Assembly: GCF_058153355.1 (NCBI RefSeq) | Contig: NZ_CM177019.1 | Length of the DNA stretch: 64,000 nucleotides | Reading direction: 5' to 3' (one strand) | In this document: piece after piece, positions 1 to 64,000 of the stretch | Layout of the letters: each line of letters begins with the position of its first letter | Numbering within the stretch: position 1 is the first letter of the stretch | The notes under the pieces: generated by a model | Seen by the model: only the letters and a program-made list of their open reading frames with translations | The model's database searches: none | What the model was told of the DNA's origin: nothing | Program-made: the position numbers and the translations under genes

Positions 1-660
1 TGCAACTTAACGCCCAGTTAAGACTCGGTTTCCCTTCGGCTCCCCTATTCGGTTAACCTTGCTACAGAATATAAGTCGCTGACCCATTATACAAAAGGTA
101 CGCAGTCACCCCATAAAGAGGCTCCCACTGCTTGTACGTACACGGTTTCAGGTTCTTTTTCACTCCCCTCGCCGGGGTTCTTTTCGCCTTTCCCTCACGG
201 TACTGGTTCACTATCGGTCAGTCAGGAGTATTTAGCCTTGGAGGATGGTCCCCCCATATTCAGACAGGATACCACGTGTCCCGCCCTACTCATCGAGCTC
301 ACAGCATGTGCATTTTTGTGTACGGGGCTGTCACCCTGTATCGCGCGCCTTTCCAGACGCTTCCACTAACACACACACTGATTCAGGCTCTGGGCTGCTC
401 CCCGTTCGCTCGCCGCTACTGGGGGAATCTCGGTTGATTTCTTTTCCTCGGGGTACTTAGATGTTTCAGTTCCCCCGGTTCGCCTCATTAACCTATGGAT
501 TCAGTTAATGATAGTGTGACGAATCACACTGGGTTTCCCCATTCGGAAATCGCCGGTTATAACGGTTCATATCACCTTACCGACGCTTATCGCAGATTAG
601 CACGTCCTTCATCGCCTCTGACTGCCAGGGCATCCACCGTGTACGCTTAGTCGCTTAACC
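1..660 (-). rRNA. rrlH: 23S ribosomal RNA, 5' portion (partial, continues beyond window start)
   Basis: Reverse complement of 601-660 reads GGTTAAGCGACTAAGCGTACACGGTGGATGCCCTGGCAGTCAGAGGCGATGAAGGACGTG, the canonical enterobacterial 23S 5' end; lies downstream of 16S/tRNA-Ile/tRNA-Ala on the same strand; ORFs here are spurious. Confidence 0.95.
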
Positions 661-833
661 TCACAACCCGAAGATGTTTCACTTCTGATTGCGAAAATTT
701 GAGAGACTCACGAACAACTTTCGTTGTTCAGTGTTTCAATTTTCAGCTTGATCCAGATTTTTAAAGAGCAAAACTTCGCAGTGAACCTTTGCAGGTACAC
801 TCTGAAGTATTTTTTATTTAATCACTACAGAGA

Positions 834-909
834 TGGTGGAGCTATGCGGGATCGAACCGCAGACCTCCTGCGTGCAAAGCAGGCGCTCTCCCAGCTGAGC
901 TATAGCCCC
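834..909 (-). tRNA. alaV: tRNA-Ala (anticodon UGC)
   Basis: Reverse complement is GGGGCTATAGCTCAGCTGGGAGAGCGCCTGCTTTGCACGCAGGAGGTCTGCGGTTCGATCCCGCATAGCTCCACCA; spacer tRNA of an rrn operon. Confidence 0.97.
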
Positions 910-951
910 ATAACATGTAGTTAAAACCTCTTCAAATTTGCGGTGCAAATT

Positions 952-1028
<77 letters not shown>

Positions 1029-1096
1029 GTAGAGGTTTTACTGCTCATTTTCATCAGACAATCTGTGTGAGCACTGCAAAGCACAGTTCTTTAAGG

Positions 1097-2638
<1,542 letters not shown>

Positions 2639-2762
2639 AAAAGTTTGATGCTCAAAGAATTAAACTTCGTAATGAATTACGTGTTCACTCTTGAGACTTG
2701 GTATTCATTTTTCGTCTTGCGACGTTAAGAATCCGTATCTTCGAGTGCCCACACAGATTGTC

Positions 2763-2782
2763 TGATAAATTGTTAAAGAGCA
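2763..2782 (-). promoter_or_regulatory. rrn leader boxA antitermination element
   Basis: Reverse complement reads TGCTCTTTAACAATTTATCA, matching the boxA consensus TGCTCTTTAACAA, in the 16S leader. Confidence 0.8.
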
Positions 2783-2822
2783 GTTGCGACGCGGCTTTCA
2801 GCTCACTGTCGCGAGGTGGCGT

Positions 2823-2850
2823 ATATTACGCTTTCCTCTTTCAGAGTCAA
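2823..2850 (-). promoter_or_regulatory. rrnH P2 promoter (-35 TTGACT, 16-bp spacer, -10 TAATAT)
   Basis: Reverse complement of 2823-2850: TTGACTctgaaagaggaaagcgTAATAT, upstream of 16S. Confidence 0.75.
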
Positions 2851-2933
2851 CCCTGAATTTCAGGATTTTTTCTCTTCAACCGAACCGGCTGTTTGTGTGA
2901 AGTGATTCACATCCGCCGTGTCGATGGAGGCGC

Positions 2934-2985
2934 ATTATAGGGAGTCGTTTCAGGAAGACAAGCGGAAAAATGCATTTTTATTTCA
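2934..2985 (-). promoter_or_regulatory. rrnH P1 promoter with AT-rich UP element (-35 TTGTCT, 16-bp spacer, -10 TATAAT)
   Basis: Reverse complement: taaaaatgcatttttccgcTTGTCTtcctgaaacgactcccTATAATgcgcc, closely resembling rrn P1 promoters. Confidence 0.75.
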
Positions 2986-3004
2986 ACCGCTCATCTTTTA
3001 ATCA

Positions 3005-3577
3005 TTACGCCGGTTTTTGCTGCTTTTTTATCGCTTGCGGCAGGTCTGCCAGGCTATTTAACACCCAATCCGCCGCGTTTTCTGCTTCAGGCGTAATAGG
3101 TTTTCCCGTACGCACCAGCACTTTTGTTCCCACGTTCGCCGCAGCCGCTGCCTGCATATCTTCTAATTTATCGCCCACCATATAAGAAGCGGCCATATCA
3201 ATATGCAAATAATCGCGTGCCGACAAAAGCATCCCCGGATGTGGTTTGCGGCAGTCGCAGACCTGGCGAAACTCTTCAACACTACCCTGCGGATGATGCG
3301 GGCAATAATAGATGCCATCCAGATCGACATCGCGGTCCGCCAGCGACCAGTCCATCCACTCGGTCAGCGTTTCAAACTGTGCTTCAGTAAATTTACCGCG
3401 AGCAATGCCAGACTGGTTGGTTACTACCACCAGCGCAAAGCCCATTTTTTTTAGCTCGCGCATGGCGTCAATAACACCGTCGATAAATTCAAAGTTGTCG
3501 ATCTCATGGACATAGCCGTGATCGACATTAATGGTGCCATCACGGTCAAGAAAAATTGCGGGTACGCTCTTCGCCAC
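3005..3577 (-). CDS. gmhB: D-glycero-beta-D-manno-heptose-1,7-bisphosphate 7-phosphatase
   Basis: 190-aa ORF starting [38 protein letters not shown]-family DxDGT motif; recognised as GmhB (YaeD). Confidence 0.93.
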
Positions 3578-3666
3578 CTTTTATAGCTCCTTAATAAGGC
3601 ATGTGACGCTAGTATCGCATGTTTCGACCTGCAAGAAAGTGCTCTTCGCATAAACCTGATTGATTT

Positions 3667-3690
3667 AGACGTCTGGATGCCTTAACATCC
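3667..3690 (+). promoter_or_regulatory. MetJ operator (three tandem 8-bp met boxes) in metNIQ promoter
   Basis: AGACGTCT GGATGCCT TAACATCC, tandem matches to met-box consensus AGACGTCT, about 75-100 bp upstream of metN start. Confidence 0.75.
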
Positions 3691-3764
3691 ATTTCATTGA
3701 CGGCTTTGACCGTTTCAGGCATTCGAAATGCCACGACTAACTTAATGACGATAATAAATAATCA

Positions 3765-4796
3765 ATGATAAAACTTTCGAATATCACCAAAGTGTTCCAC
3801 CAGGGCACCCGCACCATCCAGGCGTTGAACAACGTCAGCCTGCATGTGCCAGCTGGACAAATTTATGGCGTTATCGGTGCCTCAGGCGCGGGTAAAAGTA
3901 CGCTTATCCGTTGTGTAAACCTGCTGGAGCGCCCAACCGAGGGTAGCGTGCTGGTCGATGGTCAGGAACTGACCACGCTGTCAGAATCCGAGTTGACCAA
4001 AGCTCGCCGCCAGATTGGTATGATTTTCCAGCATTTTAACCTGCTCTCTTCGCGCACTGTTTTTGGCAACGTGGCACTGCCGCTGGAGCTGGACAACACG
4101 CCGAAAGACGAGATTAAACGTCGCGTGACAGAATTACTGTCATTGGTTGGTCTTGGCGATAAGCATGATAGTTACCCGTCTAACCTTTCCGGTGGGCAGA
4201 AACAACGTGTGGCGATTGCCCGTGCGTTAGCCAGCAATCCCAAAGTATTGCTGTGTGATGAGGCCACCAGCGCACTGGACCCGGCAACAACACGTTCTAT
4301 TCTCGAACTGCTGAAAGACATCAATCGTCGTCTGGGTTTGACGATTCTGTTGATCACCCACGAAATGGACGTTGTGAAGCGCATTTGTGATTGCGTGGCG
4401 GTGATCAGTAATGGCGAGTTGATCGAGCAGGACACGGTAAGTGAAGTGTTCTCGCATCCGAAAACGCCGCTGGCGCAGAAGTTTATTCAGTCGACCCTGC
4501 ATCTGGATATCCCGGAAGACTATCAGGAACGTCTGCAAGCGGAACCATTCGCTGACTGCGTGCCGATGCTGCGCCTGGAGTTTACCGGTCAATCGGTCGA
4601 TGCCCCGCTGCTTTCTGAAACCGCGCGTCGTTTCAACGTCAATAACAACATTATTAGCGCGCAGATGGATTACGCCGGTGGCGTTAAGTTCGGCATTATG
4701 CTGACTGAAATGCACGGCACACAACAAGATACGCAAGCCGCCATTGCCTGGCTGCAGGAACACCATGTAAAAGTAGAGGTACTGGGTTATGTCTGA
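3765..4796 (+). CDS. metN: methionine ABC transporter ATP-binding protein
   Basis: 343-aa ORF with Walker [13 protein letters not shown] signature LSGGQKQR and C-terminal regulatory domain; first gene of metNIQ. Confidence 0.95.
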
Positions 4797-5442
4797 GCCG
4801 ATGATGTGGCTGCTGGTTCGTGGCGTATGGGAAACGCTGGCAATGACCTTCGTATCCGGTTTTTTTGGTTTTGTAATTGGCCTGCCGGTTGGCGTCCTGC
4901 TTTATGTCACGCGTCCGGGGCAAATTATTGCTAACGCGAAGCTGTATCGTACCGTTTCTGCGATTGTGAACATTTTCCGATCCATCCCGTTCATTATCTT
5001 GCTGGTATGGATGATTCCGTTTACTCGCGTTATTGTCGGTACATCGATTGGTTTGCAGGCAGCGATTGTTCCGCTGACCGTTGGTGCAGCACCGTTTATT
5101 GCCCGTATGGTCGAGAACGCTCTGCTGGAGATCCCAACCGGGTTAATTGAAGCTTCCCGCGCAATGGGTGCTACGCCGATGCAGATCGTGCGCAAAGTGC
5201 TCTTACCGGAGGCGTTGCCAGGTCTGGTGAATGCAGCAACTATCACCCTGATTACTCTGGTCGGTTATTCCGCAATGGGTGGCGCAGTCGGTGCCGGTGG
5301 TTTAGGTCAGATTGGCTATCAGTATGGCTACATCGGCTACAACGCGACGGTGATGAATACGGTACTGGTATTGCTGGTCATTCTGGTTTATTTAATTCAG
5401 TTCGCAGGCGACCGCATCGTCCGGGCTGTCACTCGCAAGTAA
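4789..5442 (+). CDS. metI: methionine ABC transporter permease
   Basis: 217-aa hydrophobic ORF overlapping metN stop by 8 bp; recognised as MetI. Confidence 0.95.
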
Positions 5443-5481
5443 CGTTCAACACAACATAAATAATTGAAGAAGGAATAAGGT

Positions 5482-6297
5482 ATGGCGTTCAAATTCAAAA
5501 CCTTTGCGGCAGTGGGAGCCCTGATTGGATCACTGGCACTGGTAGGCTGCGGTCAGGATGAAAAAGATCCAAACCACATTAAAGTCGGCGTGATTGTTGG
5601 TGCCGAACAGCAGGTTGCAGAAGTCGCTCAGAAAGTCGCGAAAGACAAATACGGCCTGGACGTTGAACTGGTTACCTTCAACGACTATGTTCTGCCAAAC
5701 GAAGCATTGAGCAAAGGCGATATCGACGCCAACGCCTTCCAGCATAAACCGTACCTTGATCAGCAACTGAAAGATCGTGGCTACAAACTGGTCGCAGTAG
5801 GCAACACGTTTGTGTATCCGATTGCCGGTTACTCCAAGAAAATCAAATCGCTGGATGAACTGCAGGATGGTTCGCAGGTTGCCGTGCCAAACGACCCGAC
5901 TAACCTTGGTCGTTCACTGCTGCTGCTGCAAAAAGTGGGCTTGATCAAACTGAAAGATGGCGTTGGCCTGTTGCCAACAGTTCTTGATGTTGTTGAGAAC
6001 CCAAAAAACCTGAAAATTGTTGAGCTGGAAGCACCGCAGCTGCCGCGCTCTCTGGACGATGCGCAAATCGCTCTGGCGGTTATCAACACCACCTATGCCA
6101 GCCAGATTGGCCTGACTCCGGCGAAAGACGGTATCTTTGTCGAAGATAAAGAGTCCCCGTACGTAAACCTGATCGTGACGCGTGAAGATAACAAAGACGC
6201 AGAGAATGTGAAGAAATTCGTCCAGGCTTATCAGTCTGACGAAGTTTACGAAGCAGCGAACAAAGTGTTTAACGGTGGCGCTGTTAAAGGCTGGTAA
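5482..6297 (+). CDS. metQ: methionine ABC transporter substrate-binding lipoprotein
   Basis: 271-aa ORF with lipoprotein signal (LALVGC); recognised as MetQ. Confidence 0.95.
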   Translation: MAFKFKTFAAVGALIGSLALVGCGQDEKDPNHIKVGVIVGAEQQVAEVAQKVAKDKYGLDVELVTFNDYVLPNEALSKGDIDANAFQHKPYLDQQLKDRGYKLVAVGNTFVYPIAGYSKKIKSLDELQDGSQVAVPNDPTNLGRSLLLLQKVGLIKLKDGVGLLPTVLDVVENPKNLKIVELEAPQLPRSLDDAQIALAVINTTYASQIGLTPAKDGIFVEDKESPYVNLIVTREDNKDAENVKKFVQAYQSDEVYEAANKVFNGGAVKGW

Positions 6298-6334
6298 TTT
6301 TTAGGCTGTTTCCACAATTTGTAATATCATTCAG

Positions 6335-6364
6335 GACGGGCGCTTGCCCGTCTTGTCATTTTTA
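6335..6364 (+). terminator. Rho-independent terminator after metQ
   Basis: Hairpin GACGGGCG-cttg-CCCGTC followed by T-rich run TTGTCATTTTT. Confidence 0.6.
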
Positions 6365-6414
6365 CAAGCTCCTGATTCAATATTGACGTTTTGATCATAC
6401 ATTGAGGAAATACT

Positions 6415-6819
6415 ATGCGTGCTTTACCGATCTGTTTAGTAGCACTCATGCTAAGCGGCTGTTCCATGTTAAGCAGATCCCCTGTCGAACCCGTTCAAAG
6501 CACTGCACCCCAGCCGAAAGCGGAGCCTGCAAAACCGAAAGCACCGCGCGCCACGCCGGTCCGAATTTATACCAATGCAGAAGAATTAGTCGGCAAACCG
6601 TTCCGCGATCTCGGTGAAGTCAGTGGCGATTCTTGCCAGGCCTCCAATCAGGACTCTCCGCCGAGCATTCCAACCGCACGTAAGCGGATGCAAATCAACG
6701 CCTCGAAAATGAAGGCCAATGCGGTATTACTGCATAGCTGCGAAGTTACCAGCGGTACGCCAGGCTGCTATCGTCAGGCTGTATGTATCGGTTCTGCGCT
6801 TAACATTACGGCGAAATGA
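6415..6819 (+). CDS. rcsF: outer-membrane lipoprotein RcsF (Rcs phosphorelay sensor)
   Basis: 134-aa ORF with lipobox LSGC and Pro-rich linker; recognised as RcsF. Confidence 0.93.
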   Translation: MRALPICLVALMLSGCSMLSRSPVEPVQSTAPQPKAEPAKPKAPRATPVRIYTNAEELVGKPFRDLGEVSGDSCQASNQDSPPSIPTARKRMQINASKMKANAVLLHSCEVTSGTPGCYRQAVCIGSALNITAK

Positions 6820-7523
6820 GCAGTTTTCAGTTCGAGCAAATAGGCGTTATTCGCTCGCCCTATAAAGAAAAATTCGCCGTTCCGCGCCAGCCAGGTCTGG
6901 TAAAAAGCGCCAACGGCGAACTGCATCTCATTGCTCCCTACAACCAGGCCGACGCCGTACGCGGCCTGGAAGCGTTCAGCCATTTATGGATACTTTTCGT
7001 CTTTCATCAAACGATGGAAGGCGGCTGGCGCCCAACTGTGCGTCCGCCTCGTCTTGGTGGTAATGCCAGAATGGGTGTTTTCGCTACGCGCTCCACTTTC
7101 CGCCCTAACCCGATTGGTATGTCGCTGGTAGAGCTGAAAGAGGTTGTTTGCCATAAAGACAGCGTGATTCTGAAGCTCGGCAGTCTGGATCTGGTCGATG
7201 GTACGCCGGTGGTAGATATCAAACCGTATCTTCCCTTTGCCGAATCGCTTCCTGATGCCAGTGCCAGCTATGCGCAAAGTGCACCAGCGGCAGAGATGGC
7301 GGTGAGTTTTACCTTAGAGGTCGAAAAGCAGCTTTTGACATTGGAGAAGCGCTATCCGCAGTTAACGCTGTTTATCCGCGAAGTACTGGCGCAGGACCCG
7401 CGTCCAGCCTATCGTAAAGGTGAGGAAACGGGCAAAACCTATGCCGTCTGGCTGCATAATTTTAACGTTCGCTGGCGCGTCACCGACGCTGGTTTTGAAG
7501 TCTTTGCGCTGGAACCGCGTTAA
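6816..7523 (+). CDS. trmO: tRNA (adenine37-N6)-methyltransferase TrmO (formerly YaeB/TsaA)
   Basis: 235-aa ORF overlapping rcsF stop (ATGA); recognised as YaeB/TrmO. Confidence 0.9.
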   Translation: MSSFQFEQIGVIRSPYKEKFAVPRQPGLVKSANGELHLIAPYNQADAVRGLEAFSHLWILFVFHQTMEGGWRPTVRPPRLGGNARMGVFATRSTFRPNPIGMSLVELKEVVCHKDSVILKLGSLDLVDGTPVVDIKPYLPFAESLPDASASYAQSAPAAEMAVSFTLEVEKQLLTLEKRYPQLTLFIREVLAQDPRPAYRKGEETGKTYAVWLHNFNVRWRVTDAGFEVFALEPR

Positions 7524-7633
7524 ATTCGCGCCCTTCTCTTTTGACATTTCTTTTGCACTGGTAAACTAAATCACTTTTTTTGTCCCAGGCTCGCCTTGAG
7601 CCTGCTCTACCTTCCAACTGGAACCGTAACAAC

Positions 7634-9352
7634 ATGCGTACTAGCCAATACCTGCTCTCCACTCTTAAGGAGACACCTGCCGACGCCGAGGTGATCAGCC
7701 ATCAGCTGATGTTACGCGCCGGGATGATCCGCAAGCTGGCCTCCGGGTTATACACCTGGCTGCCGACCGGCGTGCGCGTTCTGAAAAAAGTCGAAAACAT
7801 CGTGCGTGAAGAGATGAACAACGCCGGTGCGATCGAGGTGTTAATGCCGGTGGTTCAGCCATCTGAACTGTGGCAAGAGAGTGGTCGTTGGGAACAGTAT
7901 GGCCCGGAATTGCTGCGTATTGCTGACCGTGGTGACCGTCCGTTCGTACTCGGCCCAACTCATGAAGAAGTGATTACAGACCTGATTCGTAACGAGCTGA
8001 GCTCTTACAAACAGCTGCCGCTGAACTTCTATCAGATCCAGACCAAGTTCCGTGATGAAGTGCGCCCGCGTTTCGGCGTGATGCGTTCCCGCGAATTCCT
8101 GATGAAAGATGCTTACTCTTTCCATACCTCTCAGGAATCCCTGCAGGAAACCTACGATGCAATGTATGCGGCCTACAGCAAAATCTTCAGCCGCATGGGG
8201 CTGGATTTCCGCGCCGTACAGGCCGATACCGGTTCTATCGGCGGCAGCGCCTCTCACGAATTCCAGGTGCTGGCGCAGAGCGGTGAAGACGATGTGGTCT
8301 TCTCCGACACCTCTGACTATGCAGCGAACATTGAGCTGGCAGAAGCTATCGCGCCGAAAGAACCGCGCGCTGCTGCTACCCAGGAAATGACGCTGGTTGA
8401 TACGCCGAACGCGAAAACCATCGCTGAACTGGTAGAACAATTCAATCTGCCGATTGAAAAAACGGTTAAGACTCTGCTGGTTAAAGCCGTTGAAGGCAGT
8501 AGCTTCCCGCTGGTTGCGCTGCTGGTTCGCGGTGACCACGAGCTGAACGAAGTTAAAGCTGAGAAACTGCCGCAGGTTGCAAGCCCGCTGACTTTCGCGA
8601 CTGAAGAAGAAATTCGTGCCGTGGTTAAAGCCGGTCCGGGTTCACTGGGTCCGGTAAACATGCCGATTCCGGTAGTAATTGACCGTACTGTTGCGGCGAT
8701 GAGTGATTTTGCTGCTGGTGCTAACATCGATGGTAAACACTACTTCGGTATCAACTGGGATCGCGATGTCGCTACCCCGGAAATTGCTGATATCCGTAAC
8801 GTGGTGGCTGGCGATCCAAGCCCGGATGGCCAGGGTACGCTGCTGATCAAACGTGGTATCGAAGTCGGTCACATCTTCCAGCTGGGGACTAAGTACTCTG
8901 AAGCACTGAAAGCCTCCGTACAGGGTGAAGATGGCCGTAATCAAATCCTGACGATGGGTTGCTACGGTATCGGGGTAACGCGTGTAGTAGCTGCGGCAAT
9001 TGAGCAGAACTACGACGAACGCGGCATCGTATGGCCTGACGCTATCGCGCCGTTCCAGGTGGCGATTCTGCCGATGAACATGCACAAATCCTTCCGCGTA
9101 CAGGAGCTGGCTGAGAAACTGTACAGCGAACTGCGCGCACAGGGTATCGAAGTGCTGCTGGATGATCGCAAAGAACGTCCGGGCGTGATGTTTGCTGATA
9201 TGGAACTGATCGGTATTCCGCACACTATCGTGTTGGGTGACCGTAACCTCGACAACGACGATATCGAATACAAATACCGTCGTAACGGTGAGAAACAGTT
9301 AATTAAGACCGGTGACATCGTCGATTATCTGGTGAAACAGATTAAAGGCTGA
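7634..9352 (+). CDS. proS: proline--tRNA ligase
   Basis: ORF track starts at 7580, but recognised ProS begins [20 protein letters not shown] at the ATG at 7634 (572 aa); class II aaRS with editing domain. Confidence 0.95.
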
Positions 9353-9360
9353 TGCCAGAA

Positions 9361-9389
9361 AGGGTCCTGAATTTCAGGACCCTTTTTTA
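9361..9389 (+). terminator. Rho-independent terminator after proS
   Basis: AGGGTCCTGA-aat-TTCAGGACCC followed by TTTTTT. Confidence 0.85.
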
Positions 9390-9404
9390 CATGGATTGTA
9401 TAAA

Positions 9405-10229
9405 ATGGATAAACCAAAGGCGTACTGCTGCCTGCTTCTCCCCTGCTTTCTTTTCCTTTCGGCCTGTACCGTTGATATCAGCCAGCCAGACTCATCAGCC
9501 ACAGCGGTAGATGCCGAGGCAAAAACATGGGCAGTCAAATTCCAGCATCAAAGCTCTTTCACCGAACAATCAATAAAAGAAATAACAGAACCTGATCTCA
9601 AACCCGGCGATTTACTGTTCTCCTCAAGCCTCGGGGTAACCTCATTTGGTATCCGCGTCTTCAGCACTTCCTCAGTGAGCCACGTTGCAATCTTTTTGGG
9701 AGATAATAACGTTGCAGAAGCGACAGGAGATGGCGTCCAGATTGTTTCCCTTAAAAAAGCGATGAAGCATAGTGATAAGCTTTTCGTCTTACGAGTCCCG
9801 GATCTTACCCCGCAACAAGCCACAGAAATTACCGCGTTTGCCAATAAAATCAAAGATAGCGGTTATAACTATCGCGGCATTGTCGAATTTATTCCATTTA
9901 TGGTGACTCGCCAGATGTGCTCACTGAATCCGTTCTCCGAGGATTTTCGCCAACAGTGCGTCAGCGGCCTGGCGAAAGCGCAGTTAAGCAGTGTGAGCGA
10001 AGGAGACAAAAAGTCGTGGTTTTGTTCGGAATTTGTCACTGATGCATTTGCCAAAGCCGGACATCCGCTTACGCTGGCACAGTCTGGCTGGATTAGCCCT
10101 GCCGATCTGATGCATATGCGTACTGGCGATGTCTCTGCGTTTAAGCCAGAAACGCAATTAGAGTATATTGGGCACTTGAAGCCAGGGATTTATATCAAAG
10201 CGGGTCGCTTCGTTGGGTTGACTCAGTGA
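9405..10229 (+). CDS. yaeF: putative lipoprotein YaeF
   Basis: ORF 9396-10229; recognised as YaeF, start probably MDKPKAY at 9405 (274 aa); signal peptide with LSAC lipobox. Confidence 0.85.
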   Translation: MDKPKAYCCLLLPCFLFLSACTVDISQPDSSATAVDAEAKTWAVKFQHQSSFTEQSIKEITEPDLKPGDLLFSSSLGVTSFGIRVFSTSSVSHVAIFLGDNNVAEATGDGVQIVSLKKAMKHSDKLFVLRVPDLTPQQATEITAFANKIKDSGYNYRGIVEFIPFMVTRQMCSLNPFSEDFRQQCVSGLAKAQLSSVSEGDKKSWFCSEFVTDAFAKAGHPLTLAQSGWISPADLMHMRTGDVSAFKPETQLEYIGHLKPGIYIKAGRFVGLTQ

Positions 10230-10235
10230 TAAAAG

Positions 10236-10340
10236 CCAGCCTCGTCCACAAAATACCGGATGAGGCGTGAGCGCCTTACCCGACCTACAAAATCGTGCTA
10301 ATACAAAATGTTGCATTATTGGCTGTAGGCCTGATAAGCG
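10236..10340. repeat. REP/BIME-type palindromic elements
   Basis: CCGGATGAGGCGTGAGCGCCTTACCCGACCTAC and GCCTGATAAGCGCAGCGCATCAGGC match the GCCGGATG.../GCCTGATGCG... REP consensus family; between convergent yaeF and nlpE. Confidence 0.8.
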
Positions 10341-10384
10341 CAGCGCATCAGGCAATTTTTCGTTTGTTTCTGTCTCAAGACGGA

Positions 10385-11095
10385 TTACTGCCCCAAACTA
10401 CTGCAATCCTGGTTTGGGTAAAATTTACCTGCCGTATCGGGCACAAATACTTTGGTCGGCGCACCAGTATCCGGATTAGCCTCAAGCGTAAAGTGACCTT
10501 CTACTGACAGTAACACTGGTTTCTCGCTGTTGCCACGGGCAGCCAAATAGCCCCGTTCCAGCTCAGCGTTATTCGCTACCATGAAACGTTTTCCGGTCGC
10601 ACAATCAGTAAAGGTTGCCGCATCAGCCATATAAAAATACATGCCGCGTAGAGTCATCGGCGTCACTGGCAGGCTGGACTTTGCCGGTTCCAGTGTATAG
10701 TTGAACTGCGATTCGATCGGATTGCCTTCACGATCGAGCATCTCCAGCGCATCTCCTTTCGCCCGATAATATGACTTTTCACCTTTACTGTCGGTTAATA
10801 CCAGTTTGTCAGCGGTTCGCGCCCATGTACCGTAGGAGGCGAAAGAGGAAGGCTCTTCACGCGCCCCCAGATAACGTTCATTCATCACCCATGTTCCGTC
10901 TTTTTCGAGGAACAGTGAGGTTTCAATTCCTTCGCAATCAGCACACGGCAGTACGCCGCGCCAGCTTTGCGGCATCGGCTTCAGTTCAGCGGCCTGCGCC
11001 GGAGAAAGCGTATCGACTTCGGCTCGATTATTACATCCCATCAGAGTAAAGAGGCTGATTACAGCCATCGCTGTCACTATCGCTTTTTTCACCAT
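10385..11095 (-). CDS. nlpE: outer-membrane lipoprotein NlpE (CutF), Cpx pathway activator
   Basis: 236-aa ORF with lipobox LMGC and CxxC motif; recognised as NlpE. Confidence 0.93.
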   Translation of the reverse strand: MVKKAIVTAMAVISLFTLMGCNNRAEVDTLSPAQAAELKPMPQSWRGVLPCADCEGIETSLFLEKDGTWVMNERYLGAREEPSSFASYGTWARTADKLVLTDSKGEKSYYRAKGDALEMLDREGNPIESQFNYTLEPAKSSLPVTPMTLRGMYFYMADAATFTDCATGKRFMVANNAELERGYLAARGNSEKPVLLSVEGHFTLEANPDTGAPTKVFVPDTAGKFYPNQDCSSLGQ

Positions 11096-11108
11096 CCATT
11101 CCTTCTTT

Positions 11109-11531
11109 TTATTCCCGACCGCCGCGCACTTTGCCGCGCAACGCCTTCACGCTTGATTTTTGTGCTTTCGATACCAGCCTGCGCTCTTTTGATGCGCGGG
11201 TAGGTCGTGTCGGTCGTCGGGCTTTTTGTTCTGTTGTTAATTCTTTAATCACTGCCACCAGCCGAGCCAGCGCCGCTTCGCGGTTCAGTTCCTGGCTGCG
11301 GTATTCCTGTGCCTTGATGACTATCACTCCATCGCTGCTAATCAGATGATGGCTGGCAGCGAGCAGGCGCTCTTTGTAATACTCTGGCAGGCTGGACGCT
11401 CGAATGTCAAAACGTAGATGAATAGCCGTTGAGGTCTTATTCACATGCTGCCCGCCCGCGCCCTGCGCACGAATGGCGGTGATCTCAAGCTCGCCATCGG
11501 GGATAGCAACATGTCGGGCAATCATAATCAT
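11109..11531 (-). CDS. arfB: ribosome rescue factor ArfB (peptidyl-tRNA hydrolase, YaeJ)
   Basis: 140-aa ORF with GGQ motif ([12 protein letters not shown]) and basic C-terminal tail. Confidence 0.93.
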
Positions 11532-12073
11532 GAAGGTTGTTGCCAGGCGATTAAGTTTACTTCCAGATTATTCTTATCATCCGATAACCAAATCACCCCA
11601 TCCTGAATCGTTGCCTGCAGCGTCATGGTACGATCGGCAAAGGCGCTCACTTTTGCCAGTTGCTCATCGTCCAGATACCAGACGGAAAGATTGGCAAACT
11701 GCGCACATTTGCTCTGATTTTGCTGCCACCAGATTTGCGCCGCCCGACTATTATAGGCAAACAGCGCCACTTCTGCGGCCTGGGTGCAGGCTTTCTTAAT
11801 CCGCCGCTCATCCGGCAATCCCAGTTCAATCCACAAATCAATGCCCAGATGATCATTACGCAGCCACGCTTCCGGCTCATCATCGGCACACAAACCTCGG
11901 GTAAATTGCAGACGCTCATCGGCATATTTCAGCCACGCCAGCAGGCGCAGCATCATGCGCTCCTGTGTTTCTGAAGGGTGGCGCGCCAGCGTCAGAGAGG
12001 CATCGAGAAACTGGTTGCGGTCGAGATCGGCCACATTAACCGTCGCTTTATAAATTGTCGCTTTAAGCGCCAT
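11528..12073 (-). CDS. yaeQ: YaeQ family protein
   Basis: 181-aa ORF overlapping arfB start by 4 bp; recognised as YaeQ. Confidence 0.9.
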
Positions 12074-12238
12074 AAGAAAACTCCTTTCGAATCAGGAGGC
12101 CATTGTAACGGAATACGTGCAGTTGCGACGCTGATATTGCAGAAATGAGTGTGGTATAGTCACCTTGCGAAACAGAGTTTATCTTCGTAGGCTTAGACTT
12201 GCATCCACGGTTAAGTCAGAGTGCTGACAGGAGGGCAT

Positions 12239-12439
12239 GTGGAAAAATATTGTGAGTTAATACGCAAGCGGTACGCGGAAATCGCCAGCGGAGACTTAGG
12301 ATACGTTCCGGACGCGCTGGGCTGCGTTTTGAAAGTGCTGAATGAAATGGCTGCCGACGATGCCCTTTCTGAGGCTGTCAGGGAAAAAGCAGCATACGCT
12401 GCGGCAAACTTACTGGTGAGCGATTATGTCAATGAATGA
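12239..12439 (+). CDS. yaeP: UPF0253 protein YaeP
   Basis: ORF track starts at GTG 12221; recognised YaeP begins (M)[24 protein letters not shown] from the GTG at 12239 (66 aa) with upstream AGGAGGG ribosome-binding site. Confidence 0.85.
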
Positions 12440-12686
12440 TACGTATCAACCAATCAATTGTGATGATTACGATAATCTTGAGCTCGCCTGCCAGCATCAT
12501 TTAATGCTAACACTTGAGCTGAAAGATGGCGAAAAACTGCAGGGGAAGGCCAGCGATTTAGTCTCCCGCAAAAATGTGGAATATCTGGTCGTCGAAGCTG
12601 ATGGCGAAACCCGCGAGCTACGTCTGGATAAAATTACCAGCTTTAGCCACCCGGAAATCGGTACGGTGGTGGTGAGCGAGTCCTGA
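12426..12686 (+). CDS. rof: Rho-binding antiterminator Rof
   Basis: 86-aa ORF (alternative start MNDTYQ at 12432 gives 84 aa) overlapping yaeP end; recognised as Rof (YaeO). Confidence 0.9.
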
Positions 12687-12689
12687 TTG

Positions 12690-12730
12690 ACTTTCGCCGG
12701 ATGCGACGTTTGATGCGTCTTATCCGGCTT
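12690..12730. repeat. REP-like palindromic element
   Basis: GCCGGATGCGACGTTTGATGCGTCTTATCCGGC, imperfect palindrome of REP type between convergent rof and tilS. Confidence 0.7.
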
Positions 12731-12738
12731 TCACTTAA

Positions 12739-14034
12739 CTAAGCGTTTCGCCGCCAGACAAAACTTACGCCATTCTCACCTTCAGCCACACCTTCTTGCG
12801 TCACAAATACCTCTGCCGCAGCAATCAGCGTTTCGCCATAAAACAGCAGTGGCGTGGTGTCACGCAACCACGGCGGTACGCCCAGTTCCTGCCAGATTTT
12901 CTTTAACTTACGCCCACCATTGCGCCCGACAATATGCAGCAATCCTGGCGCTTTGAAACGCACGCTGACCGCTTCGTCTGCACGCGGAGGGCGAATATCG
13001 CCTCCCGCAGTAAGCTGTACACTTCCCAGCGCCGCCGGTAATTCCAGCGGTTGTAACCACGTCTGCCACGGCACAATGGTTTCGCTTTGCCCAGTGACGG
13101 ATTTAATCCACCACAGTTGCGATTGATAGCGGCGGATTTCAACCCCCCCCAAACGTAAACAGGGGGAAGCATCTTCTCGCGCCAGCGCCACTTCCTGCCA
13201 GATCCTCACCAACGCGTCGCGGGAAGGCATCGGTGCATTCTGCCCTGCCAGCCAGCGGCGGATAATCGCCGCGCGACGGGCATCACTCATCGCCAGCATT
13301 GGCGCAATCTGCAACGTCCCCTGCGGCGTTTGACAGTGTGCTAAATCATCTGCCAGCAGTTCATCCAGCAGGCTCTCTTGCTCAGCACAAAGTGCGGCGC
13401 TGCGGGCCGTTGCTTCGGCAAAATGCGGCCAACGCTGCTGCAATAACGGCACAACGCGCAGGCGCAGGAAGTTACGATCGTATGAGTCGTCCTGATTACT
13501 TTCGTCTTCAATCCAACGTAAACCATGCGCCAACGCCCACTGCTCCAGTTCTCCCCGTGTGCGGGCGAGCAACGGGCGGATAAGCCGCGTTCCGGCAAAC
13601 TCCGAGACTTCCGCCATAGCCGAAAGCCCTGCAGGGCCGCTACCACGTTTTAACGCCAGCAGAAACGTTTCACATTGATCGTCGAGATGTTGCGCTGTAA
13701 CCAGCACTTCACCAGGTAACAGGGTACGAGCAAATGCCTGATAACGTGCCTGCCGCGCCTGAGCCTCAATACCTAGCCCCTCTTGCGCAAGTTGCACACG
13801 CTCAACCACCAGCGGCACCTGCCACTGGTGGCAGATGTTCTCGCAATGCATAACCCAGGCATCGGCATTGGCACTTAAACCGTGATGCACATGAATAGCG
13901 CGCAGGGTGACGCCCGGATTTTCCGTCCGCCACTGCACCAACTGATGCAGCAGAACGGTGGAGTCAAGCCCGCCGCTAAAGGCCACCAGAATCTGGCGTG
14001 AGATGAGAAGTTGTCTATTGAGAGTGAGTGTCAT
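12739..14034 (-). CDS. tilS: tRNA(Ile)-lysidine synthetase
   Basis: 431-aa ORF with PP-loop SGGLDS; recognised as TilS (MesJ). Confidence 0.95.
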
Positions 14035-14098
14035 GATGGTGCGATTTTACAGTAGCAATGCCCGGCACGTTACCGGGCAAATATGGCGATGACAAGCC

Positions 14099-14488
14099 TT
14101 ACTGCTCATACAGTTCCAACGGCAGTCCGTCCGGATCGTTAAAGAATGTGAAGCGCTTTTGCGTGTAGGGATCGACACGTATGGCTTCACATTTCACCTT
14201 ATGGCTTTCAAGATGCGCCACTGCCGCATCGATATCATCAACGCTAAAAGCCAGATGACGCAGGCCGCAAGCTTCCGGTCGGCTGGGGCGCTCCGGCGGG
14301 AACGGAAATGAGAAAAGCTCAATCACATATTGCCCATTAAGCGCCAAATCCCCTTTCCACGAATCGCGCGCTTCGCGATAGACTTCGCTTTGCAGCGTGA
14401 AACCGAGAATATCGCAGTAGAAAGCTTTGCTCACCGCATAATCCGTCGCAATAATCGCAATATGGTGAACCTGTTTTAAACCCAGCAT
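14099..14488 (-). CDS. yaeR: VOC/glyoxalase-family protein YaeR
   Basis: ORF track 14099-14515; recognised YaeR starts MLGLKQVHHIAII (129 aa). Confidence 0.85.
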   Translation of the reverse strand: MLGLKQVHHIAIIATDYAVSKAFYCDILGFTLQSEVYREARDSWKGDLALNGQYVIELFSFPFPPERPSRPEACGLRHLAFSVDDIDAAVAHLESHKVKCEAIRVDPYTQKRFTFFNDPDGLPLELYEQ

Positions 14489-14544
14489 AACGTCTCCTTT
14501 ATTTGTTAACAGCACGTTACTCGCCCGGAAGCCGCTCTGGCAAG

Positions 14545-16686
14545 TTATCCCGCCATTTTTAGGACTCGTACGCGGTAAACGCCACCTTCGTCCTGTTTCG
14601 CGCCGTGAATATCCGTTTCAAAGCCGGGGTAGCGCTGGCCCACTGAACAGAGCATCAGCAGAAAATCGAGTACCGTGCGGCTCTCCTCGGTCAGCATTTC
14701 TCCTGGCATCAGTAGCGGTACGCCAGGCGGATAAGGCAGGATCATATTTGCCGATACTCTACCGACCAGTTGTTCCAGCGCAATGGTTTCTACTTCGCCT
14801 TTAATCTGCCGTTGCCAGGCCTGATGTGGCGTCATGATCATCTCCGGCAAAGTATCAAATGCCCGCAACATCAAACCGGGAAGATCGTGTTTACGAATCA
14901 GCTTATGGATGCCTTGCGCCAGATCCTGAATACGCATATTGCGATAAAAATCGGGATCTTCTGCATAGAGATCGGGCAGCATATTTTTGATCCGCAGGTT
15001 GAGATCGTAAGAGCGCTTAAATTCCGTCAACCCACGCAATAATCCCATTGCTTTGGTTTTATCGATGCCAATACTAAAGAGAAACAGCAGGTTATAAGGG
15101 CCGGTTTTCTCTACTACGATCCCACGTTCGTCGAGGAATTTTGCCACCAGCGCCGCCGGGATCCCCTCATCGCTCATATTGCCCTGCTCGTCCATCCCCG
15201 GTGTCAAAATAGTGACTTTAACCGGATCGAGAAACATATGATCGGCATCCGCATCGTTAAAGCCGTGCCACTGTTCGCCAGGCGCAACGGGCCAGCATTC
15301 GGCTTCATCCACCTGCGGCGGTTGCCAGATATCGAAAAACCAGCCGTCAGACTCTTCCCGCAGCCGCTGGACCTCTTTGCGAAAATGCAGCGCTCGTTCT
15401 ACTGAACGGTTAATCAGCCGTTTGCCCGGATTACCACGCAGCATCGCCGCCGCTGTCTCAACCGAAGCAACAATGGGATAACTGGGCGAAGTGGTGGTAT
15501 GCATCATAAAGGCTTCATTAAACGCCTCTTCGTCGTACTCACCTTTAATGTGGATCAGTGATGCCTGCGACAACGCCGCCAGCATTTTGTGGGTCGATTG
15601 CGTTTCGAAGAAAACTTTTCCTGCCACCCGATCGCCACTCATACCACTTTTGCCCTGATAGATCGGATGAAAATGAGTATACGGGACCCAGGCGGAATCG
15701 AAGTGGATCGAGGGGACATCCAGCGTCTGTTTGATCCAGTCGGTGTTGTAGAGCAAGCCATCATAGGTTGAGTTGGTGATCACCGCATGAACCGGCCATT
15801 GTGCCTGCGTGGTAGCAGCGACTTTCTCTTCGATACTGTCGCGGGTAAATTCTCGTCGCGGGATCCCGCCCAAAATACCCAACGCATTACGTGTTGGTTT
15901 TAGCCAGACCGGCACTACATCGTTCATCATCAACAGATGCGCCAGCGATTTATGACAATTGCGGTCAATTAACAGCGTACTGCCGGATGGCGCGGCGTAC
16001 ATACCCACAATTTTGTTCGACGTCGATGTTCCGTTGGTGACAATATAACTCTGTTCCGCGCCGAAAGTCCGTGCGATGTACTCTTCCGCTTCCAGATGTG
16101 GCCCGGTGTGGTCGAGCAACGAACCTAGCTCGGTTACCGAAATAGAGACGTCCGCCTTGAGGGTATTCCCGCCGAAAAAATCATAAAACAGACAGCCTAC
16201 CGGGCTTTTCTGATACGCGGTGCCGCCCATATGCCCCGGCGTACAAAAGGTGTACTTCCGCTCTTTGACATAAGTAAACAAGGCTTTAGTGAATGGCGGG
16301 GTAATGTTATCGAGATATTCGTTGGTGTACTGACGCATACGAATGGCGATATCTTCTGCCTGCCCCAGCGCATATTCAAAGAACCAGAGCGCCATCCGCA
16401 TATCCTGCACGCTGACATCCATCGTCGAGTGAGTATTGATGAAGGCATAAAGCGGGAGATATTCATTAAGTTGATTGATATCGCTACATAAATCGAGACT
16501 GTATTCATCCCAGTCAAAAATCACGCCGCATATTCGTGGGTTGTGTTCGATAAATTTCAGCAAATCAACGCTGTTTTGTGGCCAGATAATCTGAAAACCT
16601 TGCGCCACCAGCGCCGACTCCAGTTCTTTGATGGGCTCATCTTTATAAAAGACGCCATGCGGTCCCATAATGGCAATGATATTCAT
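14545..16686 (-). CDS. ldcC: lysine decarboxylase, constitutive
   Basis: 713-aa ORF, PLP-dependent Orn/Lys/Arg decarboxylase family; recognised as LdcC. Confidence 0.95.
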   Translation of the reverse strand: MNIIAIMGPHGVFYKDEPIKELESALVAQGFQIIWPQNSVDLLKFIEHNPRICGVIFDWDEYSLDLCSDINQLNEYLPLYAFINTHSTMDVSVQDMRMALWFFEYALGQAEDIAIRMRQYTNEYLDNITPPFTKALFTYVKERKYTFCTPGHMGGTAYQKSPVGCLFYDFFGGNTLKADVSISVTELGSLLDHTGPHLEAEEYIARTFGAEQSYIVTNGTSTSNKIVGMYAAPSGSTLLIDRNCHKSLAHLLMMNDVVPVWLKPTRNALGILGGIPRREFTRDSIEEKVAATTQAQWPVHAVITNSTYDGLLYNTDWIKQTLDVPSIHFDSAWVPYTHFHPIYQGKSGMSGDRVAGKVFFETQSTHKMLAALSQASLIHIKGEYDEEAFNEAFMMHTTTSPSYPIVASVETAAAMLRGNPGKRLINRSVERALHFRKEVQRLREESDGWFFDIWQPPQVDEAECWPVAPGEQWHGFNDADADHMFLDPVKVTILTPGMDEQGNMSDEGIPAALVAKFLDERGIVVEKTGPYNLLFLFSIGIDKTKAMGLLRGLTEFKRSYDLNLRIKNMLPDLYAEDPDFYRNMRIQDLAQGIHKLIRKHDLPGLMLRAFDTLPEMIMTPHQAWQRQIKGEVETIALEQLVGRVSANMILPYPPGVPLLMPGEMLTEESRTVLDFLLMLCSVGQRYPGFETDIHGAKQDEGGVYRVRVLKMAG

Positions 16687-16740
16687 GTGTTCCTCCTGGA
16701 AAATCCTTCCTTAATCATAGCCCGCTCAAACCATGGCGAT

Positions 16741-16770
16741 AAAAAAGGGCCACCGAAGTGACCCTTTTCA
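16741..16770 (-). terminator. Rho-independent terminator after accA
   Basis: Minus strand reads GGGTCACttcgGTGGCCC followed by TTTTTT; plus strand has A-run then T-run, so possibly bidirectional. Confidence 0.75.
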
Positions 16771-16783
16771 GAACATTTGCTGA

Positions 16784-17743
16784 TTACGCGTAGCCGTAGC
16801 TCATCAGGCGCTGATAACGACGATTTTTTAAATCTTCAGTACTTAACACGTCGAGATCGGCCAGATCCGCCAGCAGTTGCGCTTTCAGAGACGCCGCCAT
16901 CGCTTCCGGGTTACGGTGAGCGCCGCCCAGCGGTTCCGGGATGATGGAGTCAATCAGTTTCAGTTCTTTCAAACGCGGAGCGATGATCCCCATCGCTTCA
17001 GCCGCCAGCGGTGCTTTGTCGGCGCTCTTCCACAGAATGGACGCGCAACCTTCCGGCGAAATAACGGAATAGGTGCTGTATTGCAGCATATTCACTTTAT
17101 CGCCCACGCCAATCGCCAGTGCGCCGCCAGAACCACCTTCACCGATAACGGTGCAAATAGTCGGTACGCTAAGGCGAGACATTTCACGCAGGTTGCGTGC
17201 AATGGCTTCAGACTGACCGCGTTCTTCTGCGCCCACGCCCGGATAAGCCCCCGGGGTGTCGATAAAGGTGATGATTGGCATCTTAAAGCGTTCAGCCATT
17301 TGCATCAGACGCAGTGCTTTGCGGTAACCTTCTGGCGCTGGCATACCAAAGTTACGGCGAATTTTTTCTTTGGTTTCACGACCTTTTTGATGACCAATGA
17401 TCATCACCGGACGACCATCGAGACGGGCGATACCCCCGACGATAGCTTTATCGTCTGCATACGCGCGGTCGCCAGCCAGTTCGTCAAATTCATCAAAGGC
17501 CAGGCGAACGTAATCCAGGGTATAAGGACGCTGTGGATGGCGTGCCAGTTGCGCAATCTGCCATGCACCGAGATCGGCGAAGATTTTACGCGTCAGTTCT
17601 ACGCTTTTTTCACGCAGACGATGCACTTCTTCATCGATATTAATATCCAGTTTCTCATCCTGGCGGCTAACCGCAGTCAGAGAATCGATTTTCGCTTCCA
17701 GCTCTGCAATCGGCTGTTCAAAATCAAGGAAATTCAGACTCAT
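16784..17743 (-). CDS. accA: acetyl-CoA carboxylase carboxyltransferase alpha subunit
   Basis: 319-aa ORF; recognised as AccA. Confidence 0.96.
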
Positions 17744-17755
17744 AGTATTCCTGTA

Positions 17756-20700
17756 TTAGTCAAACTCCAGTTCCACCTGCTCCGAACCAATGAGGCCACG
17801 GAGATCGTTTAATAAACGATCGCTCGGAGAGACACGCCAAGTCGCGCCAAAACGCAACCGCGCGCGTGCATCCGCCCTCTGATAGTAGAGATGTACTGGA
17901 ATTGTCCCAGAGCGGTGGGGTTCCAGAGACTGACGGAGTCGGTTTAAAAGCTGGTCATCAATTTGCCTGTCCGTCAGCGAGATAGCAAGCCCGCGAGCAT
18001 ATTTTTCCCGGGCTTCGTCAATATCCATCACTTCGCGAGCGGTCATTTTAAGCCCACCGCTGAAGTCATCAAAGCTGACCTGTCCGCTGACGATAAGTAT
18101 GCGGTCTTTTTCCAGCAATTGCTGGTATTTATCCAGGGCGTCAGTAAACAACATCACTTCCAGCCGCCCGGAACGGTCATCCAGCGTGCAGATACCGATA
18201 CGATTGCCGCGCTTGGTGACCATAACCCGCGCAGCAACAACGAGCCCCGCAGCCGTGGTGACTTTACCACGTTCTGTCGGGTGCATGTCTTTCAGCCTTA
18301 CGCCTCCGACATAACGCTCAATCTCTTTTAAATACTGGTTGATAGGGTGTCCCGTCAGGTACAGACCTAACGTTTCACGTTCCCCATCTAACACCACCTG
18401 CTCCGGCCACGGTTGGCAACTGGCGTAGGATTGTTCAATTTGTTCCGGCTCTTCTGCCAGCACGCCGAACATATCAGCCTGACCGATGGCTTCTGCTTTC
18501 GCGTGTTGATCAGCCGCCTTTAACGCATCGCCCAGCGAGTTCATCAGCGCCGCACGGTGTGGCCCAAGACGGTCAAACGCCCCGGACATGATCAGTTTTT
18601 CCAGCACTCGCCGGTTTAACTTTTTGGTGTCTGTACGGGCGCAGAGATCAAACAGTTCACGGAAATAGCCGCCTTTATTACGGGCTTCGATGATCGCCTC
18701 AATCGGACCTTCACCTACCCCTTTGATCGCGCCAATACCATACACGATTTCGCCGTCGTCGTTGACGTGGAAATGGTAAAGACCGGAGTTTATATCTGGT
18801 GGCAGGATTTTCAGCCCCATCCGCCAGCACTCATCCACCAGGCCCACCACCTTCTCGGTGTTGTCCATATCGGCGGTCATTACTGCCGCCATAAACTCCG
18901 CTGGATAGTGCGCTTTCAGCCATAACGTTTGATATGAAACCAAAGCATAGGCCGCAGAGTGCGATTTGTTAAATCCGTAACCAGCGAATTTCTCCACCAG
19001 GTCGAAGATTTTCATCGCCAGTTCGGCGTTGATCCCGTTCTTTTCTGCGCCTTCAGCAAATACAGAACGCTGCTTGGCCATCTCTTCCGGCTTTTTCTTA
19101 CCCATCGCACGACGCAGCATATCCGCGCCACCGAGGGTATAACCAGAAAGCACCTGGGCAATCTGCATGACCTGTTCCTGATACAGGATAATGCCGTAGG
19201 TTGGCTCCAGTACCGGTTTCAGGCTTTCATGCTGCCACTGCACATCCGGATAGGAGATCTCTTCGCGACCATGTTTACGGTCGATAAAGTTATCCACCAT
19301 CCCTGATTGCAACGGACCGGGACGGAATAGCGCCACCAGTGCGATCATATCTTCGAAGCAGTCAGGTTGCAGACGTTTGATCAGGTCCTTCATGCCGCGC
19401 GATTCAAGCTGGAACACCGCCGTGGTTTCCGAGCGTTGCAGCATATCGAAACTTTTCTTGTCATCCAGCGGGATAGCGGCGATATCCAGCGGCGGCTCAC
19501 CATTCTTCGCCCGCCGTTTGTTAATCATCTCCAGCGCCCAGTTGATGATGGTGAGCGTACGCAGGCCGAGGAAGTCGAACTTCACCAGCCCGGCGTATTC
19601 AACGTCGCTTTTATCAAACTGGGTGACCGGATGTTTGCCCTCTTCATCGCAATAAAGCGGCGCAAAATCGGTAATTTTGGTCGGCGCGATAACCACCCCA
19701 CCGGCGTGCTTACCAGCGTTACGGGTGACCCCTTCCAGTTTGCGCGCCATGTCGATCAGCGCCTTAACTTCTTCGTCCGCTTCGTAGATTTCCGGCAGTT
19801 GCGGCTCGGCTTCAAACGCTTTCGCCAGCGTCATCCCCGGATCGGGCGGGATCAGTTTCGAGATACGATCGACAAAGCCGTACGGATGCCCCAGCACGCG
19901 GCCTACGTCGCGGATCACCGCTTTTGCCGCCATTGTACCGAAGGTGATGATCTGCGATACCGCATCACGGCCGTACATATCTGCCACGTGTTCGATAACC
20001 TGGTCGCGTTTTTCCATACAGAAGTCAACGTCGAAGTCAGGCATGGAGACACGTTCCGGGTTAAGGAAACGTTCGAACAGCAGGTCAAATTCCAACGGAT
20101 CGAGGTCGGTGATTTTTAACGCGTAAGCCACCAGTGACCCTGCACCAGAACCACGGCCTGGCCCTACCGGTACGCCGTTATCTTTCGACCACTGGATAAA
20201 TTCCATAACGATGAGGAAGTAACCCGGGAAGCCCATCTGGTTGATAACCTGAAGTTCAGTATCCAGACGCTCGTCATACTCCGGGCGACGCTTAAGACGT
20301 TCTTCCTCGTCAGGGAATAAAAATGCCAGACGCTCTTCCAGGCCTTCTTTTGCACGCTTGACCAGATAATCTTCGGTGCTCATGTCCCCGGTCGGGAACT
20401 GCGGCAGGAAGTATTCACCCAGACGCACAGTCACGTTACAGCGTTTGGCGATCTCAACAGTGTTGGCAAGGGCTTCGGGGATGTCGGCAAACAGCTCGCA
20501 CATCTCCTCTTCGCTGCGCATATATTGCTGCGGCGAATAATTACGCGGGCGTTTGGGATCGTCGAGAGTAAAGCCGTCATGGATCGCGACGCGGATTTCG
20601 TGCGCGTCAAAGTCACTGCTGTCGATAAAGCGCACGTCATTGGTCGCCACGACGGGCAAACCGCGCGCTTCCGCCAGTTCCACTGCCGCGTGCAGATAAC

Positions 20701-21238
20701 TTTCTTCGTCCGGCCTGCCGGTTCGGATCAGCTCGAGAAAATAGCGATCCGGGAAGTGCTCTTCATAAAACGCAACGCACTCATCTACCAGCGCGCTGTT
20801 ACCACGCAAAAGACTGCGCCCGACGTCGCCCATGCGCCCGCCGGAAAGGAGGATCAGCCCTTCGTTTAATTCGATAAGCCAGTCGCGATCGATGATCGGC
20901 CCGGCGGCACCGTACCCGCGCTGATACGCTTTTGAGATCAGCAACGTCAGATTCTGATAGCCGATATTGTTCGCCGCCAGCACCGTCAGGTGGGTTAACT
21001 CATCACCCAGCAGGTCGCACTGGACATTAAAATCTGCCCCGACGATGGGCTTAATCCCTGCGCCATGTCCCGCTCCGTAGAACTTCACCAGACCGCAAAG
21101 GTTGGTGAAATCGGTGATCGCCAGTGCTGGCATACCCAACGCCGCCGCCTTTTTTACCAGCGGCGCGGTTTTGGCCAGGCCATCGATCATCGAGTAGTCG
21201 CTGTGCACCCGCAGGTGTACGAAACGTGGTTCAGACAT
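17756..21238 (-). CDS. dnaE: DNA polymerase III alpha subunit
   Basis: 1160-aa ORF with PHP domain and polymerase core; recognised as DnaE. Confidence 0.97.
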
Positions 21239-21274
21239 CTTCAGATTCCGGTTTACTTAATCTCGACACAAGAA

Positions 21275-21871
21275 TCAGGACGCAAGTCCCAGTGCGCGTT
21301 TGACAGGCCCAAAGCTGCGACGATGATGTTCAGTCGCGCCATATTCAGCCAGTTTTTCCAGATGAAAAGCGGTTGGATACCCTTTGTGCTGGGCAAAACC
21401 ATATTGCGGGAAAACAATATCCAGCGCCGCCATTTCAGCGTCGCGCGTCACTTTCGCCAAGATAGACGCAGCACTGATTTCCGGCACACGACTGTCGCCT
21501 TTCACCACTGCCATCGAAGGCATCGGTAATTTTGGGCAGCGGTTACCATCAATCAACACATATTCTGGCGCAATATGCAGCCCCGCGACGGCGCGCTGCA
21601 TCGCCAGCATGGTCGCATGAAGAATGTTCAGTTCGTCGATTTCGTGGGGTTCCGCGCGGCCCAGACTCCAGCTTAACGCTTTCTCTTTGATCTCTTCACA
21701 GAGCGCCAGACGGCGTTTTTCGCTCAGCTTTTTGGAATCATTCAGCCCGGCAATCGGGCGCGCCGGGTCAAGGATTACAGCAGCGGTAACCACCGCGCCA
21801 ACCAACGGCCCGCGTCCGACTTCATCCACACCCGCAACCAGCTGCGTGTGTGGATAAACAAATTCGATCAT
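21275..21871 (-). CDS. rnhB: ribonuclease HII
   Basis: 198-aa ORF with DEVGRGPL motif; recognised as RnhB. Confidence 0.96.
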
Positions 21872-23016
21872 TGTGCTAACTCCAGAACGGCTTGTGCCGC
21901 CTGCTCATCGGCATTGCAGCGGATCTGCTGATGCAGTTCACGGAAGGTATCGTGCATCGCGTGACTGGTTTTCCCATTCGCCAACAGCGGTAACAGCGCC
22001 GCAGCCAGTTTTTGCGGCTCACACTCTTCCTGCAATAACTCTTTGACTAACTCTCTGCCCGCCAGCAAATTTGGCAGCGAGACATACTCGGTTTTCACCA
22101 GCCGCTTCGCCAGCCAGAAGGTAAAAGGCTTCATGCGATATCCCACCACCATCGGGCATTTCGCCAGCATGCACTCCAGGGCTGCCGTACCCGACGCCAG
22201 TAGCGCCGCATCACTGGCGACCATCGCCTCACGGCCCATTCCATCCAGCAGATGAACAGCAAGGTCCGGTGCGACTTCAGCTTTGATACGCTCAAACTGC
22301 TCGCGGCGTTTGGCATTCACCAGCGGCACCACGATCTCGAGATCGGGATATGTCTGACGCAAAAGCTGGGCCGTTTTCAGGAAATCGGCACTCAGCATCT
22401 CCACTTCCGCACCACGGCTTCCCGGCAGCAACGCAAGACAGTGAGCATCGTGAGGGATCCCCAGCACATCACGCGCGGCGTTTTTATCTGGATCTAACGG
22501 CATGGCATCAGCCATGGTGTGACCGATAAAACGGCACGGCACGTTGTATTTGTCATAAAACGCTTTTTCGAAAGGCAGAAATGCGAGCACCAGATCAGTG
22601 GCTCTGCCTATTTTGAAAACGCGTTTCTGTCGCCACGCCCAGACGGACGGACTGACGTAATGAATGGTTTTGATACCCTGCTTTTTAAGATTACCTTCGA
22701 GGGTAATATTGAAGTCAGGTGCATCAATGCCGACAAAAACATCTGGCTTCAGTTCGCCAAAACGCTTTGTCAGATCGGCACGAATATGCAGTAAGCGACG
22801 CAGACGACCGAGCACTTCAACAATGCCCATCACCGCCAACTCTTCCATTTCGTACCAGGCTTCGCAGCCTTCGGCCTGCATTCGTGGCCCGGCAACGCCA
22901 ACAAAGCGGGCGTTGGGCACTCGTTCTTTCAGAGCACGGATTAAACCGGCCCCCAGGATATCGCCGGAGGTTTCTCCGGCGACCAGGGCAATCGTTAATG
23001 GACGCTGTTCAGTCAT
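21868..23016 (-). CDS. lpxB: lipid-A-disaccharide synthase
   Basis: 382-aa ORF; recognised as LpxB; overlaps rnhB start by 4 bp. Confidence 0.96.
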
Positions 23017-23804
23017 TAACGAATCAGACCGCGCGTTGAGCGTGCAAAGAAATCGGTAAAGGCTTTTACTTCCGGATATGTTTCCGCCAGTTCGGCAATT
23101 TCCGGTTTCACTTCATCGAGCGTTTTACCGCTGCGATAAATCAGCTTATACGCATTGCGGATAGCGGTAATCGCCTCACGGCTGAATCCGCGGCGCTTCA
23201 GCCCTTCGATGTTGACACCGAACGGCGTTGCGTGGTTACCCTGCGCAATGACATAAGGAGGGACGTCCTGCGCCACACCGGAACAACCGCCAACCATCAC
23301 GTGTGCACCAATGATGCAGAACTGATGGACTGCGGTCATGCCGCCGATGATCGCGAAGTCGTCTACCGATACATGACCCGCCAGCGTTGCGTTGTTGGCG
23401 AGGATGCAGCGGTTACCTACCGTACAATCGTGCGCAATGTGCGCGTTGATCATCAGTAAGTTGTCGCTGCCCACCTTCGTCAATCCACCGCCCTGGACTG
23501 TGCCACGATGAATGGTGACGCTTTCGCGAATGCGGTTACGATCGCCGATTTCCACACGGGTCGGTTCGCCAGCATATTTAAGATCCTGGTTGACTTCGCC
23601 GATGGAGGCGAACTGATAAATCTCATTGTCACGGCCAATTTTAGTATGACCATTCACGACAACGTGAGATTTCAGTACGGTACCCTCACCAATTTCGACA
23701 TGGGGTCCAACGATACAAAAAGGACCAATGTGAGCATTGGCGGCAATCGATGCGCCCTCTTCCACAATGGCGGTTGGATGCACAAAGGCGGATTTATCAA
23801 TCAC
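23016..23804 (-). CDS. lpxA: UDP-N-acetylglucosamine acyltransferase
   Basis: 262-aa ORF with hexapeptide repeats; recognised as LpxA; 1-bp overlap with lpxB. Confidence 0.96.
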
Positions 23805-23807
23805 GTA

Positions 23808-24263
23808 TCAGGCCTCCCGGCTACGAGCACACATCATCGTTGCTTCGCAAACTACTTTACCGTCGACCAGAGCAACCCCTTTAAAACGGGTCAGGCCGCG
23901 GCGCGTTTTTTCGAAAGTGACTTCCATGATCATTTGATCGCCTGGCACGACCGGGCGCTTGAAGCGCGCTTCGTCAATACCGGCGAAGTAGTACAGCTCG
24001 CCCGGTTCCAGTTTTCCTACGCTCTTAAACGCCAGAATACCTGTTGCCTGTGCCATTGCTTCCAGAATAAGCACACCCGGGAAAATCGGTTTTCCAGGAA
24101 AATGGCCCTGGAAGAATGGCTCATTGACAGAGACATTTTTTACTGCGCGCAGAAAACGACCTTCTTCAAAATCCAGCACGCGATCCACCAGTAAGAACGG
24201 GAAACGGTGCGGCAGAAGTTCTAAAATCTCTTCAATCTGCAGAGTATGAGTGTTAGTAGTCAA
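23808..24263 (-). CDS. fabZ: 3-hydroxyacyl-ACP dehydratase FabZ
   Basis: ORF track extends to 24356; recognised FabZ starts (M)[22 protein letters not shown] from a TTG codon at 24261-24263 (151 aa). Confidence 0.9.
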
Positions 24264-24367
24264 GATACTCTTCCTGTCAAAATATAAGAAACGACAATAA
24301 TAACACGGCCTGCCGCAATCGTAAGAATGAGACAGGCCGTAAAGTTTGGCGAACAAAAGATGGAACG

Positions 24368-25393
24368 TTAGTCTTGTTGATTAACCTTGCGCTCAAGCGA
24401 TTTCAAACGCTTGCTCATGTCATCAATGTTCATCACCAGTGCAGCGGTTTTGCGCCAGACTTTGTTGGGTTGCAGCGGAATGCCTGAGGAATAGACGCCT
24501 GGTTCAGTGATGGGACGCATCACCATACCCATGCCCGTAACCGTCACTTTGTCGCATATTTCCATATGCCCGTTGATTACGCTGGCTCCGCCGATCATGC
24601 AGTAACGACCAATTTTCAGGCTTCCCGCCATAATGACGCCACCGGCAACCGCCGTATTGTCGCCAATCACGACGTTATGTGCAATCTGGCACTGGTTATC
24701 AATGATCACACCATTGCCAATAACAGTGTCATCCAGCGCGCCGCGATCGATGGTAGTACATGCGCCGATCTCCACGCGATCGCCAATAATTACGCGACCA
24801 ATCTGCGGGATCTTCACCCAGTTACCCCGATCGTTGGCATAACCAAAGCCGTCTGCGCCTACCACTGTTCCGGACTGGATCAGGCAATTCTGACCGATCT
24901 GGATCTCATGGTAAATGGTTACGTTCGCCCAGAGACGCGAACCTGCACCTATTTTGCTGTTTTTACCTACGAAGCAACCGGCACCGATAATCACGTTATC
25001 GCCCAGTTCAACGCCGGACTCAATCACCGCGTTAGCGCCAATCGATACGTTGTTACCCAGCTTCGCCGTCGCGTCGATCACCGCACTGGGTGCAATGTTC
25101 TGCGCGGGCTGCGGCGTGGTATCTAAAATTTGCGCCATGCGCGCGTAAGTCAGGTAGGGGTTCTTCACTACCAGCGCGGCACTTTTCGCGAAAGGAAGAT
25201 CGTCCTGGGTCATGACAACCGCGGACGCCTGGCACAAGCCTAAATGCTCACGGTATTTTGGGTTAACCATGAACGTGATGTGACCTGTTTGTGCAGATTG
25301 CATGGACGCAACGCCGGTGATGACGATATCGCCATCACCGTGTAGTTCTGCATCCAACTGCTGCGCTAAATCAGCCAGTCGAATTGAAGGCAT
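24368..25393 (-). CDS. lpxD: UDP-3-O-(3-hydroxymyristoyl)glucosamine N-acyltransferase
   Basis: 341-aa ORF with hexapeptide-repeat left-handed beta-helix; recognised as LpxD. Confidence 0.96.
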
Positions 25394-25396
25394 TAC

Positions 25397-25882
25397 TTAT
25401 TTAACCTGTTTCAGTACGTCAGCAGTGATGTCTTTTACATCGCTGCTGTTGTAAGCAACGGCGTTTGCATCAACAACCAGATCGATATCCTGGCTGTTGG
25501 CAACGGATTTCACAGCAGTCTGGATACGAGTAACCAGTTTGCCGCGTTCTTCGTTGGAACGACGAGCGCGATCCTGCTCAAAAGCCTGCGCTTTCTGAGC
25601 AAAAGTCTGGCGCTGAGCCATCACGTCTTTTTCCAGTTTGGTACGATCGCTGCCCGCTTTCATGGACTGCAGCTTTTTCATTTTAGCCTGCAGATCGGTT
25701 TCCATACGCTGCAGTTCGCTGGCACGGCCTTTGAACTCATTTTCCAGCGTGTTAGAAACACCGGTTTTCTGCGCTACCTGCTGGAACAGGCTGCCCATAT
25801 TGACGATTGCAATTTTGTCAGCCGCCTGAGCAGAAGTTGCCAGTGCTAAACCGAGACCTGCAGCTAATAACCACTTTTTCAC
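25397..25882 (-). CDS. skp: periplasmic chaperone Skp (OmpH)
   Basis: 161-aa ORF with signal peptide and coiled-coil; recognised as Skp. Confidence 0.96.
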
Positions 25883-26003
25883 AATAAACTCCTTACCATC
25901 CCATTTGCACCGGAGGGTGCAGTTCTTTGCGTGGCCCGGCGATCTTATATTGATCGCCTAAAGTCATCGCTACACTACCACTACATTCCTTTGTGGAGAA
26001 CAC

Positions 26004-28454
<2,451 letters not shown>

Positions 28455-28465
28455 CTAACTAACTC

Positions 28466-29818
28466 TCATAACCGAGAGAAATCATTGAAAAGTGCAAGCC
28501 CCATTAACAGCACCAGCAGAATCGAGCCAATGCGATAACAAAAGTCTTGAACCCGCTCGGATACCGGTCCGCCCTTGATCTTTTCGATCGCAAGGAACAG
28601 CAGATGCCCCCCATCAAGTACGGGCAACGGAAACAGGTTAATTATCCCTAAGTTCACGCTAATAAGCGCAAGAAACGGCAGGTAATAAACAACCCCGAGT
28701 TCCGCTGTCATCCCAGCCCCCTTGGCGATAGAGATCGGCCCACTGAGGTTGTTCAGTTTCACATCACCGGTGATCAATTTTCCCAGCATACTGACCGTCA
28801 GCTTCATCAGCTGCCACGTTTTGTCCGTGGCTTCGACGATGGCGTTGAACGGCCCATACTGGCGTACAACTTTATACTCATCTGGCAAAGGAATGACTTT
28901 CGGCTCAATACCGACAAAACCAATCGCCTTACCATTACCCGGTTTACTCTCCGGGATTAATGTCAAAGACAAGGGACTCCCCTGTCTTTCGATTTCTAAC
29001 GCTAAGGATTTACCCGGGTTATCCCGGACAAGCATCACAAAGGTCACCCACTGCGTTAAGGGCTGACCATCGACTTTAACGATCCTGTCGCCTGCTTGCA
29101 AACCTGCCTTGCTTGCCGCCGAGTTTGGCTGCACATTTTCCAGTACAGGTTCAATTTGCGGGCCACGAGGACGAATCCCCAGCGAAGATACCGGATCTTC
29201 TTTATCAGGCTCAAACGCCCAGTGACGTAAATCGAGCTTTACATCCCGTCGTTGGTCGCTGCCAAATGGCGCTACCGTAATGGTGGTGCTTTCATCGCCA
29301 ATTTTATCGACCAACTGCAAACGCACGGCATCCCAATCAGGCGTTTCGATACCATCTACGGCTTTTAGTTCCGTACCTGGTGCAATTTGTGCTTCCGCAG
29401 CTATCGAATTGGCTGCTATTTCGCCAACCACCGGACGTACGCCAGGTACACCAATAATAAAAACCAGCCAGTAGGCAAAGATAGCAAAAATGAAGTTTGC
29501 AACCGGACCTGCGGCAATAATCGCCGCACGTTGGCCGACAGATTTATTATTGAAGGCATGGTGGCGGAGTTCCGGAACAACCGGTTCTGCGCGCTCATCC
29601 AGCATTTTGACATAACCGCCCAACGGGATCAGGGCGATGACATATTCGGTGCCTAGCTTATCAGTTCGGCGCCAGAGCGCCTTGCCAAAACCTATTGAGA
29701 AACGCTCAACGCGAACACCACAACGCCGGGCAACCCAGAAATGACCAAATTCATGCACGGTGATAAGTACACCCAGTGCAACGATGAACGAAGCCAAATC
29801 CCAGAGAAAACTCAGCAT
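28466..29818 (-). CDS. rseP: regulator of sigma-E protease RseP (site-2 protease)
   Basis: ORF track 28466-29863; recognised RseP starts [11 protein letters not shown] (450 aa); HExxH motif (HEFGH) and PDZ domains. Confidence 0.95.
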
Positions 29819-29829
29819 ATTACCTTCCG

Positions 29830-30687
29830 TTAAAGCGTCCTGAATACCAGTAACAACAAGCAAGCAAAGACCGGTACCGCAGCCGTCAGACTATCAATAC
29901 GATCTAAAATACCACCGTGTCCTGGAATTAAATGACCGCTGTCCTTAATTCCTGCTTCACGCTTAAACATACTCTCGGTCAGATCGCCGAGCACTGAGGC
30001 TAACGCTGCGACAATAGAGCAAATGAGTAAGGTGACGGGAGCGACGTCGAGATTCGCCCACATGCCATAACCCCATGAGATTACCGCTGCAGTCGCGAGC
30101 CCACCGATAAAGCCTTGCCAGGTTTTACCCGGAGAAACCTTCGGTGCCAGCTTATGTTTACCAAACAATTTGCCAAACATATATGCGCCAGAGTCAGCGC
30201 CCCATACCAGGATCATGACATAGAGCAGCCATATTGCGCCACTGTAATGATTCTCGTCGTAGTGCCAGGCCCGTAACGCCAGCATGCCCCAGAAGAAGGG
30301 AACAATGGTTAGCACGCCAAAAATAATGCGCAATGTTTTAGAGTTACGCCAGATTGCTGCGGAACCTGGGTAAAACAGCACCAGCAATAGCGCGACAATC
30401 CACCAACCCAGCGAAGCCCAAAGTGAGATTTCAACCAGCGGTTGATGAATATTTCGGTGATATTCCGGCAACAGAAAAAGCATCAGCGCCAACAATAACC
30501 CACATAACACCGCCAACCATACTCGCTGCGAGCGAGTGGTAAAACCGCTAAGCTGTCCCCATTCCCACGCTGCCAGCATGCAGACCACCAGCGTTACAAT
30601 GGCGAACCCCACCGGCGGCAACAGAAACAACGCCGCGATGACGACGGGTATTAACACAAAAGCAGATATCAGGCGATACTTCAGCAA
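29830..30687 (-). CDS. cdsA: phosphatidate cytidylyltransferase (CDP-diglyceride synthase)
   Basis: 285-aa hydrophobic ORF; recognised as CdsA. Confidence 0.95.
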
Positions 30688-30699
30688 AAGCGCCCCCCA

Positions 30700-31461
30700 T
30701 CAGGCTGTTTCATCACCGGGCTCGGTGCCGCCGAAACGACGCTCTCGATTAGCAAAGGCATTTAACACCCCTTCAAAGTCTTGTTCATCGAAATCGGGCC
30801 AGAGAACATCTGTAAAGTAAAGTTCGGCATAGGCAATTTGCCAAAGCAAAAAGTTACTAATGCGATGCTCCCCCCCAGTCCTAATTACTAAATCTACAGG
30901 GGCCAGTTCATGCATACAGACATGCTGGTTTAGCATCTCTTCATCTATCTGATCTGGTTGCAGGTTTCCTTGCTGCACCTTTTCAGCCAGTTGCCTGACT
31001 CCCTGGACTATATCCCAACGTCCACCGTAGTTCGCCGCAATATTCAGCGTTAGACCGGTATTTCCGGCTGTTAGCGCTTCCGATTTACGAATACGTTCTT
31101 GCAAACGCGAGTTAAAGCGACTGGTATCGCCAATAATACGCAGACGTACGTTATGTCGGTGCAGGCTTTTTACTTCGCTATCGAGCGCCCAAACAAACAG
31201 TTCCATTAACGCACTGACTTCCTGCGCTGGTCGGTTCCAGTTTTCACTACTAAAGGCATACAGCGTTAACGCCTCAATACCGTTGTTGGCCGCAAAAGAG
31301 ACAGCCCGGCGGACGGATTTTGCCCCGGCTTTATGCCCAAAGGCACGAATCTTCCCTTGCTTTTTTGCCCAGCGACCATTGCCGTCCATAATGATCGCAA
31401 CATGACGACAGCCATGTACTGGCAATTTTTCGCTAAGTGGTTGAGTAGCAGACAACATCAC
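30700..31461 (-). CDS. uppS: undecaprenyl diphosphate synthase
   Basis: 253-aa ORF with HVAIIMDGNGRWA motif; recognised as UppS (IspU). Confidence 0.96.
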   Translation of the reverse strand: MMLSATQPLSEKLPVHGCRHVAIIMDGNGRWAKKQGKIRAFGHKAGAKSVRRAVSFAANNGIEALTLYAFSSENWNRPAQEVSALMELFVWALDSEVKSLHRHNVRLRIIGDTSRFNSRLQERIRKSEALTAGNTGLTLNIAANYGGRWDIVQGVRQLAEKVQQGNLQPDQIDEEMLNQHVCMHELAPVDLVIRTGGEHRISNFLLWQIAYAELYFTDVLWPDFDEQDFEGVLNAFANRERRFGGTEPGDETA

Positions 31462-31516
31462 GCGTTTCTTATTCCCTGACAGGGTTTACGGTACTCAGGA
31501 ATACTGAAGCCTATAC

Positions 31517-31542
31517 AAAAAAAAGCCGTGTAAAACCACGGC
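31517..31542 (-). terminator. Rho-independent terminator after dxr
   Basis: Minus strand: GCCGTGgttttaCACGGC followed by TTTTTTTT. Confidence 0.8.
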
Positions 31543-31646
31543 ATACCTGACCTTATAAAGCCAACTACTTATGGCCAGATGGCGCAGACTATATCACTGA
31601 AGCCCTACGCTAACAAATAGCACGACTCTCTGTAGCCGGATTATCC

Positions 31647-32843
31647 TCAGCTTGCGAGACGCGTCACCTCTTTTCTGGCGACTTCACGCGCGTTCGTATC
31701 AACAGATAACACATCGTCCACGCATTGTGGTTCGCGCATATCCATTTTTTCCAGTACGGATAAATTCAACGCGGCGATATCCGTAAAGCGGATTTGTTGC
31801 GCAAGAAAGGCTGCAACGGTGATTTCGTTTGCGGCATTCAATGCAGTCGTCGCAGCCTGGCCTTGTTCGAACGCGTCCATTGCCAGTTTAAGGCATGGAT
31901 AGCGATCATAATCCGGTGCGGCAAATGTCAACGCACTGAGTTTGCAAAAATCGAGCGGCTTCACGCCAGAGTTCACGCGATTCGGCCATGCCATGGTGTG
32001 GGCAATTGGCGTACGCATATCCGGTTCCCCCAGCTGCGCCAGAACACTGCCGTCCTGATAGCGCACCATTGAGTGAATCACTGACTGCGGGTGAATCAGC
32101 ACTTCCATCTGGCTGGCGCTGGCGTTAAACAGCCAACGCGCTTCAATGTATTCCAGACCTTTATTCATCATGGTAGCCGAATCGACAGAAATTTTACGCC
32201 CCATCGACCAGTTCGGATGACGGCAGGCTTGATCCGGCGTCATTGTTGCCAAATCGCGCAATGGCGTCTCACGGAAAGGGCCACCAGACCCGGTAAGTAA
32301 AATGGACACCACGCCATTTTGCTCAAGGTCAGCGTATCCCAGATTATGCTGGATAGGTTGCGGTAAACTCTGAAAAATGGCGTTATGTTCGCTATCGACC
32401 GGTAACAATTGCGCTTTGCTCTGCTTTACGGCGTCCATAAACAGACGTCCGCAAGTGACCAGTGATTCTTTATTGGCCAGCAAAATGGTTTTACCCGCGC
32501 GAATCGCAGCAAGCGTAGGTAACAGGCCAGCTGCGCCAACAATGGCTGCCATCACCTGATCAACATCCTCAAGCGCTGCCATATCGCAAGCGGCTTGTTG
32601 CCCACTTAAGACTTCGGTGCGGCTACCCTGTTGCTGTAGCATCGTTTTAAGAAGTTTCGCACTCGCTTCATCGTCCATTACAGCATATCGGGGAGAGAAT
32701 TCCAGGCACTGTTCTACCATGCGAGTGACATTTTTGCCTGCCACCAGCGCAACTACGCGGAAGTGTTCGGGATTATGGCGCACCACGTCCAGCGTGCTGC
32801 AACCAATCGAGCCGGTCGAGCCCAGAATGGTGAGTTGCTTCAT
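31647..32843 (-). CDS. dxr: 1-deoxy-D-xylulose 5-phosphate reductoisomerase
   Basis: 398-aa ORF starting [21 protein letters not shown]; recognised as Dxr (IspC). Confidence 0.96.
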
Positions 32844-32865
32844 GAAACATCCAGAGTTGAGACAG

Positions 32866-32920
32866 AATAAAAAGCAAAACGCCGCCAGCCGATCCGCAAG
32901 GATCTACTGAGCGGCGTTTT
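32866..32920 (-). terminator. terminator after frr (stem with internal sub-hairpin, then T-run)
   Basis: Minus strand: AACGCCGC...GCGGCGTT flanking GATCCGCAAGGATC, followed by TTGCTTTTTATTC. Confidence 0.6.
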
Positions 32921-32934
32921 TGTCGTTCAAGAAA

Positions 32935-33492
32935 TCAGAACTGCATCAGTTCTGCTTCTTTGTCTGCCAGCGCCGCTTCAATTTTCTTGATTGCAGCATC
33001 AGTCAGTTTCTGTACATCGTCCTGAGAACGGCGATCGTCGTCTTCGCTGATCTCTTTATCTTTCAACAGTGCTTTCACTTTGTCGTTCGCGTCACGACGC
33101 ACGTTACGTACTGCAACACGCGCTTGTTCTGCTTCACCACGAACAATTTTGGTCAGATCTTTACGACGTTCTTCCGTCAGCGGCGGCAGCGGAACACGGA
33201 TGTCGCTACCCGCAGAGTTCGGGTTCAGGCCAAGATCGGACGCCATAATCGCTTTTTCAACGGCCGGAGACATTGAACGATCAAACACGTTGATTTTCAG
33301 AGTACGGGAATCTTCTACCGTTACGCTTGCCAGCTGACGCAGCGGCGTCGGCGTGCCGTAATATTCCACGACAATGCCATCCAGCAGGCTGGGAGAAGCA
33401 CGACCCGTGCGTATTTTGCTGATTTGGGTTTTGAACGCTTCTACGCATTTGTCCATGCGTACTTCAGCATCTTTTCTGATATCGCTAATCAC
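32935..33492 (-). CDS. frr: ribosome recycling factor
   Basis: 185-aa ORF; recognised as Frr. Confidence 0.96.
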
Positions 33493-33783
33493 GTTACGAA
33501 TCCTTGAAAACTTGTCTCAGTCAGACCAGACAGTCACACACAGTGGAAGTGTGCTAAGTATAGCCCTGATTAAACATATTACGGGTAATCGTCTGGATTA
33601 TTAGGCTATTTTATTTGCCATTTTGGCCCCGGGCAGTGCTCGCCATCCTCGCGTACTTGTGTACGCTCCGGTTGCTGCGCGCTGGCCGTGACCAAACTGC
33701 CTGCAACAATAACGCCTTATAACCAGACTTACGCCCCCGCGATACTTACGCGGAATCTTACCCTTATTTATCCATCACGGGAA

Positions 33784-34509
33784 TTATTCCGTGATTAAAG
33801 TCCCTTCTTTTTCACCCATTACCACACGGCGCAGCGCACCCGGTTTGTTCATGTTGAAAACACGAATCGGTAATTTATGGTCACGAGCCAGCGTGAAGGC
33901 CGCCAGGTCCATGACTTTCAGCTCTTTTTCCAGCACTTCGCTGTAAGTCAGTTGCTCGTACATCGTTGCGGTTGGATCTTTCGCCGGATCAGCAGTAAAC
34001 ACGCCGTCAACTTTGGTTGCTTTCAGCACCACATCGGCTTCAATTTCGATACCACGCAGGCAAGCTGCAGAGTCGGTGGTAAAGAACGGGTTACCTGTAC
34101 CGGCGGAGAGGATCACCACACGATTGTTGCGCAACAGGCTAATCGCTTCTGCCCAGCTGTAGCTGTCGCACACGCCATTCAATGGAATAGCGGACATCAG
34201 ACGAGCGTTCACATAGGCGCGGTGCAGTGCATCACGCATTGCCAGGCCGTTCATTACGGTCGCCAGCATCCCCATGTGGTCGCCCACAACGCGGTTCATA
34301 CCCGCTTTCGCCAGACCAGCGCCACGGAACAGGTTACCCCCACCAATCACCACACCAACCTGAATACCCAGTTCAACCAGTTCTTTGATTTCCTGAGCCA
34401 TGCGATCCAGTATGCTTGCATCAATACCGAAGCCTTCCGTGCCCTGCAGAGCTTCGCCACTCAACTTAAGCAGAATGCGTTTATAGACGGGTTTTGCATT
34501 GGTAGCCAT
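33784..34509 (-). CDS. pyrH: UMP kinase
   Basis: 241-aa ORF starting [21 protein letters not shown]; recognised as PyrH. Confidence 0.96.
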
Positions 34510-34611
34510 GTTTCTTTCCTGAGACTGTCAACGATTGAAATGAATTAATACCGGCGACATTGTACGTCGCTTTTCAGCGCAGCCCCATAAGGGTTAGCTG
34601 AATTTACAAGA

Positions 34612-34650
34612 TGGGCGCAAAAAGAAGCCGCCCTCAGGCGGCTCCTTTTC
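34612..34650 (-). terminator. Rho-independent terminator after tsf
   Basis: Minus strand: GGAGCCGCCtgagGGCGGCTTC followed by TTTTTG. Confidence 0.7.
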
Positions 34651-34655
34651 GATAA

Positions 34656-35507
34656 TTAAGACTGCTTGGACATCGCAGCAACTTCTGCTGCAAAGTCAGT
34701 CTCAACTTTCTCGATGCCTTCACCTACTTCGAAGCGGATGAAGCCAGTCACTTCAGCGTTATGCTCTTTCAGCAGCTGACCAACAGTTTTGCTTGGTTCC
34801 ATAACGAACGGCTGACCGGTCAGAGAAACTTCGCCGGTGAATTTCTTCATGCGGCCTTCAACCATTTTCTCTGCGATTTCTTTCGGCTTACCAGACTGCA
34901 TCGCGATATCCAGCTGAACCTGGTATTCTTTCTCTACCACTTCAGCGGAAACGTCTTCCGGTTTGATGAATTCTGGTTTGCTTGCAGCAACGTGCATAGC
35001 GATGTGTTTAACCAGCTCTTCGTCAGCGCCTTTAGCAGCAACCAGAACGCCGATACGCGCACCGTGCTGATAAGAACCCAGAACGTCGCCTTCCAGCGCA
35101 GCAACGCGGCGAATGTTGATGTTTTCACCGATTTTCGCTACCAGCGCAACACGTTCTTCTTCGAACTGTGCTTTCAGAACTTCAACGTCAGTGATTTTGC
35201 CAGCAACAGCTGCGTCCAGAACTTTGTCTGCGAACGCCTGGAAACCAGCGTCTTTTGCAACGAAGTCAGTCTGGCAGTTAACTTCCAGAATGATGCCGTA
35301 GTTGCCGTCGATTTTGGTTTTGATCACGCCGTCAGCAGCAACGTTGCCTGCTTTTTTCGCTGCTTTGATAGCACCGGACTTACGCATGTTTTCGATTGCC
35401 AGCTCGATGTCGCCGTTAGCTTCAGTCAGTGCTTTTTTGCAATCCATCATGCCTGCGCCAGTACGCTCACGCAGCTCTTTTACCAGGGATGCGGTAATTT
35501 CAGCCAT
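34656..35507 (-). CDS. tsf: elongation factor Ts
   Basis: 283-aa ORF starting [27 protein letters not shown]; recognised as EF-Ts. Confidence 0.97.
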
Positions 35508-35764
35508 TCTAAAATCCTCGGAGATGTGATCTGCCCGGCGTTAAACCGCACAGATATAAAAGTGAAAAAGGGGGCCATATGCAGGCCCCCTAACCAAACG
35601 TGTACTACCTGGTCTATAAGGGCTCTCCCCCTTCATATTTCGCGCCGCAGATGCGTTGTCTTCGCTCGCTCATCCCGGTCACTTACTGATGTAAGCTCCC
35701 GGGAATTCTCGAGCTTGCCGCCTTTCTGCAACTCGAACTAATTTGGGGGAGTTATCAAGCCTTA

Positions 35765-36712
<948 letters not shown>

Positions 36713-36857
36713 TCAGACGATGAATTTTCTATTATAGAAAACGTTCAGTGGCACGTTTGGCGAAATTCAGAATGATTCTCAATTTGCCCGGGTGTGATAC
36801 CATTGACGACACTTACATATATATTGTCGGTATCACCGACGCTGATGGACAGAATTA

Positions 36858-37652
36858 ATGGCTATCTCAATCAAGACCCCAGAAGATATCGAAAAAATGC
36901 GCGTCGCTGGCCGACTGGCTGCCGAAGTGCTGGAAATGATCGAACCGTATGTTAAACCGGGCGTCAGCACCGGCGAGCTGGATCGCATCTGTAATGATTA
37001 CATTGTTAATGAACAACACGCGGTTTCTGCCTGCCTCGGCTATCACGGCTATCCGAAATCCGTTTGCATCTCTATTAATGAAGTGGTGTGCCACGGTATC
37101 CCGGACGACGCCAAGCTGCTGAAAGATGGCGATATCGTTAACATTGATGTCACCGTAATCAAAGATGGTTTCCACGGCGACACCTCGAAAATGTTTATCG
37201 TCGGTAAGCCGACCATCATGGGCGAACGTCTGTGCCGCGTAACGCAAGAGAGTCTTTACCTGGCGCTACGCATGGTAAAACCGGGCATTAATCTGCGCGA
37301 AATCGGCGCGGCGATTCAGAAATTTGTCGAAGCAGAAGGCTTCTCCGTCGTTCGTGAATATTGCGGACACGGTATTGGTCGCGGCTTCCATGAAGAACCG
37401 CAGGTGCTGCATTATGACTCCCGTGAAACCAACGTCGTGCTGAAGCCGGGAATGACCTTCACCATCGAGCCAATGGTCAACGCGGGCAAAAAAGAGATCC
37501 GCACCATGAAAGATGGCTGGACGGTAAAAACCAAAGATCGCAGCTTGTCTGCACAATATGAGCATACTATTGTGGTGACCGATAACGGCTGCGAAATTCT
37601 GACGCTACGCAAGGATGACACCATCCCGGCGATAATCTCGCACGAAGAATAA
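36858..37652 (+). CDS. map: methionine aminopeptidase
   Basis: 264-aa ORF; recognised as Map (metal ligands D97/D108/H171/E204/E235 context). Confidence 0.96.
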   Translation: MAISIKTPEDIEKMRVAGRLAAEVLEMIEPYVKPGVSTGELDRICNDYIVNEQHAVSACLGYHGYPKSVCISINEVVCHGIPDDAKLLKDGDIVNIDVTVIKDGFHGDTSKMFIVGKPTIMGERLCRVTQESLYLALRMVKPGINLREIGAAIQKFVEAEGFSVVREYCGHGIGRGFHEEPQVLHYDSRETNVVLKPGMTFTIEPMVNAGKKEIRTMKDGWTVKTKDRSLSAQYEHTIVVTDNGCEILTLRKDDTIPAIISHEE

Positions 37653-37656
37653 GATG

Positions 37657-37682
37657 AAGCCGGCGAATGCCGGCTTTTTTAA
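37657..37682 (+). terminator. Rho-independent terminator after map
   Basis: AGCCGGCgaatGCCGGCT followed by TTTTTTAA. Confidence 0.85.
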
Positions 37683-37695
37683 TACGATAATTTAA

Positions 37696-40386
<2,691 letters not shown>

Positions 40387-40416
40387 TGTGTTTACTGATA
40401 TGAAAAGAGTTTAACA

Positions 40417-41241
40417 ATGCAGCAGTTACAGAACATTATTGAAACCGCTTTTGAACGCCGTGCCGAGATCACGCCAGCCAATGCAGACACCGTTACCCGC
40501 GAAGCGGTAAATCAGGTGATCGCCCTGCTGGATTCCGGCGCACTGCGTGTAGCGGAAAAAATTGACGGTCAGTGGGTGACGCATCAGTGGTTGAAAAAAG
40601 CGGTGCTGCTCTCTTTCCGTATTAATGATAATCAGGTGATCGAAGGGGCAGAAAGCCGCTACTTCGACAAAGTGCCGATGAAATTCGCTAACTACGATGA
40701 AGCACGTTTCCAGAAAGAAGGCTTCCGCGTCGTGCCACCAGCGGCAGTACGTCAAGGTGCGTTTATCGCCCGTAACACCGTGCTGATGCCGTCTTACGTC
40801 AACATCGGCGCATATGTTGATGAAGGCACCATGGTTGATACCTGGGCGACCGTCGGTTCCTGTGCGCAGATTGGTAAAAATGTCCACCTTTCCGGTGGCG
40901 TAGGTATCGGCGGCGTGCTGGAGCCGCTGCAGGCTAATCCGACCATCATTGAAGATAACTGCTTCATCGGCGCGCGCTCTGAAGTGGTTGAAGGCGTAAT
41001 TGTCGAAGAAGGTTCCGTCATCTCTATGGGCGTATACATTGGTCAAAGCACCCGTATTTACGACCGTGAAACCGGCGAAATCCACTACGGTCGCGTTCCG
41101 GCGGGGTCTGTGGTTGTTTCAGGTAATCTGCCGTCGAAAGATGGCAAATACAGCCTCTACTGTGCGGTGATCGTTAAGAAAGTTGACGCGAAAACTCGCG
41201 GCAAAGTCGGCATTAACGAACTGCTACGCACCATCGACTAA
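40417..41241 (+). CDS. dapD: 2,3,4,5-tetrahydropyridine-2,6-dicarboxylate N-succinyltransferase
   Basis: 274-aa ORF with hexapeptide repeats; recognised as DapD. Confidence 0.96.
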
Positions 41242-41253
41242 AAGTATGCACAC

Positions 41254-41285
41254 GGGCAGCACGACGCTGCCCGATTGCTTTCTGG
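41254..41285 (+). terminator. putative terminator after dapD
   Basis: GGGCAGCacgacGCTGCCC followed by GATTGCTTTCTGGTT (moderately T-rich). Confidence 0.55.
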
Positions 41286-41553
41286 TTCAGAATAATTCGT
41301 CCTACTCATTCTTCTTCCCCTTTTTTAAATACTTTTTCATCTTGTTTCGGACTGTCATGTAATTCGCAAAACAAAGATAAATGTGCTAATCCATCCCATG
41401 GAATATCGCCACAATAAAGCAGGTAATTTTTTGATTTTTACGCCATGATAGAAGTCTGGAAGAAAAAGGCTTTCTGCGATCACAGTCGAGCCGGGCGGGC
41501 CAGGCCAAATGCTAAAATAAGCACAATTTACTGACTCATTTTGAGGTAACGCT

Positions 41554-41940
41554 ATGTACGACAATCTGAAAAGTCTGGGTATTACCAATCCTGAAGAAAT
41601 TGATCGTTACAGCCTCCGGCAGGAAGCCAACAACGATATTCTGAAAATCTATTTCCAGAAAGACAAAGGCGAGTTTTTCGCCAAGAGCGTGAAATTTAAA
41701 TATCCACGTCAGCGCAAAACGATAGTCGCTGATGGTGTGGGTCAAGGTTATAAAGAAGTACAGGAAATCAGCCCGAACCTGCGGTATATCATTGATGAAC
41801 TTGATCAAATCTGCCAGCGTGACCGCAGCGAGGTCGATCTTAAGCGTAAGATCCTCGACGATTTACGTCACCTGGAATCAGTCGTCACTAACAAAATCAG
41901 CGAGATTGAAGCCGATCTGGAAAAACTGACACGTAAATAA
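41554..41940 (+). CDS. yaeH: UPF0325 protein YaeH
   Basis: 128-aa ORF starting [21 protein letters not shown]; recognised as YaeH. Confidence 0.9.
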
Positions 41941-41967
41941 TCCCTGACTGACGGTTAGCTCGGGTAG

Positions 41968-41994
41968 TCTCCTCTCCCCTTCGGGGTGAGGAGA
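41968..41994. other. stable stem-loop with UUCG-type tetraloop between convergent yaeH and cdaR (possible bidirectional terminator)
   Basis: TCTCCTCTCCCC-ttcg-GGGTGAGGAGA, imperfect 11-12 bp stem; no strong T-run. Confidence 0.5.
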
Positions 41995-42028
41995 ACAAGC
42001 CTGCCCCGCCTCGACCTTAACGCATAAC

Positions 42029-43186
42029 CTACCGCTCTTCATCTAGTTGCAGCGCCACATACAGCAGCAACCTGTCATCAAAATTGCCCAAATCAAGCCC
42101 GGTCAGTTCCGATATACGATTAAGCCGATACTCAAGAGTATTACGATGAATAAACAACGCCTTTGACGTTGCCAGCGGTTGCACATTGTGGCGAAACCAC
42201 GCCGCCAGCGTTCGCCGCAGCAAGCCGTTATTGTCCATCGCTTTCAGCCGCGCCAGCGGTCGCGCCAGTTCGTTGGCCTGCCAGTCGCCACGCAAACTGT
42301 CGAGCAACACAGGCAACATCAAATCCTGATAAAAATAGCAGCGACTTTCGGGCATCCGCTGTTTACCCACCACCATCGTCGTTTTCGCCGTACGATAGGA
42401 TCGGGCAATACTGCCAGGACCGGTAAAATAGTTGCCCAGCGAAACGCGAAAACGCAGCTGGCCGTACTCTTTCATGCGGGTAATCAGTTGTTCAACTCGC
42501 TTACGATGATCTTCTGCATCCCAGCGCCCAAAAGAGTTCAACGCCGGTTTCAACACCACCATTTCGGTCAGCGAGACAATCGCCACCAGATTATTACGCT
42601 CGGGCGTAGTCAGCGCGTTTTGCAGTTGCTGTAACTCCGCCATTGCGCTATCCACGCCAAGTTGACCGCTATCGACCTCAACAATAGCCACCACTCGCGG
42701 TTGATTGAGATCGATCCCCAACCGTTGCGCCCATTCAGTGAGTGCGGGAGTATTCTCCTCCGCCTGAATCAGGTTCATCACCAACTCTTCCCGCAAACGG
42801 CTATCCTGCGCCAACAGATGCATCAACCGCGACTGTTCCAGCATCATTTCAGCCGTCATGCAGACCAGTTCGCCATATTTACGCAGATTCTCTGGTTCAC
42901 CAGTCAAGCCGATTACGCCGACAATTTCACCTTCCAGCCGTAATGGTAGATTAATCCCCTGCCGCACACCGTGCAGATGACGTGCCACCGCGTCATCGAT
43001 ATCGACGACTCGTCCCTGTGAAAGTACCAGCAATGCACCTTCGTGCAATTCACCAATACGCTCACGATCGCCGCTGCCGATAATACGCCCGCGGGCATCC
43101 ATTACGTTAATATTGGTATCAATGATGCGCATGGTGCGCGCCACGATATCCTGCGCCATTTTGGTATCAAGATGCCAGCCAGCCAT
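42029..43186 (-). CDS. cdaR: carbohydrate diacid regulator CdaR (SdaR)
   Basis: ORF track 42029-43204; recognised CdaR starts MAGWHLDTKMAQDIV (385 aa); C-terminal HTH. Confidence 0.93.
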   Translation of the reverse strand: MAGWHLDTKMAQDIVARTMRIIDTNINVMDARGRIIGSGDRERIGELHEGALLVLSQGRVVDIDDAVARHLHGVRQGINLPLRLEGEIVGVIGLTGEPENLRKYGELVCMTAEMMLEQSRLMHLLAQDSRLREELVMNLIQAEENTPALTEWAQRLGIDLNQPRVVAIVEVDSGQLGVDSAMAELQQLQNALTTPERNNLVAIVSLTEMVVLKPALNSFGRWDAEDHRKRVEQLITRMKEYGQLRFRVSLGNYFTGPGSIARSYRTAKTTMVVGKQRMPESRCYFYQDLMLPVLLDSLRGDWQANELARPLARLKAMDNNGLLRRTLAAWFRHNVQPLATSKALFIHRNTLEYRLNRISELTGLDLGNFDDRLLLYVALQLDEER

Positions 43187-43304
43187 AAGTCCTCCGTTAT
43201 GCACGGCTTAGCATAAGGAAGTACGTAACGTACGGCATTGTGCAAATGCCCAAAGGATGAGGAAGATGTATGGAGTTGTGGTGAAGTTCACAGATTGTAA
43301 GGAG

Positions 43305-43332
43305 AACCCCTTCCCGTTTTCAGGAAGGGGTT
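43305..43332 (-). terminator. putative terminator after degP
   Basis: AACCCCTTCC-loop-GGAAGGGGTT hairpin immediately downstream of degP stop. Confidence 0.6.
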
Positions 43333-43340
43333 GAGGAAGA

Positions 43341-44765
43341 TTACTGCATTAACAGATAGATGGTGCTGTCGCCGCGCTGAATATTCAGTGCCAGCACAGA
43401 CGGTTTGCTGTCGAGAACTTTACGCAGTTCAGCGATGTTTTTCACTGCCTGCTGGTTCGCACCAATAATCACATCACCTTTCTTCAGGCCGATCTGCGCA
43501 GCCGGAGTGCCCGTTTTCACGTTGTTCACCACCACGCCCTGATCTTTGCCTTTGTTGCTCATCTCAGCGCCTTCAATGCCGTTGAAGATGGTGCTGGAAT
43601 CAACCTGATTCTGGCTGCTCTGCTGCAGTTCCAGGTTCACGTTAACCTGCTTCCCGTCGCGCAGTAAGCCCAGGGTCAGTTTGCTGCCTACCGGCATAGT
43701 GCCCACCTGAGCACGCAGTGCGGCAAAGCTGCTGATTGGCTTACCGTTCAGTGAGGTGATCACATCACCCGCTTTAATGCCCGCTTTCGCGGCGGAAGAG
43801 TTCGGCAGAACCTGGCTTACGAAAGCACCGCGCTGGGCGTCAACTTTCATCGCTTTCGCCAGATCGGAGTTCAGCTCAGTCCCCATAATACCCAGCTCAC
43901 CGCGTTTCACCTGGCCGTATTCCACCATCTGCGAGGTCAGGTTTTTCACCATGTTGCTCGGGATAGCAAAACCGATACCGATGTTTCCGCCGTCCGGTGC
44001 GAGGATCGCGGTGTTGATACCAATCAGTTCGCCGTTCAGGTTAACCAGCGCGCCACCAGAGTTACCCCGGTTGATCGCTGCATCGGTCTGGATGAAGTTT
44101 TCGTAGTTTTCAGCGTTCAGGCCGCTACGTCCCAGCGCAGAGACAATCCCGGAAGTTACTGTCTCGCCCAGGCCGAACGGGTTACCAATTGCTACGGTGT
44201 AATCACCCACGCGCAGTGCATCAGAATCCGCCATCTTAATTGCGGTCAGGTTTTTCGGATTCTGGATCTGGATCAGCGCGATATCAGAGCGCGGATCTTT
44301 GCCAACCATCTTCGCGTCGAACTTACGACCATCGCTCAGCTGGACTTTAATCACCGTCGCGTTATCAACAACGTGGTTGTTGGTGACGACATAGCCTTTA
44401 TCGGCATCAATGATGACGCCGGAACCCAGCGCCATGAATTTTTGTTGCTGGCCGCCGCCATTACCGCCCTGGCCCCCCTGGCAGAACGGAGAGCTCTGGA
44501 ACGGAGAACCTTCCTGGCAGAACGGAGAATCATCACCGAAGAACTGCTGGAAATTACGCGGCATACGCGGCGTATTAACGGTTGTGCTACCTTCTACGTT
44601 AATGCTGACCACTGAAGGCATCACCTTTTCGAGCATTGGTGCAAGGCTTGGTATCTGCTGGGCTGTCGTTGCTGAAGAAGTCTCAGCCGCCGTTGCAGAG
44701 AGCGGAGATAACGCCAAACCTAAACTCAGAGCCAGTGCACTCAGTGCTAATGTGGTTTTTTTCAT
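43341..44765 (-). CDS. degP: periplasmic serine endoprotease/chaperone DegP (HtrA)
   Basis: 474-aa ORF with signal peptide, trypsin-like protease domain (GNSGGAL) and two PDZ domains; recognised as DegP. Confidence 0.96.
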   Translation of the reverse strand: MKKTTLALSALALSLGLALSPLSATAAETSSATTAQQIPSLAPMLEKVMPSVVSINVEGSTTVNTPRMPRNFQQFFGDDSPFCQEGSPFQSSPFCQGGQGGNGGGQQQKFMALGSGVIIDADKGYVVTNNHVVDNATVIKVQLSDGRKFDAKMVGKDPRSDIALIQIQNPKNLTAIKMADSDALRVGDYTVAIGNPFGLGETVTSGIVSALGRSGLNAENYENFIQTDAAINRGNSGGALVNLNGELIGINTAILAPDGGNIGIGFAIPSNMVKNLTSQMVEYGQVKRGELGIMGTELNSDLAKAMKVDAQRGAFVSQVLPNSSAAKAGIKAGDVITSLNGKPISSFAALRAQVGTMPVGSKLTLGLLRDGKQVNVNLELQQSSQNQVDSSTIFNGIEGAEMSNKGKDQGVVVNNVKTGTPAAQIGLKKGDVIIGANQQAVKNIAELRKVLDSKPSVLALNIQRGDSTIYLLMQ

Positions 44766-44810
44766 GTATTTCAGTCTCGATTAACAGATAACGCAAAATT
44801 GCTGTGTTCT

Positions 44811-44838
44811 TCAGATTCGTTTTATAGCGCGAAGTTCC
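44811..44838 (-). promoter_or_regulatory. sigma-E-type promoter of degP (-35 GGAACTT, -10 TCTGA)
   Basis: Reverse complement reads cGGAACTTcgcgctataaaacgaaTCTGAag, matching the sigma-E consensus GGAACTT-N16-TCTGA, about 50-75 bp upstream of degP start. Confidence 0.7.
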
Positions 44839-44894
44839 GAACTAAAGTTTCTGCAAAAAGTAAAAATTTATTGTCCGTCTTTACAAAAGCCTGG

Positions 44895-46412
44895 TTATTG
44901 TTCTACGGCCATCAGACGTCGGTATTCATCCCACGCATAGAGGTCGGTCATACCGCTGATATAATCCTGTAGCAGGCGGCAGCGGTAATAATATTCCCAT
45001 AGCGGAAACTCAGGAGAATCTGACGGTAATTTACTGACAGCCTCGACATAGGCCAGCCGATGGCGCGTCGAGAGTTTGTGGAATAAGCGCGATTCAATAG
45101 GGAAACGTTTCACCCGTTCTTTTTCTACCAATTCAGTAAAGTCTGATAACGACAGGCTTAATAAAGGGCGATAAATCTCTAATAATCCGCTAATGACCCG
45201 ATAGCCCTGCAATTCAAGCTGCTCGACATCTGGATGGCTAAACACATGTTTTACAGCGACATTTTTATATAGCTTTAGAAGATCGCTGCATTCGCTGGCA
45301 TCTTCCAATAATGCATGATTAAACGTTCCGGCGAAAATCGCAGGCAGATTATCAATAAATCGTTGTGCCGCGTAGGGTACCAGTTTATTTAGGGTGTTTA
45401 CCCGTAAATACATAAAAAACTGATCTTCCGTACTGCGGCTTAAACTATTTGAGCGTGATTTTTCCCAGGCATTTTCAACCACCAGCGAAAAGAGCGAACC
45501 TTTCTCATGCTGGCCCCACGCTTCGTGCAAATGATGATAAAGCTGCTCAACGCTGAATATTCTTTTCTCTACCGCATCTTCAAGATCTGCCACACAATAG
45601 GAGATGTCGTCGGCAGCTTCCATAATCCACGTTAATGGAAAACGACTGTAAAGCGCCAAATTAAGTTCTTTACGCAACCGGGCAATATAGGCTTCTTCAG
45701 AAAGATAATAACCCGGCTTTTTCATTAAATAGTGATGTGTCTCAGGCGTTTCACCACGCCACCACGCCGGACGAGTATATTTTAAAATACCGCCAACCTG
45801 TGCCCAGGTGAGATTCATCCGCATCAATGTATGCACCAGACGAATGCCTTGTGCATTCCCCTCAAAATGACATAAGTCCTGACGTATTTTGCGCCGCAGC
45901 TCGTTAAGCGGTTCTTCCCCTTCCCGTAAACGTAATGCCGCCACGCTGCAGCGATCGTCAGTCAGAGGCTGGCTTTCGGCATCAGCCGGAAACAAACGCT
46001 GGCGAAACCAGTCATTTATCGCCGCTTCACCAAAATGACCAAACGGCGGATTGCCGATATCGTGCATCAGGCATGACATCTCAACAATACTTTCAAAGGG
46101 GCCGGTCAGTTCATCCAGACCATAATCTTCCAGTAATTTAAGCTCTTTCAGACGGCTTAAAATTTCTTTGGCGATGTAGCGCCCCACCTGCTGGACTTCC
46201 ATTGAATGGGTTAGACGCGTGCGCACGGCGGCATTTCGCTCCAGCGGAAAAACCTGGGTCTTTTGTTGCAGACGACGAATTGCCGGAGAGTTGATAATAC
46301 GCCCACGATCGCTCTCAAAGATTCGCAGGATCTCATGTTCGGTTTTAACGCCCTGTGGTGAACGGTAACGACGATGCCAGTTTATTTTTTTTCGGAAATC
46401 AATCTGTGCCAT
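44895..46412 (-). CDS. dgt: deoxyguanosinetriphosphate triphosphohydrolase
   Basis: 505-aa ORF with HD-domain motifs; recognised as Dgt. Confidence 0.95.
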
Positions 46413-46495
46413 GTCCTCTCCCGCGTGAGAAATACGCTTCCCCGTAAGCGCATGGTAAACTATGCCTTCAAATCGGGCTTATCGCGAGTAAATCT

Positions 46496-47194
46496 ATGAA
46501 AATCGGCATCATTGGTGCAATGGAAGAAGAAGTTACGCTGCTGCGTGACAAAATCGAAAACCGCCAAACTATCAGTCTGGGCGGTTGCGAAATCTATACC
46601 GGCCAACTGAATGGAACCGAAGTTGCGCTTCTGAAATCGGGCATCGGTAAAGTTGCTGCGGCACTGGGTGCAACTCTGCTGTTGGAACACTGCAAGCCAG
46701 ATGTGATTATTAACACCGGTTCTGCCGGTGGCCTGGCGCCAACGCTGAAAGTGGGCGATATCGTTGTCTCGGACGAAGCACGTTATCACGACGCGGATGT
46801 CACGGCATTTGGTTACGAATACGGTCAGTTACCTGGCTGCCCGGCTGGCTTCAAAGCTGACGATAAACTGATCGCTGCCGCTGAGGCCTGCATTGCCGAA
46901 CTGAATCTTAACGCTGTACGTGGCCTGATTGTCAGCGGCGACGCTTTCATCAACGGTTCTGTTGGCCTGGCGAAAATCCGCCACAACTTCCCGCAGGCCA
47001 TTGCTGTAGAGATGGAAGCGACGGCAATCGCTCATGTCTGCCACAATTTCAACGTCCCGTTTGTTGTCGTACGCGCCATCTCCGACGTGGCCGATCAACA
47101 GTCTCATCTTAGCTTCGATGAGTTCCTGGCTGTTGCTGCTAAACAGTCCAGCCTGATGGTTGAGTCACTGGTGCAGAAACTGGCACATGGCTAA
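46496..47194 (+). CDS. mtn: 5'-methylthioadenosine/S-adenosylhomocysteine nucleosidase
   Basis: 232-aa ORF starting [13 protein letters not shown]; recognised as Mtn (Pfs). Confidence 0.96.
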
Positions 47195-47987
47195 GTCACT
47201 GTTCAGGGCGCTGGTCGCCCTGTCTTTTCTCGCCCCTCTGTGGCTCAACGCCGCACCGCGCGTCATCACGCTTTCACCCGCCAACACTGAACTTGCTTTT
47301 GCCGCCGGGATCACGCCGGTTGGGGTCAGCAGTTATTCCGACTACCCTCCACAAGCGCAAAAGATTGAGCAGGTTTCAACCTGGCAGGGGATGAATCTCG
47401 AACGCATTGTGGCCCTTAAACCCGATCTGGTGATTGCCTGGCGTGGAGGTAATGCCGAGCGGCAGGTTGACCAGTTAGCTTCGCTGGGAATAAAAGTGAT
47501 GTGGGTCGATGCGACAAGCATTGAACAAATTGCCAATGCGTTACGTCAACTGGCCCCCTGGAGCCCACAACCGGACAAGGCTGAACAAGCCGCGCAATCC
47601 CTGCTGGACCAGTACGCACAATTGAAAGCGCAATATGCTGATAAACCTAAAAAACGTGTTTTTCTGCAATTCGGCATTAATCCGCCATTTACCAGTGGAA
47701 AAGAATCGATTCAAAACCAGGTACTCGAAGTTTGTGGCGGAGAAAACATCTTTAAAGATAGCCGGGTTCCCTGGCCGCAAGTTAGCCGCGAACAGGTGTT
47801 AGCACGCGCGCCACAGGCAATTGTCATTACCGGCGGACCGGACCAAATTCCTAAAATCAAACAATACTGGGGCGAACAGCTCAAAATTCCCGTTATTCCT
47901 CTCACGAGTGACTGGTTTGAACGTGCAAGCCCACGTATTATCCTCGCTGCACAACAGCTCTGTAATGCGCTTTCACAGGTAGATTAG
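47187..47987 (+). CDS. btuF: vitamin B12 ABC transporter periplasmic binding protein
   Basis: ORF track starts 47160; recognised BtuF starts [22 protein letters not shown] (266 aa), overlapping mtn stop by 8 bp. Confidence 0.93.
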
Positions 47988-48024
47988 CGCCTGACCTTTT
48001 CAGGTGCTCAGTGGGGATTGAACA

Positions 48025-48648
48025 ATGCTCGTCTATTGGCTGGATATAGTCGGCACAGCGGTATTTGCCATCTCCGGCGTTTTGTTAGCCGGAAAATTGC
48101 GTATGGACCCTTTTGGTGTTCTGGTACTGGGCGTGGTTACCGCAGTAGGCGGCGGAACAATTCGCGACATGGCGCTGGATCACGGCCCGGTATTTTGGGT
48201 GAAAGATCCCACCGATCTGGTCGTTGCAATGGTAACCAGCATGCTGACGATCGTGCTGGTGCGCCAGCCAAGACGCTTACCGAAATGGATGTTGCCGGTG
48301 CTGGATGCCGTTGGTCTGGCGGTGTTTGTCGGCATTGGCGTGAATAAAGCCTTTAATGCGGAAGCCGGTCCGTTGATCGCGGTTTGTATGGGCGTCATTA
48401 CTGGCGTTGGCGGCGGGATCATTCGTGATGTACTGGCCCGCGAAATCCCCATGATTTTACGCACAGAAATCTACGCAACGGCCTGTATTATCGGCGGTAT
48501 TGTCCACGCTACGGCTTATTACACATTTTCCGTGCCCCTGGAAACAGCCAGTATGATGGGCATGGTCGTGACGCTATTGATTCGACTGGCGGCTATTCGT
48601 TGGCATCTTAAGCTACCGACGTTTGCGCTGGATGAGAATGGGCGTTGA
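48025..48648 (+). CDS. yadS: UPF0126 inner-membrane protein YadS
   Basis: 207-aa hydrophobic ORF with duplicated glycine-rich membrane motif; recognised as YadS. Confidence 0.88.
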   Translation: MLVYWLDIVGTAVFAISGVLLAGKLRMDPFGVLVLGVVTAVGGGTIRDMALDHGPVFWVKDPTDLVVAMVTSMLTIVLVRQPRRLPKWMLPVLDAVGLAVFVGIGVNKAFNAEAGPLIAVCMGVITGVGGGIIRDVLAREIPMILRTEIYATACIIGGIVHATAYYTFSVPLETASMMGMVVTLLIRLAAIRWHLKLPTFALDENGR

Positions 48649-48659
48649 AGAGAGGAGAT

Positions 48660-48683
48660 GTGCCGGATAGCTTATCCGGCACA
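48660..48683. repeat. palindromic REP-like element / bidirectional terminator between yadS and erpA
   Basis: GTGCCGGATA-gct-TATCCGGCAC, perfect 10-bp inverted repeat. Confidence 0.6.
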
Positions 48684-48694
48684 CGAATAAGAGA

Positions 48695-49039
48695 TTAGAT
48701 GCTGAAGGAAGAACCGCAACCGCAGGTGCTTTTCGCGTTCGGGTTGGTCACGATGAAACGAGAACCTTCCAGACCTTCGGTATAGTCAACGGAACCGCCG
48801 ACCAGATATTGCAGGCTCATCGGGTCAACCACTAGGCCTACGCCCTGTTTTTCGATGGTCATATCGCCTTCGTTCACCTGATCATCAAAGGTGAAACCAT
48901 ACTGGAAGCCGCTACAACCGCCACCGGTGATATACACGCGTAATTTCAGATTCGGGTTATCTTCGTCAGCGATCAGGCTTTTAACTTTGTTGGCTGCTGC
49001 GTCGGTAAACTCCAGCGGCAGTGCTACGTCATCACTCAT
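48695..49039 (-). CDS. erpA: iron-sulfur cluster insertion protein ErpA
   Basis: ORF track 48695-49072; recognised ErpA starts [19 protein letters not shown] (114 aa); C-terminal CGCGSSF. Confidence 0.93.
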
Positions 49040-49120
49040 ATTTTGCTCCAAACGACATCGGCAATTGGGCAAATTCTAACCCAATAATAATCGCCATTAT
49101 CTAATACCCTGGTATTTCGT

Positions 49121-50560
<1,440 letters not shown>

Positions 50561-50766
50561 TCATACAAATAAGATGACGGCATTTTACTCGCACGTTCCA
50601 TGAAAATCCTTTGCAAAGCGTAATGTTTCAAATGCACAAAACTTTTATACTCTAAGAAATCAGGATTGTACCAGTACAAGCAACCTGACGTTTGACGAGT
50701 ATTTAACTTGTTATGAATAACATAGAATAGCAGCCATTCACTTTTTCTACGAATCAGGAACCCTCC

Positions 50767-52047
50767 ATGAGTAAGTCTGAAAATCTATACAGCGCAGCGC
50801 GCGAGCTGATCCCTGGCGGTGTGAACTCCCCTGTTCGCGCCTTTACTGGCGTGGGCGGCACTCCACTGTTTATCGAAAAAGCGGACGGTGCTTATCTGTA
50901 CGATGTTGATGGCAAAGCCTATATCGATTATGTCGGTTCCTGGGGGCCGATGGTGCTGGGCCATAACCATCCGGCGATCCGCAATGCCGTGATTGAAGCC
51001 GCCGAGCGTGGTTTAAGCTTTGGGGCACCGACCGAAATGGAAGTGAAAATGGCGCAACTGGTGACCGAACTGGTCCCGACCATGGATATGGTGCGCATGG
51101 TGAACTCCGGCACTGAAGCGACAATGAGTGCCATCCGCCTGGCCCGCGGTTTTACCGGTCGCGACAAAATCATTAAATTTGAAGGTTGTTACCACGGTCA
51201 CGCTGACTGCCTGCTGGTAAAAGCCGGTTCTGGCGCACTCACGTTAGGCCAGCCAAACTCGCCGGGCGTTCCGGCAGATTTTGCCAAACATACCTTAACC
51301 TGTACTTATAACGATCTGGCTTCTGTACGCGCCGCGTTTGAGCAATACCCGCAAGAGATTGCCTGTATTATCGTCGAGCCGGTGGCAGGCAATATGAACT
51401 GTGTTCCGCCGCTGCCAGAGTTCCTGCCGGGTCTGCGTGCGCTGTGTGACGAATTTGGCGCGTTGCTGATCATCGATGAAGTGATGACCGGTTTCCGCGT
51501 GGCGCTGGCTGGCGCGCAGGATTATTACGACGTGGTGCCAGACCTCACCTGCCTGGGCAAAATCATCGGCGGTGGAATGCCGGTAGGCGCATTCGGTGGT
51601 CGTCGTGATGTGATGGATGCGCTGGCCCCAACCGGTCCGGTCTACCAGGCGGGTACGCTTTCCGGTAACCCGATTGCGATGGCAGCCGGTTTCGCCTGTC
51701 TGAATGAAGTCGCGCAGCCGGGCGTTCACGAGACGCTGGATGAGCTGACAACACGTCTGGCAGAAGGTCTGCTGGAAGCGGCAGAAGAAGCGGGAATTCC
51801 ATTGGTCGTTAACCACGTTGGCGGCATGTTCGGTATTTTCTTTACCGACGCCGAGTCCGTGACGTGCTATCAGGATGTGATGGCCTGCGACGTCGAGCGC
51901 TTTAAGCGTTTCTTCCATATGATGCTGGACGAAGGTGTTTACCTGGCACCGTCAGCGTTTGAAGCGGGCTTTATGTCTGTGGCGCACAGCATGGAAGATA
52001 TCAATAACACCATCGATGCTGCACGTCGGGTGTTTGCGAAGTTGTAA
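50767..52047 (+). CDS. hemL: glutamate-1-semialdehyde 2,1-aminomutase
   Basis: 426-aa ORF; recognised as HemL. Confidence 0.96.
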
Positions 52048-52053
52048 TGATTT

Positions 52054-52082
52054 TGCCTCGCCCACCGGGCGAGGCATTTTAT
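52054..52082. terminator. bidirectional terminator between convergent hemL and fhuB
   Basis: TGCCTCGCCC-acc-GGGCGAGGCA (10-bp stem) followed by TTTT; the whole intergenic region is only 34 bp. Confidence 0.8.
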
Positions 52083-54064
52083 TAACGGCTCTGCTTTCTC
52101 AACAAATAGATAAAATACGGCGCGCCGATAAAGGTCGACAGCAGCCCCGCTGGGATCTGGAATGGAAACAGCACCATCCGCCCACACCAGTCAGCGAACA
52201 CCAGCAACAATCCCCCCACCAGCGCCGAAATCACAATATGCGGCATCGTCCGTCGAAAGCCCATCATCCGCGCAATATGCGGTGCCATTAAACCAACAAA
52301 ACTCAACGGTCCAATGGTCATTGTCGCGGTCGCCGTCAGGCAAGCCGCTAACAGCAGCAGCGCAATTCGCGTCGGCGTCAGCGCCATTCCCACGGCTCGT
52401 GCGGTATCACCTCCCAGCGGTAAAATGGTCAGCCAGCGGCGGCACAGCGGGGTAATCGCCAGCAAAATCACCATCACAATTCCGGTGCGCCAGACCTGCG
52501 CATCGGTCGCGTTGTAGGTCGAACCGGAAATCCAGGTCAGAACTTGCGCCATTCGCGGGTCACCACTTGCCTGCAACATCATCAAAAGCATGGTGAACGC
52601 GGTACTTAAGGCCATCCCCGCCAGTAACATGCGGTGTGGGGAAAATCCACCGCGTCCGGCAGCGATCATAATGATCAACAGCGTCACCGCCGCGCCGAAA
52701 CTGCCCGCGGGTAACAGCCAGCCAAAGGCATTACCCGGCACCAAAAACAGCATCAACACCACACCAAACGCCGCGCCGGAACTAATCCCCAGCACTTCCG
52801 GGCTTGCCATCGGGTTGCCGGTCAGCCGCTGAATAATACAGCCCGCCACCGCCAGCATGACGCCCGCAAACAGCGCCGCCATAATTCGCGGCCAGCGCCA
52901 AGGCATCAAATCCTCGAGCAACGCCCCGCTCGCCCACGTCCAGCCGTGCGCATCACGACCAAACGACAGCGCCACCACCACAGCCATCAACAGCAGCACG
53001 CCGCCCGCGAGGGCAAACGCCAGCACATGTTGGCGTTCAGCAGCGACACGATCGTTCACCTTCATATCCGGCGCGCTAATGCAGCGTAAACGCGGCAGCA
53101 GCCACAGCAGCAGCGGCGCACCGATGAGCGCAGTGACCGAACCGGTAGAAACTTCCATCCACACGCGAGTCAGCCAGAGGATGATTTGATCGGAAAGCCA
53201 GAGGATCAGCGCACCAATCAGTGACGCCAGCAGCAGTCTTGGCAGCAGACGCCGCGCCCCCAGCATTTTTGCCAGCAGCGGCGCGAACAACCCGATAAAG
53301 CCGATAATCCCCACCGCGTTCACCAGCAGCGCACTGATGACTATCGCCAGCGACAGCGCCGCCAGACGCGCGAGCGACAAGGCCAGCCCGAGATTGCGCG
53401 CCACGCCATCATCAAGCCCCATCAGGGTTAACGGACGAAGTAGCAGTAACGTCAGCATCACGCCGCCCAGCAACTGCGGCCATAAACGCTCAACGCCACC
53501 CCAGTCGGTTTGCGTCAGCGTTCCGGTGCTCCACAGGAACATGCTTTGTAGCTGGTCGTGATGGAAGATAACCAGTAACTGATTGATTGCCCCGCAATAA
53601 AGGCTCACCACAAGCCCCGCGAGGATCAGCGTTACCGGAGAAAGCCGTTTCCCCCACGCGACGCCAAAGACAATTAAGCCAACCACACAAGCCCCTGCCA
53701 ATGCAGCAAACTGGCTCGCCATCGCACCAGGGATCGCCCAGAGTGTAGTGACAGTAATTCCCAGTTGCGCACCAGTTGCGACGCCCAACGTGGTCGGCTC
53801 CGCCAGCGGGTTACGCAGCACTTGCTGAAATAGCACGCCCACCAGCCCCAGACCCGCGCCCACCAGCAGCGAAATCGCCAGACGCGGCAGCAAGCTGTAG
53901 TGAAAAATCATCTGCTCGATGACGTCAATATCCGGCGACCAGGCAGCCTGCGCCCACTGGCTACGCGGCAGCGCCTGAGAGAAGTTCATCCAGGTGAGCA
54001 CCGCTGCGGCAACCACCAACAGCGCCAGCAATAATGCCGGGAAAAGCGCAATACGTTTACTCAC
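52082..54064 (-). CDS. fhuB: ferric hydroxamate ABC transporter permease
   Basis: 660-aa ORF, duplicated permease; recognised as FhuB. Confidence 0.95.
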   Translation of the reverse strand: MSKRIALFPALLLALLVVAAAVLTWMNFSQALPRSQWAQAAWSPDIDVIEQMIFHYSLLPRLAISLLVGAGLGLVGVLFQQVLRNPLAEPTTLGVATGAQLGITVTTLWAIPGAMASQFAALAGACVVGLIVFGVAWGKRLSPVTLILAGLVVSLYCGAINQLLVIFHHDQLQSMFLWSTGTLTQTDWGGVERLWPQLLGGVMLTLLLLRPLTLMGLDDGVARNLGLALSLARLAALSLAIVISALLVNAVGIIGFIGLFAPLLAKMLGARRLLPRLLLASLIGALILWLSDQIILWLTRVWMEVSTGSVTALIGAPLLLWLLPRLRCISAPDMKVNDRVAAERQHVLAFALAGGVLLLMAVVVALSFGRDAHGWTWASGALLEDLMPWRWPRIMAALFAGVMLAVAGCIIQRLTGNPMASPEVLGISSGAAFGVVLMLFLVPGNAFGWLLPAGSFGAAVTLLIIMIAAGRGGFSPHRMLLAGMALSTAFTMLLMMLQASGDPRMAQVLTWISGSTYNATDAQVWRTGIVMVILLAITPLCRRWLTILPLGGDTARAVGMALTPTRIALLLLAACLTATATMTIGPLSFVGLMAPHIARMMGFRRTMPHIVISALVGGLLLVFADWCGRMVLFPFQIPAGLLSTFIGAPYFIYLLRKQSR

Positions 54065-54951
54065 GCTTTACCTCCGATGGCGTTATCCAGAATACGCACA
54101 AAGTGCATTGCCGAGAGCGTCGCACCATAAAACCAGACTGCAGGTACGCGCTGAAAGCGTCCGGCACGGACAAACGGCATGGCCTGCCACAGCGGGGTTG
54201 CCATTAGTGCGTCCATGTCTTTGCTGTTGTCGTGATCAAAACAGAGCACATCAACGTCCTTATACGCTGCCAGACGATCGATACTGACGGCAGTACTGCC
54301 CCAGAAGTTGGTTTCCCCTTGCCAGGCATTTGGGATGCCGTACCCATCAAGAATTTCCTGGAACAAGCTGTTTGGACCGAAGACCAGCATATGGCGCGGA
54401 TCGATAAGTGTCGTCAGTAATAACGGACGCGCACCACGCTTCACAAAGCGGGGTTTCATGCTGCGGATAAAGTCTTCATAGTGCGCTAAATGCGTTTCTG
54501 CTGCGCTTTGCAGGTTAAGTAAATCTGCCATTTCCGTCAGCGATTTACGCGCCATCGCCAGCGGCTGTTTGCCGTCGCTGAAGTTAAATCCGCGCCCAGG
54601 CGCAATGCGTGCCAGCATTTCTGGTGAAGGGCCATACCCTGCCGACCAGACCATAAACGACGGCTTCATTTCGGTCAGCAGTTCAAGGTTAGGTTCTGTC
54701 CGCAAACCGACGTCAATCACCGATTCAGGTAATGGCGGTTCGCTGACCCACAGGCGATAGTTGATGGTATCCGCCACGCCGTAAGGTACGATGCCGAGCG
54801 CCAGCAGTAATTCCACCGGCAACCACTCCAGCGCCACAATACGATTGGGATCAATAGCCGCCGCGCGGGCGGTATTCATCTGCCATAACAACGGAGAAAG
54901 CGCCATCGCCGTTAACAGTCGACGGCGCGAAATAAGAGGTAAGCCGCTCAT
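54061..54951 (-). CDS. fhuD: ferric hydroxamate periplasmic binding protein
   Basis: ORF track 54061-54954; recognised FhuD starts MSGLPLISRRRLLTAMAL (296 aa, Tat-like signal). Confidence 0.93.
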   Translation of the reverse strand: MSGLPLISRRRLLTAMALSPLLWQMNTARAAAIDPNRIVALEWLPVELLLALGIVPYGVADTINYRLWVSEPPLPESVIDVGLRTEPNLELLTEMKPSFMVWSAGYGPSPEMLARIAPGRGFNFSDGKQPLAMARKSLTEMADLLNLQSAAETHLAHYEDFIRSMKPRFVKRGARPLLLTTLIDPRHMLVFGPNSLFQEILDGYGIPNAWQGETNFWGSTAVSIDRLAAYKDVDVLCFDHDNSKDMDALMATPLWQAMPFVRAGRFQRVPAVWFYGATLSAMHFVRILDNAIGGKA

Positions 54952-55748
54952 CAATAAACAAAACTCACAGGTGCAGCACCCGCCGGATGCGGCAAAATAC
55001 CCATCGGGATGCCATAAATCATTTCGAGGGTTTCGCCGCGCATAATTTCCGCAGGCGTTCCCTGAGCAATCATTTCACCGCCGCGCAGGGCGACCAGATA
55101 ATCACAGTAACGCGCTGCCATATTGATATCGTGCAGTACGGCAATGACCGTCAGACCACGTTCCTGACTTAAACGGTGCACCAGCGCCAGCACATCAACC
55201 TGGTGGGCGATATCCAGCGCCGAGGTCGGTTCGTCCAGCAACAGACAACGGCTATCCTGCGCCACCAGCATGGCGATCCACGCCCGCTGACGTTCACCGC
55301 CTGAGAGGCTATCGACCAGCCGATGCGCCAGCGGTTTTAAGCCAACCAGCGAGATAGCCTCTTCGACCTTTTCGCGATCTGCCGCGCCAAAGCGCCCCAG
55401 CGCGCCATGCCACGGGTAACGACCAATCGCCACCAGTTCACGCACCGTCATCCCTTCTGCCGGAGGAAGCTGCTGCGGCAAATAAGCCACTTTGCGAGCA
55501 AACGCTTTGCTGCTCCAGCTTTCCAGTGGCTGGGCATCAAGAAGAATCTCCCCTTCCGACGGCGGTTGGTGACGGCCAAGCATTTTGAGCAGAGTGGATT
55601 TACCAGAACCGTTGTGACCAATCAGACCGGTCACTTTCCCGGCAGGAAAGGTTAACGACAGCGGATGCAAAAGCGTGCGCCCGGGCACACGAAAGGAGAT
55701 ATTACGCAGTGCAAAAGTGGTATCGGAATGATTCGTGTATTCCTGCAT
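54951..55748 (-). CDS. fhuC: ferric hydroxamate ABC transporter ATP-binding protein
   Basis: ORF track 54951-55790; recognised FhuC starts MQEYTNHSDTTFALRNISFRV (265 aa); Walker A GHNGSGKST. Confidence 0.93.
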   Translation of the reverse strand: MQEYTNHSDTTFALRNISFRVPGRTLLHPLSLTFPAGKVTGLIGHNGSGKSTLLKMLGRHQPPSEGEILLDAQPLESWSSKAFARKVAYLPQQLPPAEGMTVRELVAIGRYPWHGALGRFGAADREKVEEAISLVGLKPLAHRLVDSLSGGERQRAWIAMLVAQDSRCLLLDEPTSALDIAHQVDVLALVHRLSQERGLTVIAVLHDINMAARYCDYLVALRGGEMIAQGTPAEIMRGETLEMIYGIPMGILPHPAGAAPVSFVY

Positions 55749-55798
55749 AACAGCCAACTTGTGAAACGGGCACGGAAATCCGTGCCCCAAAAGAGAAA

Positions 55799-58042
55799 TT
55801 AGAAACGGAAGGTTGCGGTTGCAACGACCTGACGTTCTGCGCCCCAGAAGCAGCCATAGGTATTAAAGCAGCTGGCGACGTATTCACGATCGAACAGGTT
55901 GTTGACATGCAGCGCCACGTTGGAGCCAGCCATGCCGACCCGCGCCAGATCATAACGCACTAACGCATCCACGACCGTATAACTTCCCACTTTAAAGGAG
56001 TTAGCCGGATCACCATAGCTGGAGCCAGTATAACGACCACCAGTACCCAGCGTCAGGCCAGAAAGCGGACCATCAAAGAAGGTGTAGTCAGCCCACAGCG
56101 AAGCCATATGTTTTGGCACCTGCGCAGGCGTATTGCCTTTGTAGGTAGTATCGGTGGTGTATTCCGCATCGGTGTAAGTATAAGAACCTACTACGTTAAC
56201 ACTCGCCGACAGCGCCGCTTTCGCTTCGATTTCTACGCCACGAGCGCGGATTTCACCACCTTCAACCGAGAAGAAGGAACCCTCAGGGTCCGCCATCAGG
56301 TTGTTGGTTTTAGTGAGATTATACACAGCACCAGTAACCACAATTGGGCGATCTTCCGGTACATATTTCACGCCGACCTCATACTGCTTACCTTTAGACG
56401 GCGCAAAAATATTACCATCCTTCCCAACTTGTGAAGAAGGTTCAAACGATTCGCTATAGCTGAAGTAAGGTGTTACACCATTATCAAACAGGTAGTTAAC
56501 ACCACCACGCCAGGTAAACTGTTTGTCATCACGTTTATCGGTCGTCCCTTCAACGCGGTTATGAGACTCTTGATCCGCCCAGTCATAACGACCGCCCAGG
56601 GTGACCAGCACTTTATCCCACTGCGCCTGATCCTGAACATAAACACCCGTTTGTTTCTGCTTATTCAAAATGCGGTAAGGACCGGAGTTTGCCGGATCTT
56701 TCGCATTGAAGTCGAAATCGGTATTCACCGGATTGTACAGATCGAGCAGCGGTACGGAGTCGTCGTAACCAAACCAGGCGTTGATGTCATTACGCATACG
56801 CATAAAGTCGACGCCGGTCAGCAGAGTGTGGTCGATATCGCCAGTGGCAAACTTGCTCTGCAACTGGGTATCAACGGAGAAGTTTTGCAGCTTCTCATCA
56901 TCAACGACGTATTTACGTGCCAGGTAGTGACCTTTATCGGCTGGCGCTAAAGCGGCACACTGTTTGCTGTAAGCATTCGCCGGATCGGAGCAGACGCCGT
57001 AACCATAAACGCTGTTTTGCGAGGTTTTGTTTTCAGCAAAGCGCAGGTTCTGACGCACAGTAAAGGTGTCGTTAAATTCGTGATCGAAGCTGTAGCCCAC
57101 CATCTTCTCATTACGAGAATAGGTGTTGTTCTTCGCCCCTTCGTTAAAATCTGTCGGCAGACGCTTACCGTTCGGCAGCGGCTCAACGGTTCCCTCTTTC
57201 GGCAGCCAGCCGTAATAACCGGTTTCCGGCTCGTTCTGGAAGTAAGAAAGGAAGGTGAAATTGGTTTTATCATCCGGACGCCAGGTAAACGCTGGCGCAA
57301 TGGCATAACGCTGCTCTTCCGCGCCCTTTTGCTGGGCATTGGCAGAGCGCGCAAGACCGGTCAGGCGATAAGAGTAAACACCGTCATCATCCAGCGCATC
57401 GCTAAAGTCAAAACCGGTCTGGAACAGGCTGTCAGTACCGGCTTTAAACTGAACTTCTTTCAGCGGTTCAGTAGTCGGACGCTTGCTGACCATATTCAAC
57501 AGGCCGCCAGGACTGCTTTTACCGTAAAGCACTGAAACCGGGCCACGCATAATTTCAGCGCGTTCCAGCATATACGGGTCAATGACCGCATCGTTATAGA
57601 AGTTGCCCTGCAACTTCAGGCCATTCAGATAGTTATTCTGGCTTTGGCCTTCTGCCGCAAAGCCGCGAATGATCAGGTGGTCATAGGTGTTGGATGCGCC
57701 ACGCGTACCAACAGAGACACCCGGCGTGTAGCTAAGCGCCTCTTTTACTGACTTCGGCTGATGCAGCGCCATCTCTTCGGCGGTCACAACAGAAATAGAC
57801 TGTGGCACTTTTTGAATCGGTGTATCGGTTTTGGTGCCGGTAGCGGACTGTCGCGCCGCAATAGTTGCAGCTGGCCCCCATGCGCTTTCTTGCGGCGCTG
57901 GTGCAGCGGTAACGGTGATAGTGTCTTCTTTCGGTTCAACCGCTGCCTGTGCATAAACAGACATGCCGCTAACCGCTGTGGCTACTACAACTGCAATTTT
58001 ACGCAGTGAGTGTTTTGGCTGAGCAGTTTTGGAACGCGCCAT
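55799..58042 (-). CDS. fhuA: TonB-dependent ferrichrome outer-membrane receptor
   Basis: 747-aa ORF with signal peptide, TonB box and C-terminal ...ATATFRF; recognised as FhuA. Confidence 0.96.
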   Translation of the reverse strand: MARSKTAQPKHSLRKIAVVVATAVSGMSVYAQAAVEPKEDTITVTAAPAPQESAWGPAATIAARQSATGTKTDTPIQKVPQSISVVTAEEMALHQPKSVKEALSYTPGVSVGTRGASNTYDHLIIRGFAAEGQSQNNYLNGLKLQGNFYNDAVIDPYMLERAEIMRGPVSVLYGKSSPGGLLNMVSKRPTTEPLKEVQFKAGTDSLFQTGFDFSDALDDDGVYSYRLTGLARSANAQQKGAEEQRYAIAPAFTWRPDDKTNFTFLSYFQNEPETGYYGWLPKEGTVEPLPNGKRLPTDFNEGAKNNTYSRNEKMVGYSFDHEFNDTFTVRQNLRFAENKTSQNSVYGYGVCSDPANAYSKQCAALAPADKGHYLARKYVVDDEKLQNFSVDTQLQSKFATGDIDHTLLTGVDFMRMRNDINAWFGYDDSVPLLDLYNPVNTDFDFNAKDPANSGPYRILNKQKQTGVYVQDQAQWDKVLVTLGGRYDWADQESHNRVEGTTDKRDDKQFTWRGGVNYLFDNGVTPYFSYSESFEPSSQVGKDGNIFAPSKGKQYEVGVKYVPEDRPIVVTGAVYNLTKTNNLMADPEGSFFSVEGGEIRARGVEIEAKAALSASVNVVGSYTYTDAEYTTDTTYKGNTPAQVPKHMASLWADYTFFDGPLSGLTLGTGGRYTGSSYGDPANSFKVGSYTVVDALVRYDLARVGMAGSNVALHVNNLFDREYVASCFNTYGCFWGAERQVVATATFRF

Positions 58043-58080
58043 TGGTATATCTCTGATGTAAAGTGAATGATAACGTAAAC

Positions 58081-58114
58081 GAGAATGATTATTATAAAGA
58101 TAAGATAATATTCG
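58081..58114 (-). promoter_or_regulatory. Fur box in fhuA promoter
   Basis: GAGAATGATTATTATAAAGATAAGATAATATTCG, GATAAT/ATTATC-type hexamer repeats, 40-70 bp upstream of fhuA start. Confidence 0.7.
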
Positions 58115-58261
58115 AAACGCTGGCGGGTTCGCAAGCGGTACGCAATCTGAGCATTCCTGAGGGGTTAATAAACAATCAGATGAAAAGAAAGGGTTAATAC
58201 TTTGGGTAGGATGTTATTTTACCGGATGGCGACTCGCCATCCGGTATGTCACGCTTAGACG

Positions 58262-60796
58262 TTAATTACTACCAAACATATCCTTGATCCAACCTGCTAC
58301 GCCGTCACTGTCTTTCTGCTCTTGCTGAGCAGGTTGCTGTTGCGGTTGTTGCTGCGGCTGAGAAGACTGATCAAACGGATTGCCTGACGGTTGCTGCTGA
58401 ATCTCACTCTGCTGGCACAGCGATTGCGGATCGCTGGTCCAGACCGGCAAGACACGCATGCCACCGCTGCAAACAAAGTTGCCGTCGTAGTCCACGCCCA
58501 TATCTGCAATATCTTCTGGTGGAACAAGATTCAGCGGTGTTGGTGTCTGGTTAGCCAGATAACGCTGATAAATCGACATTGCCCCACTGGCACCATACAG
58601 TTTGGTCGGCTGGTTGTTATCACGGCCTACCCAGGTGATGGTCACCGTGCTGCCGTCAATGCCCGCAAACCAGGTATCCACGTTGTTGTTGGTAGTCCCG
58701 GTTTTGCCCGCCAGATGCAGGTTCGGGTATTTCGCCCCAAGCTGACGACCCGTACCGCGTTGTACCACCTGCTGCATGGTCCATAGTGTCAGATACGCCG
58801 CCTGCGCCGGAACCGCGCGTTCCGCCTGCGGGAAGCTCTGATACAACACCTTGCCATCTTCCGCGATTACCGAACGCAGCGCAGAAAGCGGTGCTCGGTT
58901 ACCACCGCTGGCGATGGTCTGGAACGCCTGCGCCACTTCAATTGGCGTTAAGTTCAACGCCCCCAGCAGCATTGCCGGAACCGGATGCAGCTGATCTTTC
59001 GGTACGCCCAGTTTAATCCAGGTATCCGTAACCGCAGGCAGCCCCAACGCCATCCCCAGATTTACCGTCGGCACGTTCATCGAACGAGTCAACGCATCCA
59101 CCAGCATCACTCTGCCACTTTCGCTATAACGACGATCATCGTTCTGCGGTGACCAGACCTGGCCATTCGGCTGACGCAGCGCGATTGGCGCATCGGCAAT
59201 CCACGTGTTCAGGCGATAGATTTTCGGCTGGCTTAAGGCCGTCAGATAAGTCGCTGGTTTTGCAAGGGAACCAATCGAACGACGCGCCTGCATCGCACGG
59301 TTGTAACCTGCAAACTGCGGCTCAGAACCACCAACCATCGCACGAACTTCACCACTAAAGCGGTCGACGACCACAATTGCCGTTTCCAGATCGCTTAACT
59401 TACGCTGTTTCTTCAGTGCCGGAATGCCTTCCACGGCGGCTTTTTCCGCCGCGTCCTGAGCCACCGAGTCAAAGGTAGTGAAGATCTTCACGCCGGAGAG
59501 ATCTTTTACCTTATCGCCTAATTTCGCCTGCAGCTCCTGACGCACCAGTTGCATAAAGGCTGGCTGTGGAGAGATTACCCCACCACGCGGCTGAACCCCC
59601 AGCGGACGTGCACTCAACATGTCATAGAGCTCTTGATCAATAATCTGCTGTTGTTGCAGCAGACGCAGCACCAGGTTACGTCGCTCCAGCGCCAGTTTCG
59701 GGTTACGCCACGGGTTGTAGATCGACGCCCCTTTCACCATACCAACCAACAGCGCCTGCTGGTCGAGACTCAGCTCTTCTACCGGGCGACCAAAGTAGTA
59801 CAGGCTCGCCAGCGGGAAACCGCGGATTTCGTTGTCGCCGCTCTGACCGAGATACACCTCGTTCATATACAGCTCAAGAATGCGGTCTTTGCTGTAACGC
59901 GCATCCATGATCAGCGCCATGTAGGCTTCGTTCGCTTTACGCCAGTAAGAGCGCTCGCTGGAGAGGAACAGGTTCTTCACCAACTGCTGGGTCAGCGTAC
60001 TGGCCCCCTGTACCGTACGACCTGCCATCAGGTTCGCCAGCACGGCACGGCCAATGGAATAGAGACTGATCCCATCATGCTCGTAGAAATGACGGTCTTC
60101 AGTCGCCAACAACGTATCCACCAGCAAGTCAGGGAACCCACTGCGCGGCACAAACAGACGCTGCTCACCGTTTGGTGAAGAGATCATGGTGATCAGGCGC
60201 GGATCAAGACGGAAGAAACCGAACTGACGGTTGTTCTCCATATTGACGATGGTCGCCAGATGATCACCATCAAAAGTCAGACGCGCACGTACCTGCCCTT
60301 CTTTACTGTCCGGGAAATCAAACGGACGGCGGATCATTTCAATGCTGTTGGCCTGCACGGTAAATTCGCCAGGGCGCGTCATTTTCGACACCTGACGATA
60401 CTGGGTCGCCTCCAGCAGCTTCACCATCTCGTTTTTGCTGATGGTCATGTCTGGCTCAAGGTTGACCATTCGGCCATAAACAGCCGCAGGCAATTGCCAG
60501 ACTTTGCCATCAATACGGCTACGAATTTTTTGATCGAGATAAACACCGTAAATGGCGATCAGCACGGCAAAAACGATAGCCAGTTTTAGCAGCAGCCATA
60601 GCCAGCCGCGTTTGCCACGAGGCTTACGCCCTTTGCCTTTGCCCTTACCTTTGCGCGGCATCGGTTCTTCATCCTCATAGTCATCATAATCGTCGTAATC
60701 ATCGTCATCTTCGTAACGACGACGGCTTACCTTTTGTTTGACCGGACGCGTCGGTTTCCCTTTGCGTCCAATTGGCTCGCGGTCATTCCCGGCCAT
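58262..60796 (-). CDS. mrcB: penicillin-binding protein 1B (bifunctional glycosyltransferase/transpeptidase)
   Basis: ORF track 58262-60811; recognised PBP1b starts [18 protein letters not shown] (844 aa). Confidence 0.95.
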
Positions 60797-60889
60797 GCTT
60801 TTTCTCCGCAATATTCAGGCGCAAAAGCCCGATTTTCTGTTCTTCTGTAACAAGACAGAAGAAGATATCTCTCAAATTTACTTTGGTCT

Positions 60890-63184
60890 TCATGAATACT
60901 TTTTCGTCCGTCGCGTCGGTGCGGTATTTGCCGGATCATCCGGCCAGACGTGTTTGGGATAACGCCCTTTCATTTCTTTTTGCACCTCGCGATACGCTCC
61001 TTTCCAGAAGGCACTCAAATCTCGTGTGATTTGCAGCGGCCTTTGGGCAGGAGAAAGCAACTCCAGCACCAGCGGCACACGCCCCTGGGCGATCGTCGGA
61101 TTGGTGGCCTCGCCAAACATCTCCTGCATTCTCACCGCCAGCGCGGGCGGGTTATCTTCATGGTAACGAATGGCGATCCGGCTTCCCGTCGGCACAGTGT
61201 AATGCGCAGGCAATTCACTATCCAGACGTTGCTGCATCCCCCAATCAAGTAATCCGCGTAGCGCCTGATAAATATCGAGTGATTTCAGGCCGCGTAGCGA
61301 ATGTACGCCTGCCATATGCGGCAGTAGCCACGTTTCCAGCGTCGCCAACAAACTTTCATCATCAACCGCTGGCCAGTCATATTCTGGCAACCACCTGGCG
61401 GCGCATAACAAACGCAAGCGTAGCTGTTCCGCTTCCGGCGTCCAGTTAAGCACGCTTAAGCCTTTATCACGAACGCCGTTAAGCATCGCCTGATGCAGCT
61501 CGTCTTCTGAAGGCTTCGCCAGCGGCTGCACTTTTACCGTCAGTTGACCAATTTGCAACCGACGCCAGGCTTTCAGCGTACCTTGCGCATCATCCCACTC
61601 CACGGTGTCCGATTGCTGCACCAGCTGCGGACAGCGTTGCACTAATTCATCGATATCGACCGGTAGCGCCAGTAAAATCCGCGCATCCGGCGAGGCGCTA
61701 CCCTGCAATAATAACGGTGCGATAAGCGAACTGTCTGCCTCACCGCCGCGTACGTTTAAGCGCTTTAACAGTTGCTGGCTACGTTGCTGCCAGGCAGGTT
61801 GATTGCGCGAAAACGCCACGCCCAGATCGATATTGCCCATCCGTGGTGGCTCTTCGAGAATAGCGGCAATTTTTGCAGCGGTAGCAGCTTCGTCGTCGCT
61901 CTTTACGCTCACCAGCATTGCCGCTAAACGCGGATCGTTACCCAGCGTCGCCATTTTCTGCCCTTTCGTGCTTAGCCGTTCACCGTCCATCGCCCCCAGC
62001 ATCCGCAACAGGCGTTTCGCGGCCTGTAAATTCACGGCTGGCGGTTGATCCAGCCAGCTCATCTGCGCCGGATCGCTGCATCCCCATTGCAGTAATTCCA
62101 TCAGCAAACCGGAAAGATCGCTTTGTAAGATCTCCGGTTCACTTTGTGCGGCAGCGCGTTCTGCTTGTTCTTTGGCGATTAAATGCAGGCAGATACCCGG
62201 CTCCAGACGCCCGGCACGCCCGGCACGCTGCGTCATCGACGCCTGACTGATTCGCTGAGTAATCAACCGCGTAAGTCCTGTACGCGGATCAAAACGCGCC
62301 ACCCTTTCCTGGGCGCAATCCACCACCAGACGAATACCTTCGATGGTTAAACTGGTTTCAGCAATATTGGTTGCCAGCACCACTTTGCGCATCCCTTCTG
62401 GTGCCGGAAGGATCGCTTTTCGCTGATCGTTCAGCGACAACGCGCCATACAGCGGGCAGAGCAACACATCACTACCGATGCGCGAAGCCAGTTGTTCCTG
62501 AACGCGCTGAATTTCTCCGACACCAGGTAAAAATAACAGTAATGAGCCGCTTTCCTGATGCAGCAATTCGGCGGTGGCAACCGCCACGGCTTCATCAAAA
62601 CGCTGATGAGCGAGCAGCGGTAAATATCGGCGTTCAACCGGAAATGAGCGCCCTTCTGAGATGACGACGGGCGCTTCTGGCAGCATCTGCTGCAAGCGGT
62701 CATTGTCCAGCGTAGCCGACATAATCAGTAGTTTAAGGTCATCACGCAGACCTTGTTGCACATCGAGTAACAGCGCCAACGCCAGATCCGCCTGCAAGCT
62801 GCGCTCATGAAACTCATCGAGGATCACCAATCCAACGCCGCTCAGTTCAGGGTCACGCTGGATCATGCGCGTCAACACGCCTTCGGTAACTACTTCCAGG
62901 CGAGTATTTGGCCCGACACAGTTTTGCGCGCGCATCCGGTAGCCTACCGTATCACCTGTTTTTTCGTTAAGCAGTTCCGCCAGTCGTTGCGCAACGTTAC
63001 GCGCCGCCAGGCGACGCGGCTCCAGCAGGATAATTTTTCCGTTAATGCCGGGATGCGCCAGCAGTTGCAGCGGCAGCCAGGTTGATTTCCCGGCCCCGGT
63101 CGGCGCACTTAATAACACCTGCGGTGCACCATCGAGGGCAGCAAGTAACTCAGGTAAGACGACGGCAACGGGCAACGACGACAC
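60890..63184 (-). CDS. hrpB: ATP-dependent RNA helicase HrpB (DEAH-box); appears about 45 codons shorter than the K-12 reference I recall
   Basis: ORF track 60890-63229 (779 aa from ATG); recalled HrpB start (M)SSLPVAVVLPELLAAL corresponds to the GTG at 63182-63184, giving 764 aa; motifs GAGKST, DEFH, SAT present. Confidence 0.85.
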   Translation of the reverse strand: MSSLPVAVVLPELLAALDGAPQVLLSAPTGAGKSTWLPLQLLAHPGINGKIILLEPRRLAARNVAQRLAELLNEKTGDTVGYRMRAQNCVGPNTRLEVVTEGVLTRMIQRDPELSGVGLVILDEFHERSLQADLALALLLDVQQGLRDDLKLLIMSATLDNDRLQQMLPEAPVVISEGRSFPVERRYLPLLAHQRFDEAVAVATAELLHQESGSLLLFLPGVGEIQRVQEQLASRIGSDVLLCPLYGALSLNDQRKAILPAPEGMRKVVLATNIAETSLTIEGIRLVVDCAQERVARFDPRTGLTRLITQRISQASMTQRAGRAGRLEPGICLHLIAKEQAERAAAQSEPEILQSDLSGLLMELLQWGCSDPAQMSWLDQPPAVNLQAAKRLLRMLGAMDGERLSTKGQKMATLGNDPRLAAMLVSVKSDDEAATAAKIAAILEEPPRMGNIDLGVAFSRNQPAWQQRSQQLLKRLNVRGGEADSSLIAPLLLQGSASPDARILLALPVDIDELVQRCPQLVQQSDTVEWDDAQGTLKAWRRLQIGQLTVKVQPLAKPSEDELHQAMLNGVRDKGLSVLNWTPEAEQLRLRLLCAARWLPEYDWPAVDDESLLATLETWLLPHMAGVHSLRGLKSLDIYQALRGLLDWGMQQRLDSELPAHYTVPTGSRIAIRYHEDNPPALAVRMQEMFGEATNPTIAQGRVPLVLELLSPAQRPLQITRDLSAFWKGAYREVQKEMKGRYPKHVWPDDPANTAPTRRTKKYS

Positions 63185-63257
63185 AAAACGCTCCAGAGGG
63201 TTAACATTCTTCGCGCCACATTGTAGCATCGCGGTAATGCATAACCGAGTACCTCAC

Positions 63258-64000
<743 letters not shown>

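Follow-up and report, generated by a model that had tools for sequence, protein, structure and literature searches.

A conserved array of three met boxes upstream of Escherichia coli metNIQ matches the known MetJ operator and overlaps the probable core promoter

Genes and other features at the metNIQ locus

The stretch of DNA that was analysed, referred to below as the window, is 64,000 nt long (contig NZ_CM177019.1 of assembly GCF_058153355.1) and harbours the genes of a methionine ABC importer close to its beginning. A sequence-only reading of this DNA had assigned them to a metNIQ operon, and indeed the downstream ORFs match the MetN, MetI and MetQ families. The genes and features needed for orientation are:

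3577-3005, minus strand: gmhB, the divergent upstream neighbour of metN
3765-4796, plus strand: metN, ATP-binding subunit of the methionine ABC importer (NCBIfam TIGR02314, full length, 702 bits, E = 1e-211)
4789-5442, plus strand: metI, permease subunit (NF008049, E = 2e-136)
5482-6297, plus strand: metQ, substrate-binding lipoprotein (NF008285, E = 8e-172)
6332-6355, plus strand: terminator-like hairpin after metQ, a 10-bp stem, 7 pairs of which are G-C, with a T-rich tail downstream

The end of metN and the start of metI overlap by 8 nt. The genes rcsF and trmO come after metQ, and the hairpin at 6332-6355 is the probable end of the metNIQ operon.

Matches to RNA genes elsewhere in the window were obtained with Rfam and ARAGORN. 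An rrnH-like operon occupies positions 1-2638 on the minus strand and comprises the 5' part of the 23S rRNA (1-660), StyR-44 (668-766), tRNA-Ala (834-909), tRNA-Ile (952-1028) and the 16S rRNA (1097-2638); the rRNA and tRNA genes are arranged as in the rrnH region of K-12. The matches also include CssrA sRNA, t44 RNA and the HtrA 5'-UTR thermometer (35570-35679, 36518-36604 and 44760-44805, all on the minus strand).

Three tandem octamers resemble the met-box consensus

Around the array upstream of metN the window reads ...cctgaTTGATTtAGACGTCTGGATGCCTTAACATCCatttcattg... on direct inspection. Positions 3667-3690 contain three contiguous in-phase octamers, each of which resembles AGACGTCT, and this agrees to the base with the three tandem octamers that had been claimed beforehand. 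The octamers were scored with the MetJ half-box information matrix of Augustus & Spicer 2011 (PMC3228920, Table 3 and Methods). According to the rule of the same study, no box of a site may score below 3.15 bits, one quarter of the value for the consensus, and the boxes together must reach at least the full consensus score of 12.58 bits. The boxes are:

3667-3674, no strand assigned: met box 1, AGACGTCT, 8/8 positions of the consensus, 12.58 bits; a perfect, palindromic consensus box
3675-3682, no strand assigned: met box 2, GGATGCCT, 5/8 positions, 4.22 bits, above the single-box threshold of 3.15 bits
3683-3690, no strand assigned: met box 3, TAACATCC, 4/8 positions, 3.63 bits, barely above the same threshold

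With a total of 20.43 bits (12.58 + 4.22 + 3.63) the array passes the rule. An additional in-phase box was ruled out on either side with the published matrix: the octamer at 3659-3666 (ATTGATTT) yields -9.9 bits and the octamer at 3691-3698 (ATTTCATT) yields -19.4 bits. Thus, the number of boxes is exactly three. The distance between the end of box 3 and the ATG of metN at 3765 is 74 nt. The designation of this array as textbook, made in the sequence-only reading, is appropriate for box 1 but not for the array as a whole, in which boxes 2 and 3 are weak.

Within the 64-kb window the rule is passed by the metN array alone, and the three-box sum of this array ranks first among 63,977 positions, the runner-up reaching 12.3. 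None of 300 dinucleotide-preserving shuffles attained 20.43 bits, the shuffle maximum being 19.76; per 64 kb of shuffled DNA, 0.64 sites passed the rule, a figure that fell to 0.05 when at least three boxes were demanded. A two-box consensus with at most three mismatches matched once in the window, at the metN array, compared to 0.05 expected matches. Among all other positions of the window no MetJ site passes the rule, and the best other two-box sum amounts to 11.3 bits at 7214, inside trmO. A poor matrix score relative to background, which had been named beforehand as the result that would speak against MetJ boxes, was therefore not what we observed.

The same operator is known from E. coli K-12

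The 24-mer of the window is identical to the operator agacgtctggatgccttaacatcc published for metN (b0199, formerly abc/metD) of E. coli K-12 MG1655, for which the catalogue entry reads 20.45 bits, 3 boxes, 6.82 and a gap of 74 (PMC3228920, Table S1). The recomputed score of 20.43 bits is thus to be compared with a published 20.45 at the same box number and gap. The whole 187-bp gmhB-metN intergenic region is identical to that of K-12 MG1655 save three leader SNPs, all of which lie outside the operator (3705, T for G; 3709, A for C; 3727, A for G).

For the K-12 operator, experimental data are available. With lacZ fused to the 400 bp preceding E. coli metN, comparison of the wild type with a delta-metJ strain yielded a repression ratio of 0.05, corresponding to about 20-fold repression by MetJ (PMC3228920). 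Since the operator in the window is identical to the tested one, the published repression data should carry over, and the proposed MetJ/SAM repression of metNIQ is in line with both the catalogued 24-mer and the reporter ratio. In addition, metNIQ was among the training operators of PMC3228920, that paper reports gel shifts on its cloned operators, and a second comparative study has placed metNIQ in the core MetJ regulon. The metN operator is real and strongly conserved, but ordinary and already known. The sequence-only reading was right in calling it expected rather than novel, as it has already been published.

Taking the score, the published data and the conservation described below together, we estimate the probability that the 24 bp at 3667-3690 represent the MetJ operator of the metNIQ operon at roughly 0.93.

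The architecture of the metN site is shared with other E. coli operators (metA, metBL/metJ, metC, metE/metR, metF, metK, mmuP and ybdH/mtnE), which also consist of tandem in-phase 8-bp boxes. The K-12 operators in the table of PMC3228920 contain 2 to 4 boxes, are located about 20-180 nt from the start codon and have totals of 15 to 31 bits, a range that includes metN. The metN site differs from the other K-12 sites listed in that it alone has a perfect AGACGTCT box; the two remaining boxes rank among the weakest. Further, the metN operator is not functionally shared with a divergent met gene, the neighbour being gmhB. A candidate extended -10 promoter of gmhB, TGcGATACT, is located at 3619-3611 on the minus strand and is kept as AGTATCGCATG in many of the genera in the alignment A2 (see below). 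The met boxes would be positioned at about -63 to -86 from the implied gmhB start (about 3604), i.e. upstream of the gmhB core promoter, and because of this location control of gmhB by MetJ appears unlikely.

Conservation of the site across genomes

We collected 120 metN loci from species-representative genomes using a back-translated MetN Walker-A peptide, a search which is blind to the upstream DNA, and in every locus checked the 300 nt preceding metN with the rule of PMC3228920. The outcome was as follows:

Enterobacterales: site in 66 of 67 loci, 51 with at least three boxes, gaps of 63-106
Aeromonadales: site in 11 of 11 loci
Vibrio: site in the single locus (1/1)
Pasteurellales: site in 10 of 22 loci, two-box sites only, gaps of 35-56
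Bacteroidota: site in 1 of 16 loci; the phylum is outside the reported range of MetJ

According to PMC3228920, the occurrence of MetJ is limited to five orders of the Gammaproteobacteria. Elsewhere in the Enterobacterales loci, the background was 0.002 rule-passing sites per 300 nt. By the rule, 15 of the 66 Enterobacterales sites are two-box sites. The identical 24-mer was found in many genera, including Citrobacter, Salmonella, Klebsiella, Enterobacter, Erwinia, Pantoea, Tatumella and Mixta. Comparison with other enterobacteria, which had been suggested as a check, hence revealed near-invariant conservation.

The sole Enterobacterales locus failing the rule belongs to Erwinia persicina (L055), where the site is AGACGTCT GGATGCCC TACCATCC. 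Boxes 2 and 3 of this site each carry one C substitution, which pushes both below the single-box threshold, so that the failure probably reflects the threshold rather than the loss of an operator.

In Aeromonadales, Vibrionales and Pasteurellales, met-box arrays are likewise located upstream of methionine transporter genes (metNIQ/metT operators). The regulatory logic is shared, but these operators differ from the metN array described here in sequence, box number and gap. Aeromonas has two separate arrays upstream of metN with gaps of about 102 and 126-134, whereas Enterobacterales have a single array; the two-array loci are L010, L023, L041, L042, L045, L050, L058, L063 and L087. In Pasteurellales, more than half of the sampled loci are without a site.

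Within the species, 5424 of 5426 complete E. coli genomes contain a match to the 187-bp intergenic region at an identity of at least 95%, and of the 5353 E. coli records that match the 49-nt core (3652-3700), 5207 are 100% identical to it. An identity of at least 99% over the 187 bp was obtained for 18 of the 5424 matching records, the best being strain 2013C-4282 with 100%. The gene metJ itself is absent from the 64-kb window and is found in 5425 of the 5426 complete E. coli genomes. Since the window is from E. coli, the presence of metJ in the source genome is near-certain.

A conserved island with the probable core promoter

The alignment of the 67 Enterobacterales metN upstream regions (alignment A2) contains an ungapped island at 3660-3690 with 94-98% identity to the window, in contrast to 54-60% in its flanks. 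The island is composed of TTGATT at 3660-3665, one base and the three boxes. From its layout we infer the following promoter elements:

3660-3665, plus strand: putative -35 hexamer TTGATT, 4/6 positions of TTGACA, 17 nt before TAACAT
3683-3688, plus strand: putative -10 hexamer TAACAT, 4/6 positions of TATAAT, with T1, A2 and T6 kept
3695-3697, plus strand: predicted transcription start of metNIQ (near 3696), 7-9 nt downstream of the putative -10 hexamer

Of the 67 sequences, 53 have TTGATT and 9 have TTGACT in the -35 column (95.5% identity); the -10 column reads TA[A/C/G]CAT in all 67, and there is no gap between the two columns. The combination of TTGATT, 17 nt and TAACAT resembles a sigma-70 promoter; it matches 8 of 12 consensus positions and was thus omitted by our promoter scan, which has a cut-off of 9/12. 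Listed by the scan is a 9/12 candidate with the composition ATGCCA-16-GATAAT at 3728-3755 on the plus strand, the start of which would fall downstream of the boxes. A further 9/12 match, TCGAAA-18-TATTAT at 3780-3751 on the minus strand, is next to the metN start codon; the region around this codon is A/T-rich and prone to chance promoter matches. A search of the accessible literature for an experimentally determined metN transcription start or a promoter description found none, the term PmetN being used in synthetic biology without mapping.

In the same 67 sequences, box 1 is AGACGTCT in 57. Most of the box-2 variants of other genera (AGACGCCT, AGATGCCT and AGACATCT) shift towards the met-box consensus and, judged from these variants, the substitution pattern of box 2 is a signature of selection for MetJ binding and not that of a promoter spacer. 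Box 3 is TAACATCC in 51 sequences with an invariant CATC, while in 16 of the 67 the third octamer is TACCATCC, TAGCATCC or TAGCATCT and scores below the single-box threshold. Box 3 overlaps the probable -10 hexamer and, therefore, its conservation is not attributable to MetJ alone.

This overlap raises the question of how many boxes are functional. We regard it as unlikely, although deserving serious consideration, that the operator is made up of two boxes only (3667-3682) and that the third octamer TAACATCC is kept as the -10 hexamer plus discriminator. Such an arrangement would be compatible with the score of box 3 close to the threshold, with its drop below the threshold in 16 of 67 Enterobacterales even though T1, A2 and T6 of the hexamer never vary, with the 15 two-box sites among 66, and with the minimum of two boxes for repression (PMC3228920, Methods). 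On the other hand, the invariant CATC reaches from the -10 hexamer into the discriminator and the next C is nearly invariant, which suits a met half-site better than the needs of a promoter. Moreover, weak met boxes beside strong ones are generally loaded by cooperative binding of MetJ, and this also speaks for a third functional box. Finally, three boxes are counted for metN in the published catalogue (PMC3228920).

Far less probable is that the island represents a core promoter only, that its likeness to met boxes is coincidental and that MetJ controls metNIQ indirectly. It is true that the island coincides exactly with the layout of a -35 hexamer, a 17-nt spacer and a -10 hexamer, and indirect effects of MetJ do exist, as metH is repressed through MetR (PMC3228920). 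However, promoter spacers are normally not conserved in sequence, and here the spacer is 94-98% conserved and contains a perfect met box and a 5/8 box. Chance is further opposed by the 300 shuffles, none of which equalled the matrix score, and by the recurrence of sites in front of metN, with other sequences and gaps, in Aeromonadales, Vibrio and Pasteurellales, Bacteroidota being nearly devoid of them. The delta-metJ reporter result also speaks against a coincidence.

The inverted repeat TGGATG-CCTTAA-CATCCA followed by TTTCATT (3674-3691), which is listed by a terminator scan on account of its 6-bp stem with 3 G-C pairs and its T-rich tail, was rejected as an intrinsic terminator or other RNA hairpin, a reading with hardly any credibility: the stem is short and weak, the repeat is upstream of the inferred metN start, where nothing needs terminating and the upstream plus strand is antisense to gmhB, and RNAalifold predicts no conserved hairpin at 3674-3691 for the 67 sequences. 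We explain the dyad as a by-product of two adjacent met boxes, since every junction between tandem consensus boxes is a centre of palindromic symmetry.

The metN leader

Downstream of the three-box operator, the following features can be delineated:

3691-3764, plus strand: interval between box 3 and the ATG, mostly 5' leader; 74 nt, equal to the published gap of b0199
3699-3714, plus strand: leader hairpin 1, GACGG-n6-CCGUU
3718-3733, plus strand: leader hairpin 2, GGCAUU-CGA-AAUGCC

In a search for known RNAs and riboswitches, no Rfam family matched the region 3400-3950 at E <= 1. The stability of the E. coli leader fold is no better than that of shuffles (z = -0.48), and RNAalifold predicted no consensus structure in the leader from the 67 Enterobacterales sequences. 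When the pairs of hairpin 1 were specified by hand, base changes on both sides were found at 5 of 5 pairs, with 70% of the cells paired in the 67 sequences. For both hairpins specified in this way, 61.5% of the cells pair, compared to 30-38% with slid partners. A motif GGCA...UGCC-ACGGCUAAC is conserved after the start-proximal hairpin.

Some further properties of the leader were noted. The three SNPs relative to K-12 (3705, 3709 and 3727) are all in the loops of the two hairpins. The motif UGCCACGGCUAAC after hairpin 2 is conserved at the sequence level in alignment A2, and most Enterobacterales keep ACGATAA about 13-19 nt before the metN ATG. A recognisable Shine-Dalgarno sequence is absent before the ATG at 3765 (region 3745-3767), which is preceded by the A/U-rich ATGACGATAATAAATAATCA.

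Only very tentatively, and as a rather improbable addition to the MetJ operator, we propose on the basis of these patterns that the leader may hold a second, post-transcriptional control element. If so, this could be a binding site for an sRNA or a protein, or an element influencing mRNA stability or translation.

Proposed mode of repression and its meaning

MetJ is a ribbon-helix-helix repressor, one dimer of which binds per 8-bp met box once it is loaded with the corepressor S-adenosylmethionine (SAM), and adjacent dimers bind cooperatively. At the metN operator, the perfect box 1 would nucleate MetJ binding, and cooperativity would then load the weak boxes 2 and 3, the occupancy of box 3 being presumed. 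Boxes 1 and 2 would fill the spacer between the putative -35 and -10 hexamers, box 3 would cover the latter, and the bound array would span about -29 to -6 from the predicted start near 3696. Because the array fills the spacer and covers the -10 hexamer, SAM-bound MetJ would exclude RNA polymerase, and steric occlusion is the likely mode of repression as judged from this geometry. Upon a fall of methionine and SAM, MetJ would leave the operator and the high-affinity methionine importer would be made. If the interpretation of the 24 bp as MetJ operator is true, a change of box 1 from AGACGTCT to AGTCGACT would relieve the repression by methionine.

MetJ control of metNIQ in E. coli was established in 2002 and entered the catalogue of 2011. 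The significance of the site beyond its correct annotation is small. What we add is that, across 67 Enterobacterales sequences, the operator and the probable core promoter share one 31-bp island without gaps and with 94-98% conservation, and that the probable -10 hexamer falls on the third box. For the cell, the site ties the transcription of the high-affinity L-/D-methionine importer to the cellular SAM level via MetJ.

Follow-up and report, generated by a model that had tools for sequence, protein, structure and literature searches.

The 155-nt spacer (10230-10384) between the convergent genes yaeF and nlpE raises the question of which repetitive element it holds, and whether that element is simply the one found at the same place in E. 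coli K-12 with one repeat fewer. An earlier note on this DNA had described two REP-type palindromes in opposite orientations, forming a BIME-like unit between convergent genes, apparently in fewer copies than in K-12. The window, i.e. the whole stretch of DNA that was analysed, comprises 64,000 nucleotides. Within it, yaeF occupies 9405-10229 on the plus strand (ORF 9396-10229; the start at 9405 is derived from the 825-nt K-12 gene), ending with a stop codon at 10227-10229, and nlpE occupies 10385-11095 on the minus strand (an ORF that is named nlpE in annotated homologous records), with its stop codon at 10385-10387; the 3' ends of both genes adjoin the element. Both genes were named after their annotated counterparts in K-12 and in an E. 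coli record of 98% identity. With the yaeF annotated in E. coli EC42405, the window's gene shares 99.3% identity.

The window is collinear with positions 161,500-226,419 of the K-12 genome (reverse strand), with an identity of about 97%. Its dnaE is 98.8-99.2% identical to that of B2-type E. coli strains, which places the window in E. coli in the broad sense. As a separate observation, a segment at about 10001-11500, which covers the 3' end of yaeF, nlpE and arfB, reaches only 86-94% identity with K-12 and about 92% with almost every E. coli genome, in contrast to flanking genes such as dnaE (98.8-99.2% to ordinary E. coli). The nlpE allele of the window is common to only about six genomes (e.g., EC42405, a bovine isolate from France), and the best DNA identity of nlpE in a scan of genome contigs was about 93%. 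These values suggest that the segment was imported or is anciently diverged.

The two palindromes quoted earlier were recovered as CCGGATGAGGCGTGAGCGCCTTACCCGACCTAC at 10256-10288 and GCCTGATAAGCGCAGCGCATCAGGC at 10329-10353. Their opposite orientation, likewise stated earlier, was borne out by the conserved GTAG (complement CTAC) at the foot of the REP palindrome (PMC3333891), which appears as CTAC at 10285-10288 and as GTAG at 10325-10328. The REP tail motif CTTATCMGGCCTAC occurred five times in the window when up to two mismatches were allowed, whereas 0.29 occurrences were expected, and the best two matches, on opposite strands, were the REPs of the spacer; the fifth match, at 23804, lies in coding sequence and was rejected as a chance occurrence. 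An ungapped scan with the published y, z1 and z2 consensus sequences (PMC11208160, the bridge-RNA paper) yielded exactly two matches in the 64 kb, y at 10254-10288 (plus strand) and z1 at 10324-10353 (minus strand), and none in 100 simulated windows. A degenerate full-length REP pattern with up to three mismatches had no match in the window, because the y copy is too decayed and the loop lengths differ.

A BIME-1 profile was built from four copies at three unrelated loci (ybiA-rhlE, ugpB-livF and fliA-fliC) of other E. coli genomes. Searched against the window with nhmmer, it matched 10254-10367 in a single colinear alignment that spans model positions 3-116 of 118 (94 bits, E = 2.2e-28). The scan with REP/BIME consensus sequences and profiles that the earlier note had proposed as a check thus returned a decisively significant match. 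REPs are extragenic imperfect palindromes of 20-40 nt that can fold into hairpins and are present in many copies per genome. Both REPs sit between the two stop codons and are extragenic, and queries containing these REPs hit a median of at least 34-37 places per E. coli genome. BIME-1 is described as a single unit of inverted y and z1 REPs separated by a long conserved linker, L, in which an IHF site is frequently found (PMC3333891). The inverted y and z1 REPs, the long conserved linker and the single-unit arrangement of this definition are all present at 10254-10367. The preferred reading, with a probability of roughly 0.93, is that 10254-10367 is one copy of BIME-1, consisting of a y REP, an L linker and an inverted z1 REP, and located where the 3' ends of the convergent genes yaeF and nlpE meet. 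The BIME-like unit described earlier was thus correctly recognized, and its identity can be refined to BIME-1 (y, L, z1).

The copy is preceded by a left flank, TAAAAGCCAGCCTCGTCCACAAAA (10230-10253), which is common to all alleles of the y-L-z1 type in E. coli, E. whittamii and two further Escherichia species; the K-12-type allele has unrelated sequence in its place. The y-type REP (10254-10288, plus strand), with CTAC at its 3' end, is decayed and shows six mismatches to the 35-nt y consensus. As single-stranded DNA it folds into a hairpin of -7.4 kcal/mol, compared with -11.3 kcal/mol for the consensus, the weakening being due to the substitutions; none of 200 shuffled sequences folded as well. 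At least one of these changes is recent, since the closest relative, EC42405, retains G at the position occupied by A in the window's CCCGACCTAC. In the minimum-free-energy fold of the plus-strand RNA, the y REP pairs with the left flank, and no canonical hairpin is formed. The z1-type REP (10325-10353, with 5' GTAG on the plus strand) is inverted relative to y, and its consensus match (10324-10353, minus strand) has two mismatches in 30 positions. Its single-stranded DNA hairpin of -8.6 kcal/mol equals that of the consensus (-8.5 kcal/mol), and three of 200 shuffled sequences were as good. The T-rich right flank, beginning with AATTTTTCGTTTGTTT (10354-10384), is composite: 10354-10367 belongs to the repeated unit, being conserved in BIME-1 copies at other loci and lying within the profile alignment, and the rest is locus-specific.

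The two REPs are joined by an L linker of 36 nt (10289-10324), a long conserved linker being the defining feature of BIME-1 (PMC3333891). It is colinear with the linkers at ybiA-rhlE, ugpB-livF and fliA-fliC (canonical BIME-1 linker for comparison, ATTCAATATATTG). At 10301-10313 on the plus strand it contains ATACAAAATGTTG, a weakened IHF-consensus-like site in the register of ATTCAAnAnnTTG of other BIME-1 linkers. Owing to a T-to-A change, this site has two mismatches to the consensus WATCAANNNNTTR, compared with one for ATTCAAnAnnTTG. When up to one mismatch was allowed, the IHF consensus matched 49 times in the window, which is at chance level (48.5 expected), and none of these matches fell at 10301-10313. 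IHF binding to the linker, which is suggested by homology, may therefore be weakened in this copy. Taken together, the copy is partly decayed, with six changes and a weaker hairpin in the y REP and an extra mismatch in the IHF-like site.

Regarding the comparison with K-12, the earlier estimate of a spacer shorter by about one REP unit was right, the lengths being 155 and 199 nt (a difference of 44 nt). Together with the known variation of BIME copy number between strains at a given locus (PMC3333891), this difference is what would be expected if the window held the same tandem REP unit as K-12 with one repeat fewer. The alignments refute this explanation, which is retained only as a very improbable one. 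Each allele has two intact REPs, and they are of different types (z2 and y in K-12, y and z1 in the window), so the claim of fewer REP copies than in K-12 did not hold for this spacer. A consensus scan placed the K-12 z2 REP at 216102-216138 and the y REP at 216055-216089, and the same scan of the 64-kb window found no z2 REP. In K-12 the inverted z2 REP is followed by a 12-nt linker, the y REP and the L linker and then directly by the right flank, without the 22 nt that make up the body of z1 (ATAAGCGCAGCGCATCAGGCAA) and with GTAG mutated to TCTG. The unrelated sequence on the left-hand side measures 87 nt in K-12 versus 22 nt in the window, and the start of the K-12 left flank resembles, by eye, a further y REP reduced to its 3' half (GCCTTATCCGCCTTA). 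A three-REP allele of the form z2-S-y-L-z1, present in other strains, shows moreover that the two spacers are different subsets of parts, not n versus n-1 copies. The difference between K-12 and the window is thus one of composition: the two alleles hold different parts, not more or fewer copies of a single repeat.

Elsewhere in the window there is a genuine deficit of REPs relative to K-12. Over the homologous 64-66 kb, four canonical REPs were found in K-12 and two in the window. Between hemL and fhuB (52048-52081) the window has only a plain hairpin bordered by T and A runs (TTTTGCCTCGCCCACCGGGCGAGGCATTTT); the K-12 counterpart is a BIME spanning about 150 nt, made up of y and z2 REPs together with a third, degenerate one. 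The hemL-fhuB spacer shows the same alternative of hairpin or BIME as yaeF-nlpE. The feature table of the K-12 record NC_000913.3 contains no REP or repeat features for 161,500-228,000 (66.5 kb), though at least four canonical REPs are present in the sequence; REP annotation hence cannot come from that record.

Two further palindromes, after rof and after yadS, had earlier been listed as elements similar to that of the yaeF-nlpE spacer, which held only in part. Between rof and tilS (12696-12728, plus strand) there is indeed a REP-like palindrome, GCCGGATGCGACG...CGTCTTATCCGGC, which is identical in K-12 and forms a hairpin of -10.6 kcal/mol, but it lacks the CTAC tail and, with a profile E-value of 0.019, is a marginal single REP. 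The sequence between yadS and erpA (48659-48683, plus strand) is a palindrome that resembles only the outer arms of a REP, but it matched neither consensus nor profile and is a plain hairpin, not a canonical REP; it is a perfect 11-bp hairpin (-12.4 kcal/mol, z = -6.8), and the K-12 copy differs by one change in the loop. Other differences from K-12 were observed in the window. In the mrcB-hrpB spacer (about 60879-60894), K-12 has an extra palindromic repeat of about 100 nt, of the CCCTCTCCC...GGGAGAGGG type, which is absent from the window. The hrpB gene (60890-63229, minus strand) has an in-frame deletion of 45 codons at 61712-61723 relative to K-12 (residues 486-530 of K-12), and short direct repeats (GGYGCGAT) flank the corresponding segment of the K-12 gene. 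Between dapD and yaeH (41277-41403), yaeI is absent, and 127 nt of unrelated sequence stand in place of 842 K-12 nucleotides containing the whole of yaeI.

Alignment of the spacer to other E. coli genomes, which had also been proposed, revealed an allelic series among 5,426 complete genomes, surveyed with locus-specific or junction-specific queries. The y-L-z1 allele, colinear with the window, was found in 2,167 genomes (about 37-40%; the count includes at most 133 genomes with z2-S-y-L-z1 or its y-deleted derivative). The K-12 type accounts, by remainder, for about 2,015 genomes (about 37%), in agreement with evenly spaced samples of the ranking (14 of 40 and 11 of 30 rows). The y-L-z1 allele with IS621 inside the z1 REP was found in 694 genomes (12.8%), and a REP-free allele with a 29-nt hairpin, TGAAAGCCGGAGAATGCTCCGGCTTTCAA, in 549 (10.1%). 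The three-REP allele z2-S-y-L-z1 had been predicted by joining the left half of the K-12 spacer to the right half of y-L-z1, and was found in strain 1919D3 with 100% identity over 237 nt. This allele or its y-deleted derivative occurs in at most 133 genomes (at most 2.5%), a number that corresponds to a coverage of at least 80% of the z2-S-y-L-z1 query and includes a derivative from which y and a portion of L have been lost (strain T2).

Outside E. coli, y-L-z1 with the same left flank is also present in E. whittamii and in two further Escherichia species, which argues that this state is old within Escherichia; the other alleles plausibly derive from it through single REPs being gained or lost. 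No yaeF is present in E. albertii, Salmonella and several Citrobacter, and those Citrobacter and Klebsiella that have the gene show a simple hairpin only. Both in REP-free alleles and in the outgroups (Citrobacter, Klebsiella, Salmonella and E. albertii), a simple hairpin flanked by A and T runs stands at the same position. In Escherichia sp. MOD1-EC7003 (locus L013), yaeF is nearly all deleted, only its first approximately 60 and last approximately 40 nt being left, and the adjoining y-L-z1 BIME is intact.

The states observed at this spacer are the REP-free hairpin, y-L-z1, z2-S-y-L-z1, z2-S-y-L without z1, z2 and z1 with y deleted, and y-L-[IS621]-z1. One could regard them as a densely sampled natural record of a BIME built and dismantled REP by REP, a speculative view that is improbable. 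If it were true, the deletion end points and the occupancy by IS621 might show how active the REP transposase and bridge-RNA recombination are in vivo. Locus-specific BIME variability has already been described (PMC3333891), and such a view is a re-description of this known variability, with no new kind of element.

The K-12-type allele also bears on the class of the element. As K-12 has z2 joined to y by a short linker at this locus, BIME-2-like parts exist here in other strains, and the element might be taken for a BIME-2 or an atypical BIME of the gyrase-binding class, in which a short S linker connects z2 with y and the unit is usually repeated in tandem. The window, however, lacks a z2 REP, its 36-nt linker is homologous to the L linkers of BIME-1, and the element is a single unit, not a tandem; this classification is even less probable than a change in copy number.

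The REP-free alleles invite another explanation, namely that the palindromes constitute a bidirectional intrinsic terminator native to the locus, whose likeness to REPs is accidental. They lie between convergent genes, the REP-free alleles have just such a terminator-like hairpin, and a T-rich tract, recognized by eye, follows the distal hairpin on each strand (z1 and then AATTTTTCGTTTGTTT on the plus strand, for yaeF; y and then TATTTTGTGG on the minus strand, for nlpE). Chance likeness is nevertheless hardly credible, as 114 nt match a profile derived from unrelated loci with E = 2e-28 and 100 simulated windows gave no match at all. A scan for consensus terminators and promoters moreover called nothing in the spacer; REP hairpins have internal loops and fail the criteria of the scan. 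A terminator role of the BIME itself is possible and belongs to the preferred reading.

The spacer is just as improbably the source of a REP-derived small RNA (naRNA4-like) or of a small protein: the weak Rfam naRNA4 match on the minus strand (10215-10285, 23.9 bits, E = 0.35) falls well short of the 59.5-bit gathering threshold and has similarly weak counterparts on the REP-like palindrome between rof and tilS (12622-12729, plus strand; 12685-12729, minus strand), the mechanical ORFs of 65-70 amino acids that cross the spacer continue antisense to yaeF and nlpE and are made up mostly of repeat sequence, and the spacer is absent or rearranged in most genomes. Rfam has no family for REP or BIME, and its only matches in the window were the sub-threshold ones to naRNA4.

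For the REP/BIME family, protection of mRNA 3' ends, termination or attenuation of transcription and binding of IHF have been reported as roles (PMC3333891). Applied to the BIME-1 copy of the window, the mRNAs of yaeF and nlpE would both read into the element, and the REP hairpins at their 3' ends would slow the 3'-to-5' exonucleolytic decay of both transcripts, as reported for the family (PMC3333891). From the same source, the hairpins may also attenuate or partially terminate transcription. The L linker corresponds to the segment of BIME-1 that usually binds IHF, and IHF binding is a possible addition. Following the family model (PMC3333891), the element would owe its origin and later remodelling to the REP-associated Y1 transposase and to recombination. 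Read most economically, BIME-1 most likely supplies 3'-end hairpins to both genes, and the simple hairpins of REP-free alleles and outgroups fit 3'-end formation as the job of the spacer. Against pressing these roles too far stand the empty terminator scan of the spacer and the non-canonical fold of the y REP in plus-strand RNA. About 10% of E. coli genomes, moreover, are without any REP at this position, so the element is dispensable.

The z1 REP additionally contains, at 10325-10335 on the minus strand, an empty natural target of IS621, ATCAGGCCTAC. It is an exact match to the observed natural target, an 11-mer with a CT core (PMC11208160). At precisely that point, i.e. between GTAG and AGGCCTGAT, the homologous loci L004 and L008-L010 carry an IS621 insertion. 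The count of 694 occupied z1 REPs among the 5,426 complete genomes was obtained with a right-junction query that contained locus-specific flank. A left-junction query gave 1,261 genomes and was rejected as an over-count, since it also matches IS621 in other BIME-1 copies. Strain 2013C-4538 (L010) has a different variant of the BIME-1 linker to the left of IS621, which hints at gene conversion or an independent event.

REP and BIME elements, their variability from strain to strain and their targeting by IS621 are all textbook knowledge, and nothing at this locus departs from known biology. The value of the result lies in annotation: BIME-1 (y-L-z1) is the appropriate label for the spacer, in place of a K-12 array minus one REP, and where REP loci differ in length among strains, a change in copy number should be concluded only after alignment. 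With five or six discrete alleles across E. coli, the locus is a convenient typing marker, and in this strain its z1 REP is a naturally empty landing site for IS621.

Among known systems, the spacer of K-12 MG1655 (216,055-216,138; z2-S-y-L, an atypical BIME) is the same locus and shares the homologous y REP, L linker and right flank, but differs in having an extra z2 REP and another left flank, in having lost the body of z1, and in length (199 versus 155 nt). Regarding the IS621 sites in REPs (IS110 family, bridge-RNA-guided), the likeness consists in the exact target within z1 and the difference in that the site of the window is empty. The closest agreement is with BIME-1 (also known as RIB or RIP), the IHF-binding class of REP mosaic. 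Here the window's y REP is decayed and its IHF-like core has one extra mismatch (ATTCAA to ATACAA), and the points of likeness are the inverted y and z1 REPs with CTAC and GTAG facing the linker, the long conserved L with a weakened IHF-consensus-like site in the usual register, the single extragenic unit at the 3' ends of transcription units, and the colinearity of this unit with the copies at ybiA-rhlE, ugpB-livF and fliA-fliC.

Follow-up and report, generated by a model that had tools for sequence, protein, structure and literature searches.

Three genes in the window, a 64,000-nucleotide stretch of E. coli chromosome that corresponds to the 161-226 kb region of K-12 in reversed orientation, almost certainly begin at ordinary, already annotated near-cognate start codons. 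These are yaeP and hrpB, which start at GTG, and fabZ, which starts at TTG. The first-pass annotation had inferred these starts from protein recognition, placing the GTG of yaeP at 12239-12241 (+) behind an AGGAGGG motif, the TTG of fabZ at 24263-24261 (-) and the GTG of hrpB at 63184-63182 (-). All three codons and the yaeP motif (12229-12235) are present, and each codon opens the frame of its recognised protein, YaeP, FabZ or HrpB. Comparison with curated reference annotations, one of the checks named beforehand, returned the same codons in K-12 MG1655 (NC_000913.3; yaeP b4406, fabZ b0180, hrpB b0148), and two close E. coli genomes annotated by PGAP have them as well. The finding is correct and was already known.

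Agreement of starts across sequence, structure and energetics

The start codons and protein N-termini of yaeP, fabZ and hrpB in K-12 MG1655 (coordinates 214125, 202101 and 162105, respectively) are the same as those in the window. Over the 40 nt before the yaeP and fabZ starts the two sequences are identical, and two differences fall within the 70 nt preceding hrpB. The N-termini of the solved structures of HrpB (PDB: 6HEG), FabZ (PDB: 6N3P) and YaeP (PDB: 5H1N) likewise coincide with the annotated starts. Cross-species DNA comparison and Shine-Dalgarno energetics agree with this assignment. Orthologues of all three genes, in Enterobacterales and more widely, align at the same start codon, and the region upstream is non-coding, as indicated by stops and non-triplet indels in many relatives. 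The Shine-Dalgarno:anti-Shine-Dalgarno energies of the annotated starts are all better than those of upstream in-frame candidates, the fabZ motif being weak. An upstream in-frame ATG had been named as the competitor for each gene, and such a codon exists for hrpB (63229) but not for yaeP or fabZ.

The combination of a near-cognate codon and a Shine-Dalgarno motif is shared by these three genes and bacterial GUG/UUG starts generally. Initiator fMet-tRNA would initiate at GUG in yaeP and hrpB and at UUG in fabZ, placed by a Shine-Dalgarno sequence 3-8 nt upstream, and the weak start codons may hold initiation rates modest. In the case of FabZ, whose dosage relative to LpxC is important, modest initiation would be plausible.

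The gene starts of the window agree with the reference annotation, and the finding itself carries little weight. It does illustrate how gene calling can fail: naive longest-ORF or ATG-first calling would misplace starts, adding 15 false residues to HrpB, and a gene caller that accepts only ATG would shorten YaeP and FabZ.

The hrpB start and its upstream ATG

The hrpB coding sequence (60890-63184, -) encodes a 764 aa protein, compared with 809 aa in K-12. The difference is due to a 135-bp in-frame deletion downstream of the start, which is accompanied by several substitutions, and the exact 764 aa protein is present in NCBI as E. coli HrpB. From the GTG (63182-63184, -) the N-terminus is expected to read (M)SSLPVAAVLPELLTALD... 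A GGAG Shine-Dalgarno sequence (63191-63194, -) forms a duplex of -6.2 kcal/mol. Among 91 distinct 5' regions of hrpB, the aligned start codon is GTG in 83, TTG in seven and ATG in one, and a Shine-Dalgarno-like motif precedes it in 87 of the 91 relatives.

The upstream in-frame ATG (63229-63227, -) lies 15 codons before the GTG. Translation of hrpB wholly or partly from this codon would add 15 residues, as in older and some current annotations. Nine of the 120 closest HrpB entries in the databases are annotated in this way, with a MLQCGA or MLQCSA start and a length of 824 aa, and the ATG is kept at -15 codons in many loci. Furthermore, the interval between ATG and GTG contains no stop in Escherichia and Citrobacter, so that the open frame would permit a minor long isoform. 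We nevertheless consider such translation very unlikely. The ATG is without a usable Shine-Dalgarno sequence (-2.4 kcal/mol, 13 nt away), compared with -6.2 kcal/mol for the GTG. In 39 of the 91 relatives, a stop codon or an indel of non-triplet length comes between the ATG and the conserved VSSLPV N-terminus of HrpB, leaving these 5' regions with no reachable upstream in-frame ATG. The few differences in the ATG-GTG interval are not confined to third codon positions but also affect first and second ones, and both the curated K-12 record and PGAP place the start at the GTG.

The conservation of the upstream ATG has another explanation. Its bases are the A plus the TG of a conserved element, TGCTACAAT, which is located at 63228-63220 (-), 35 nt upstream of the GTG; together with the preceding A it spans 63220-63229 (-) and resembles an extended -10 motif. 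The position of the ATG within this element accounts for its conservation without any coding role. The TGnTAnAnT pattern is present in 89 of the 91 relatives at a spacing of 30 to 71 nt from the hrpB start, in all three phases, and conservation of the intergenic region exceeds that of the wobble positions of the coding sequence. The motif and its conservation suggest that TGCTACAAT is promoter-like, a putative extended -10 element of the sigma-70 type. A scan for consensus promoters called no promoter in the hrpB direction, where the -35 is weak, and called a site in the thpR direction over the same bases. The TAGCAT hexamer of that promoter-like site overlaps the upstream ATG. Most likely, the upstream ATG is either not transcribed or not used.

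As the true hrpB start, the upstream ATG is rejected on the basis of its Shine-Dalgarno energy, its TGCTACAAT context, the stops and indels in relatives, and the annotations. The comparative data argue, independently of annotation, for the 809-aa-type HrpB over the 824 aa form that is still found in databases.

The yaeP start within an AUGUG site

The yaeP coding sequence (12239-12439, +) encodes 66 aa and overlaps the start of rof. The protein matches K-12 YaeP and residues 1-66 of PDB 5H1N with 100% identity. Its AGGAGGG Shine-Dalgarno sequence (12229-12235, +) forms a strong duplex with the 3' end of 16S rRNA (-10.8 kcal/mol) that ends 3 nt before the GTG (12239-12241, +). Upstream, the frame is closed by a stop at 12212-12214, and the sole in-frame candidate within this interval is a GTG at 12221 with a Shine-Dalgarno energy of -2.4 kcal/mol. 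Of 21 loci compared across species at the DNA level, 15 have GTG and four have ATG at the aligned start, and the GGAGG core of the Shine-Dalgarno sequence is kept in relatives. Several of these loci carry in-frame stops 1-10 codons upstream, including stops at -1, -4, -5 and -6 codons in Budvicia, Rahnella, Serratia and a MAG.

The GTG shares bases with an out-of-frame ATG at 12237-12239, giving an AUGUG site (cATGTGg, ATGTG at 12237-12241). Overlapping AUGUG and GUGUG sites have been surveyed (PMC9841429, Nucleic Acids Res 2022), and the yaeP sequence of the window is identical to the entry in Table 2 of that study. There yaeP appears among the atGTG-start genes, with the Shine-Dalgarno sequence AGGAGG, a DtoStart of 12, a protein abundance of 94.5 ppm and predicted exclusive use of GUG. 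It therefore belongs to the AUGUG sequence class but not to the dual-frame subset, as no ambiguity is predicted for it in that study.

Since AUGUG sites may initiate in both frames given suitable spacing (PMC9841429), the AUG at 12237 could in principle also initiate. The product would be a peptide of seven codons (atg tgg aaa aat att gtg agt taa), which would modulate the expression of yaeP-rof, and the strong yaeP Shine-Dalgarno sequence stands upstream of this AUG as well. We regard this as highly improbable. The Shine-Dalgarno duplex ends just 1 nt from the AUG, and reporters with short spacing initiated only at GUG in the same study, whose table scores yaeP, at its DtoStart of 12, as "no" for predicted ambiguity. 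Furthermore, the AUG is not kept in relatives of yaeP, in which the GTG is preceded by other bases (tatGTG, cccGTG, tctGTG and attGTG).

The weak fabZ start and its invariant leader

The fabZ coding sequence (23808-24263, -) encodes 151 aa that are 100% identical to K-12 FabZ and agree with PDB 6N3P from Met onward. Mohan et al. (J Biol Chem 1994) reportedly determined the N-terminal sequence of FabZ. No relevant paper that spells out a TTG start for fabZ came up in a literature search.

The TTG (24261-24263, -) is preceded by a Shine-Dalgarno-like AGGAAGAG (24268-24275, -) that is invariant in 24 Enterobacterales sequences. Its duplex is weak (-4.3 kcal/mol) and ends 7 nt before the TTG. The only in-frame candidate upstream is another TTG at 24356 (-0.7 kcal/mol). 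We compared 66 gammaproteobacterial fabZ loci from Enterobacterales, Vibrionales, Aeromonadales and Alteromonadales, and found TTG at the aligned start in 52, GTG in eight and ATG in two. Many loci, for example those of Pantoea, Aeromonas, Lacimicrobium and Alteromonas, have an in-frame stop 1-10 codons upstream and no other start candidate. Seven Vibrio loci carry an ATG two codons upstream of the TTG, which in these loci could be an internal Leu codon.

The deep conservation of this weak TTG, together with its invariant surroundings, is a mildly interesting by-product of the analysis. The initiation region of fabZ is invariant from -14 to +24 in Enterobacterales and could fold into a 7-bp hairpin (AGAGUAU/AUACUCU) whose loop contains the UUG. 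A conserved GC-rich hairpin is located upstream of it in the lpxD-fabZ spacer (24304-24341). RNAalifold detected no compensatory changes in these two hairpins, whose pairs are invariant or show one-sided changes to G-U, and the hairpins are thus unproven. It is conceivable, albeit doubtful, that the weak UUG is a selected feature that, together with the leader hairpins, sets or regulates the level of FabZ against those of LpxD, LpxA and LpxC within one operon, and hence how phospholipid and lipid A are balanced. Should the UUG and the invariant leader prove functional, they would add modestly to the understanding of how lipid A synthesis is kept in proportion to phospholipid synthesis.

Independence from annotation and start-codon usage in the window

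Annotations spread by homology, and for the neighboring gene rof K-12 and PGAP disagree (84 versus 86 aa), the comparative data favoring the 86 aa form. That the three starts are likewise a habit inherited from K-12, with the true starts a few codons up- or downstream, is scarcely credible: the raw-DNA comparison is independent of annotation and finds a start codon at the aligned position in nearly all orthologues, upstream stops tightly bracket the annotated starts, and protein conservation begins at the same codon. yaeP, fabZ and hrpB are not mentioned in the text or supplements of a tetracycline-profiling study (TetRP, PMC4909307) or in the TRAINSPOTTER supplements (PMC13245402).

Near-cognate starts are not confined to these three genes. 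When the genes annotated by PGAP in the closest complete genome are mapped onto the window, they number 55, of which 46 start with ATG, seven with GTG (gmhB, yaeP, lpxA, skp, frr, fhuB and hrpB) and two with TTG (fabZ and cdsA). Six further non-ATG starts in the window had thus been missed by the first-pass annotation. Well-annotated bacterial genomes use ATG in 81.8%, GTG in 13.8% and TTG in 4.35% of genes (bioRxiv 10.1101/063800). The proportion of non-ATG starts in the window (9/55, 16%) agrees with this general use of GUG and UUG (about 14% and 4% of genes), and a local excess is ruled out. Selection towards AUG has been described as a general trend (PMC5622118); in contrast, the non-AUG codons of fabZ, skp and hrpB persist across very long evolutionary distances.

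Start codons of yaeP, fabZ and hrpB

The yaeP GTG (12239-12241, + strand), the fabZ TTG (24263-24261, - strand) and the hrpB GTG (63184-63182, - strand, followed by SSLPVAVVLPELL...), proposed as initiation codons in the first-pass annotation, were all found on direct reading, as was the proposed AGGAGGG Shine-Dalgarno (SD) site upstream of the yaeP GTG (12229-12235). The accompanying remark that each displaces an upstream in-frame ATG holds for hrpB only (ATG 63229, 15 codons upstream). In yaeP, there is an in-frame stop at 12212-12214 and the sole upstream in-frame candidate is GTG 12221; ATG 12237 is out of frame and overlaps the yaeP GTG. The sole upstream candidate for fabZ is TTG 24356, directly past the lpxD stop. 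Apart from the upstream-ATG remark, the observation is real and the start assignments are right, and they are already settled by reference annotations and, for yaeP, also by the literature.

The curated E. coli K-12 MG1655 record places GTG, TTG and GTG at the homologous codons of yaeP (b4406), fabZ (b0180) and hrpB (b0148), and the sequence upstream of all three is identical or near-identical between K-12 and the window. In NCBI (PGAP) annotation, the closest complete genomes have the three starts on the same window coordinates. The N-termini in crystal structures of HrpB (6HEG), FabZ (6N3P) and YaeP (5H1N) are those of the annotated starts. A 13.5-kb stretch around the first-pass finding matches 5,424 of the 5,426 complete genomes of E. 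coli, with identities of 95-99% (top 99.2%); the gene order is that of K-12 MG1655 at ~161-226 kb in reverse complement, and NCBI already lists the window's exact HrpB among E. coli proteins.

SD strength was expressed as duplex energy with the 16S 3' end. The annotated start is ahead of its upstream in-frame rival in all three genes: -10.8 against -2.4 kcal/mol for yaeP, -4.3 against -0.7 for fabZ and -6.2 against -2.4 for hrpB. Standard initiation would apply, with the SD positioning the 30S subunit and initiator tRNA pairing with GUG or UUG. Initiation at GUG and UUG is weaker than at AUG. The combination of a weak codon and a weak SD may keep fabZ initiation deliberately modest; it is known that FabZ dosage in relation to LpxC is critical (PMC4651636).

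Frequency of non-ATG starts

From the closest genome, all 56 PGAP genes were placed on the window, and 55 mapped (46 ATG, 7 GTG and 2 TTG). GTG starts occur in gmhB, yaeP, lpxA, skp, frr, fhuB and hrpB, and TTG starts in fabZ and cdsA. Well-annotated bacterial genomes use ATG, GTG and TTG at 81.8%, 13.8% and 4.35% (bioRxiv 10.1101/063800); against these rates, 9 of 55 means that the three codons are neither exceptional nor the full list. Six further annotated non-ATG starts were absent from the first-pass annotation: gmhB GTG (3577), lpxA GTG (23804), skp GTG (25882), cdsA TTG (30687), frr GTG (33492) and fhuB GTG (54064). The gene that did not map, yaeI (813 nt, between dapD and yaeH in the closest complete genome), is missing from the window, where 127 nt (41276-41404) stand in for 842 nt of reference. 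Smaller length differences occur in the yaeH-cdaR (41941-42027) and hemL-fhuB (52045-52081) spacers.

yaeP and fabZ starts across relatives

A single scan of species-representative genomes, anchored on DnaE, yielded 80 loci from Enterobacterales, Vibrionales, Aeromonadales, Pasteurellales and Alteromonadales. Of 21 yaeP loci, 15 (including one pseudogene) have GTG at the aligned codon and four have ATG; in two Photobacterium loci, the start is an ATG located two codons upstream. GTG/ATG interchange at one aligned position is a classic start-codon signature, which the aligned yaeP codons display. The GGAGG motif is conserved, and several genera have stops at codon positions -1 to -6. A published list of E. 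coli atGTG-start genes includes yaeP, giving it SD AGGAGG, a DtoStart of 12, no predicted ambiguity and an abundance of 94.5 ppm; by the reporter logic of that paper, the short SD spacing would exclude the overlapping AUG (PMC9841429).

The yaeP-rof operon, whose genes overlap, has been described (PMC9765468; bioRxiv 10.1101/2023.08.30.555460). Annotations differ on the rof start (12426-12434): the K-12 start is the second ATG (12432, 84 aa), the PGAP start the first (12426, 86 aa). All 19 Enterobacterales loci retain the first ATG, including those in which the overlapping YaeP residues vary, and several loci have ACG or TTG in place of the second, which favours the 86-aa form.

At the position of the E. 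coli fabZ TTG, the 66 aligned loci have TTG in 52 cases, GTG in eight (mostly Shewanella and close relatives), ATG in two and, by extrapolated alignment, CTG in one. Many loci have a stop 1-10 codons upstream of this position and no other start candidate, so that TTG is the sole possible initiator there; a caveat is that seven Vibrio loci carry an ATG two codons upstream of the TTG, though too near the AGGA motif. In three Photorhabdus and Xenorhabdus loci (L019, L023, L024), TAG replaces the TTG and ATG replaces the following codon, ACT; the start has thus shifted one codon downstream and is now ATG, with an identical upstream leader.

Across 24 Enterobacterales, the fabZ leader shows essentially no variation between -14 and +24. 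The stretch from the SD-like AGGAAGAG through codon 8 (24241-24275, - strand) is near-invariant in this set, synonymous positions included. RNAalifold predicts two hairpins here, one GC-rich in the lpxD-fabZ spacer and one of 7 bp, AGAGUAU (24271-24265) with AUACUCU (24247-24241), that holds the TTG in a 17-nt loop. The spacer hairpin (24304-24341, - strand; CGGCCUG...CAGGCCG) has invariant arms, a variable loop and a U-rich tract after it, and might act as a partial terminator or else serve to stabilise or process the mRNA. Compensatory changes were sought in both hairpins across the 24 Enterobacterales and none were seen. The conserved leader with its predicted hairpins would be the only mildly novel angle of this analysis, and an unproven one.

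Non-ATG starts are kept over long distances in the skp/fabZ/lpxA operon. Aligned skp starts are GTG in 20 loci, TTG in 11 and ATG, almost never used, in one; aligned lpxA starts are GTG in 36 and ATG in 17, and in this comparison the fabZ starts are TTG in 51, GTG in eight and ATG in two. This retention runs opposite to the general trend of start codons toward AUG (PMC5622118).

The hrpB start and the thpR-hrpB spacer

A DNA pattern for the HrpB Walker-A region, with one wobble position picked to exclude Escherichia, was used to scan metagenome contigs. Together with fetched E. albertii and Citrobacter loci, this gave 91 distinct 5' regions (identity at least 70%), in which the start is GTG in 83, TTG in seven and ATG in one; 87 have an SD-like motif. 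The upstream ATG of E. coli hrpB forms the initial three bases of a near-universal element, A-TGCTACAAT. On the hrpB strand, this element can be read as an extended -10 promoter motif. Its distance to the start ranges from 30 to 71 nt in all three phases, and 39 of the 91 regions have no in-frame ATG reachable short of a stop. Variable distance, three phases and intervening stops are non-coding signatures, and the promoter-like motif suggests that this ATG most likely lies outside the mRNA.

The element's bases also belong to a promoter-like site directed to thpR, as its TAGCAT hexamer. In the 73-bp divergent spacer (63185-63257), promoter-like elements overlap face-to-face, TTAACA-17-TAGCAT toward thpR and TGCTACAAT toward hrpB. 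Between Escherichia and Citrobacter the spacer is more conserved than flanking coding wobble positions, including those of hrpB, as would be expected of the compact divergent promoter region that these motifs suggest.

The window hrpB lacks 135 bp in frame (45 codons, K-12 codons 488-532), giving 764 rather than 809 aa. The junction (61712-61723, - strand) lies inside the 12-nt direct repeat ATCGCACCGTTA, suggesting a repeat-mediated deletion. Three distinct E. coli HrpB variants among the database entries, one of them O157, have this same junction, and hrpB is full-length in 20/20 complete E. coli genomes among the matches listed.

Follow-up and report, generated by a model that had tools for sequence, protein, structure and literature searches.

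A probable stub of a yaeI-containing islet in the dapD-yaeH spacer of Escherichia coli

The 312-bp spacer that separates dapD from yaeH (41242-41553) in a 64,000-nucleotide stretch of Escherichia coli DNA (hereafter, the window) is very probably what remains of a small islet of horizontal origin, that is, a deletion derivative of a cassette that carried yaeI and a second gene, here termed orfX. The genes around the spacer are intact and syntenic with those of K-12, as a sequence-only reading of the window had stated, and include: (i) glnD (37714-40386) and dapD (40417-41241, plus strand, 274 aa) on the upstream side, and (ii) yaeH (41554-41940, plus strand, 128 aa, PF11944/DUF3461), cdaR (42029-43204, minus strand) and degP (43341-44765, minus strand) on the downstream side. 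The open reading frame (ORF) listing from which these positions are taken agrees with the same reading on the dapD stop (41241), the yaeH start (41554) and the 312-bp gap. The dapD and yaeH genes form the conserved left and right flanks of a variable site, with the DapD of the window sharing 99.6-100% amino-acid identity with E. coli DapD. The largest ORFs listed inside the spacer, of 77 and 59 aa, are chance frames.

In K-12 MG1655, the dapD-yaeH spacer is 1027 bp and holds yaeI (813 bp) on the same strand, in the order dapD-yaeI-yaeH (b0166-b0164-b0163) that the sequence-only reading had given; the flanking genes, their orientation and the dapD terminator hairpin are as in the window. YaeI (the PRK11340 phosphodiesterase) is a calcineurin-like metallophosphoesterase of PF00149 and a distant relative of LpxG; the yaeI coding sequence is untraceable in the window. 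The K-12 protein matches NF008460 at 531 bits as well as PF00149, and has a Tat-type signal (a borderline match). A tblastn search of the whole 64-kb window with K-12 YaeI returns a best E value of 1.8 at an unrelated position and no match in the spacer, and the absence of yaeI from the spacer is thus confirmed. Similarly, the 842-bp K-12 segment that includes yaeI has no blastn match in the window spacer, and no YaeI-like ORF or pseudogene (PF00149, NF008460) is found in 41242-41553 or in the rest of the 64-kb window. Alignment to K-12 is restricted to two blocks, 41142-41276 (to 35 bp past the dapD stop) and 41404-41653 (from 150 bp before yaeH, these 150 bp being 98.7% identical). Between the blocks, the window has 127 bp (41277-41403) and K-12 has 842 bp, composed of yaeI with 18 bp upstream and 11 bp downstream, and the two segments share no similarity. 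Thus, the difference is not the clean presence or absence of a gene that had been described, but an exchange of 842 bp for 127 non-homologous bp. The direct repeats that had been suggested as markers of the junction do not occur, as no repeat pair, direct or inverted, brackets 41277-41403 and no junction microhomology is detected. As a separate observation, K-12 YaeI (positions 1677-2486 of the extracted MG1655 locus) reaches 122 bits, against a cutoff of 350, on the NCBIfam model of LpxG, a lipid A enzyme, and mutants with a transposon in yaeI featured among those that T7 selection enriched (PMC7414163); both may be relevant to why loss of yaeI is tolerated or favoured.

A fuller state of the site is exemplified by Escherichia sp. 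MOD1-EC7003, in which a dapD-yaeH spacer of 1707 bp encodes yaeI followed, after 14 nt, by orfX. The latter is our own name for a hypothetical gene of 235-245 aa that resides beside yaeI. The MOD1-EC7003 homolog is 236 aa, ends in ...CEPVPWGIARIKQVIF and matches no Pfam, NCBIfam or PADLOC family. The OrfX protein is uncharacterised; its structure is modelled with confidence and has no close relative in the PDB, such that it might merit separate study. A resemblance to the ADP-ribosyltransferase fold is indicated only weakly. The order dapD-yaeI-orfX-yaeH is common to E. coli GF43, MOD1-EC7003, several E. albertii strains, Pseudocitrobacter cyperus and a record labelled Salmonella enterica (L093). 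Partial forms include orfX without yaeI (Enterobacter sp. kpr-6), a 64%-identical yaeI homolog without orfX (an unidentified enteric) and a truncated yaeI (one Superficieibacter). YaeI homologs of at least 81% identity are almost all labelled Escherichia, those of 64-69% occupy the same site in Superficieibacter-like enterics, and those of the tier below (about 45-58%) bear labels such as Verrucomicrobiota, a distribution which, on protein similarity, is consistent with horizontal acquisition. Integrase or mobility genes, terminal inverted repeats and target-site duplications are not found in the islet.

Sequence specific to the islet is retained at both ends of the window spacer and is colinear with the intact islets. 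At the left end, the dapD terminator hairpin (41253-41273, plus strand, CGGGCAGCACGACGCTGCCCG) forms 8 pairs with a fold z-score of -3.3, in agreement with the terminator-like hairpin noted earlier, and is of the islet type common to K-12, GF43 and E. albertii. By contrast, genera free of the islet have a different dapD hairpin (AAAAAGCGGGnnnnCCCGCTTTTTTT). At the right end, positions 41384-41553 correspond to the 3' end of orfX (41384-41434, plus strand) and the orfX-yaeH spacer of the islet (41435-41553, plus strand), the latter of which includes the yaeH promoter region and ribosome-binding site and is nearly invariant in Escherichia. Identity over this right-end segment is 96% to GF43, 91% to MOD1-EC7003, 78% to L093 and 74% to kpr-6, while the E. 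albertii counterpart is 89% identical in an alignment that starts at 41373. The orfX fragment is disabled. It has no start codon, comprises the last 17 codons of the gene and translates to C*SIPWNIATIKQVIF* in the window versus CEPVPWGIATIKQVIF* in GF43, with an in-frame stop generated by a change of GAA to TAA at 41387-41389 upstream of the original TGA stop (41432-41434). The C-terminal motif of OrfX, E-x-V-P-W...K, has E, V, P, W and K residues that are invariant across the family; thus, the window fragment derives from the gene and not the reverse. With hairpin, orfX 3' end and spacer all kept, the short allele is recognised as a deletion derivative of the islet. Compared to the intact islets of GF43, MOD1-EC7003, E. 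albertii and P. cyperus, with which it shares the insertion site, the left-end hairpin and the right-end orfX 3' end and spacer, the window lacks the whole of yaeI and some 93% of orfX (about 1.45 kb in total) and has 76 bp that are absent from those islets.

The K-12 allele is, on comparison of the junctions, a separate deletion derivative of the islet in which orfX alone was lost. The yaeI stop of K-12 is followed by 11 nt and then by the last 10 codons of orfX (ITRIKQVIF*), compared to the 17 codons left in the window. The same yaeI-only junction is observed in the E. albertii type strain, E. whittamii and one further Escherichia locus (L005). K-12 is, therefore, not the intact reference state at dapD-yaeH, the fuller state being the islet of yaeI and orfX.

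The 127-bp segment that is specific to short alleles (41277-41403, 35% GC) and replaces the yaeI-containing 842 bp of K-12 starts just past the dapD hairpin, where the window reads ATTGCTTTCT and the yaeI-bearing alleles read ATTTTTTTG. The interrupted T-run of the window may weaken termination at this hairpin. Alignment with E. albertii extends beyond the hairpin to 41296 (41/48 identical overall, which is not significant alone), and positions 41277-41296 (plus strand), which show weak colinear similarity, probably represent what is left, after decay, of the 5' leader and start region of yaeI. The weakness of this homology counts against the islet-stub reading. The 76 bp that follow (41297-41372) have no matched source and include a pyrimidine tract (about 41305-41332), the length of which varies among strains through indels in the alignment of short alleles, and an invariant stretch of 42 bp (41333-41374) that overruns the segment by 2 bp and is the same in all sampled short alleles. 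Local alignment of the 76 bp to nine islet alleles, on both strands and with shuffle controls, detects no significant match, and anchoring the alignment on the 3' end of orfX adds just a colinear 12/14 match of 41343-41356 to the IPDWQ codons of orfX, which is not significant. Since the 76 bp are unmatched, a simple deletion with two breakpoints in a GF43-like islet does not account for the event; the segment is instead either captured filler DNA, the legacy of an unsampled, divergent islet parent, or the product of several deletions combined with tract slippage. By blastn, the 127-bp module matches only mislabelled chromosomal records in the plasmid collection and only 27-nt chance stretches in phages. 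It bears no footprint of a mobile element (IS, MITE or REP) and is single-copy in every genome that carries it.

The polarity of the change is fixed by related genera. A YaeH scan of one genome per species yielded 80 loci; E. fergusonii, E. marmotae, E. ruysiae and Salmonella are outside this set, such that the history of the alleles within the genus is incompletely sampled. Among the 80 loci, those of about 70 non-Escherichia species of Enterobacteriaceae (including Citrobacter, Klebsiella, Enterobacter, Kluyvera, Raoultella and Cedecea) have a dapD-yaeH spacer of just 106-122 bp and no yaeI. The terminator and yaeH upstream region of these spacers are conserved among one another and are unrelated to the Escherichia spacer save for the last 12-25 bp or so. 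DapD and YaeH retain 94-98% protein identity across genera. The empty site of these roughly 70 species is thus of a different sequence. Within Escherichia, the short allele is represented by Escherichia sp. E1V33, and yaeI by L005, E. whittamii and the type strain of E. albertii. Three loci of the scan (L049, L058 and L076) have different, non-yaeI inserts between dapD and yaeH, with spacers of 2587, 646 and 492 bp, respectively, and small inserts seem to land in this spacer repeatedly.

The short allele predominates in E. coli. Of 5,426 complete genomes, 5,424 of which have the locus, the 127-bp module is detected in 3,338 (one copy each), the yaeI segment in 2,085 and orfX, as part of the two-gene islet, in a single genome. 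Together, the counts of the short and yaeI alleles reach 5,423, one below the 5,424 genomes with the locus, from which the site would be essentially biallelic and the two alleles mutually exclusive. With the short allele in the majority (61.5%), the absence of yaeI is not unusual. Short alleles are found in O157:H7 and an O2:H1 strain, among others, and yaeI alleles in K-12 and derivatives of the B strain. In a published pan-genome comparison, yaeI is unevenly distributed and enriched in phylogroup A (PMC5422975). The yaeI alleles of E. coli are unusually diverse, with nucleotide identity down to 86.7%. Short alleles also diverge: the module of Escherichia sp. E1V33 is 93.7% identical to that of the window, with flanks that are just 89-93% identical, and the short allele of the divergent E. 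coli BS-04 is 82% identical overall yet matches the 42-bp core exactly.

Other explanations of the short spacer were weighed against the islet stub. That the short spacer is the ancestral state of Escherichia, with yaeI inserted in the K-12 lineage, would be in keeping with the lack of yaeI at this site in most Enterobacteriaceae, with the majority status of the short allele in E. coli and with the signs of horizontal acquisition of YaeI. The truly empty site is, however, the spacer of about 110 bp and other sequence, not one of 312 bp, and the short allele holds the islet hairpin, the 17 disabled codons of orfX and the orfX-yaeH spacer in an order colinear with islets of four genera. The orfX C-terminus, being conserved in its own family, was also not recruited from host DNA. 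An ancestral short spacer is, thus, very improbable, and of the two possibilities left open by the sequence-only reading, a deletion in the window or an insertion in K-12, the former is upheld by the islet remnants and the latter is not. An equally slight probability is assigned to the short allele having arisen recurrently, by independent deletions in many lineages. The yaeI gene is prone to inactivation, with IS1 insertion and truncation in some strains, and the unrelated inserts of L076, L058 and L049 mark the site as variable; but the nine short alleles examined, one of which is from a different Escherichia species, have identical left and right boundaries and the same 76-bp filler, which independent deletions would not reproduce. 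Together with the identical 42-bp core, the shared boundaries point to a single origin of the short allele, and each of the two deletions (K-12 type and short type) looks like a single old event. An artefact of assembly or annotation in the window has next to no probability, as CFSAN061763, Ec-U18 and other independent complete genomes carry the identical 312-bp sequence, and the module is present in the 3,338 genomes noted above.

A further explanation, in which the 127-bp module is a functional replacement kept by selection (whether as a small RNA, a regulatory element of dapD or yaeH, or an 18-aa peptide), is considered unlikely. In its favour are the 42-bp core, identical in all sampled short alleles including that of BS-04, and the possibility that the interrupted T-run after the dapD hairpin could permit read-through. 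The best Rfam 15 match in the spacer is, by contrast, to sroE at 21 bits, far from the threshold of 51, and lies over the terminator hairpin, with nothing matched in 41277-41553. Folding of the stub RNA on either strand gives z-scores of -0.41 and +1.25 and, thus, no signal, and a promoter/terminator consensus scan finds the dapD hairpin alone and no promoter-like site in the stub. The module is also more variable (93-100%) than the adjoining spacer. The candidate peptide is the 18-codon, highly basic ORF on the minus strand (41302-41358, with the ATG at 41358 and the stop at 41302-41304; MTVRNKMKKYLKKGKKNE). Its first 13 codons are conserved; in the nine short alleles, however, the frame shifts after codon 13 with the indels of the pyrimidine tract, giving products of 16-47 aa with unrelated tails, and no Shine-Dalgarno sequence is found in the upstream TTTTGCGAATTAC. 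The 13 codons are kept only because the underlying DNA is conserved. This ORF is a chance ORF in remnant DNA and not a gene, as the sequence-only reading had judged.

The islet-stub reading suggests the following history. The ancestral Enterobacteriaceae would have had a spacer of about 110 bp with a dapD terminator and yaeH promoter. A cassette of about 1.7 kb would then have taken the place of the entire spacer in the lineage of Escherichia and, sporadically, in a few further genera, bringing its own terminator hairpin, yaeI (encoding a metallophosphoesterase with a Tat signal), orfX and a new yaeH-proximal spacer. Homologous recombination within conserved dapD and yaeH sequence on either side presumably moves the islet and its deleted forms. 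One old internal deletion is proposed to have removed nearly all of orfX to give the yaeI-only allele of K-12, and another to have removed yaeI and most of orfX to give the short allele of the window. The short allele would thereby keep the hairpin, perhaps the yaeI leader, about 76 bp of other sequence, 17 orfX codons interrupted by a stop in frame, and the spacer next to yaeH. With the yaeH promoter retained and nothing functional-looking in the stub, the loss would be limited to yaeI and orfX and may well be neutral. Recombination would then shuffle the three alleles among E. coli backgrounds.

Exchange of this type is suggested by the relationship of the window to its nearest genomes. The closest complete genome over the 20 kb upstream, 2020CK-00188 (99.1%), carries yaeI, while the stub of the window is 100% identical to that of CFSAN061763, the flanking genes of which differ by 3-4%. 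The allele is, therefore, decoupled from its genomic background, and all three alleles are found in more than one Escherichia species. A zero-difference stretch of 464 bp versus CFSAN061763 (41230-41693) was considered as a recent recombination tract that reaches into yaeH, and was partly rejected; identity across Escherichia is 98-100% in the first 140 nt of yaeH, which leaves only the stub as informative on recombination. An origin of the window from a non-coli Escherichia, suggested by the 95-97% identity of glnD, dapD and cdaR to K-12 and CFSAN061763, was rejected, as the best complete E. coli genome is 99.0-99.1% identical over 11-20 kb. The same range of 95-97% applies to the whole set of glnD, dapD, cdaR and degP (37714-44765). 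Divergence from the closest complete genome (about 99% identical) peaks around 40500-42000 and 46000-47500. Few complete genomes represent the lineage of the window strain, and diversity rises locally near the variable site.

The loss of yaeI in the window is an ordinary polymorphism in gene content, in which a dispensable gene of horizontal origin has gone and a pseudogene stub is left, a pattern familiar in E. coli. Like the deletion scars of accessory genes in this species generally, it combines internal deletion, a leftover pseudogene fragment and shuffling by recombination, and nothing differs in kind; particular to this site are three old alleles that extend across Escherichia species and the 76-bp filler. 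No published description of the dapD-yaeH polymorphism was found in the literature searched, where the two-gene islet, the three cross-species alleles and the status of K-12 as a deletion form appear to be undescribed, although none of them is surprising. K-12 is not a neutral reference at dapD-yaeH, as it carries a deletion derivative of the islet itself, and the lack of yaeI relative to K-12 is what most E. coli show. For annotation, the spacer is best treated as the stub of a pseudogene, with no call made for the 18-codon ORF. Strains that are naturally yaeI-null are abundant and may help studies of YaeI.

Expression of yaeH should be unaffected by the deletion, as the 150 bp next to yaeH are intact and hardly vary, and a constitutive sigma-70 promoter of yaeH is mapped to the yaeI-yaeH spacer of K-12 (PMC3946193). 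We read TGCTAAAAT at 41510-41518 as the putative extended -10 element of the yaeH promoter region, although the consensus scan found no promoter here. The yaeH gene itself is unevenly conserved. Its first 140 nt (41554-41693) are 98-100% identical across Escherichia species (99.3% in E. albertii), compared to just 87-92% for the remaining 247 nt (41694-41940), while the protein is about 99% conserved throughout. A milder contrast is apparent in other genera, with 85-94% identity in the 5' part versus 77-86%. This pattern suggests that the 5' third of yaeH may be under nucleotide-level constraint. A second small indel polymorphism resides on the other side of yaeH, in the spacer to cdaR (41950-41996), where a hairpin element of about 35 bp with arms TCTCCTCTCCCC and GGGGTGAGGAGA at 41968-41994 is shared by the window with K-12 and missing from CFSAN061763 and several other strains, giving spacers of 88 and 53 bp, respectively.

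Follow-up and report, generated by a model that had tools for sequence, protein, structure and literature searches.

The 129-bp spacer between dgt and degP very probably holds a three-level control region for degP, the gene of an envelope protease, composed of a sigma-E promoter, a conserved upstream module to which CpxR would bind, and a leader predicted to fold into a fourU RNA thermometer. The spacer corresponds exactly to positions 44766-44894 of the stretch analysed here, a 64-kb piece of DNA that is called the window throughout, and its features are collected in Table 1.

The window comes from Escherichia coli. Queried with 501 bases from this region, 5,424 of 5,426 complete E. coli genomes gave a match, with 95-99.8% identity; every match falls under dgt and degP, and the coding sequence at 43341-44765 is annotated as degP in the matching genomes. 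The stop codon of dgt lies 10 nt before the upstream module, and a terminator scan of 44600-45200 gave no terminator-like hairpin separating dgt from degP. Three further genes which the initial annotation had placed in the same window as degP, namely rseP, bamA and skp, were all located there, on the minus strand.

Alignment of the spacer with that of MG1655 (K-12) is gap-free, with 125 of the 129 bases identical, and the four substitutions all fall outside the motifs and outside the conserved blocks. At 44830-44829 the window agrees with the cross-genus consensus of our alignment, CGCG, where K-12 has CAGG. Since the exact 129-bp allele is present in only one of the 5,424 complete E. coli genomes with a match, strain 2017-02-2CC, the window appears to represent an uncommon E. 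coli lineage. Codon 38 of degP (44652, minus strand) is ATA (Ile) in the window and ATG (Met) in K-12 DegP, a change within QQ(M/I)PSLAPMLEK, directly after the signal peptide.

Table 1. Features of the dgt-degP spacer and of related genes and sites in the window. Positions with a sign are relative to the main degP start; mean identity is identity to the window base in the 35-sequence alignment.
Feature	Position in window	Strand	Details
skp	25397-25882	-	
bamA	26004-28436	-	
rseP	28466-29863	-	
degP (htrA) CDS	43341-44765	-	474 aa; NCBIfam NF008189 DegP equivalog, 934.5 bits (cutoff 720)
HtrA 5' UTR fourU thermometer	44760-44805	-	Rfam RF02700, 77 bits (gathering 52), E 4e-17, model 1-46/46
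Main degP start (A)	44805	-	MG1655 180844; 40-nt leader; Kim 2012 and Cho 2014 TSS tables
Sigma-E -10, TCTGA	44811-44815	-	-10 to -6; mean identity 0.84
Second mapped 5' end (G of TCTGA)	44812	-	MG1655 180837; 47-nt leader
Sigma-E spacer, 16 nt	44816-44831	-	Holds CTATAAA (44827-44821)
Substitution, window vs K-12	44830-44829		GC for AG; sigma-E spacer
Sigma-E -35, GGAACTT	44832-44838	-	-33 to -27; exact match to Rhodius 2006 -35 motif; mean identity 0.90
Stretch from module to -35	44854-44839		Mean identity 0.43
A/T-rich, UP-element-like stretch between activator module and -35	44839-44859	-	Poorly conserved
Substitution, window vs K-12	44859		T for C
Conserved upstream module, TTGTAAA-GACGG-ACAATA-AATT-TTTAC	44860-44886	-	-81 to -55; mean identity: TTGTAAA 0.97, ACAATA 0.88, TTTAC 0.95
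Published CpxR site degP1, GTAAAGACGGACAAT	44870-44884	-	K-12: GTAAAGACGAACAAT
Substitution, window vs K-12	44875		G for A; N5 of CpxR box
dgt (dGTPase) CDS	44895-46412	-	NF003429 dGTPase, 894 bits; mean identity of 3' end 0.58
Published distal CpxR site degP2, GTAAATTACCGTCAG	45020-45034	-	Inside dgt CDS; -229 to -215

The sigma-E motif that had been read from the letters ahead of degP, GGAACTT-N16-TCTGA at 44838-44811 on the minus strand, is borne out in full. The sequence GGAACTTCGCGCTATAAAACGAATCTGA is an exact and the single match to this pattern in the 64-kb window, and the pattern was found in none of 100 dinucleotide-preserving shuffles; a relaxed pattern (N15-17, TCNRA) again gives this one site only, with 0.11 expected. 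The -10 element TCTGA is TCAAA-like, agreeing with TCAAA at three of five positions. Sigma-E promoters have spacers of 15-19 nt and a -35 that stands 25-28 nt from +1, and within these ranges a 16-nt spacer is strongly preferred, a distance of 26 or 27 nt from -35 to +1 is preferred, and the start is preferably a purine (Rhodius 2006). In the window, the spacer is of 16 nt, 26 nt lead from the -35 (44832) to +1 (44805), and TCTGA ends 5 nt before the start.

Studies in E. coli agree with this assignment. degP was the gene most strongly induced by sigma-E, by 56-fold (Bury-Mone 2009), and both sigma-E binding and a sigma-E motif are assigned at the degP TSS (Cho 2014, PMC3923258). By analogy with this K-12 literature, transcription of degP from the allele described here would be expected to depend on sigma-E. 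A/T-rich UP sequences have been described upstream of sigma-E -35 elements (Rhodius 2006), and in the window the A/T-rich stretch between the module and the -35 contains an invariant TT (44857-44856) in otherwise poorly conserved surroundings. In a model of in vivo sigma-E promoter strength built on UP and core elements, degP was an outlier (Rhodius 2012); an activator input lying outside that model could explain this status.

Published start maps place transcription where the motif predicts it. MG1655 TSS positions were carried onto the window through the gap-free alignment. Kim 2012 (PMC3415461) gave the degP +1 as MG1655 180844, with a 40-nt leader and an upstream sequence ending in ...GAATCTGAAGAACA, and Cho 2014 reported 180844 under exponential and glutamine conditions and 180837 in stationary phase. 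Lacoux 2020 observed that degP 5' ends respond to sigma-E induction, and proposed sigma-E-responsive ends at 180840/42, 2-4 nt upstream of 180844. The 5' ends of degP are heterogeneous across the published maps (180837, 180840, 180842 and 180844), and the +1 at 44805 fits the geometry preferred by sigma-E, so that the position of the motif is consistent with the mapped start.

A second start at 44812, with a leader of 47 nt, was absent from the initial annotation. In the tables of Cho 2014 it is represented by 28 stationary-phase reads at 180837, with sigma-S beside sigma-E in the binding column. Kim 2012 mapped a start of Klebsiella pneumoniae to the homologous G of TCTGA (25 reads), and the E. 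coli end is the positional homologue of the Salmonella htrAp2 start, which has a 47-nt UTR and is reported to be constitutive at a low level (PMC5602114). These ends might derive from an overlapping promoter of the sigma-70/sigma-S type, which would start at 44812 and account for part of the basal, stationary-phase or Cpx-dependent expression of degP. CTATAAA (44827-44821), within the sigma-E spacer, is its candidate -10 by sequence, and TATAAA is moderately conserved (about 0.67 in the 35-sequence alignment). However, the candidate promoter has no recognisable -35, its TATAAA either lies 8 nt from the start or else leaves no T at -7, and a scan with the sigma-70 consensus around the spacer gave no promoter on the degP strand. 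The combined binding-plus-motif assignment of TSS 180837 in Cho 2014 is to sigma-E. The 5' end at 44812 could instead be a processing product of dgt read-through, given that no terminator was found between dgt and degP and that 28 consecutive nucleotides are tagged here in Lacoux 2020. We therefore regard an overlapping promoter as possible but, on the whole, doubtful.

Conservation across Enterobacterales extends the sigma-E promoter by a second, upstream element. Loci were anchored on the degP coding sequence (codons for MLEKVMPSVV) and not on the promoter, which gave 120 loci from Enterobacterales species genomes, 115 of them with 200 nt or more of sequence before the start codon. The pattern (G/T)GAACnn-N16/17-TYnnA was present 55-200 nt before the ATG in 104 loci, with a spacer of 16 nt in all but two (102/104). 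An alignment-free count found an exact GTAAA-N15-TTTAC, ending 20-21 nt before the -35, in 88 of these 104 loci, and a version with one or two mismatches in a further 11. The remaining five were scored as having none; four of these are Yersinia, three of which carry N14 variants.

The same picture is given by an alignment of 35 sequences from 33 genera, comprising the window, K-12, E. albertii and one sequence from each of 32 other genera. Spacer columns conserved at 90% or more form the blocks TTGTAAA, AATA and TTAC, together with the invariant TT, GAACT, TCT and the final A of the -10. The upstream module consists of three pentamers at 10-bp spacing, the outer two of which are inverted (GTAAA-N15-TTTAC), and TTTAC is as conserved as GTAAA and stands at a fixed distance from it. 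From the published 15-bp CpxR box one would expect weaker conservation, and in fewer genera, than this module shows. Neither a sigma-E motif nor GTAAA-N15-TTTAC was present in the 140-300 nt before degP in Yersinia artesiana, Y. thracica, Brenneria roseae and a Pluralibacter MAG, which in this differ from their congeners; these four cases may be due to inserted DNA, to a longer leader or to rearrangement of the upstream region.

The initial annotation had described the region at 44860-44885 as containing GTAAA/TTTAC pentamers of the kind bound by CpxR. Both pentamers were located by motif search, one at 44884-44880 on the minus strand and the other at 44860-44864 on the plus strand, which is TTTAC when read along degP. 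The window holds 168 copies of GTAAA and 74 matches to GTAAA-N5-GTAAA when two or fewer mismatches are allowed, and the intergenic site, with three mismatches, is not one of the 74; with such numbers, neither the pentamers nor the two-mismatch consensus were kept as evidence. A CpxR matrix (PSSM) was made from 39 published sites, leaving out the two of degP. In this matrix GTAAAGACGGACAAT scored 7.05 bits, which is within the range of known sites (2.7-20.0) and below the median of the 39 (13.9), and ranked 115 among the 127,972 15-mers of the window, so the leave-out matrix failed to single out the proximal site and was set aside as a discriminator. By sequence statistics alone the Cpx site is not above chance; what supports it is published work and conservation.

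Table S1 of Zhao 2022 (PMC9600279) has GTAAAGACGAACAAT among known CpxR sites under the name degP1, with De Wulf 2002 as its source. The window sequence GTAAAGACGGACAAT is identical to it at 14 of 15 positions, the sole change being in the N5 spacer. The first half of degP1 is an exact GTAAA, the second half, ACAAT, matches GTAAA at two of five positions, and TTTAC lies outside the 15-mer. The CpxR character of the site is upheld by the match to degP1 and by conservation; the weakness of the box as sequence, with about 115 15-mers in the window scoring as well or better, tells against it. A fusion of degP to lacZ is under the control of both sigma-E and CpxR and has been used as a reporter of both, and degP expression decreases by log2 2.2-2.5 (4.5-5.7-fold) in a cpxR deletion. 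In one study, overexpression of CpxR alone did not induce degP, for which its authors blame limiting sigma-E. Extending this literature to the present allele, degP would be CpxR-dependent in the window as well.

A second published site, degP2 (GTAAATTACCGTCAG), is also listed in Table S1 of Zhao 2022 with attribution to De Wulf 2002. It lies outside 44766-44894 and was not mentioned in the initial annotation. degP2 scores 12.2 bits, rank 6 in the window, and is conserved only within Escherichia, a restriction that rules it out as part of the conserved core.

When compared with the canonical CpxR boxes GTAAA-N5-GTAAA of cpxP, ppiA, yccA and motA, the proximal site has the first GTAAA exact, the 10-bp periodicity and a position within 100 bp upstream of the start. 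It differs in the second repeat (ACAAT, 2/5), in the third, inverted pentamer that follows 5 bp later, and in its score, 7.05 bits against a median of 13.9.

The inverted pentamer is the part of the module that admits another reading. TTTAC, and perhaps the whole of AATAAATTTTTACTTTTT, could be an UP element for the alpha subunits of RNA polymerase, in which case CpxR would use GTAAA-N5-ACAAT only. Rhodius 2006 found that the A/T-rich UP sequences ahead of sigma-E promoters peak around -48/-49 and -57/-58, and an A-tract followed by a T-tract is typical of strong distal subsites (Rhodius 2012); TTTAC, at -59 to -55, is inside such a tract. The published CpxR 15-mer ends before TTTAC, and the 15-mer of the bottom strand, GTAAAAATTTATTGT, scores too low to be reported by the CpxR matrix scan, for which the threshold was 3 bits. 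UP elements, however, are defined by A/T tracts and not by a conserved C:G pair, whereas in TTTAC both the A and the C reach 90% conservation or more among the 35 sequences, and 88 of 104 loci keep the pentamer 15 nt from GTAAA. Moreover, the main alpha-subunit area, from -54 to -34, is the least conserved part (0.43). Judged from the sequence comparison, TTTAC is better read as an inverted CpxR half-site, in view of its conserved C:G pair and fixed spacing, and we consider the UP-element reading rather unlikely.

The Cpx system is widespread in Enterobacterales. It could still be argued that the inverted-repeat module is the site of a different regulator, for example a symmetric dimer, and that Cpx acts on degP for the most part indirectly or by way of the distal box. 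An inverted GTAAA-N15-TTTAC is unlike the tandem GTAAA-N5-GTAAA, degP is missing from the direct-target list of a CpxR ChIP-exo study, and the proximal box scores low (7.05 bits) in comparison with the 12.2 bits of the distal one. Nevertheless, degP1 belongs to the curated list of CpxR sites through its attribution to De Wulf 2002, the distal box is restricted to Escherichia whereas the proximal module is conserved order-wide, and no alternative regulator of degP was found in the literature examined. A regulator other than CpxR at the module seems to us highly improbable.

With CpxR as the preferred ligand of the module, the way in which it is bound can be considered. Activation would probably involve contact between CpxR and RNA polymerase from about -70, and the inverted TTTAC pentamer would have a part in it. 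The 25-bp element GTAAA-N5-ACAAT-N5-TTTAC, conserved across the order, might form a composite CpxR site at odds with the tandem-repeat model, with its three pentamers on one face of the helix and CpxR bound in both orientations, or as two dimers that share the central pentamer, at a constant 20-21 bp from a sigma-E -35; we put this forward as a speculative and unlikely arrangement. If true, the composite site could be the specific means by which a response regulator activates an ECF-sigma holoenzyme, and the overlapping start at 44812 may be served by it as well.

The third level of control is predicted in the leader, in a feature that was absent from the initial annotation. The RF02700 model begins at the mapped start base, 44805. 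In both the Rfam consensus and the RNAfold MFE structures, UUUU at 44798-44795 stands opposite the Shine-Dalgarno GAGA at 44778-44775, and the hairpin has a bulged C at 44793 and a 5-nt loop at 44788-44784. RNAfold gives the same core pairs with -3 kcal/mol, which at 37 C is no more stable than shuffled sequences (z = 0.99), and the leader structure is therefore supported by the Rfam model instead. Weakness of the modelled hairpin is what would be expected of a thermometer, and is not evidence either way. The 16 distinct leader sequences are too similar for covariation in the hairpin to be informative.

The htrA thermometer of Salmonella has been validated by SHAPE and reporter assays, and lies wholly inside the 40-nt leader (PMC5602114). 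Position 44774, in the hairpin base, is C in E. coli and U in Salmonella; this turns an A-U pair into A.C and, according to the model, would weaken the base. By analogy with the Salmonella sequence, the E. coli leader may be expected to open in a temperature-dependent manner. RF02700 matches at gathering level were found at the E. albertii, Salmonella, Citrobacter, Lelliottia and Enterobacter loci, and in none of 13 other genera sampled. Given this distribution, in few genera and none of the 13 others, the thermometer appears to be much younger than the promoter module.

The region as a whole is closely related to two known systems. It shares with the K-12 degPp, which is sigma-E-dependent and CpxR-activated, the locus and the dgt-degP order, as well as the -35, -10, spacer length, start and leader; the CpxR box is shared at 14 of 15 positions. 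The htrA region of Salmonella enterica, with htrAp1-p3 and the fourU element, has the same architecture and distances as the window, since its GGAACTT also begins 73 nt before the ATG and its leader is also of 40 nt, and RF02700 scores 77 bits in the window and 78.4 bits in Salmonella. The start with a 47-nt leader that was described as htrAp2 in Salmonella is present in E. coli data as well. In contrast, for the far-upstream Salmonella start inside dgt, Kim 2012 and Cho 2014 have nothing equivalent in their E. coli TSS tables. The htrAp1 start (215-nt leader) corresponds to about 44980 in the window, and degP2 lies 40-54 nt upstream of it. TATTAT at 44993-44988 on the minus strand, inside dgt, is at the right place for the -10 of an htrAp1-like start. 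An E. coli homologue of htrAp1 was rejected, given that TATTAT is within conserved coding sequence and that the tables of Kim 2012 and Cho 2014 have no start there.

The CpxR matrix also pointed to sites elsewhere in the window. The sequence GTAAAACCTGGTAAG at 26003-26017 (minus strand), rank 3 in the window, agrees at every base with the CpxR site published for skp, and straddles the bamA 3' end a short way upstream of skp. The best match of all is GTAAATCTATGAAAA at 46488-46502 (plus strand), with 16.6 bits, a site that Zhao 2022 (PMC9600279) also predicted, at 76 nt from dgt on its upstream side. The match is close upstream of dgt and overlaps the first bases of an mtn-homologous ORF, 46496-47194. 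To our knowledge, there is no evidence for Cpx regulation of dgt or mtn.

Taken together, the 129-bp dgt-degP spacer is very probably the complete degP control region. RNA polymerase with sigma-E would recognise GGAACTT and TCTGA, and transcribe from the A at 44805. Phosphorylated CpxR, the Cpx response regulator, would bind the conserved module at -81 to -55, which holds GTAAAGACGGACAAT, and raise transcription from a fixed position 20-21 bp upstream of the -35. Through these two inputs degP would integrate outer-membrane-protein stress, sensed by way of sigma-E, with periplasmic or inner-membrane stress, sensed by way of Cpx, and hence two envelope-stress pathways. The 40-nt leader would fold into a weak fourU hairpin, with UUUU paired to the Shine-Dalgarno, and its opening at high temperature would add heat control at the level of translation. 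Envelope-stress regulation of degP, taken as known biology in the initial annotation, is confirmed as such: this is the textbook degP control region, already known. degP is the classic gene of convergence of the sigma-E and Cpx pathways, and the window carries a natural allele of its control region, which yields a compact map of 129 bp with two stress-pathway inputs on transcription and a predicted translational thermometer.

Follow-up and report, generated by a model that had tools for sequence, protein, structure and literature searches.

The convergent junction between hemL and fhuB in the DNA analysed here, a stretch of 64,000 nucleotides from contig NZ_CM177019.1 of RefSeq assembly GCF_058153355.1 (hereafter the window), has a spacer of 34 bp whose sole structured element is a single G+C-rich hairpin. 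Most E. coli (Escherichia coli) genomes share this short spacer, which is probably also the older state of the junction; its hairpin most likely serves as a Rho-independent terminator and protecting stem-loop of the hemL transcript, and in K-12 a BIME has been swapped in for it. On this reading, the junction would combine an ordinary intrinsic-terminator hairpin with a well-known class of REP/BIME presence/absence polymorphism, both of an already known kind.

The features of the junction are collected in Table 1. The first-pass annotation had described a gap of 34 bp between the hemL stop (52047) and fhuB (52082), filled by a hairpin with a 10-bp stem; the coordinates agree exactly with the list of open reading frames, and the hairpin is present and perfect, with 10 pairs (eight of them G-C) and a 3-nt loop at 52054-52076. 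Its stem begins 6 nt past the hemL stop and 5 nt past the fhuB stop. Upstream of the junction, two very small genes are annotated in relatives (loci L086 and L092), and by position there they would fall at the following places in the window: yadX, of 15 codons, at ~50555-50602 between clcA and hemL, on the upstream side of clcA; and yadW, of 21 codons, at ~49033-49098, overlapping the start of erpA just downstream of clcA.

Table 1. Features of the hemL-fhuB junction in the window
Feature	Position	Strand	Source or remark
hemL CDS (glutamate-1-semialdehyde 2,1-aminomutase, 426 aa)	50767..52047	+	ORF list; annotation of 96-98% identical E. coli matches
hemL stop TAA	52045-52047	+	TGA next, in frame
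Convergent spacer, short allele, 34 bp, TGATTTTGCCTCGCCCACCGGGCGAGGCATTTTA	52048..52081	.	ORF list and sequence
Hairpin 5' arm TGCCTCGCCC	52054..52063	+	Sequence, fold, terminator scan, hairpin count
Hairpin loop ACC (AGC in some E. coli strains)	52064..52066	+	Sequence
Hairpin 3' arm GGGCGAGGCA	52067..52076	+	Sequence, fold, terminator scan; covariation at first and last pair
T-rich tail TTTTATTAA, hemL-sense	52077..52085	+	Overlaps fhuB stop codon 52082-52084
fhuB CDS (ferric hydroxamate ABC transporter permease, 660 aa), stop TAA	52082..54064	-	ORF list; match annotation

The hairpin is not a chance feature. As RNA, the + strand folds at -27 kcal/mol (z = -6.0), and none of 200 shuffles folds as well; the same hairpin on the fhuB-sense strand reaches -24.2 kcal/mol. 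Perfect hairpins of at least 10 bp with short loops account for 10 nested matches in the window, spread over five separate sites, whereas dinucleotide shuffles (n = 30) give 0.5 matches on average. The stem is also conserved across genera with compensatory changes, as set out below. The four further sites of this kind lie at 9359-9385, 43305-43332, 48659-48683 and 58220-58246; at the first of these, the arms extend as AAA…TTT and further T residues come next, as one would expect if a terminator truly worked in both directions.

A terminator scan called the spacer hairpin on the + strand only. The scan requires at least five T in eight positions of the tail, and the + strand tail, TTTTATTAAC, passes with only four consecutive T. 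The hemL-sense RNA accordingly reads as the hairpin followed by the U-tract UUUUAUUAA, that is, four U and then AUUAA. In this direction, the element resembles an intrinsic terminator in having a G+C-rich stem-loop (a stem of at least 5 bp, here 10 bp, and a loop of 3-8 nt, here 3 nt) with a U-rich tract directly 3' of the stem and just past the stop codon, this tract being weaker in other strains. It differs from one in the shortness of its U-tract, which is degenerate in most strains, in its distance of only 6 nt from the stop, and in the lack of any such tract on the fhuB-sense strand. There, the RNA continues from the hairpin into AAAAUCAUUAC (minus-strand sequence past the hairpin: AAAAUCAUU / AAAATCATT / AAAATCATTA), with no U-tract and no terminator call.

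In the reading that we prefer, the hairpin and its U-rich tail would terminate the hemL transcript independently of Rho and protect its 3' end, and termination at this point would stop hemL transcripts before they could extend into fhuB in antisense. Transcripts of fhuACDB arriving from the other side would form an equally stable hairpin without a U-tract; therefore, a stop in that direction must rely on something else, which might be the hairpin as a pause site or exonuclease barrier, head-on collision of RNA polymerases, or Rho acting on untranslated antisense-hemL RNA. The sequences directly show the anatomy of the junction, the difference in tail between the strands, the conserved and covarying stem, the allele frequencies and the BIME nature of the K-12 spacer; termination at the spacer, its direction and its efficiency are what we infer from them.

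Two features speak against the terminator reading, namely the short U-tract and the position of the hairpin 6 nt past the hemL stop, where ribosomes repress termination: a terminator a few bp past a gene showed near-complete repression by the trailing ribosome in vivo (PMC4824070). The tail also varies. The exact 51-mer that spans hairpin and tail (52050-52100) occurs in 397 of 3,683 short-allele genomes, and its carriers among the matches listed are O157:H7 or O157-like strains. Other short-allele strains that we sampled have an unchanged stem followed by the tail TTCAATTAA or TCCTATTAA (UUCAAUUAA or UCCUAUUAA). At the five loci compared over window positions 52077-52081, the tail is TTTTA in the window and the O157:H7 type, TCCTA in AR_0055, and TTCAA in three strains (ST95-32, 144 and Z1323PEC0010). 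Genomes of the window type end hemL with TAA, and those with the other tails end it with TGA. The stem, by comparison, is invariant in all six other short-allele E. coli examined (2017-02-2CC and five sampled across the identity range). Because the tail is weak in most short-allele strains, what selection maintains may be the stem and not termination of the canonical kind.

A conserved stem beside an unconserved U-tail, fitting selection on the hairpin itself, is also what would be expected of a non-canonical terminator of convergent genes, in which the stem-loop would position head-on polymerase collisions and both transcripts would stop without U-tracts. Bidirectional terminators between convergent E. 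coli genes have been reported to be unlike intrinsic ones, with the stem-loop in the nascent RNA fixing the site of collision (bioRxiv 10.1101/2022.10.23.513370). The bidirectional terminators of convergent E. coli genes (Ju et al. 2019, as cited in that preprint) have a single stem-loop centred between convergent stops, as here; the window hairpin differs from the sequence-defined class in showing no A-tract/U-tract symmetry. Collision would require simultaneous transcription from both sides, whereas fhuACDB lies ~10-fold below hemL in one K-12 RNA-seq table (baseMean of 538 for fhuB vs 5,263 for hemL, in the supplement of the REP preprint, and measured with the BIME allele). As weak context, the difference would fit a greater need for a stop in the hemL direction than in the other. 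We regard collision as a rather unlikely account of the hairpin; it is compatible with hemL termination and not exclusive of it. Published K-12 data concern the BIME allele and not the short one. We found no 3'-end mapping for a short-allele strain in the literature and nothing relevant on hemL and fhuB in connection with REPs or antisense transcription, and in the supplement of the REP preprint the two genes appear in expression tables only, not as a REP or terminator case.

A canonical bidirectional terminator, which would place a U-tract on either strand and end both the hemL and the fhuACDB transcripts, is a less promising idea still, and we consider it improbable. In such a terminator, an A-tract has to precede the hairpin, since only then does the other strand, too, specify a hairpin plus U-tract. 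The first-pass annotation had called the element bidirectional and described it as flanked by A and T runs. Indeed, the hairpin is a perfect palindrome except for its loop, is stable as RNA from both strands and is the only structured element between the two genes. On the + strand, however, T-runs stand on both sides, ATTTT 5' of the hairpin and TTTTATTAA 3' of it, and the upstream flank offers no A-tract; together with the + strand call, this contradicts the bidirectional label, in its canonical sense, at the sequence level and leaves an intrinsic-terminator shape in the hemL direction only. The contrasting arrangement exists in Enterobacter species, where the same junction has flanks of the type AAAACGGCA…TGCCGTTTT and a terminator is called on both strands; that shape is missing here.

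In MG1655, fhuB ends at 173444 and hemL at 173602, and the spacer between them (173445-173601) is 157 bp long. The longer K-12 spacer supposed in the first-pass annotation is thus real, and the reference spacer is not of the same length as that of the window. In hemL-sense order, it consists of GTCGGATGCGGCGTGAACGCCTTATCCGACCTAC, a 15-bp linker, GTAGGCCCGATAAGACGCGCCAGCGTCGCATCGGGCA and a degenerate third copy. The check for REP consensus sequences that the annotation had proposed gave clear matches: the first REP agrees with the y consensus at 31 of 32 positions and ends in CTAC, and the second, inverted one agrees, as its reverse complement, with the z1 consensus at 34 of 36 positions and begins with GTAG. 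CTAC and GTAG stand at the feet of hairpins, and the spacer RNA folds into two imperfect hairpins of REP type. In each E. coli genome, the core of the spacer (query ~40-130) recurs at a median of nine places, with a maximum of 20, and among the matches listed these places are stretches without an annotated feature. Inverted pairs of y and z REPs with GTAG/CTAC and a linker, together with dispersed multi-copy occurrence, agree with the published definition of REPs and BIMEs (PMC3333891), and the MG1655 spacer is a BIME with three REPs: one of y type, an inverted one of z1 type and a degenerate one. E. coli strains differ in the BIMEs that they have at any one locus (PMC3333891). Convergent gene pairs flank ~60% of the REPs in E. 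coli, and a REP is found at ~30% of such junctions (bioRxiv 10.64898/2026.03.23.713779).

All that the short and K-12 spacers share is the T adjoining the hemL stop, extended to TC at the most in some short alleles, and the terminator hairpin is absent from K-12. MAFFT produced only a spurious alignment of short and long spacers because the two are unrelated. The two forms differ by replacement of the whole spacer, hairpin included, and not by gain of a repeat; in K-12 and ~31% of complete E. coli genomes, the 157-bp BIME has taken the place of the hairpin. The annotation had suspected an additional REP-type palindrome in K-12: the REPs are there, but the BIME takes the place of the hairpin instead of being added to it. 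Its broader suggestion of a strain-variable intergenic repeat is borne out by the allele counts given below.

The y, z1 and z2 REPs and the BIME elements are the subject of work by Bachellier and colleagues and by Ton-Hoang and colleagues (2012; PMC3333891). The window hairpin occupies the same niche as these elements, the K-12 allele at the very same locus being a BIME, and yet it is single-copy, perfectly paired and without GTAG/CTAC, and so stands as an alternative to a BIME and not as a member of the family. Where a REP has GTAG/CTAC at the foot of an imperfect palindrome of 30-40 nt, neither motif was found in the 34-bp spacer, and its palindrome is perfect and 23 nt long. Where REPs are dispersed in many copies, the hairpin occurs at one place per genome in 3,683 genomes, and a search of the window with up to three mismatches returned only the hairpin itself. 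An Rfam scan of 50000-54500 (E up to 1) gave no match. The hairpin might instead be a REP in decayed or minimal form, or a scar at the empty site from which a K-12-type BIME was excised. In favour of this, palindromic repeats plainly accumulate at the locus, which has REP-like or CCCTCTCCC-type ones in most of 77 species. We nevertheless reject the idea as scarcely credible: the hairpin is single-copy, has no GTAG/CTAC and resembles the K-12 spacer in no more than one or two bases next to the hemL stop; its stem is perfect, whereas the palindrome of a REP is imperfect and must contain a mismatch (PMC3333891); and homologous hairpins occur in Citrobacter and Intestinirhabdus, which have REPs unlike the E. 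coli ones.

The window genome has REPs, but not at the hemL-fhuB junction. A blastn-short search located a REP/BIME-like element at 10257-10338: over 32 bp (10257-10288), its identity to the y-type REP in the hemL-fhuB spacer of K-12 is 90.6%, and a second short match lies at 10324-10338. A search across the window with the y-REP consensus, allowing up to three mismatches, found no copy.

Allele frequencies were counted in 5,426 complete E. coli genomes at a query coverage of at least 80%. The short junction query matched 3,703 genomes (68%) and the query of the K-12 spacer with its flanks 1,701 (31%), in a collection that is not random and has too large a share of laboratory K-12 derivatives and outbreak clones; neither form fits the remaining genomes, about 22 in number. 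E. coli HS has the short allele, and the 34-bp length recurs in strain 2017-02-2CC, in the five sampled short-allele strains and in O157:H7 PV15-279. In strain FDN-24 (NZ_CP158147.1; positions 1486-4371 of the retrieved locus, L004), one of the genomes with neither form, the 3' ends of hemL and fhuB and the whole spacer are deleted and the two genes are fused, both being annotated as pseudogenes; the deletion may be genuine or may stem from faulty assembly.

The alleles do not simply track local relatedness: MFDS1022581, the closest relative of the window over 16 kb (97.9%), carries the long allele. The profile of mismatches between the window and MFDS1022581 (long) and O157:H7 (short) is a mosaic, with no clean recombination tract at the junction. 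For window positions 44000-60000, the best identity over 16 kb among the 5,426 genomes is that same 97.9%. Taken with the mosaic profile, this suggests that the window comes from a lineage poorly represented in the collection or that the region is recombinant.

A scan of species representatives based on FhuB returned 80 loci, 77 of them with both gene ends; E. fergusonii, E. marmotae and E. ruysiae were not among the loci returned. Three Citrobacter species have 36-bp spacers with the hairpin TCCATTCGCCTCGCC-TGTTA-AGGCGAGGCGTTTACA, and that of Intestinirhabdus alba is CGCCTCGCCC-GGC-GGGCGAGGCG. These hairpins have the core GCCTCGCC in common with the window and a T-run (TTTAC…) on the hemL-sense side. 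Over eight sequences, 98.8% of stem cells are paired, compared with 35-55% when the partner is slid by one to three columns, and two of the 10 pairs show compensatory changes on both sides, T-A to C-G at the base and C-G to T-A at the top. The short hairpin is thus homologous across genera and structurally constrained, and its homology with the hairpins of Citrobacter and Intestinirhabdus makes the short form probably the ancestral one and the K-12 form derived.

The other Escherichia complicate this. BIME forms with a near-identical left junction were found in all four Escherichia species representatives retrieved, namely that of E. coli (162-bp spacer), Escherichia sp. MOD1-EC7003 (157 bp), E. 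albertii (118 bp) and E. whittamii, which has a BIME array of 440 bp (4484-4923 of locus L007). Both alleles may therefore be old, or may have been moved between lineages by recombination. Spacer lengths in the 77 species run from 33 to 1,840 bp (median 95), and in most of these species the spacer contains genus-specific REP-like or CCCTCTCCC/GGGAGAGGG palindromic repeats, according to simple motif rules that are crude and give rough counts only. The hemL-fhuB site is a general landing place for palindromic repeats, in agreement with the reported frequency of REPs at convergent junctions (bioRxiv 10.64898/2026.03.23.713779). Longer junctions also occur: at three Atlantibacter loci, the junction measures ~1.84 kb and holds a gene-sized insert, and in Enterobacter quasihormaechei and Klebsiella oxytoca it measures 533-541 bp, the E. 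quasihormaechei insert appearing to lie inside a CCCTCTCCC-type repeat.

Beyond annotation, the finding matters little: it adds one more convergent junction with a REP/BIME in K-12 and a plain hairpin in most other E. coli. A more far-reaching idea is that the hairpin and the BIME are two old alleles kept in E. coli by the differing 3'-end behaviour of two iron-linked genes. It takes its cue from the hairpin being common to Citrobacter and the BIME to E. albertii and E. whittamii, and we think it very unlikely. If true, Fur-derepressed fhuACDB transcripts would, with the short allele, encounter no U-tract terminator and could run antisense into hemL and so tie haem synthesis to iron supply, and the BIME allele would insulate hemL and fhuB from each other. 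In any case, the junction offers a natural allele pair, 34 bp vs 157 bp between identical flanking genes, that could be used to compare a REP with a simple hairpin in terminating or stabilising convergent transcripts, and it is a reminder that K-12 represents a minority, and probably derived, state at hemL-fhuB.

Follow-up and report, generated by a model that had tools for sequence, protein, structure and literature searches.

The Fur operator of fhuA is a textbook case of iron repression, and FhuA itself serves as the receptor for phages, colicins and sideromycins. In Escherichia coli K-12, fhuA was described in 2007 by Chen et al. as a cluster of three Fur sites over 31 bp at position 167439 of the K-12 genome; the cluster scores 19.5 bits and its binding by Fur was confirmed by gel shift (PMC2189734). 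In the Fur ChIP-exo data that Gao et al. reported in 2023, peaks lie at 167456-167466 for MG1655 and at 167456-167468 for W3110, and fhuACDB was upregulated in fur-deletion strains, the log2 change of fhuA being 1.07-5.0 in eight of nine cases and 0 in the other (PMC10164565). A further regulator has been described for the fhu promoter of Salmonella Typhimurium, where HypT, an HOCl-responsive LysR-type repressor, leaves DNase I footprints on TTACGTTATCATTCA at +7 to +21 and on AACCCTTCCTTTTCA at -111 to -97 (PMC6397515). The docking model of HypT places two motifs 25-30 nt apart and predicts a partner half-site for the reduced tetramer. REPs of E. coli are imperfect palindromes preceded by GTAG that contain an AA-GC bulge, both of which are required for processing; a K-12 genome contains about 600 of them, frequently as pairs within BIMEs (PMC8266576).

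The window analyzed here is a stretch of 64,000 nucleotides from contig NZ_CM177019.1 (RefSeq assembly GCF_058153355.1), to which all coordinates refer unless K-12 is named. In this window, the ORF ends define a mrcB-fhuA intergenic spacer at 58043-58261 on the minus strand, flanked by the mrcB stop codon TAA (58262-58264, minus strand) and the fhuA start codon ATG (58040-58042, minus strand). The fhuA ORF extends from 58042 to 55799 on the minus strand and encodes 747 aa; a Shine-Dalgarno-like AGAGA (58050-58054, minus strand) lies 7 nt 5' of the ATG and is about 90% conserved. The initial annotation had given the spacer as 219 bp between the mrcB 3' end and fhuA, and this length is exact. 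Its strand had to be corrected, as mrcB, fhuA and the promoter are in fact all encoded on the minus strand. It aligns collinearly and free of indels with 167265-167483 of K-12 MG1655, the window position being 225526 minus the K-12 coordinate. Locus, gene order and the spacer length of 219 bp are shared with K-12. The promoter half, from about 58140 to the fhuA ATG, contains the complete Fur array and shows 100% identity to K-12, whereas the mrcB-proximal half differs by about nine substitutions.

A 501-bp query spanning the spacer found a match in all but two of the 5426 complete E. coli genomes, and in these 5424 the matched region is annotated as mrcB and fhuA. Identity of at least 99% over this query was reached in only 15 of the 5424 genomes, and the mrcB-fhuA stretch is somewhat divergent from that of most E. 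coli: the surrounding 3.4 kb are 95.9% identical to K-12, and identity to Escherichia whittamii is 93.8%. When positions 55000-61000 were compared, mrcB and the 5' third of fhuA showed 98.0% identity to strain Z0117EC0005. No alignment with this strain was returned across most of fhuA, and its FhuA has 731 aa compared to 747 aa here. An Rfam scan of 57800-58500 yielded chance-level matches only (E > 5, far below the gathering scores). Far from the spacer, about 2250-2560 resembles a minus-strand 16S rRNA in its 5' part, and the window would presumably start inside an rRNA operon. FhuA was searched in one genome per species, which gave 78 loci with mrcB directly upstream in 57 and spacers of 210-490 bp. 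These 57 spacers of Enterobacteriaceae and the spacer of the window form the set of 58 used below.

GATAAT-like hexamers are arrayed at 58063-58114 and make up the Fur operator, which is recognized by consensus, the ChIP-exo motif, array score, conservation and the K-12 literature. Read on the plus strand from 58063, it consists of the degenerate hexamers GTGAAT, GATAAC, GTAAAC, GAGAAT, GATTAT, TATAAA and GATAAG; the operator core (58080-58099) reads CTTTATAATAATCATTCTC on the minus strand. The initial annotation had placed an array of GATAAT/ATTATC hexamers at 58081-58114. A Fur-box-like array is present there, but it starts 18 bp further toward fhuA, at 58063, and contains a single exact hexamer, the GATAAT at 58104-58109 that is out of register and reads ATTATC on the other strand. 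Our scoring combined a 19-mer consensus, the ChIP-exo motif and the hexamer array with shuffles. The best match to the 19-mer GATAATGATAATCATTATC is 14/19 at 58081-58099, a value reached at five of about 128,000 positions of the window, and matches of 13/19 overlap this best site in a 6-bp register. TAATAATCATTCTCG (58094-58080) differs from the ChIP-exo motif TGAnAATnATTcTCA by two mismatches, with 11 of the 13 specified bases matching; five such matches occur in the window against 1.08 expected, and about 0.004 would be expected per 219 bp. In all 58 spacers, the site that agrees best with the Fur consensus over the full spacer length lies 31-41 nt 5' of the fhuA ATG, and 58095-58064 shows about 90-100% column identity over the 58 sequences. 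On window coordinates, the cluster of Chen et al. falls at 58087 (PMC2189734) and the ChIP-exo peaks at 58060-58070 (PMC10164565). Taken together, window statistics, position in the 57 other spacers and published K-12 experiments support the earlier proposal that this operator mediates iron repression of fhuACDB, binding and regulation being taken from the literature on the identical K-12 sequence.

Further ChIP-exo peaks of Gao et al. flank the spacer within mrcB (58272-58308) and fhuA (57854-57885). We rejected these as operators, as they contain no Fur-like motif (best matches 10/19 and 7/19, respectively). A report on a fhuA promoter (PMC3621691) was set aside because it concerns Vibrio cholerae and is not relevant to the window sequence. 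Elsewhere in the window, a second Fur box, TGAGAATCATTCTGA, was found at 36767-36781. It is a nearly perfect palindrome with one mismatch to the ChIP-exo motif and 13/19 matches to the classic consensus, and it lies in the divergent spacer between an ORF at 35765-36688 (minus strand) and a 264-aa ORF of the size of map at 36858-37652 (plus strand). It corresponds to about 189590 in K-12, within a Fur ChIP-exo peak at 189588-189600 that has been published and attributed to map (PMC10164565). The second-best GATAAT array of the window, at 60665-60683 near the 5' end of mrcB, scores 27-28/42 with seven hexamers; it is AT-rich and its score is probably compositional.

The HypT footprints known from Salmonella can be placed on the spacer as well. 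The proximal sequence TTACGTTATCATTCA occurs unchanged at 58064-58078 (minus strand) and is exact in 40 of the 58 spacers. The distal candidate site, AACCCTTtCTTTTCA at 58181-58195 (minus strand), has one mismatch to AACCCTTCCTTTTCA, is moderately conserved over the spacers and would occupy -111 to -97 if transcription starts at 58084. Both footprints, once placed, agree on a start at 58084 (minus strand) and on TATAAT at 58096-58091 as the -10 hexamer (-12 to -7), which would give a 5' UTR of 41 nt (58083-58043). This start is second-hand, as it follows the numbering of the Salmonella paper, which adopts the E. coli start (PMC6397515). By sequence identity at the published distances from the promoter, the two stretches qualify as candidate HypT operators, and the fhuA promoter DNA of the window would present HypT with the same arrangement as the one footprinted in Salmonella; HypT binding was footprinted there and is predicted here from the sequence match.

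Further upstream, the best-conserved block in the conservation profile is TCTGATTGTTTATTAACCCCTC at 58158-58179 (minus strand, -95 to -74). A 9-nt direct repeat, TATTAACCC, is present in two copies with a spacing of 29 nt; the second copy (58170-58162) lies within the conserved block and the first (58191-58199) overlaps the distal HypT footprint. Two TTAAMCC motifs are kept in only 16 of the 58 spacers. Inspection of the upstream block and the leader by eye revealed no convincing match to the IscR type-2 or the CRP consensus. The block might act as an undescribed operator, either as the partner half-site of HypT or for another regulator of fhuACDB, and the REP-derived hairpin discussed below might tune PBP1b output or insulate fhuA from mrcB read-through; we give this set of ideas only a slim chance.

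The spacer half from 58043 to about 58140 is the sigma-70 promoter of fhuACDB. The Fur array overlaps both candidate -10 hexamers of this promoter (TATTAT at 58110-58105 and TATAAT at 58096-58091) as well as the transcription start and the early 5' UTR. With ample iron, Fe2+-Fur would bind and oligomerize along 58063-58114, from the -10 region across the start site to about 20 nt into the transcribed sequence, and RNA polymerase would be excluded. When iron is scarce, Fur would depart and the genes of the ferrichrome receptor and transporter would be expressed. Whichever -10 hexamer is used, a Fur array over the -10 region and the start site represents the classical occlusion mechanism.

The mrcB-proximal half of the spacer contains a perfect palindrome, TACCGGATGGCGACTCGCCATCCGGTA, at 58220-58246 (minus strand), which forms an RNA hairpin in the mrcB 3' UTR. 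It is composed of 13 + 1 + 13 nt, and its arms are 100% complementary, which was matched by none of 100 shuffles. The initial annotation had reported a REP-like palindrome at about 58218-58245 that partly overlaps the mrcB stop region. A palindrome does exist there, but it reads (T)ACCGGATGGCGACTCGCCATCCGGT(A) at 58220-58246 with A, not G, as its first base, and instead of an overlap there are 15 nt between the palindrome and the stop codon. As mrcB-strand RNA, the hairpin alone folds with -21.3 kcal/mol, and its 76-nt context with -28.5 kcal/mol (z = -5.3). Within Escherichia the apex is the sole variable position of the hairpin (C, T or A), and covariation support was not obtained; the apex is C here and T in K-12, which results in one extra G-C pair in the window.

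At the same position after mrcB, two Salmonella enterica subspecies and two Citrobacter amalonaticus-like genomes (L007, L075, L024 and L035) carry a GTAG-tagged REP pair of the form GCCGG(A/G)TGGCG...CCGGCCTAC, linker, GTAGGCCGGATAAG(A/G)CG...GTCGCCATCCGG(C/T)A. The left arm of the palindrome, ACCGGATGGCG, corresponds to the outer arm of the first REP and its right arm, GTCGCCATCCGGTA, to that of the second, and a block AAATAACAT(T/C)C that follows the REP pair in these relatives also follows the Escherichia palindrome on its 3' side. Spacers with the REP pair measure 284-295 bp (293-295 bp in Salmonella) compared to 219 bp in the window. This difference of about 65-76 bp fits a deletion of roughly 65-75 bp, and as the two outer arms in an inverted pair complement each other, a perfect palindrome would be left after loss of the interior. 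According to this scenario, a REP pair (BIME) would have lost its interior, including the GTAG/CTAC tags and the bulges, to yield the 27-nt perfect palindrome. Alternatively, in the MAFFT alignment the palindrome is paired only with the second REP, whose bulge nucleotides it lacks; the matched stretches are short. Under either alignment, short arm matches and position suggest that the palindrome is most likely a relic of a REP or BIME. The earlier label REP-like is therefore fair as a statement of resemblance and probable ancestry, given the arm matches to the Salmonella/C. amalonaticus pair, but the element is not a canonical REP. Sequences of the canonical REP type are present elsewhere in the window (GCCGGATGCGACGTTTGATGCGTCTTATCCGGC and GTAGGCCTGATAAGCGCAGCGCATCAGGCA, at about 12696-12728 and 10325-10355) and would be useful as comparators for the palindrome.

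All 58 spacers contain a strong hairpin no further than about 110 nt from the stop codon of mrcB. In the Citrobacter freundii group, Enterobacter, Leclercia, Kosakonia, Buttiauxella and others, Rho-independent terminators follow mrcB at the same position as the hairpin of the window and with comparable stem stability. They are located about 5-45 nt from the stop codon and consist of A-tract, stem and U-tract, whereas the hairpin of the window has no U-tract and its sequence is unrelated to theirs. Variation also occurs within E. coli, as about 570 of the 5426 complete genomes gave no match to the palindrome segment. In two such genomes that we examined (L003, 1441-1661, and L004, 1629-1970), the place of 58205-58261 is taken by a chaperone-usher fimbrial operon located between mrcB and fhuA. 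L003 retains the fhuA promoter and the Fur box while its distal HypT region has diverged; L004 has a different strong hairpin, GCTCTCCGCTTATGCGGAGAGC, after mrcB. The hairpins after mrcB in all 58 spacers and in the strain with the fimbrial island indicate that a stable 3' hairpin recurs while its sequence turns over. Judging from position and predicted stability, the palindrome hairpin may mark or protect the 3' end of the mrcB mRNA and limit read-through into fhuA. In most other Enterobacteriaceae, intrinsic terminators at the same position would fill this role. A literature search for data on the mrcB 3' end such as Term-seq returned nothing usable.

The promoter half of the spacer can be read in other ways. 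With a GC content of 31%, the region could be AT-rich promoter DNA whose hexamers mimic a Fur box by composition and are not acted on by Fur at all. Single scores leave room for this, since the 3-hexamer score of 14/18 was reached by 99-153 of 2000 shuffles and the 14/19 consensus match by 36-42 of 2000, and a search for the classic Fur 19-mer with at most three mismatches found no site. As a single 3-hexamer or 19-mer score is not decisive, the case for Fur rests on the array and not on one box. When five or seven consecutive hexamers were compared to GATAAT in either orientation, both scores at fhuA were the highest of the 64-kb window; in 2000 attempts, shuffles of the spacer that preserve dinucleotides reached the 5-hexamer score once and the 7-hexamer score never, and shuffling of the AT-rich 83 bp alone reached them six times and never, respectively. 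The initial annotation had named the lack of any Fur match above background as the outcome that would speak against it, and consensus, ChIP-exo motif and array scores all turned out to lie above chance. Moreover, the Fur match is fixed in position across the 58 spacers, and gel shift, ChIP-exo and fur-deletion RNA-seq data have been published for the identical K-12 sequence, so that mimicry by composition is hardly credible. The position of the main promoter is less settled. Instead of TATAAT with a start at 58084, fhuA could mainly use TTGCGA (58134-58129) and TATTAT (58110-58105) separated by 18 nt (58105-58134, minus strand) with a start near 58098, or both promoters could be in use; the Fur array would then cover -10 to about +35. 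This element was the sole minus-strand promoter-like call of our consensus scan (9/12). Its pattern, TTGnnA-17..19-TATTAT, is kept in 46 of the 58 spacers with both hexamers about 90% conserved, compared to 11 of 58 for TATAAT itself. On the other hand, the literature numbering implies 58084, the 18-nt spacer is suboptimal, and [CT]ATAATAAT is present in 55 of 58 spacers, the first T being C in most genera; [CT]ATAAT is still a usable -10 hexamer. A literature search for a measured fhuA transcription start in E. coli returned nothing usable. Overall, we consider it a real possibility, though less likely than not, that TTGCGA-18-TATTAT is the main promoter or shares this role. A promoter-like match on the plus strand, ATGATA-17-TATTAT (58067-58095), was discarded as it is the Fur box read on the opposite strand.

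The palindrome, too, admits readings other than that of a relic with a role as mrcB 3' hairpin. It could be a functional REP of the present day on which the REP-associated transposase acts and which belongs to the high-copy y/z family. Its 27 nt in an intergenic spacer agree with the 20-50 nt of extragenic stem-loop palindromes of this kind, and like REPs and BIMEs (y, z1, z2; PMC8266576, PMC2817692) it is extragenic and GC-rich, with CCGGAT...ATCCGG as outer stem and GCG/CGC as inner stem; in addition, true REPs occupy the same position in relatives. However, these relatives' REPs do carry GTAGGCCGGAT or ATCCGGCCTAC, whereas the minus-strand flanks of the palindrome are GACAT before ACCGG and AAAAT after CCGGT, without GTAG or CTAC beside the stem. 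Furthermore, the 13-nt stem is perfect and lacks the AA-GC bulge, and tag and bulge are both required for the processing of E. coli REPs (PMC8266576). Finally, the window contains no second copy of the palindrome when up to three mismatches are allowed, and E. coli genomes contain a median of three and a maximum of four blastn places for it (E <= 10), a count that probably includes the self-match of the palindrome on both strands, compared to the hundreds of copies expected of a REP and the ~600 REPs of K-12. With neither GTAG/CTAC nor a bulge, a single occurrence in the window and few copies per genome, the palindrome is not a member of the REP family, and a current function as REP is very improbable. 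A different origin would apply if the hairpin were an efficient terminator of mrcB that fully insulates fhuA and arose independently of REPs. This would be in line with its strong GC-rich stem 15 nt past the mrcB stop codon, with the different strong hairpin directly after mrcB in E. coli with the fimbrial island and with the frequency of classical terminators at the same position: hairpins with a T-run were counted in at least 35 of the 58 spacers under a strict gapless-stem rule (A-tract, stem, T-run). None of the four Escherichia spacers was among them. The stem of the palindrome is followed by AAAAUAACAU on the transcribed strand (AAAATAA) and not directly by a U-tract as in an intrinsic terminator, and the terminator scan returned no terminator-like call on the minus strand. 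As the arms and the downstream block also align with the Salmonella/Citrobacter REP pair, we regard an efficient terminator of independent origin as unlikely and retain the reading of the palindrome as a REP/BIME relic that serves as mrcB 3' hairpin.

We are confident that the spacer is the standard mrcB-fhuA intergenic region of Escherichia, in which the Fur-controlled fhuACDB promoter is joined to a hairpin that is most likely a REP/BIME relic and would act as the 3' hairpin of mrcB. The fhuACDB promoter and its Fur operator are already well characterized, their sequence here is the same as in K-12, and nothing about them will surprise a specialist; beyond its correct annotation, the spacer is of little importance. 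Modest and testable by-products are the conserved upstream block and the question of which -10 hexamer is used, and given the conservation of TTGCGA-18-TATTAT the fhuA transcription start may deserve re-examination. A further modest by-product is that the occupant of the position after mrcB differs between lineages: it can be an intrinsic terminator, a pair of REPs, the relic of one or a hairpin beside a fimbrial island. If the relic hairpin does tune PBP1b output or insulate fhuA, different lineages would have solved this task by different means, some with a terminator, some with a REP pair and some with such a relic.

Follow-up and report, generated by a model that had tools for sequence, protein, structure and literature searches.

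The question raised by this locus is whether the low-complexity cytoplasmic tail of PBP1b changes in length from one Escherichia coli strain to another and, if it does, what kind of variation this is. It was posed by a stretch of 64,000 nucleotides (NCBI RefSeq assembly GCF_058153355.1, contig NZ_CM177019.1; hereafter the window). A preliminary description, made from the letters of the window, had placed an acidic repeat followed by a basic one within positions 60600-60730, in the 5′ part of mrcB, and had suggested that the run of triplet repeats underneath could slip, so that tail length might vary between strains. Its peptides and coordinates were right, the repeats being encoded on the minus strand (Table 1).

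The ORF at positions 58262..60811 of the minus strand translates to a PBP1b of the E. coli type. The initiation codon of mrcB is the ATG at 60796..60794, with a GGAG sequence (60807..60804) seven bases upstream. The order of Pfam domains is canonical: PBP1_TM (residues 1-79; 3.9e-25), UB2H (113-197; 1.7e-25), Transgly (209-379; 7.4e-56) and Transpeptidase (473-714; 2.1e-24). PBP1b chains in the PDB match the window protein with E = 0, and the matching gene carries the RefSeq label mrcB in 5,424 of 5,426 complete E. coli genomes. The window has an hrpB-like ORF (60890..63229, minus strand) immediately upstream of mrcB, and hrpB-mrcB-fhuA is the gene order in the RefSeq annotation of the 16 genomes fetched. 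The window and K-12 share this domain order, the tail protein (with the same Met46 and the same N-terminal peptide) and all 131 nt of tail DNA, whereas the remainder of the window gene differs from K-12 by ~5%.

The repeats of the PBP1b tail and the two isoforms of the protein are already known; the alpha and gamma isoforms of E. coli were reportedly described by Broome-Smith et al. in 1985 and Chalut et al. in 2001. With the composition of the rest of PBP1b, a run of 17 residues made of D, E and Y only is expected ~7e-13 times per protein, and the peptide KGKGKGKG ~5e-8 times. Met46 sits between the acidic and the basic repeats. All solved PBP1b structures start at residues 53-58, most of the tail being absent from the crystallised constructs. 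By prediction the tail is an intrinsically disordered domain, and the long (alpha) and short (gamma) forms of the E. coli protein have two starts 46 codons apart (Navarro et al. 2026, PMC13423804). Its first ~14 residues are the conserved part reported to bind FtsA; in the K-12 protein binding is predicted to go through R6-E303, with two assays in support, and the alpha-specific tail is required for midcell recruitment and septal fortification (PMC13423804). That study leaves the acidic and KG blocks undissected. Residues 1-14 of the window protein are identical to those of K-12, including R6, P8, I9, G10 and R11. Gamma may have its ribosome-binding site in the purine-rich GAGGA of codons 41-42, a proposal based on sequence: the Glu codon within it has a third-position G in 46 of 64 species, and the two adjacent Glu codons mostly end in A.

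Table 1. Features of mrcB in the window (positions refer to the 64,000 nt stretch).
Feature	Position	Strand	Remarks
mrcB (ponB) CDS, PBP1b alpha isoform	58262..60796	-	844 codons plus stop; ORF list, Pfam, RefSeq
N-terminal peptide of alpha-PBP1b, codons 1-14	60755..60796	-	6 distinct versions in 80 species; FtsA binding per PMC13423804
Acidic D/E/Y repeat, codons 28-44 (17 residues)	60665..60715	-	alpha isoform only; TRF period 9/18
(GAT)2, codons D32-D33	60698..60703	-	site of the one-codon deletion (DDDD to DDD); from alignments
GATTA(N4)GATTA direct repeat, codons 33-37	60687..60700	-	site of the 9-nt (YDD) deletion in CFS3292
GAGGA in codons E41-D42	60672..60676	-	Shine-Dalgarno-like; 11 nt upstream of the gamma ATG
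ATG of Met46, start of the gamma isoform	60659..60661	-	from sequence; gamma start per PMC13423804
Basic KG repeat, codons 49-64 (16 residues)	60605..60652	-	juxtamembrane, both isoforms; TRF period 6
(GGCAAA)2, codons G52-K55	60632..60643	-	site of the 6-nt (GK) deletion; duplication specific to Escherichia
Transmembrane helix from W65, end of the cytoplasmic tail	60536..60604	-	22-residue hydrophobic stretch; Pfam PBP1_TM
C-terminal QQQP repeat, 13 residues	58332..58357	-	second length-polymorphic tract in mrcB; TRF period 12

The repeats exist, but the regularity of the DNA beneath them had been overstated. The repeats are imperfect in the DNA: Tandem Repeats Finder (TRF) finds periods of 6, 9 and 18 nt in the tail with 76-78% match and scores of 36-54. 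Synonymous codons alternate along the tail (GAT/GAC, TAC/TAT, AAA/AAG, GGT/GGC/GGG) and, because this alternation breaks the repeats, just (GAT)2, (GGCAAA)2 and GATTA-N4-GATTA remain perfect. The longest perfect tandem repeats in the tail have two units.

The 131-nt tail sequence common to the window and K-12 was used as a query against complete E. coli genomes, 5,424 of which were matched: 5,092 at an identity of ≥99%, 319 at 95-99% and 13 at 90-95%. The weakest matches were read for indels and each type was then counted with allele-specific queries. The K-12-length allele, with no change or at most one mismatch, accounts for the 5,092 genomes of the upper band. Four allele types are shorter. 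The D deletion (179 genomes) lacks one GAT out of (GAT)2, and the GK deletion (132 genomes) one GGCAAA out of (GGCAAA)2, leaving three KG instead of four. A double allele (11 genomes) combines the two deletions with two substitutions (GAC for GAT and GAA for GAT), and the YDD deletion (1 genome, CFS3292) removes 9 nt between the GATTA repeats. Nine of the 5,424 genomes carry other differences in the tail, outside these types. A shorter tail is therefore found in at least 323 of the 5,424 complete genomes (6.0%), a proportion of a clonally biased collection and not a population frequency. All tail indels observed are of 3, 6 or 9 nt, in frame, and each of them coincides with a short perfect repeat, as would be expected of slipped-strand mispairing. 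The expected variation of tail length between strains was thus borne out, if modestly (1-3 codons), and the idea of slippage-prone repeats is supported in a limited form; alignment across strains, the check that had been proposed, uncovered codon-repeat polymorphism in place of a length identical in all E. coli. PBP1b of common strains can have 844, 843, 842 or 841 residues, which matters for annotation and allele typing.

The shorter alleles are not confined to one source of isolates. Carriers were sampled from human, pig, dog, chicken, baboon, rodent, sprouts and water, and the variant alleles are RefSeq protein accessions shared by unrelated assemblies. A small exact-pattern scan of metagenome contigs, in which the spacing was left free at both repeats, yielded 21 loci: 18 of K-12 length, one D deletion, one GK deletion and one double allele. 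Expansions were sought at the two tandem-repeat sites with a query lengthened by one GAT and one GGCAAA, and no genome scored above the identity expected for the K-12 length. That contractions alone are seen fits slippage from a two-unit repeat but could also reflect selection against longer tails. A full-text literature search found no report of within-species length alleles of mrcB.

The tail stretch is repetitive, and repeats are error-prone on some sequencing platforms, so that the variants could have been sequencing or assembly errors. Errors would hardly leave variants that are always in frame and never at homopolymers, nor place the same alleles in 179, 132 and 11 independent finished genomes as well as in metagenome contigs. 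In trees drawn from mrcB without the tail, the alleles moreover cluster according to lineage. We give an artefact practically no credence.

Repeat slippage is also what drives phase variation at the simple-sequence contingency loci of Haemophilus, Neisseria and Campylobacter. The likeness lies in slipped-strand mispairing at tandem repeats within a gene, probable in the case of mrcB, and here the repeat is inside the coding region and near its 5′ end; a locus of that kind would switch PBP1b, or its alpha isoform, on and off. Against this, units of 3, 6 and 9 nt never break the frame and cannot act as an on/off switch, and the perfect tracts have two units only, compared with six or more in typical cases. 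The alleles are lineage-stable as well: 94% of genomes share one length, the variants follow deep lineages and CFS3292 is the sole recent singleton. No frameshift allele was found among the loci read. With short tracts and a reading frame that every change preserves, the tail is not a phase-variable locus, a conclusion that we hold with near certainty.

Whether each deletion arose once or several times was examined by comparing the hrpB-mrcB loci of 16 genomes, at 1,872 sites in hrpB and, beyond the tail, at 2,030 sites in mrcB. Four strains with the GK deletion (MCJCHV-1, 95-3322, PSUO2 and A37) form one tight clade whose sister group is a pair of strains with K-12-length tails. This clade is separated from PapM-32-1 or DSM103246 by 85-95 substitutions in mrcB and 72-79 in hrpB. 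PapM-32-1, which also has the GK deletion, differs from the clade by 90-95 substitutions in mrcB and 72-75 in hrpB, and from a full-length O157 strain by only 22-26, while DSM103246, with the double allele, has a background separate from both GK-deletion groups. The D deletion is likewise found on three backgrounds: 7/2 with EC571 and PCN033; 06-00048, which lies 62-72 substitutions off; and the double-allele lineage. The mrcB gene of CFS3292 (YDD deletion) is that of K-12 over all 2,030 sites. With three or more unrelated mrcB/hrpB backgrounds for the D loss and likewise for the GK loss, either recurrent slippage or short-patch recombination is indicated. These two look alike here because the flanking ~200 nt are nearly devoid of SNPs. 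The alleles are mostly stable lineage markers, not hypervariable tracts.

Carried to its end, the recombination reading holds that each deletion had a single origin and was spread by homologous recombination of a short 5′ segment of mrcB, the repeats then being no mutational hotspots. Recombination in E. coli runs in short tracts. Apart from the deletion itself, most carriers of the D or the GK allele match K-12 at every position of the 125-128 nt of tail, as such spread would have it, and the SNP-poor ~200 nt would mask the breakpoints. The double allele fits less well, for with two substitutions of its own it looks like a separate haplotype, and so does the YDD deletion, a singleton on a K-12-identical gene. 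All four changes fall at perfect repeats, and similar gains and losses of units are seen in other genera, which also speaks for repeats that mutate. We consider a single origin of each deletion unlikely, while allowing it an appreciable chance.

The range within which the tail varies is better seen between species. One scan of species-representative genomes of Enterobacteriaceae yielded 80 loci, and all 80 share a common layout: N-terminal peptide, basic patch, D/E/Y block, usually a ...EEPMP sequence, K/R-G block and transmembrane helix. Residues 1-14 are near-invariant (six versions in the 80 species) and an internal Met is present in 65 of them. The tail measures 58-69 residues (mean 63.6, SD 2.0); its acidic block has 11-19 residues and 58 distinct sequences, its basic block 17-28 residues. 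Runs of D differ among Citrobacter (DDDY, DDDDY, DDDDDDY). GGCAAA is single in the Salmonella, Citrobacter and Enterobacter species examined, and perfectly duplicated in E. coli, E. albertii and two cryptic Escherichia lineages. As it is single in the species examined outside Escherichia, the state with four KG is derived, and loss of one unit in the GK deletion brings back precisely the ancestral DNA. Cytoplasmic N-terminal tails are also known from class A PBPs of Gram-positive bacteria, where they bind GpsB (cited in PMC13423804). These are disordered extensions, as the PBP1b tail is predicted to be, and likewise carry a short terminal motif for recruitment to the division machinery; their sequence is unrelated, as is their partner (FtsA in the case of PBP1b), and the enterobacterial acidic/KG layout is foreign to them.

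The explanation that we favour, and regard as likely, is in-frame slippage at the residual perfect repeats of a probably disordered tail, probably nearly neutral and bounded by stabilising selection. The tail would be built, in order, of the FtsA-binding peptide (residues 1-14), the basic patch, the acidic block present in alpha only, Met46, the KG block and the transmembrane helix. The acidic block would act as an alpha-specific linker and the KG block as a juxtamembrane cluster of positive charge in both isoforms. Replication slippage at (GAT)2, (GGCAAA)2 and GATTA-N4-GATTA, the mechanism that we infer from the position of the indels, would now and then drop one, two or three codons. The deletions would then persist as lineage markers, having arisen or been transferred several times. 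Stabilising selection would keep total tail length and charge pattern within narrow limits, the exact length of each block mattering little. Near-neutrality of the alleles is an assumption; the changes are probably close to neutral because the segment is a flexible linker or charge block and not a folded or binding element.

Length variants might instead be adaptive, tuning the length or charge of the linker, or the alpha:gamma ratio, in particular lineages. The requirement of the alpha-specific tail for midcell recruitment and septal fortification (PMC13423804) makes such tuning conceivable. The site of the GK deletion is 12-24 nt past the gamma ATG, the limit of 58-69 residues over 80 species indicates selection on length, and in two separate lineages the D and GK deletions are combined so that the net charge stays +5. 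The changes are nevertheless of 1-3 residues within a probably disordered linker of ~50, and the carriers sampled are of diverse host and origin. The idea that the acidic and basic blocks compensate each other's charge from species to species was considered and rejected, since the two charges show no correlation among 72 distinct tails (Spearman rho 0.15, p 0.20). We judge adaptive tuning very unlikely and retain nearly neutral slippage as the likelier explanation of the length alleles.

The tail is not the only length-polymorphic tract in mrcB. Variants of the C-terminal QQQP repeat lack three or four residues (21 sequences), and ~776 of 5,423 genomes (~14%), BL21 among them, have identity values in the range expected if 9 nt were lost, a further source of length differences in PBP1b.

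A separate observation concerns the nucleotide sequence at the beginning of the gene: variation in the first ~200 nt of mrcB is roughly tenfold below that in the rest of the gene. For 17 E. coli genes, nucleotide diversity in nt 1-200 is 0.002-0.004, as compared with 0.01-0.067 in the other parts of mrcB and in hrpB. When the amino acid is kept constant and degeneracy class is controlled for, codons 1-90 show synonymous polymorphism at 1/37 and 4/46 codons, the remainder of mrcB at 52/247 and 197/462 (Fisher p = 0.005 and 2e-6). Identity to K-12 reaches ≥99% in 94% of genomes for the tail segment but in only 41% for a segment of equal length at +401..+531. No genome of the collection matches the window gene at more than 98.0%, and identity is ≤95.3% for all of them but one; the first 200 nt of the window gene show 0 differences from K-12 where 9.9 are expected (P = 5e-5). 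In E. albertii the same 200 nt have 3 differences for 16.4 expected (P = 7e-5). Codon identity in the 5′ region exceeds that in the rest of the gene in Citrobacter (0.91 vs 0.69) and Enterobacter (0.81 vs 0.69), the effect being weaker in more distant groups. In these strains hrpB has no comparable trough of SNPs at its start. A lowered rate of synonymous change near the beginning of enterobacterial genes is said to have been described by Eyre-Walker and Bulmer in 1993, who reportedly listed a secondary ribosome-binding site downstream of the start among the proposed causes. mrcB resembles those cases in the far smaller number of synonymous differences at its 5′ end, and its genuine downstream start fits such a cause; it differs in that the effect, ~tenfold over ~200 nt, looks larger and that the start of hrpB is without it.

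The first ~200 nt of mrcB might carry an unrecognised function at the nucleotide level, be it in the choice between alpha and gamma starts, as an mRNA regulatory target or as an overlapping transcript. We put this forward tentatively, as an idea with less than an even chance. If true, it would explain why substitutions are nearly absent across Escherichia and reduced in Citrobacter and Enterobacter, slippage being the main variation that survives.

Several candidates for a signal in this region were tried and rejected. Deep synonymous constraint does not extend over the whole set of 81 sequences: the tail, with a codon identity of 0.56-0.68, does not stand out from the remainder of mrcB (0.52-0.76), the 5′ constraint appearing only within genera and among close genera. 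A conserved hairpin pairing the gamma GAGG with the CCUC of codons 58-60 had 6 pairs, -4 kcal/mol and no covariation in an RNAalifold analysis of 31 species, and Kosakonia keeps GAGG but not CCUC. Unusual mRNA stability was suggested by a z of -3.6 for a 261-nt region, but windows of 200 nt gave ~-2, like their neighbours up to ~+650. An ORF of 40 amino acids in the +1 frame (60586..60708), rich in Met, Thr and Ile, owes its openness to the GAT/GAC/TAT codons, since this frame has no stops where NTN codons are absent. A search of positions 60300-61000 for an Rfam family and for promoter-like or terminator-like sites found none.

The length alleles described here are small in-frame indels of an ordinary kind, located in a region predicted to be disordered. 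Although PBP1b is an antibiotic target and a major synthase of peptidoglycan, the practical consequence of the alleles is small; if anything new is to come from this locus, it would be from the SNP-poor 5′ region. Natural losses of 1-3 residues within E. coli, together with differences of up to 11 residues between species, indicate that the acidic and KG blocks are a length-tolerant linker and charge element and not a precise binding surface, and the naturally short alleles are ready-made material for testing the linker idea.

Base substitutions are about tenfold fewer in the first 200 nucleotides of mrcB, the PBP1b gene, than in the remainder of mrcB and in the upstream hrpB, both within E. 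coli and genus-wide. The window and K-12 differ at 0 of 200 nucleotides in this segment and at 4.9% deeper in the gene. Synonymous polymorphism is found in 5 of 83 codons of the 5′ segment versus 249 of 709 elsewhere. Inspection of positions 60300-61000 for an RNA family, a promoter or a terminator revealed no cause for this low substitution. Matches to mrcB were obtained in 5,424 genomes of the E. coli collection (three of them in plasmid-labelled records); in two genomes nothing matched the 5′ end of mrcB.

Features of the mrcB region (window coordinates)
Feature	Position	Strand	Remark
C-terminal QQQP repeat of mrcB, [13 protein letters not shown]	58332..58357	-	second length-polymorphic low-complexity tract in mrcB
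+1-frame ORF	60586..60708	-	40 codons, Met/Thr/Ile-rich, overlapping the acidic and basic tail repeats
SNP-poor segment, mrcB nt 1-200	60597..60796	-	compared across E. coli and the genus
Hairpin (10 bp)	60684..60727	-	predicted mRNA fold, Arg codons against Asp-run codons
hrpB-mrcB intergenic region	60797..60889		93 nt in the window; compared with other strains, including loci L099-L102

The predicted folding of the mRNA forms this hairpin by pairing three Arg codons (codons 25-27, CGU CGU CGU) with codons of the Asp run (GAU GAC GAU G). According to this model, the D deletion (loss of one GAT codon from the Asp run) would shorten the 3′ arm of the hairpin by one pair. No evidence marks the +1-frame ORF as a gene; it is a by-product of the GAT/GAC/TAT codons, since stops cannot arise in the +1 frame without NTN codons.

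The QQQP tract is 3-4 residues shorter in several lineages (AVS0655, S6, PCN033 and Escherichia sp. E1V33). Some 776 of 5,423 complete genomes, BL21 among them, show identity levels that would fit the loss of 9 nt at this repeat, a figure for which the sequences themselves were inspected in a few genomes only. The hrpB-mrcB spacer has the window length in many strains versus ~195 nt in K-12, O157, DSM103246 (double tail deletion) and CFS3292 (9-nt YDD deletion), and therefore carries a ~100-nt insertion present or absent depending on the strain. Strain 11899A has still another sequence upstream of mrcB.

The mrcB body of the window (58400..60400) has its best match, at 98.0% identity, in Z0117EC0005, an isolate from a dog; in the other 5,423 genomes the identity does not exceed 95.3%. 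The hrpB of the window (60890..63229) differs from that of 16 E. coli strains at 105-138 of 1,872 sites. The window thus does not belong to mainstream E. coli, and these sequence differences in mrcB and hrpB suggest a divergent Escherichia lineage.
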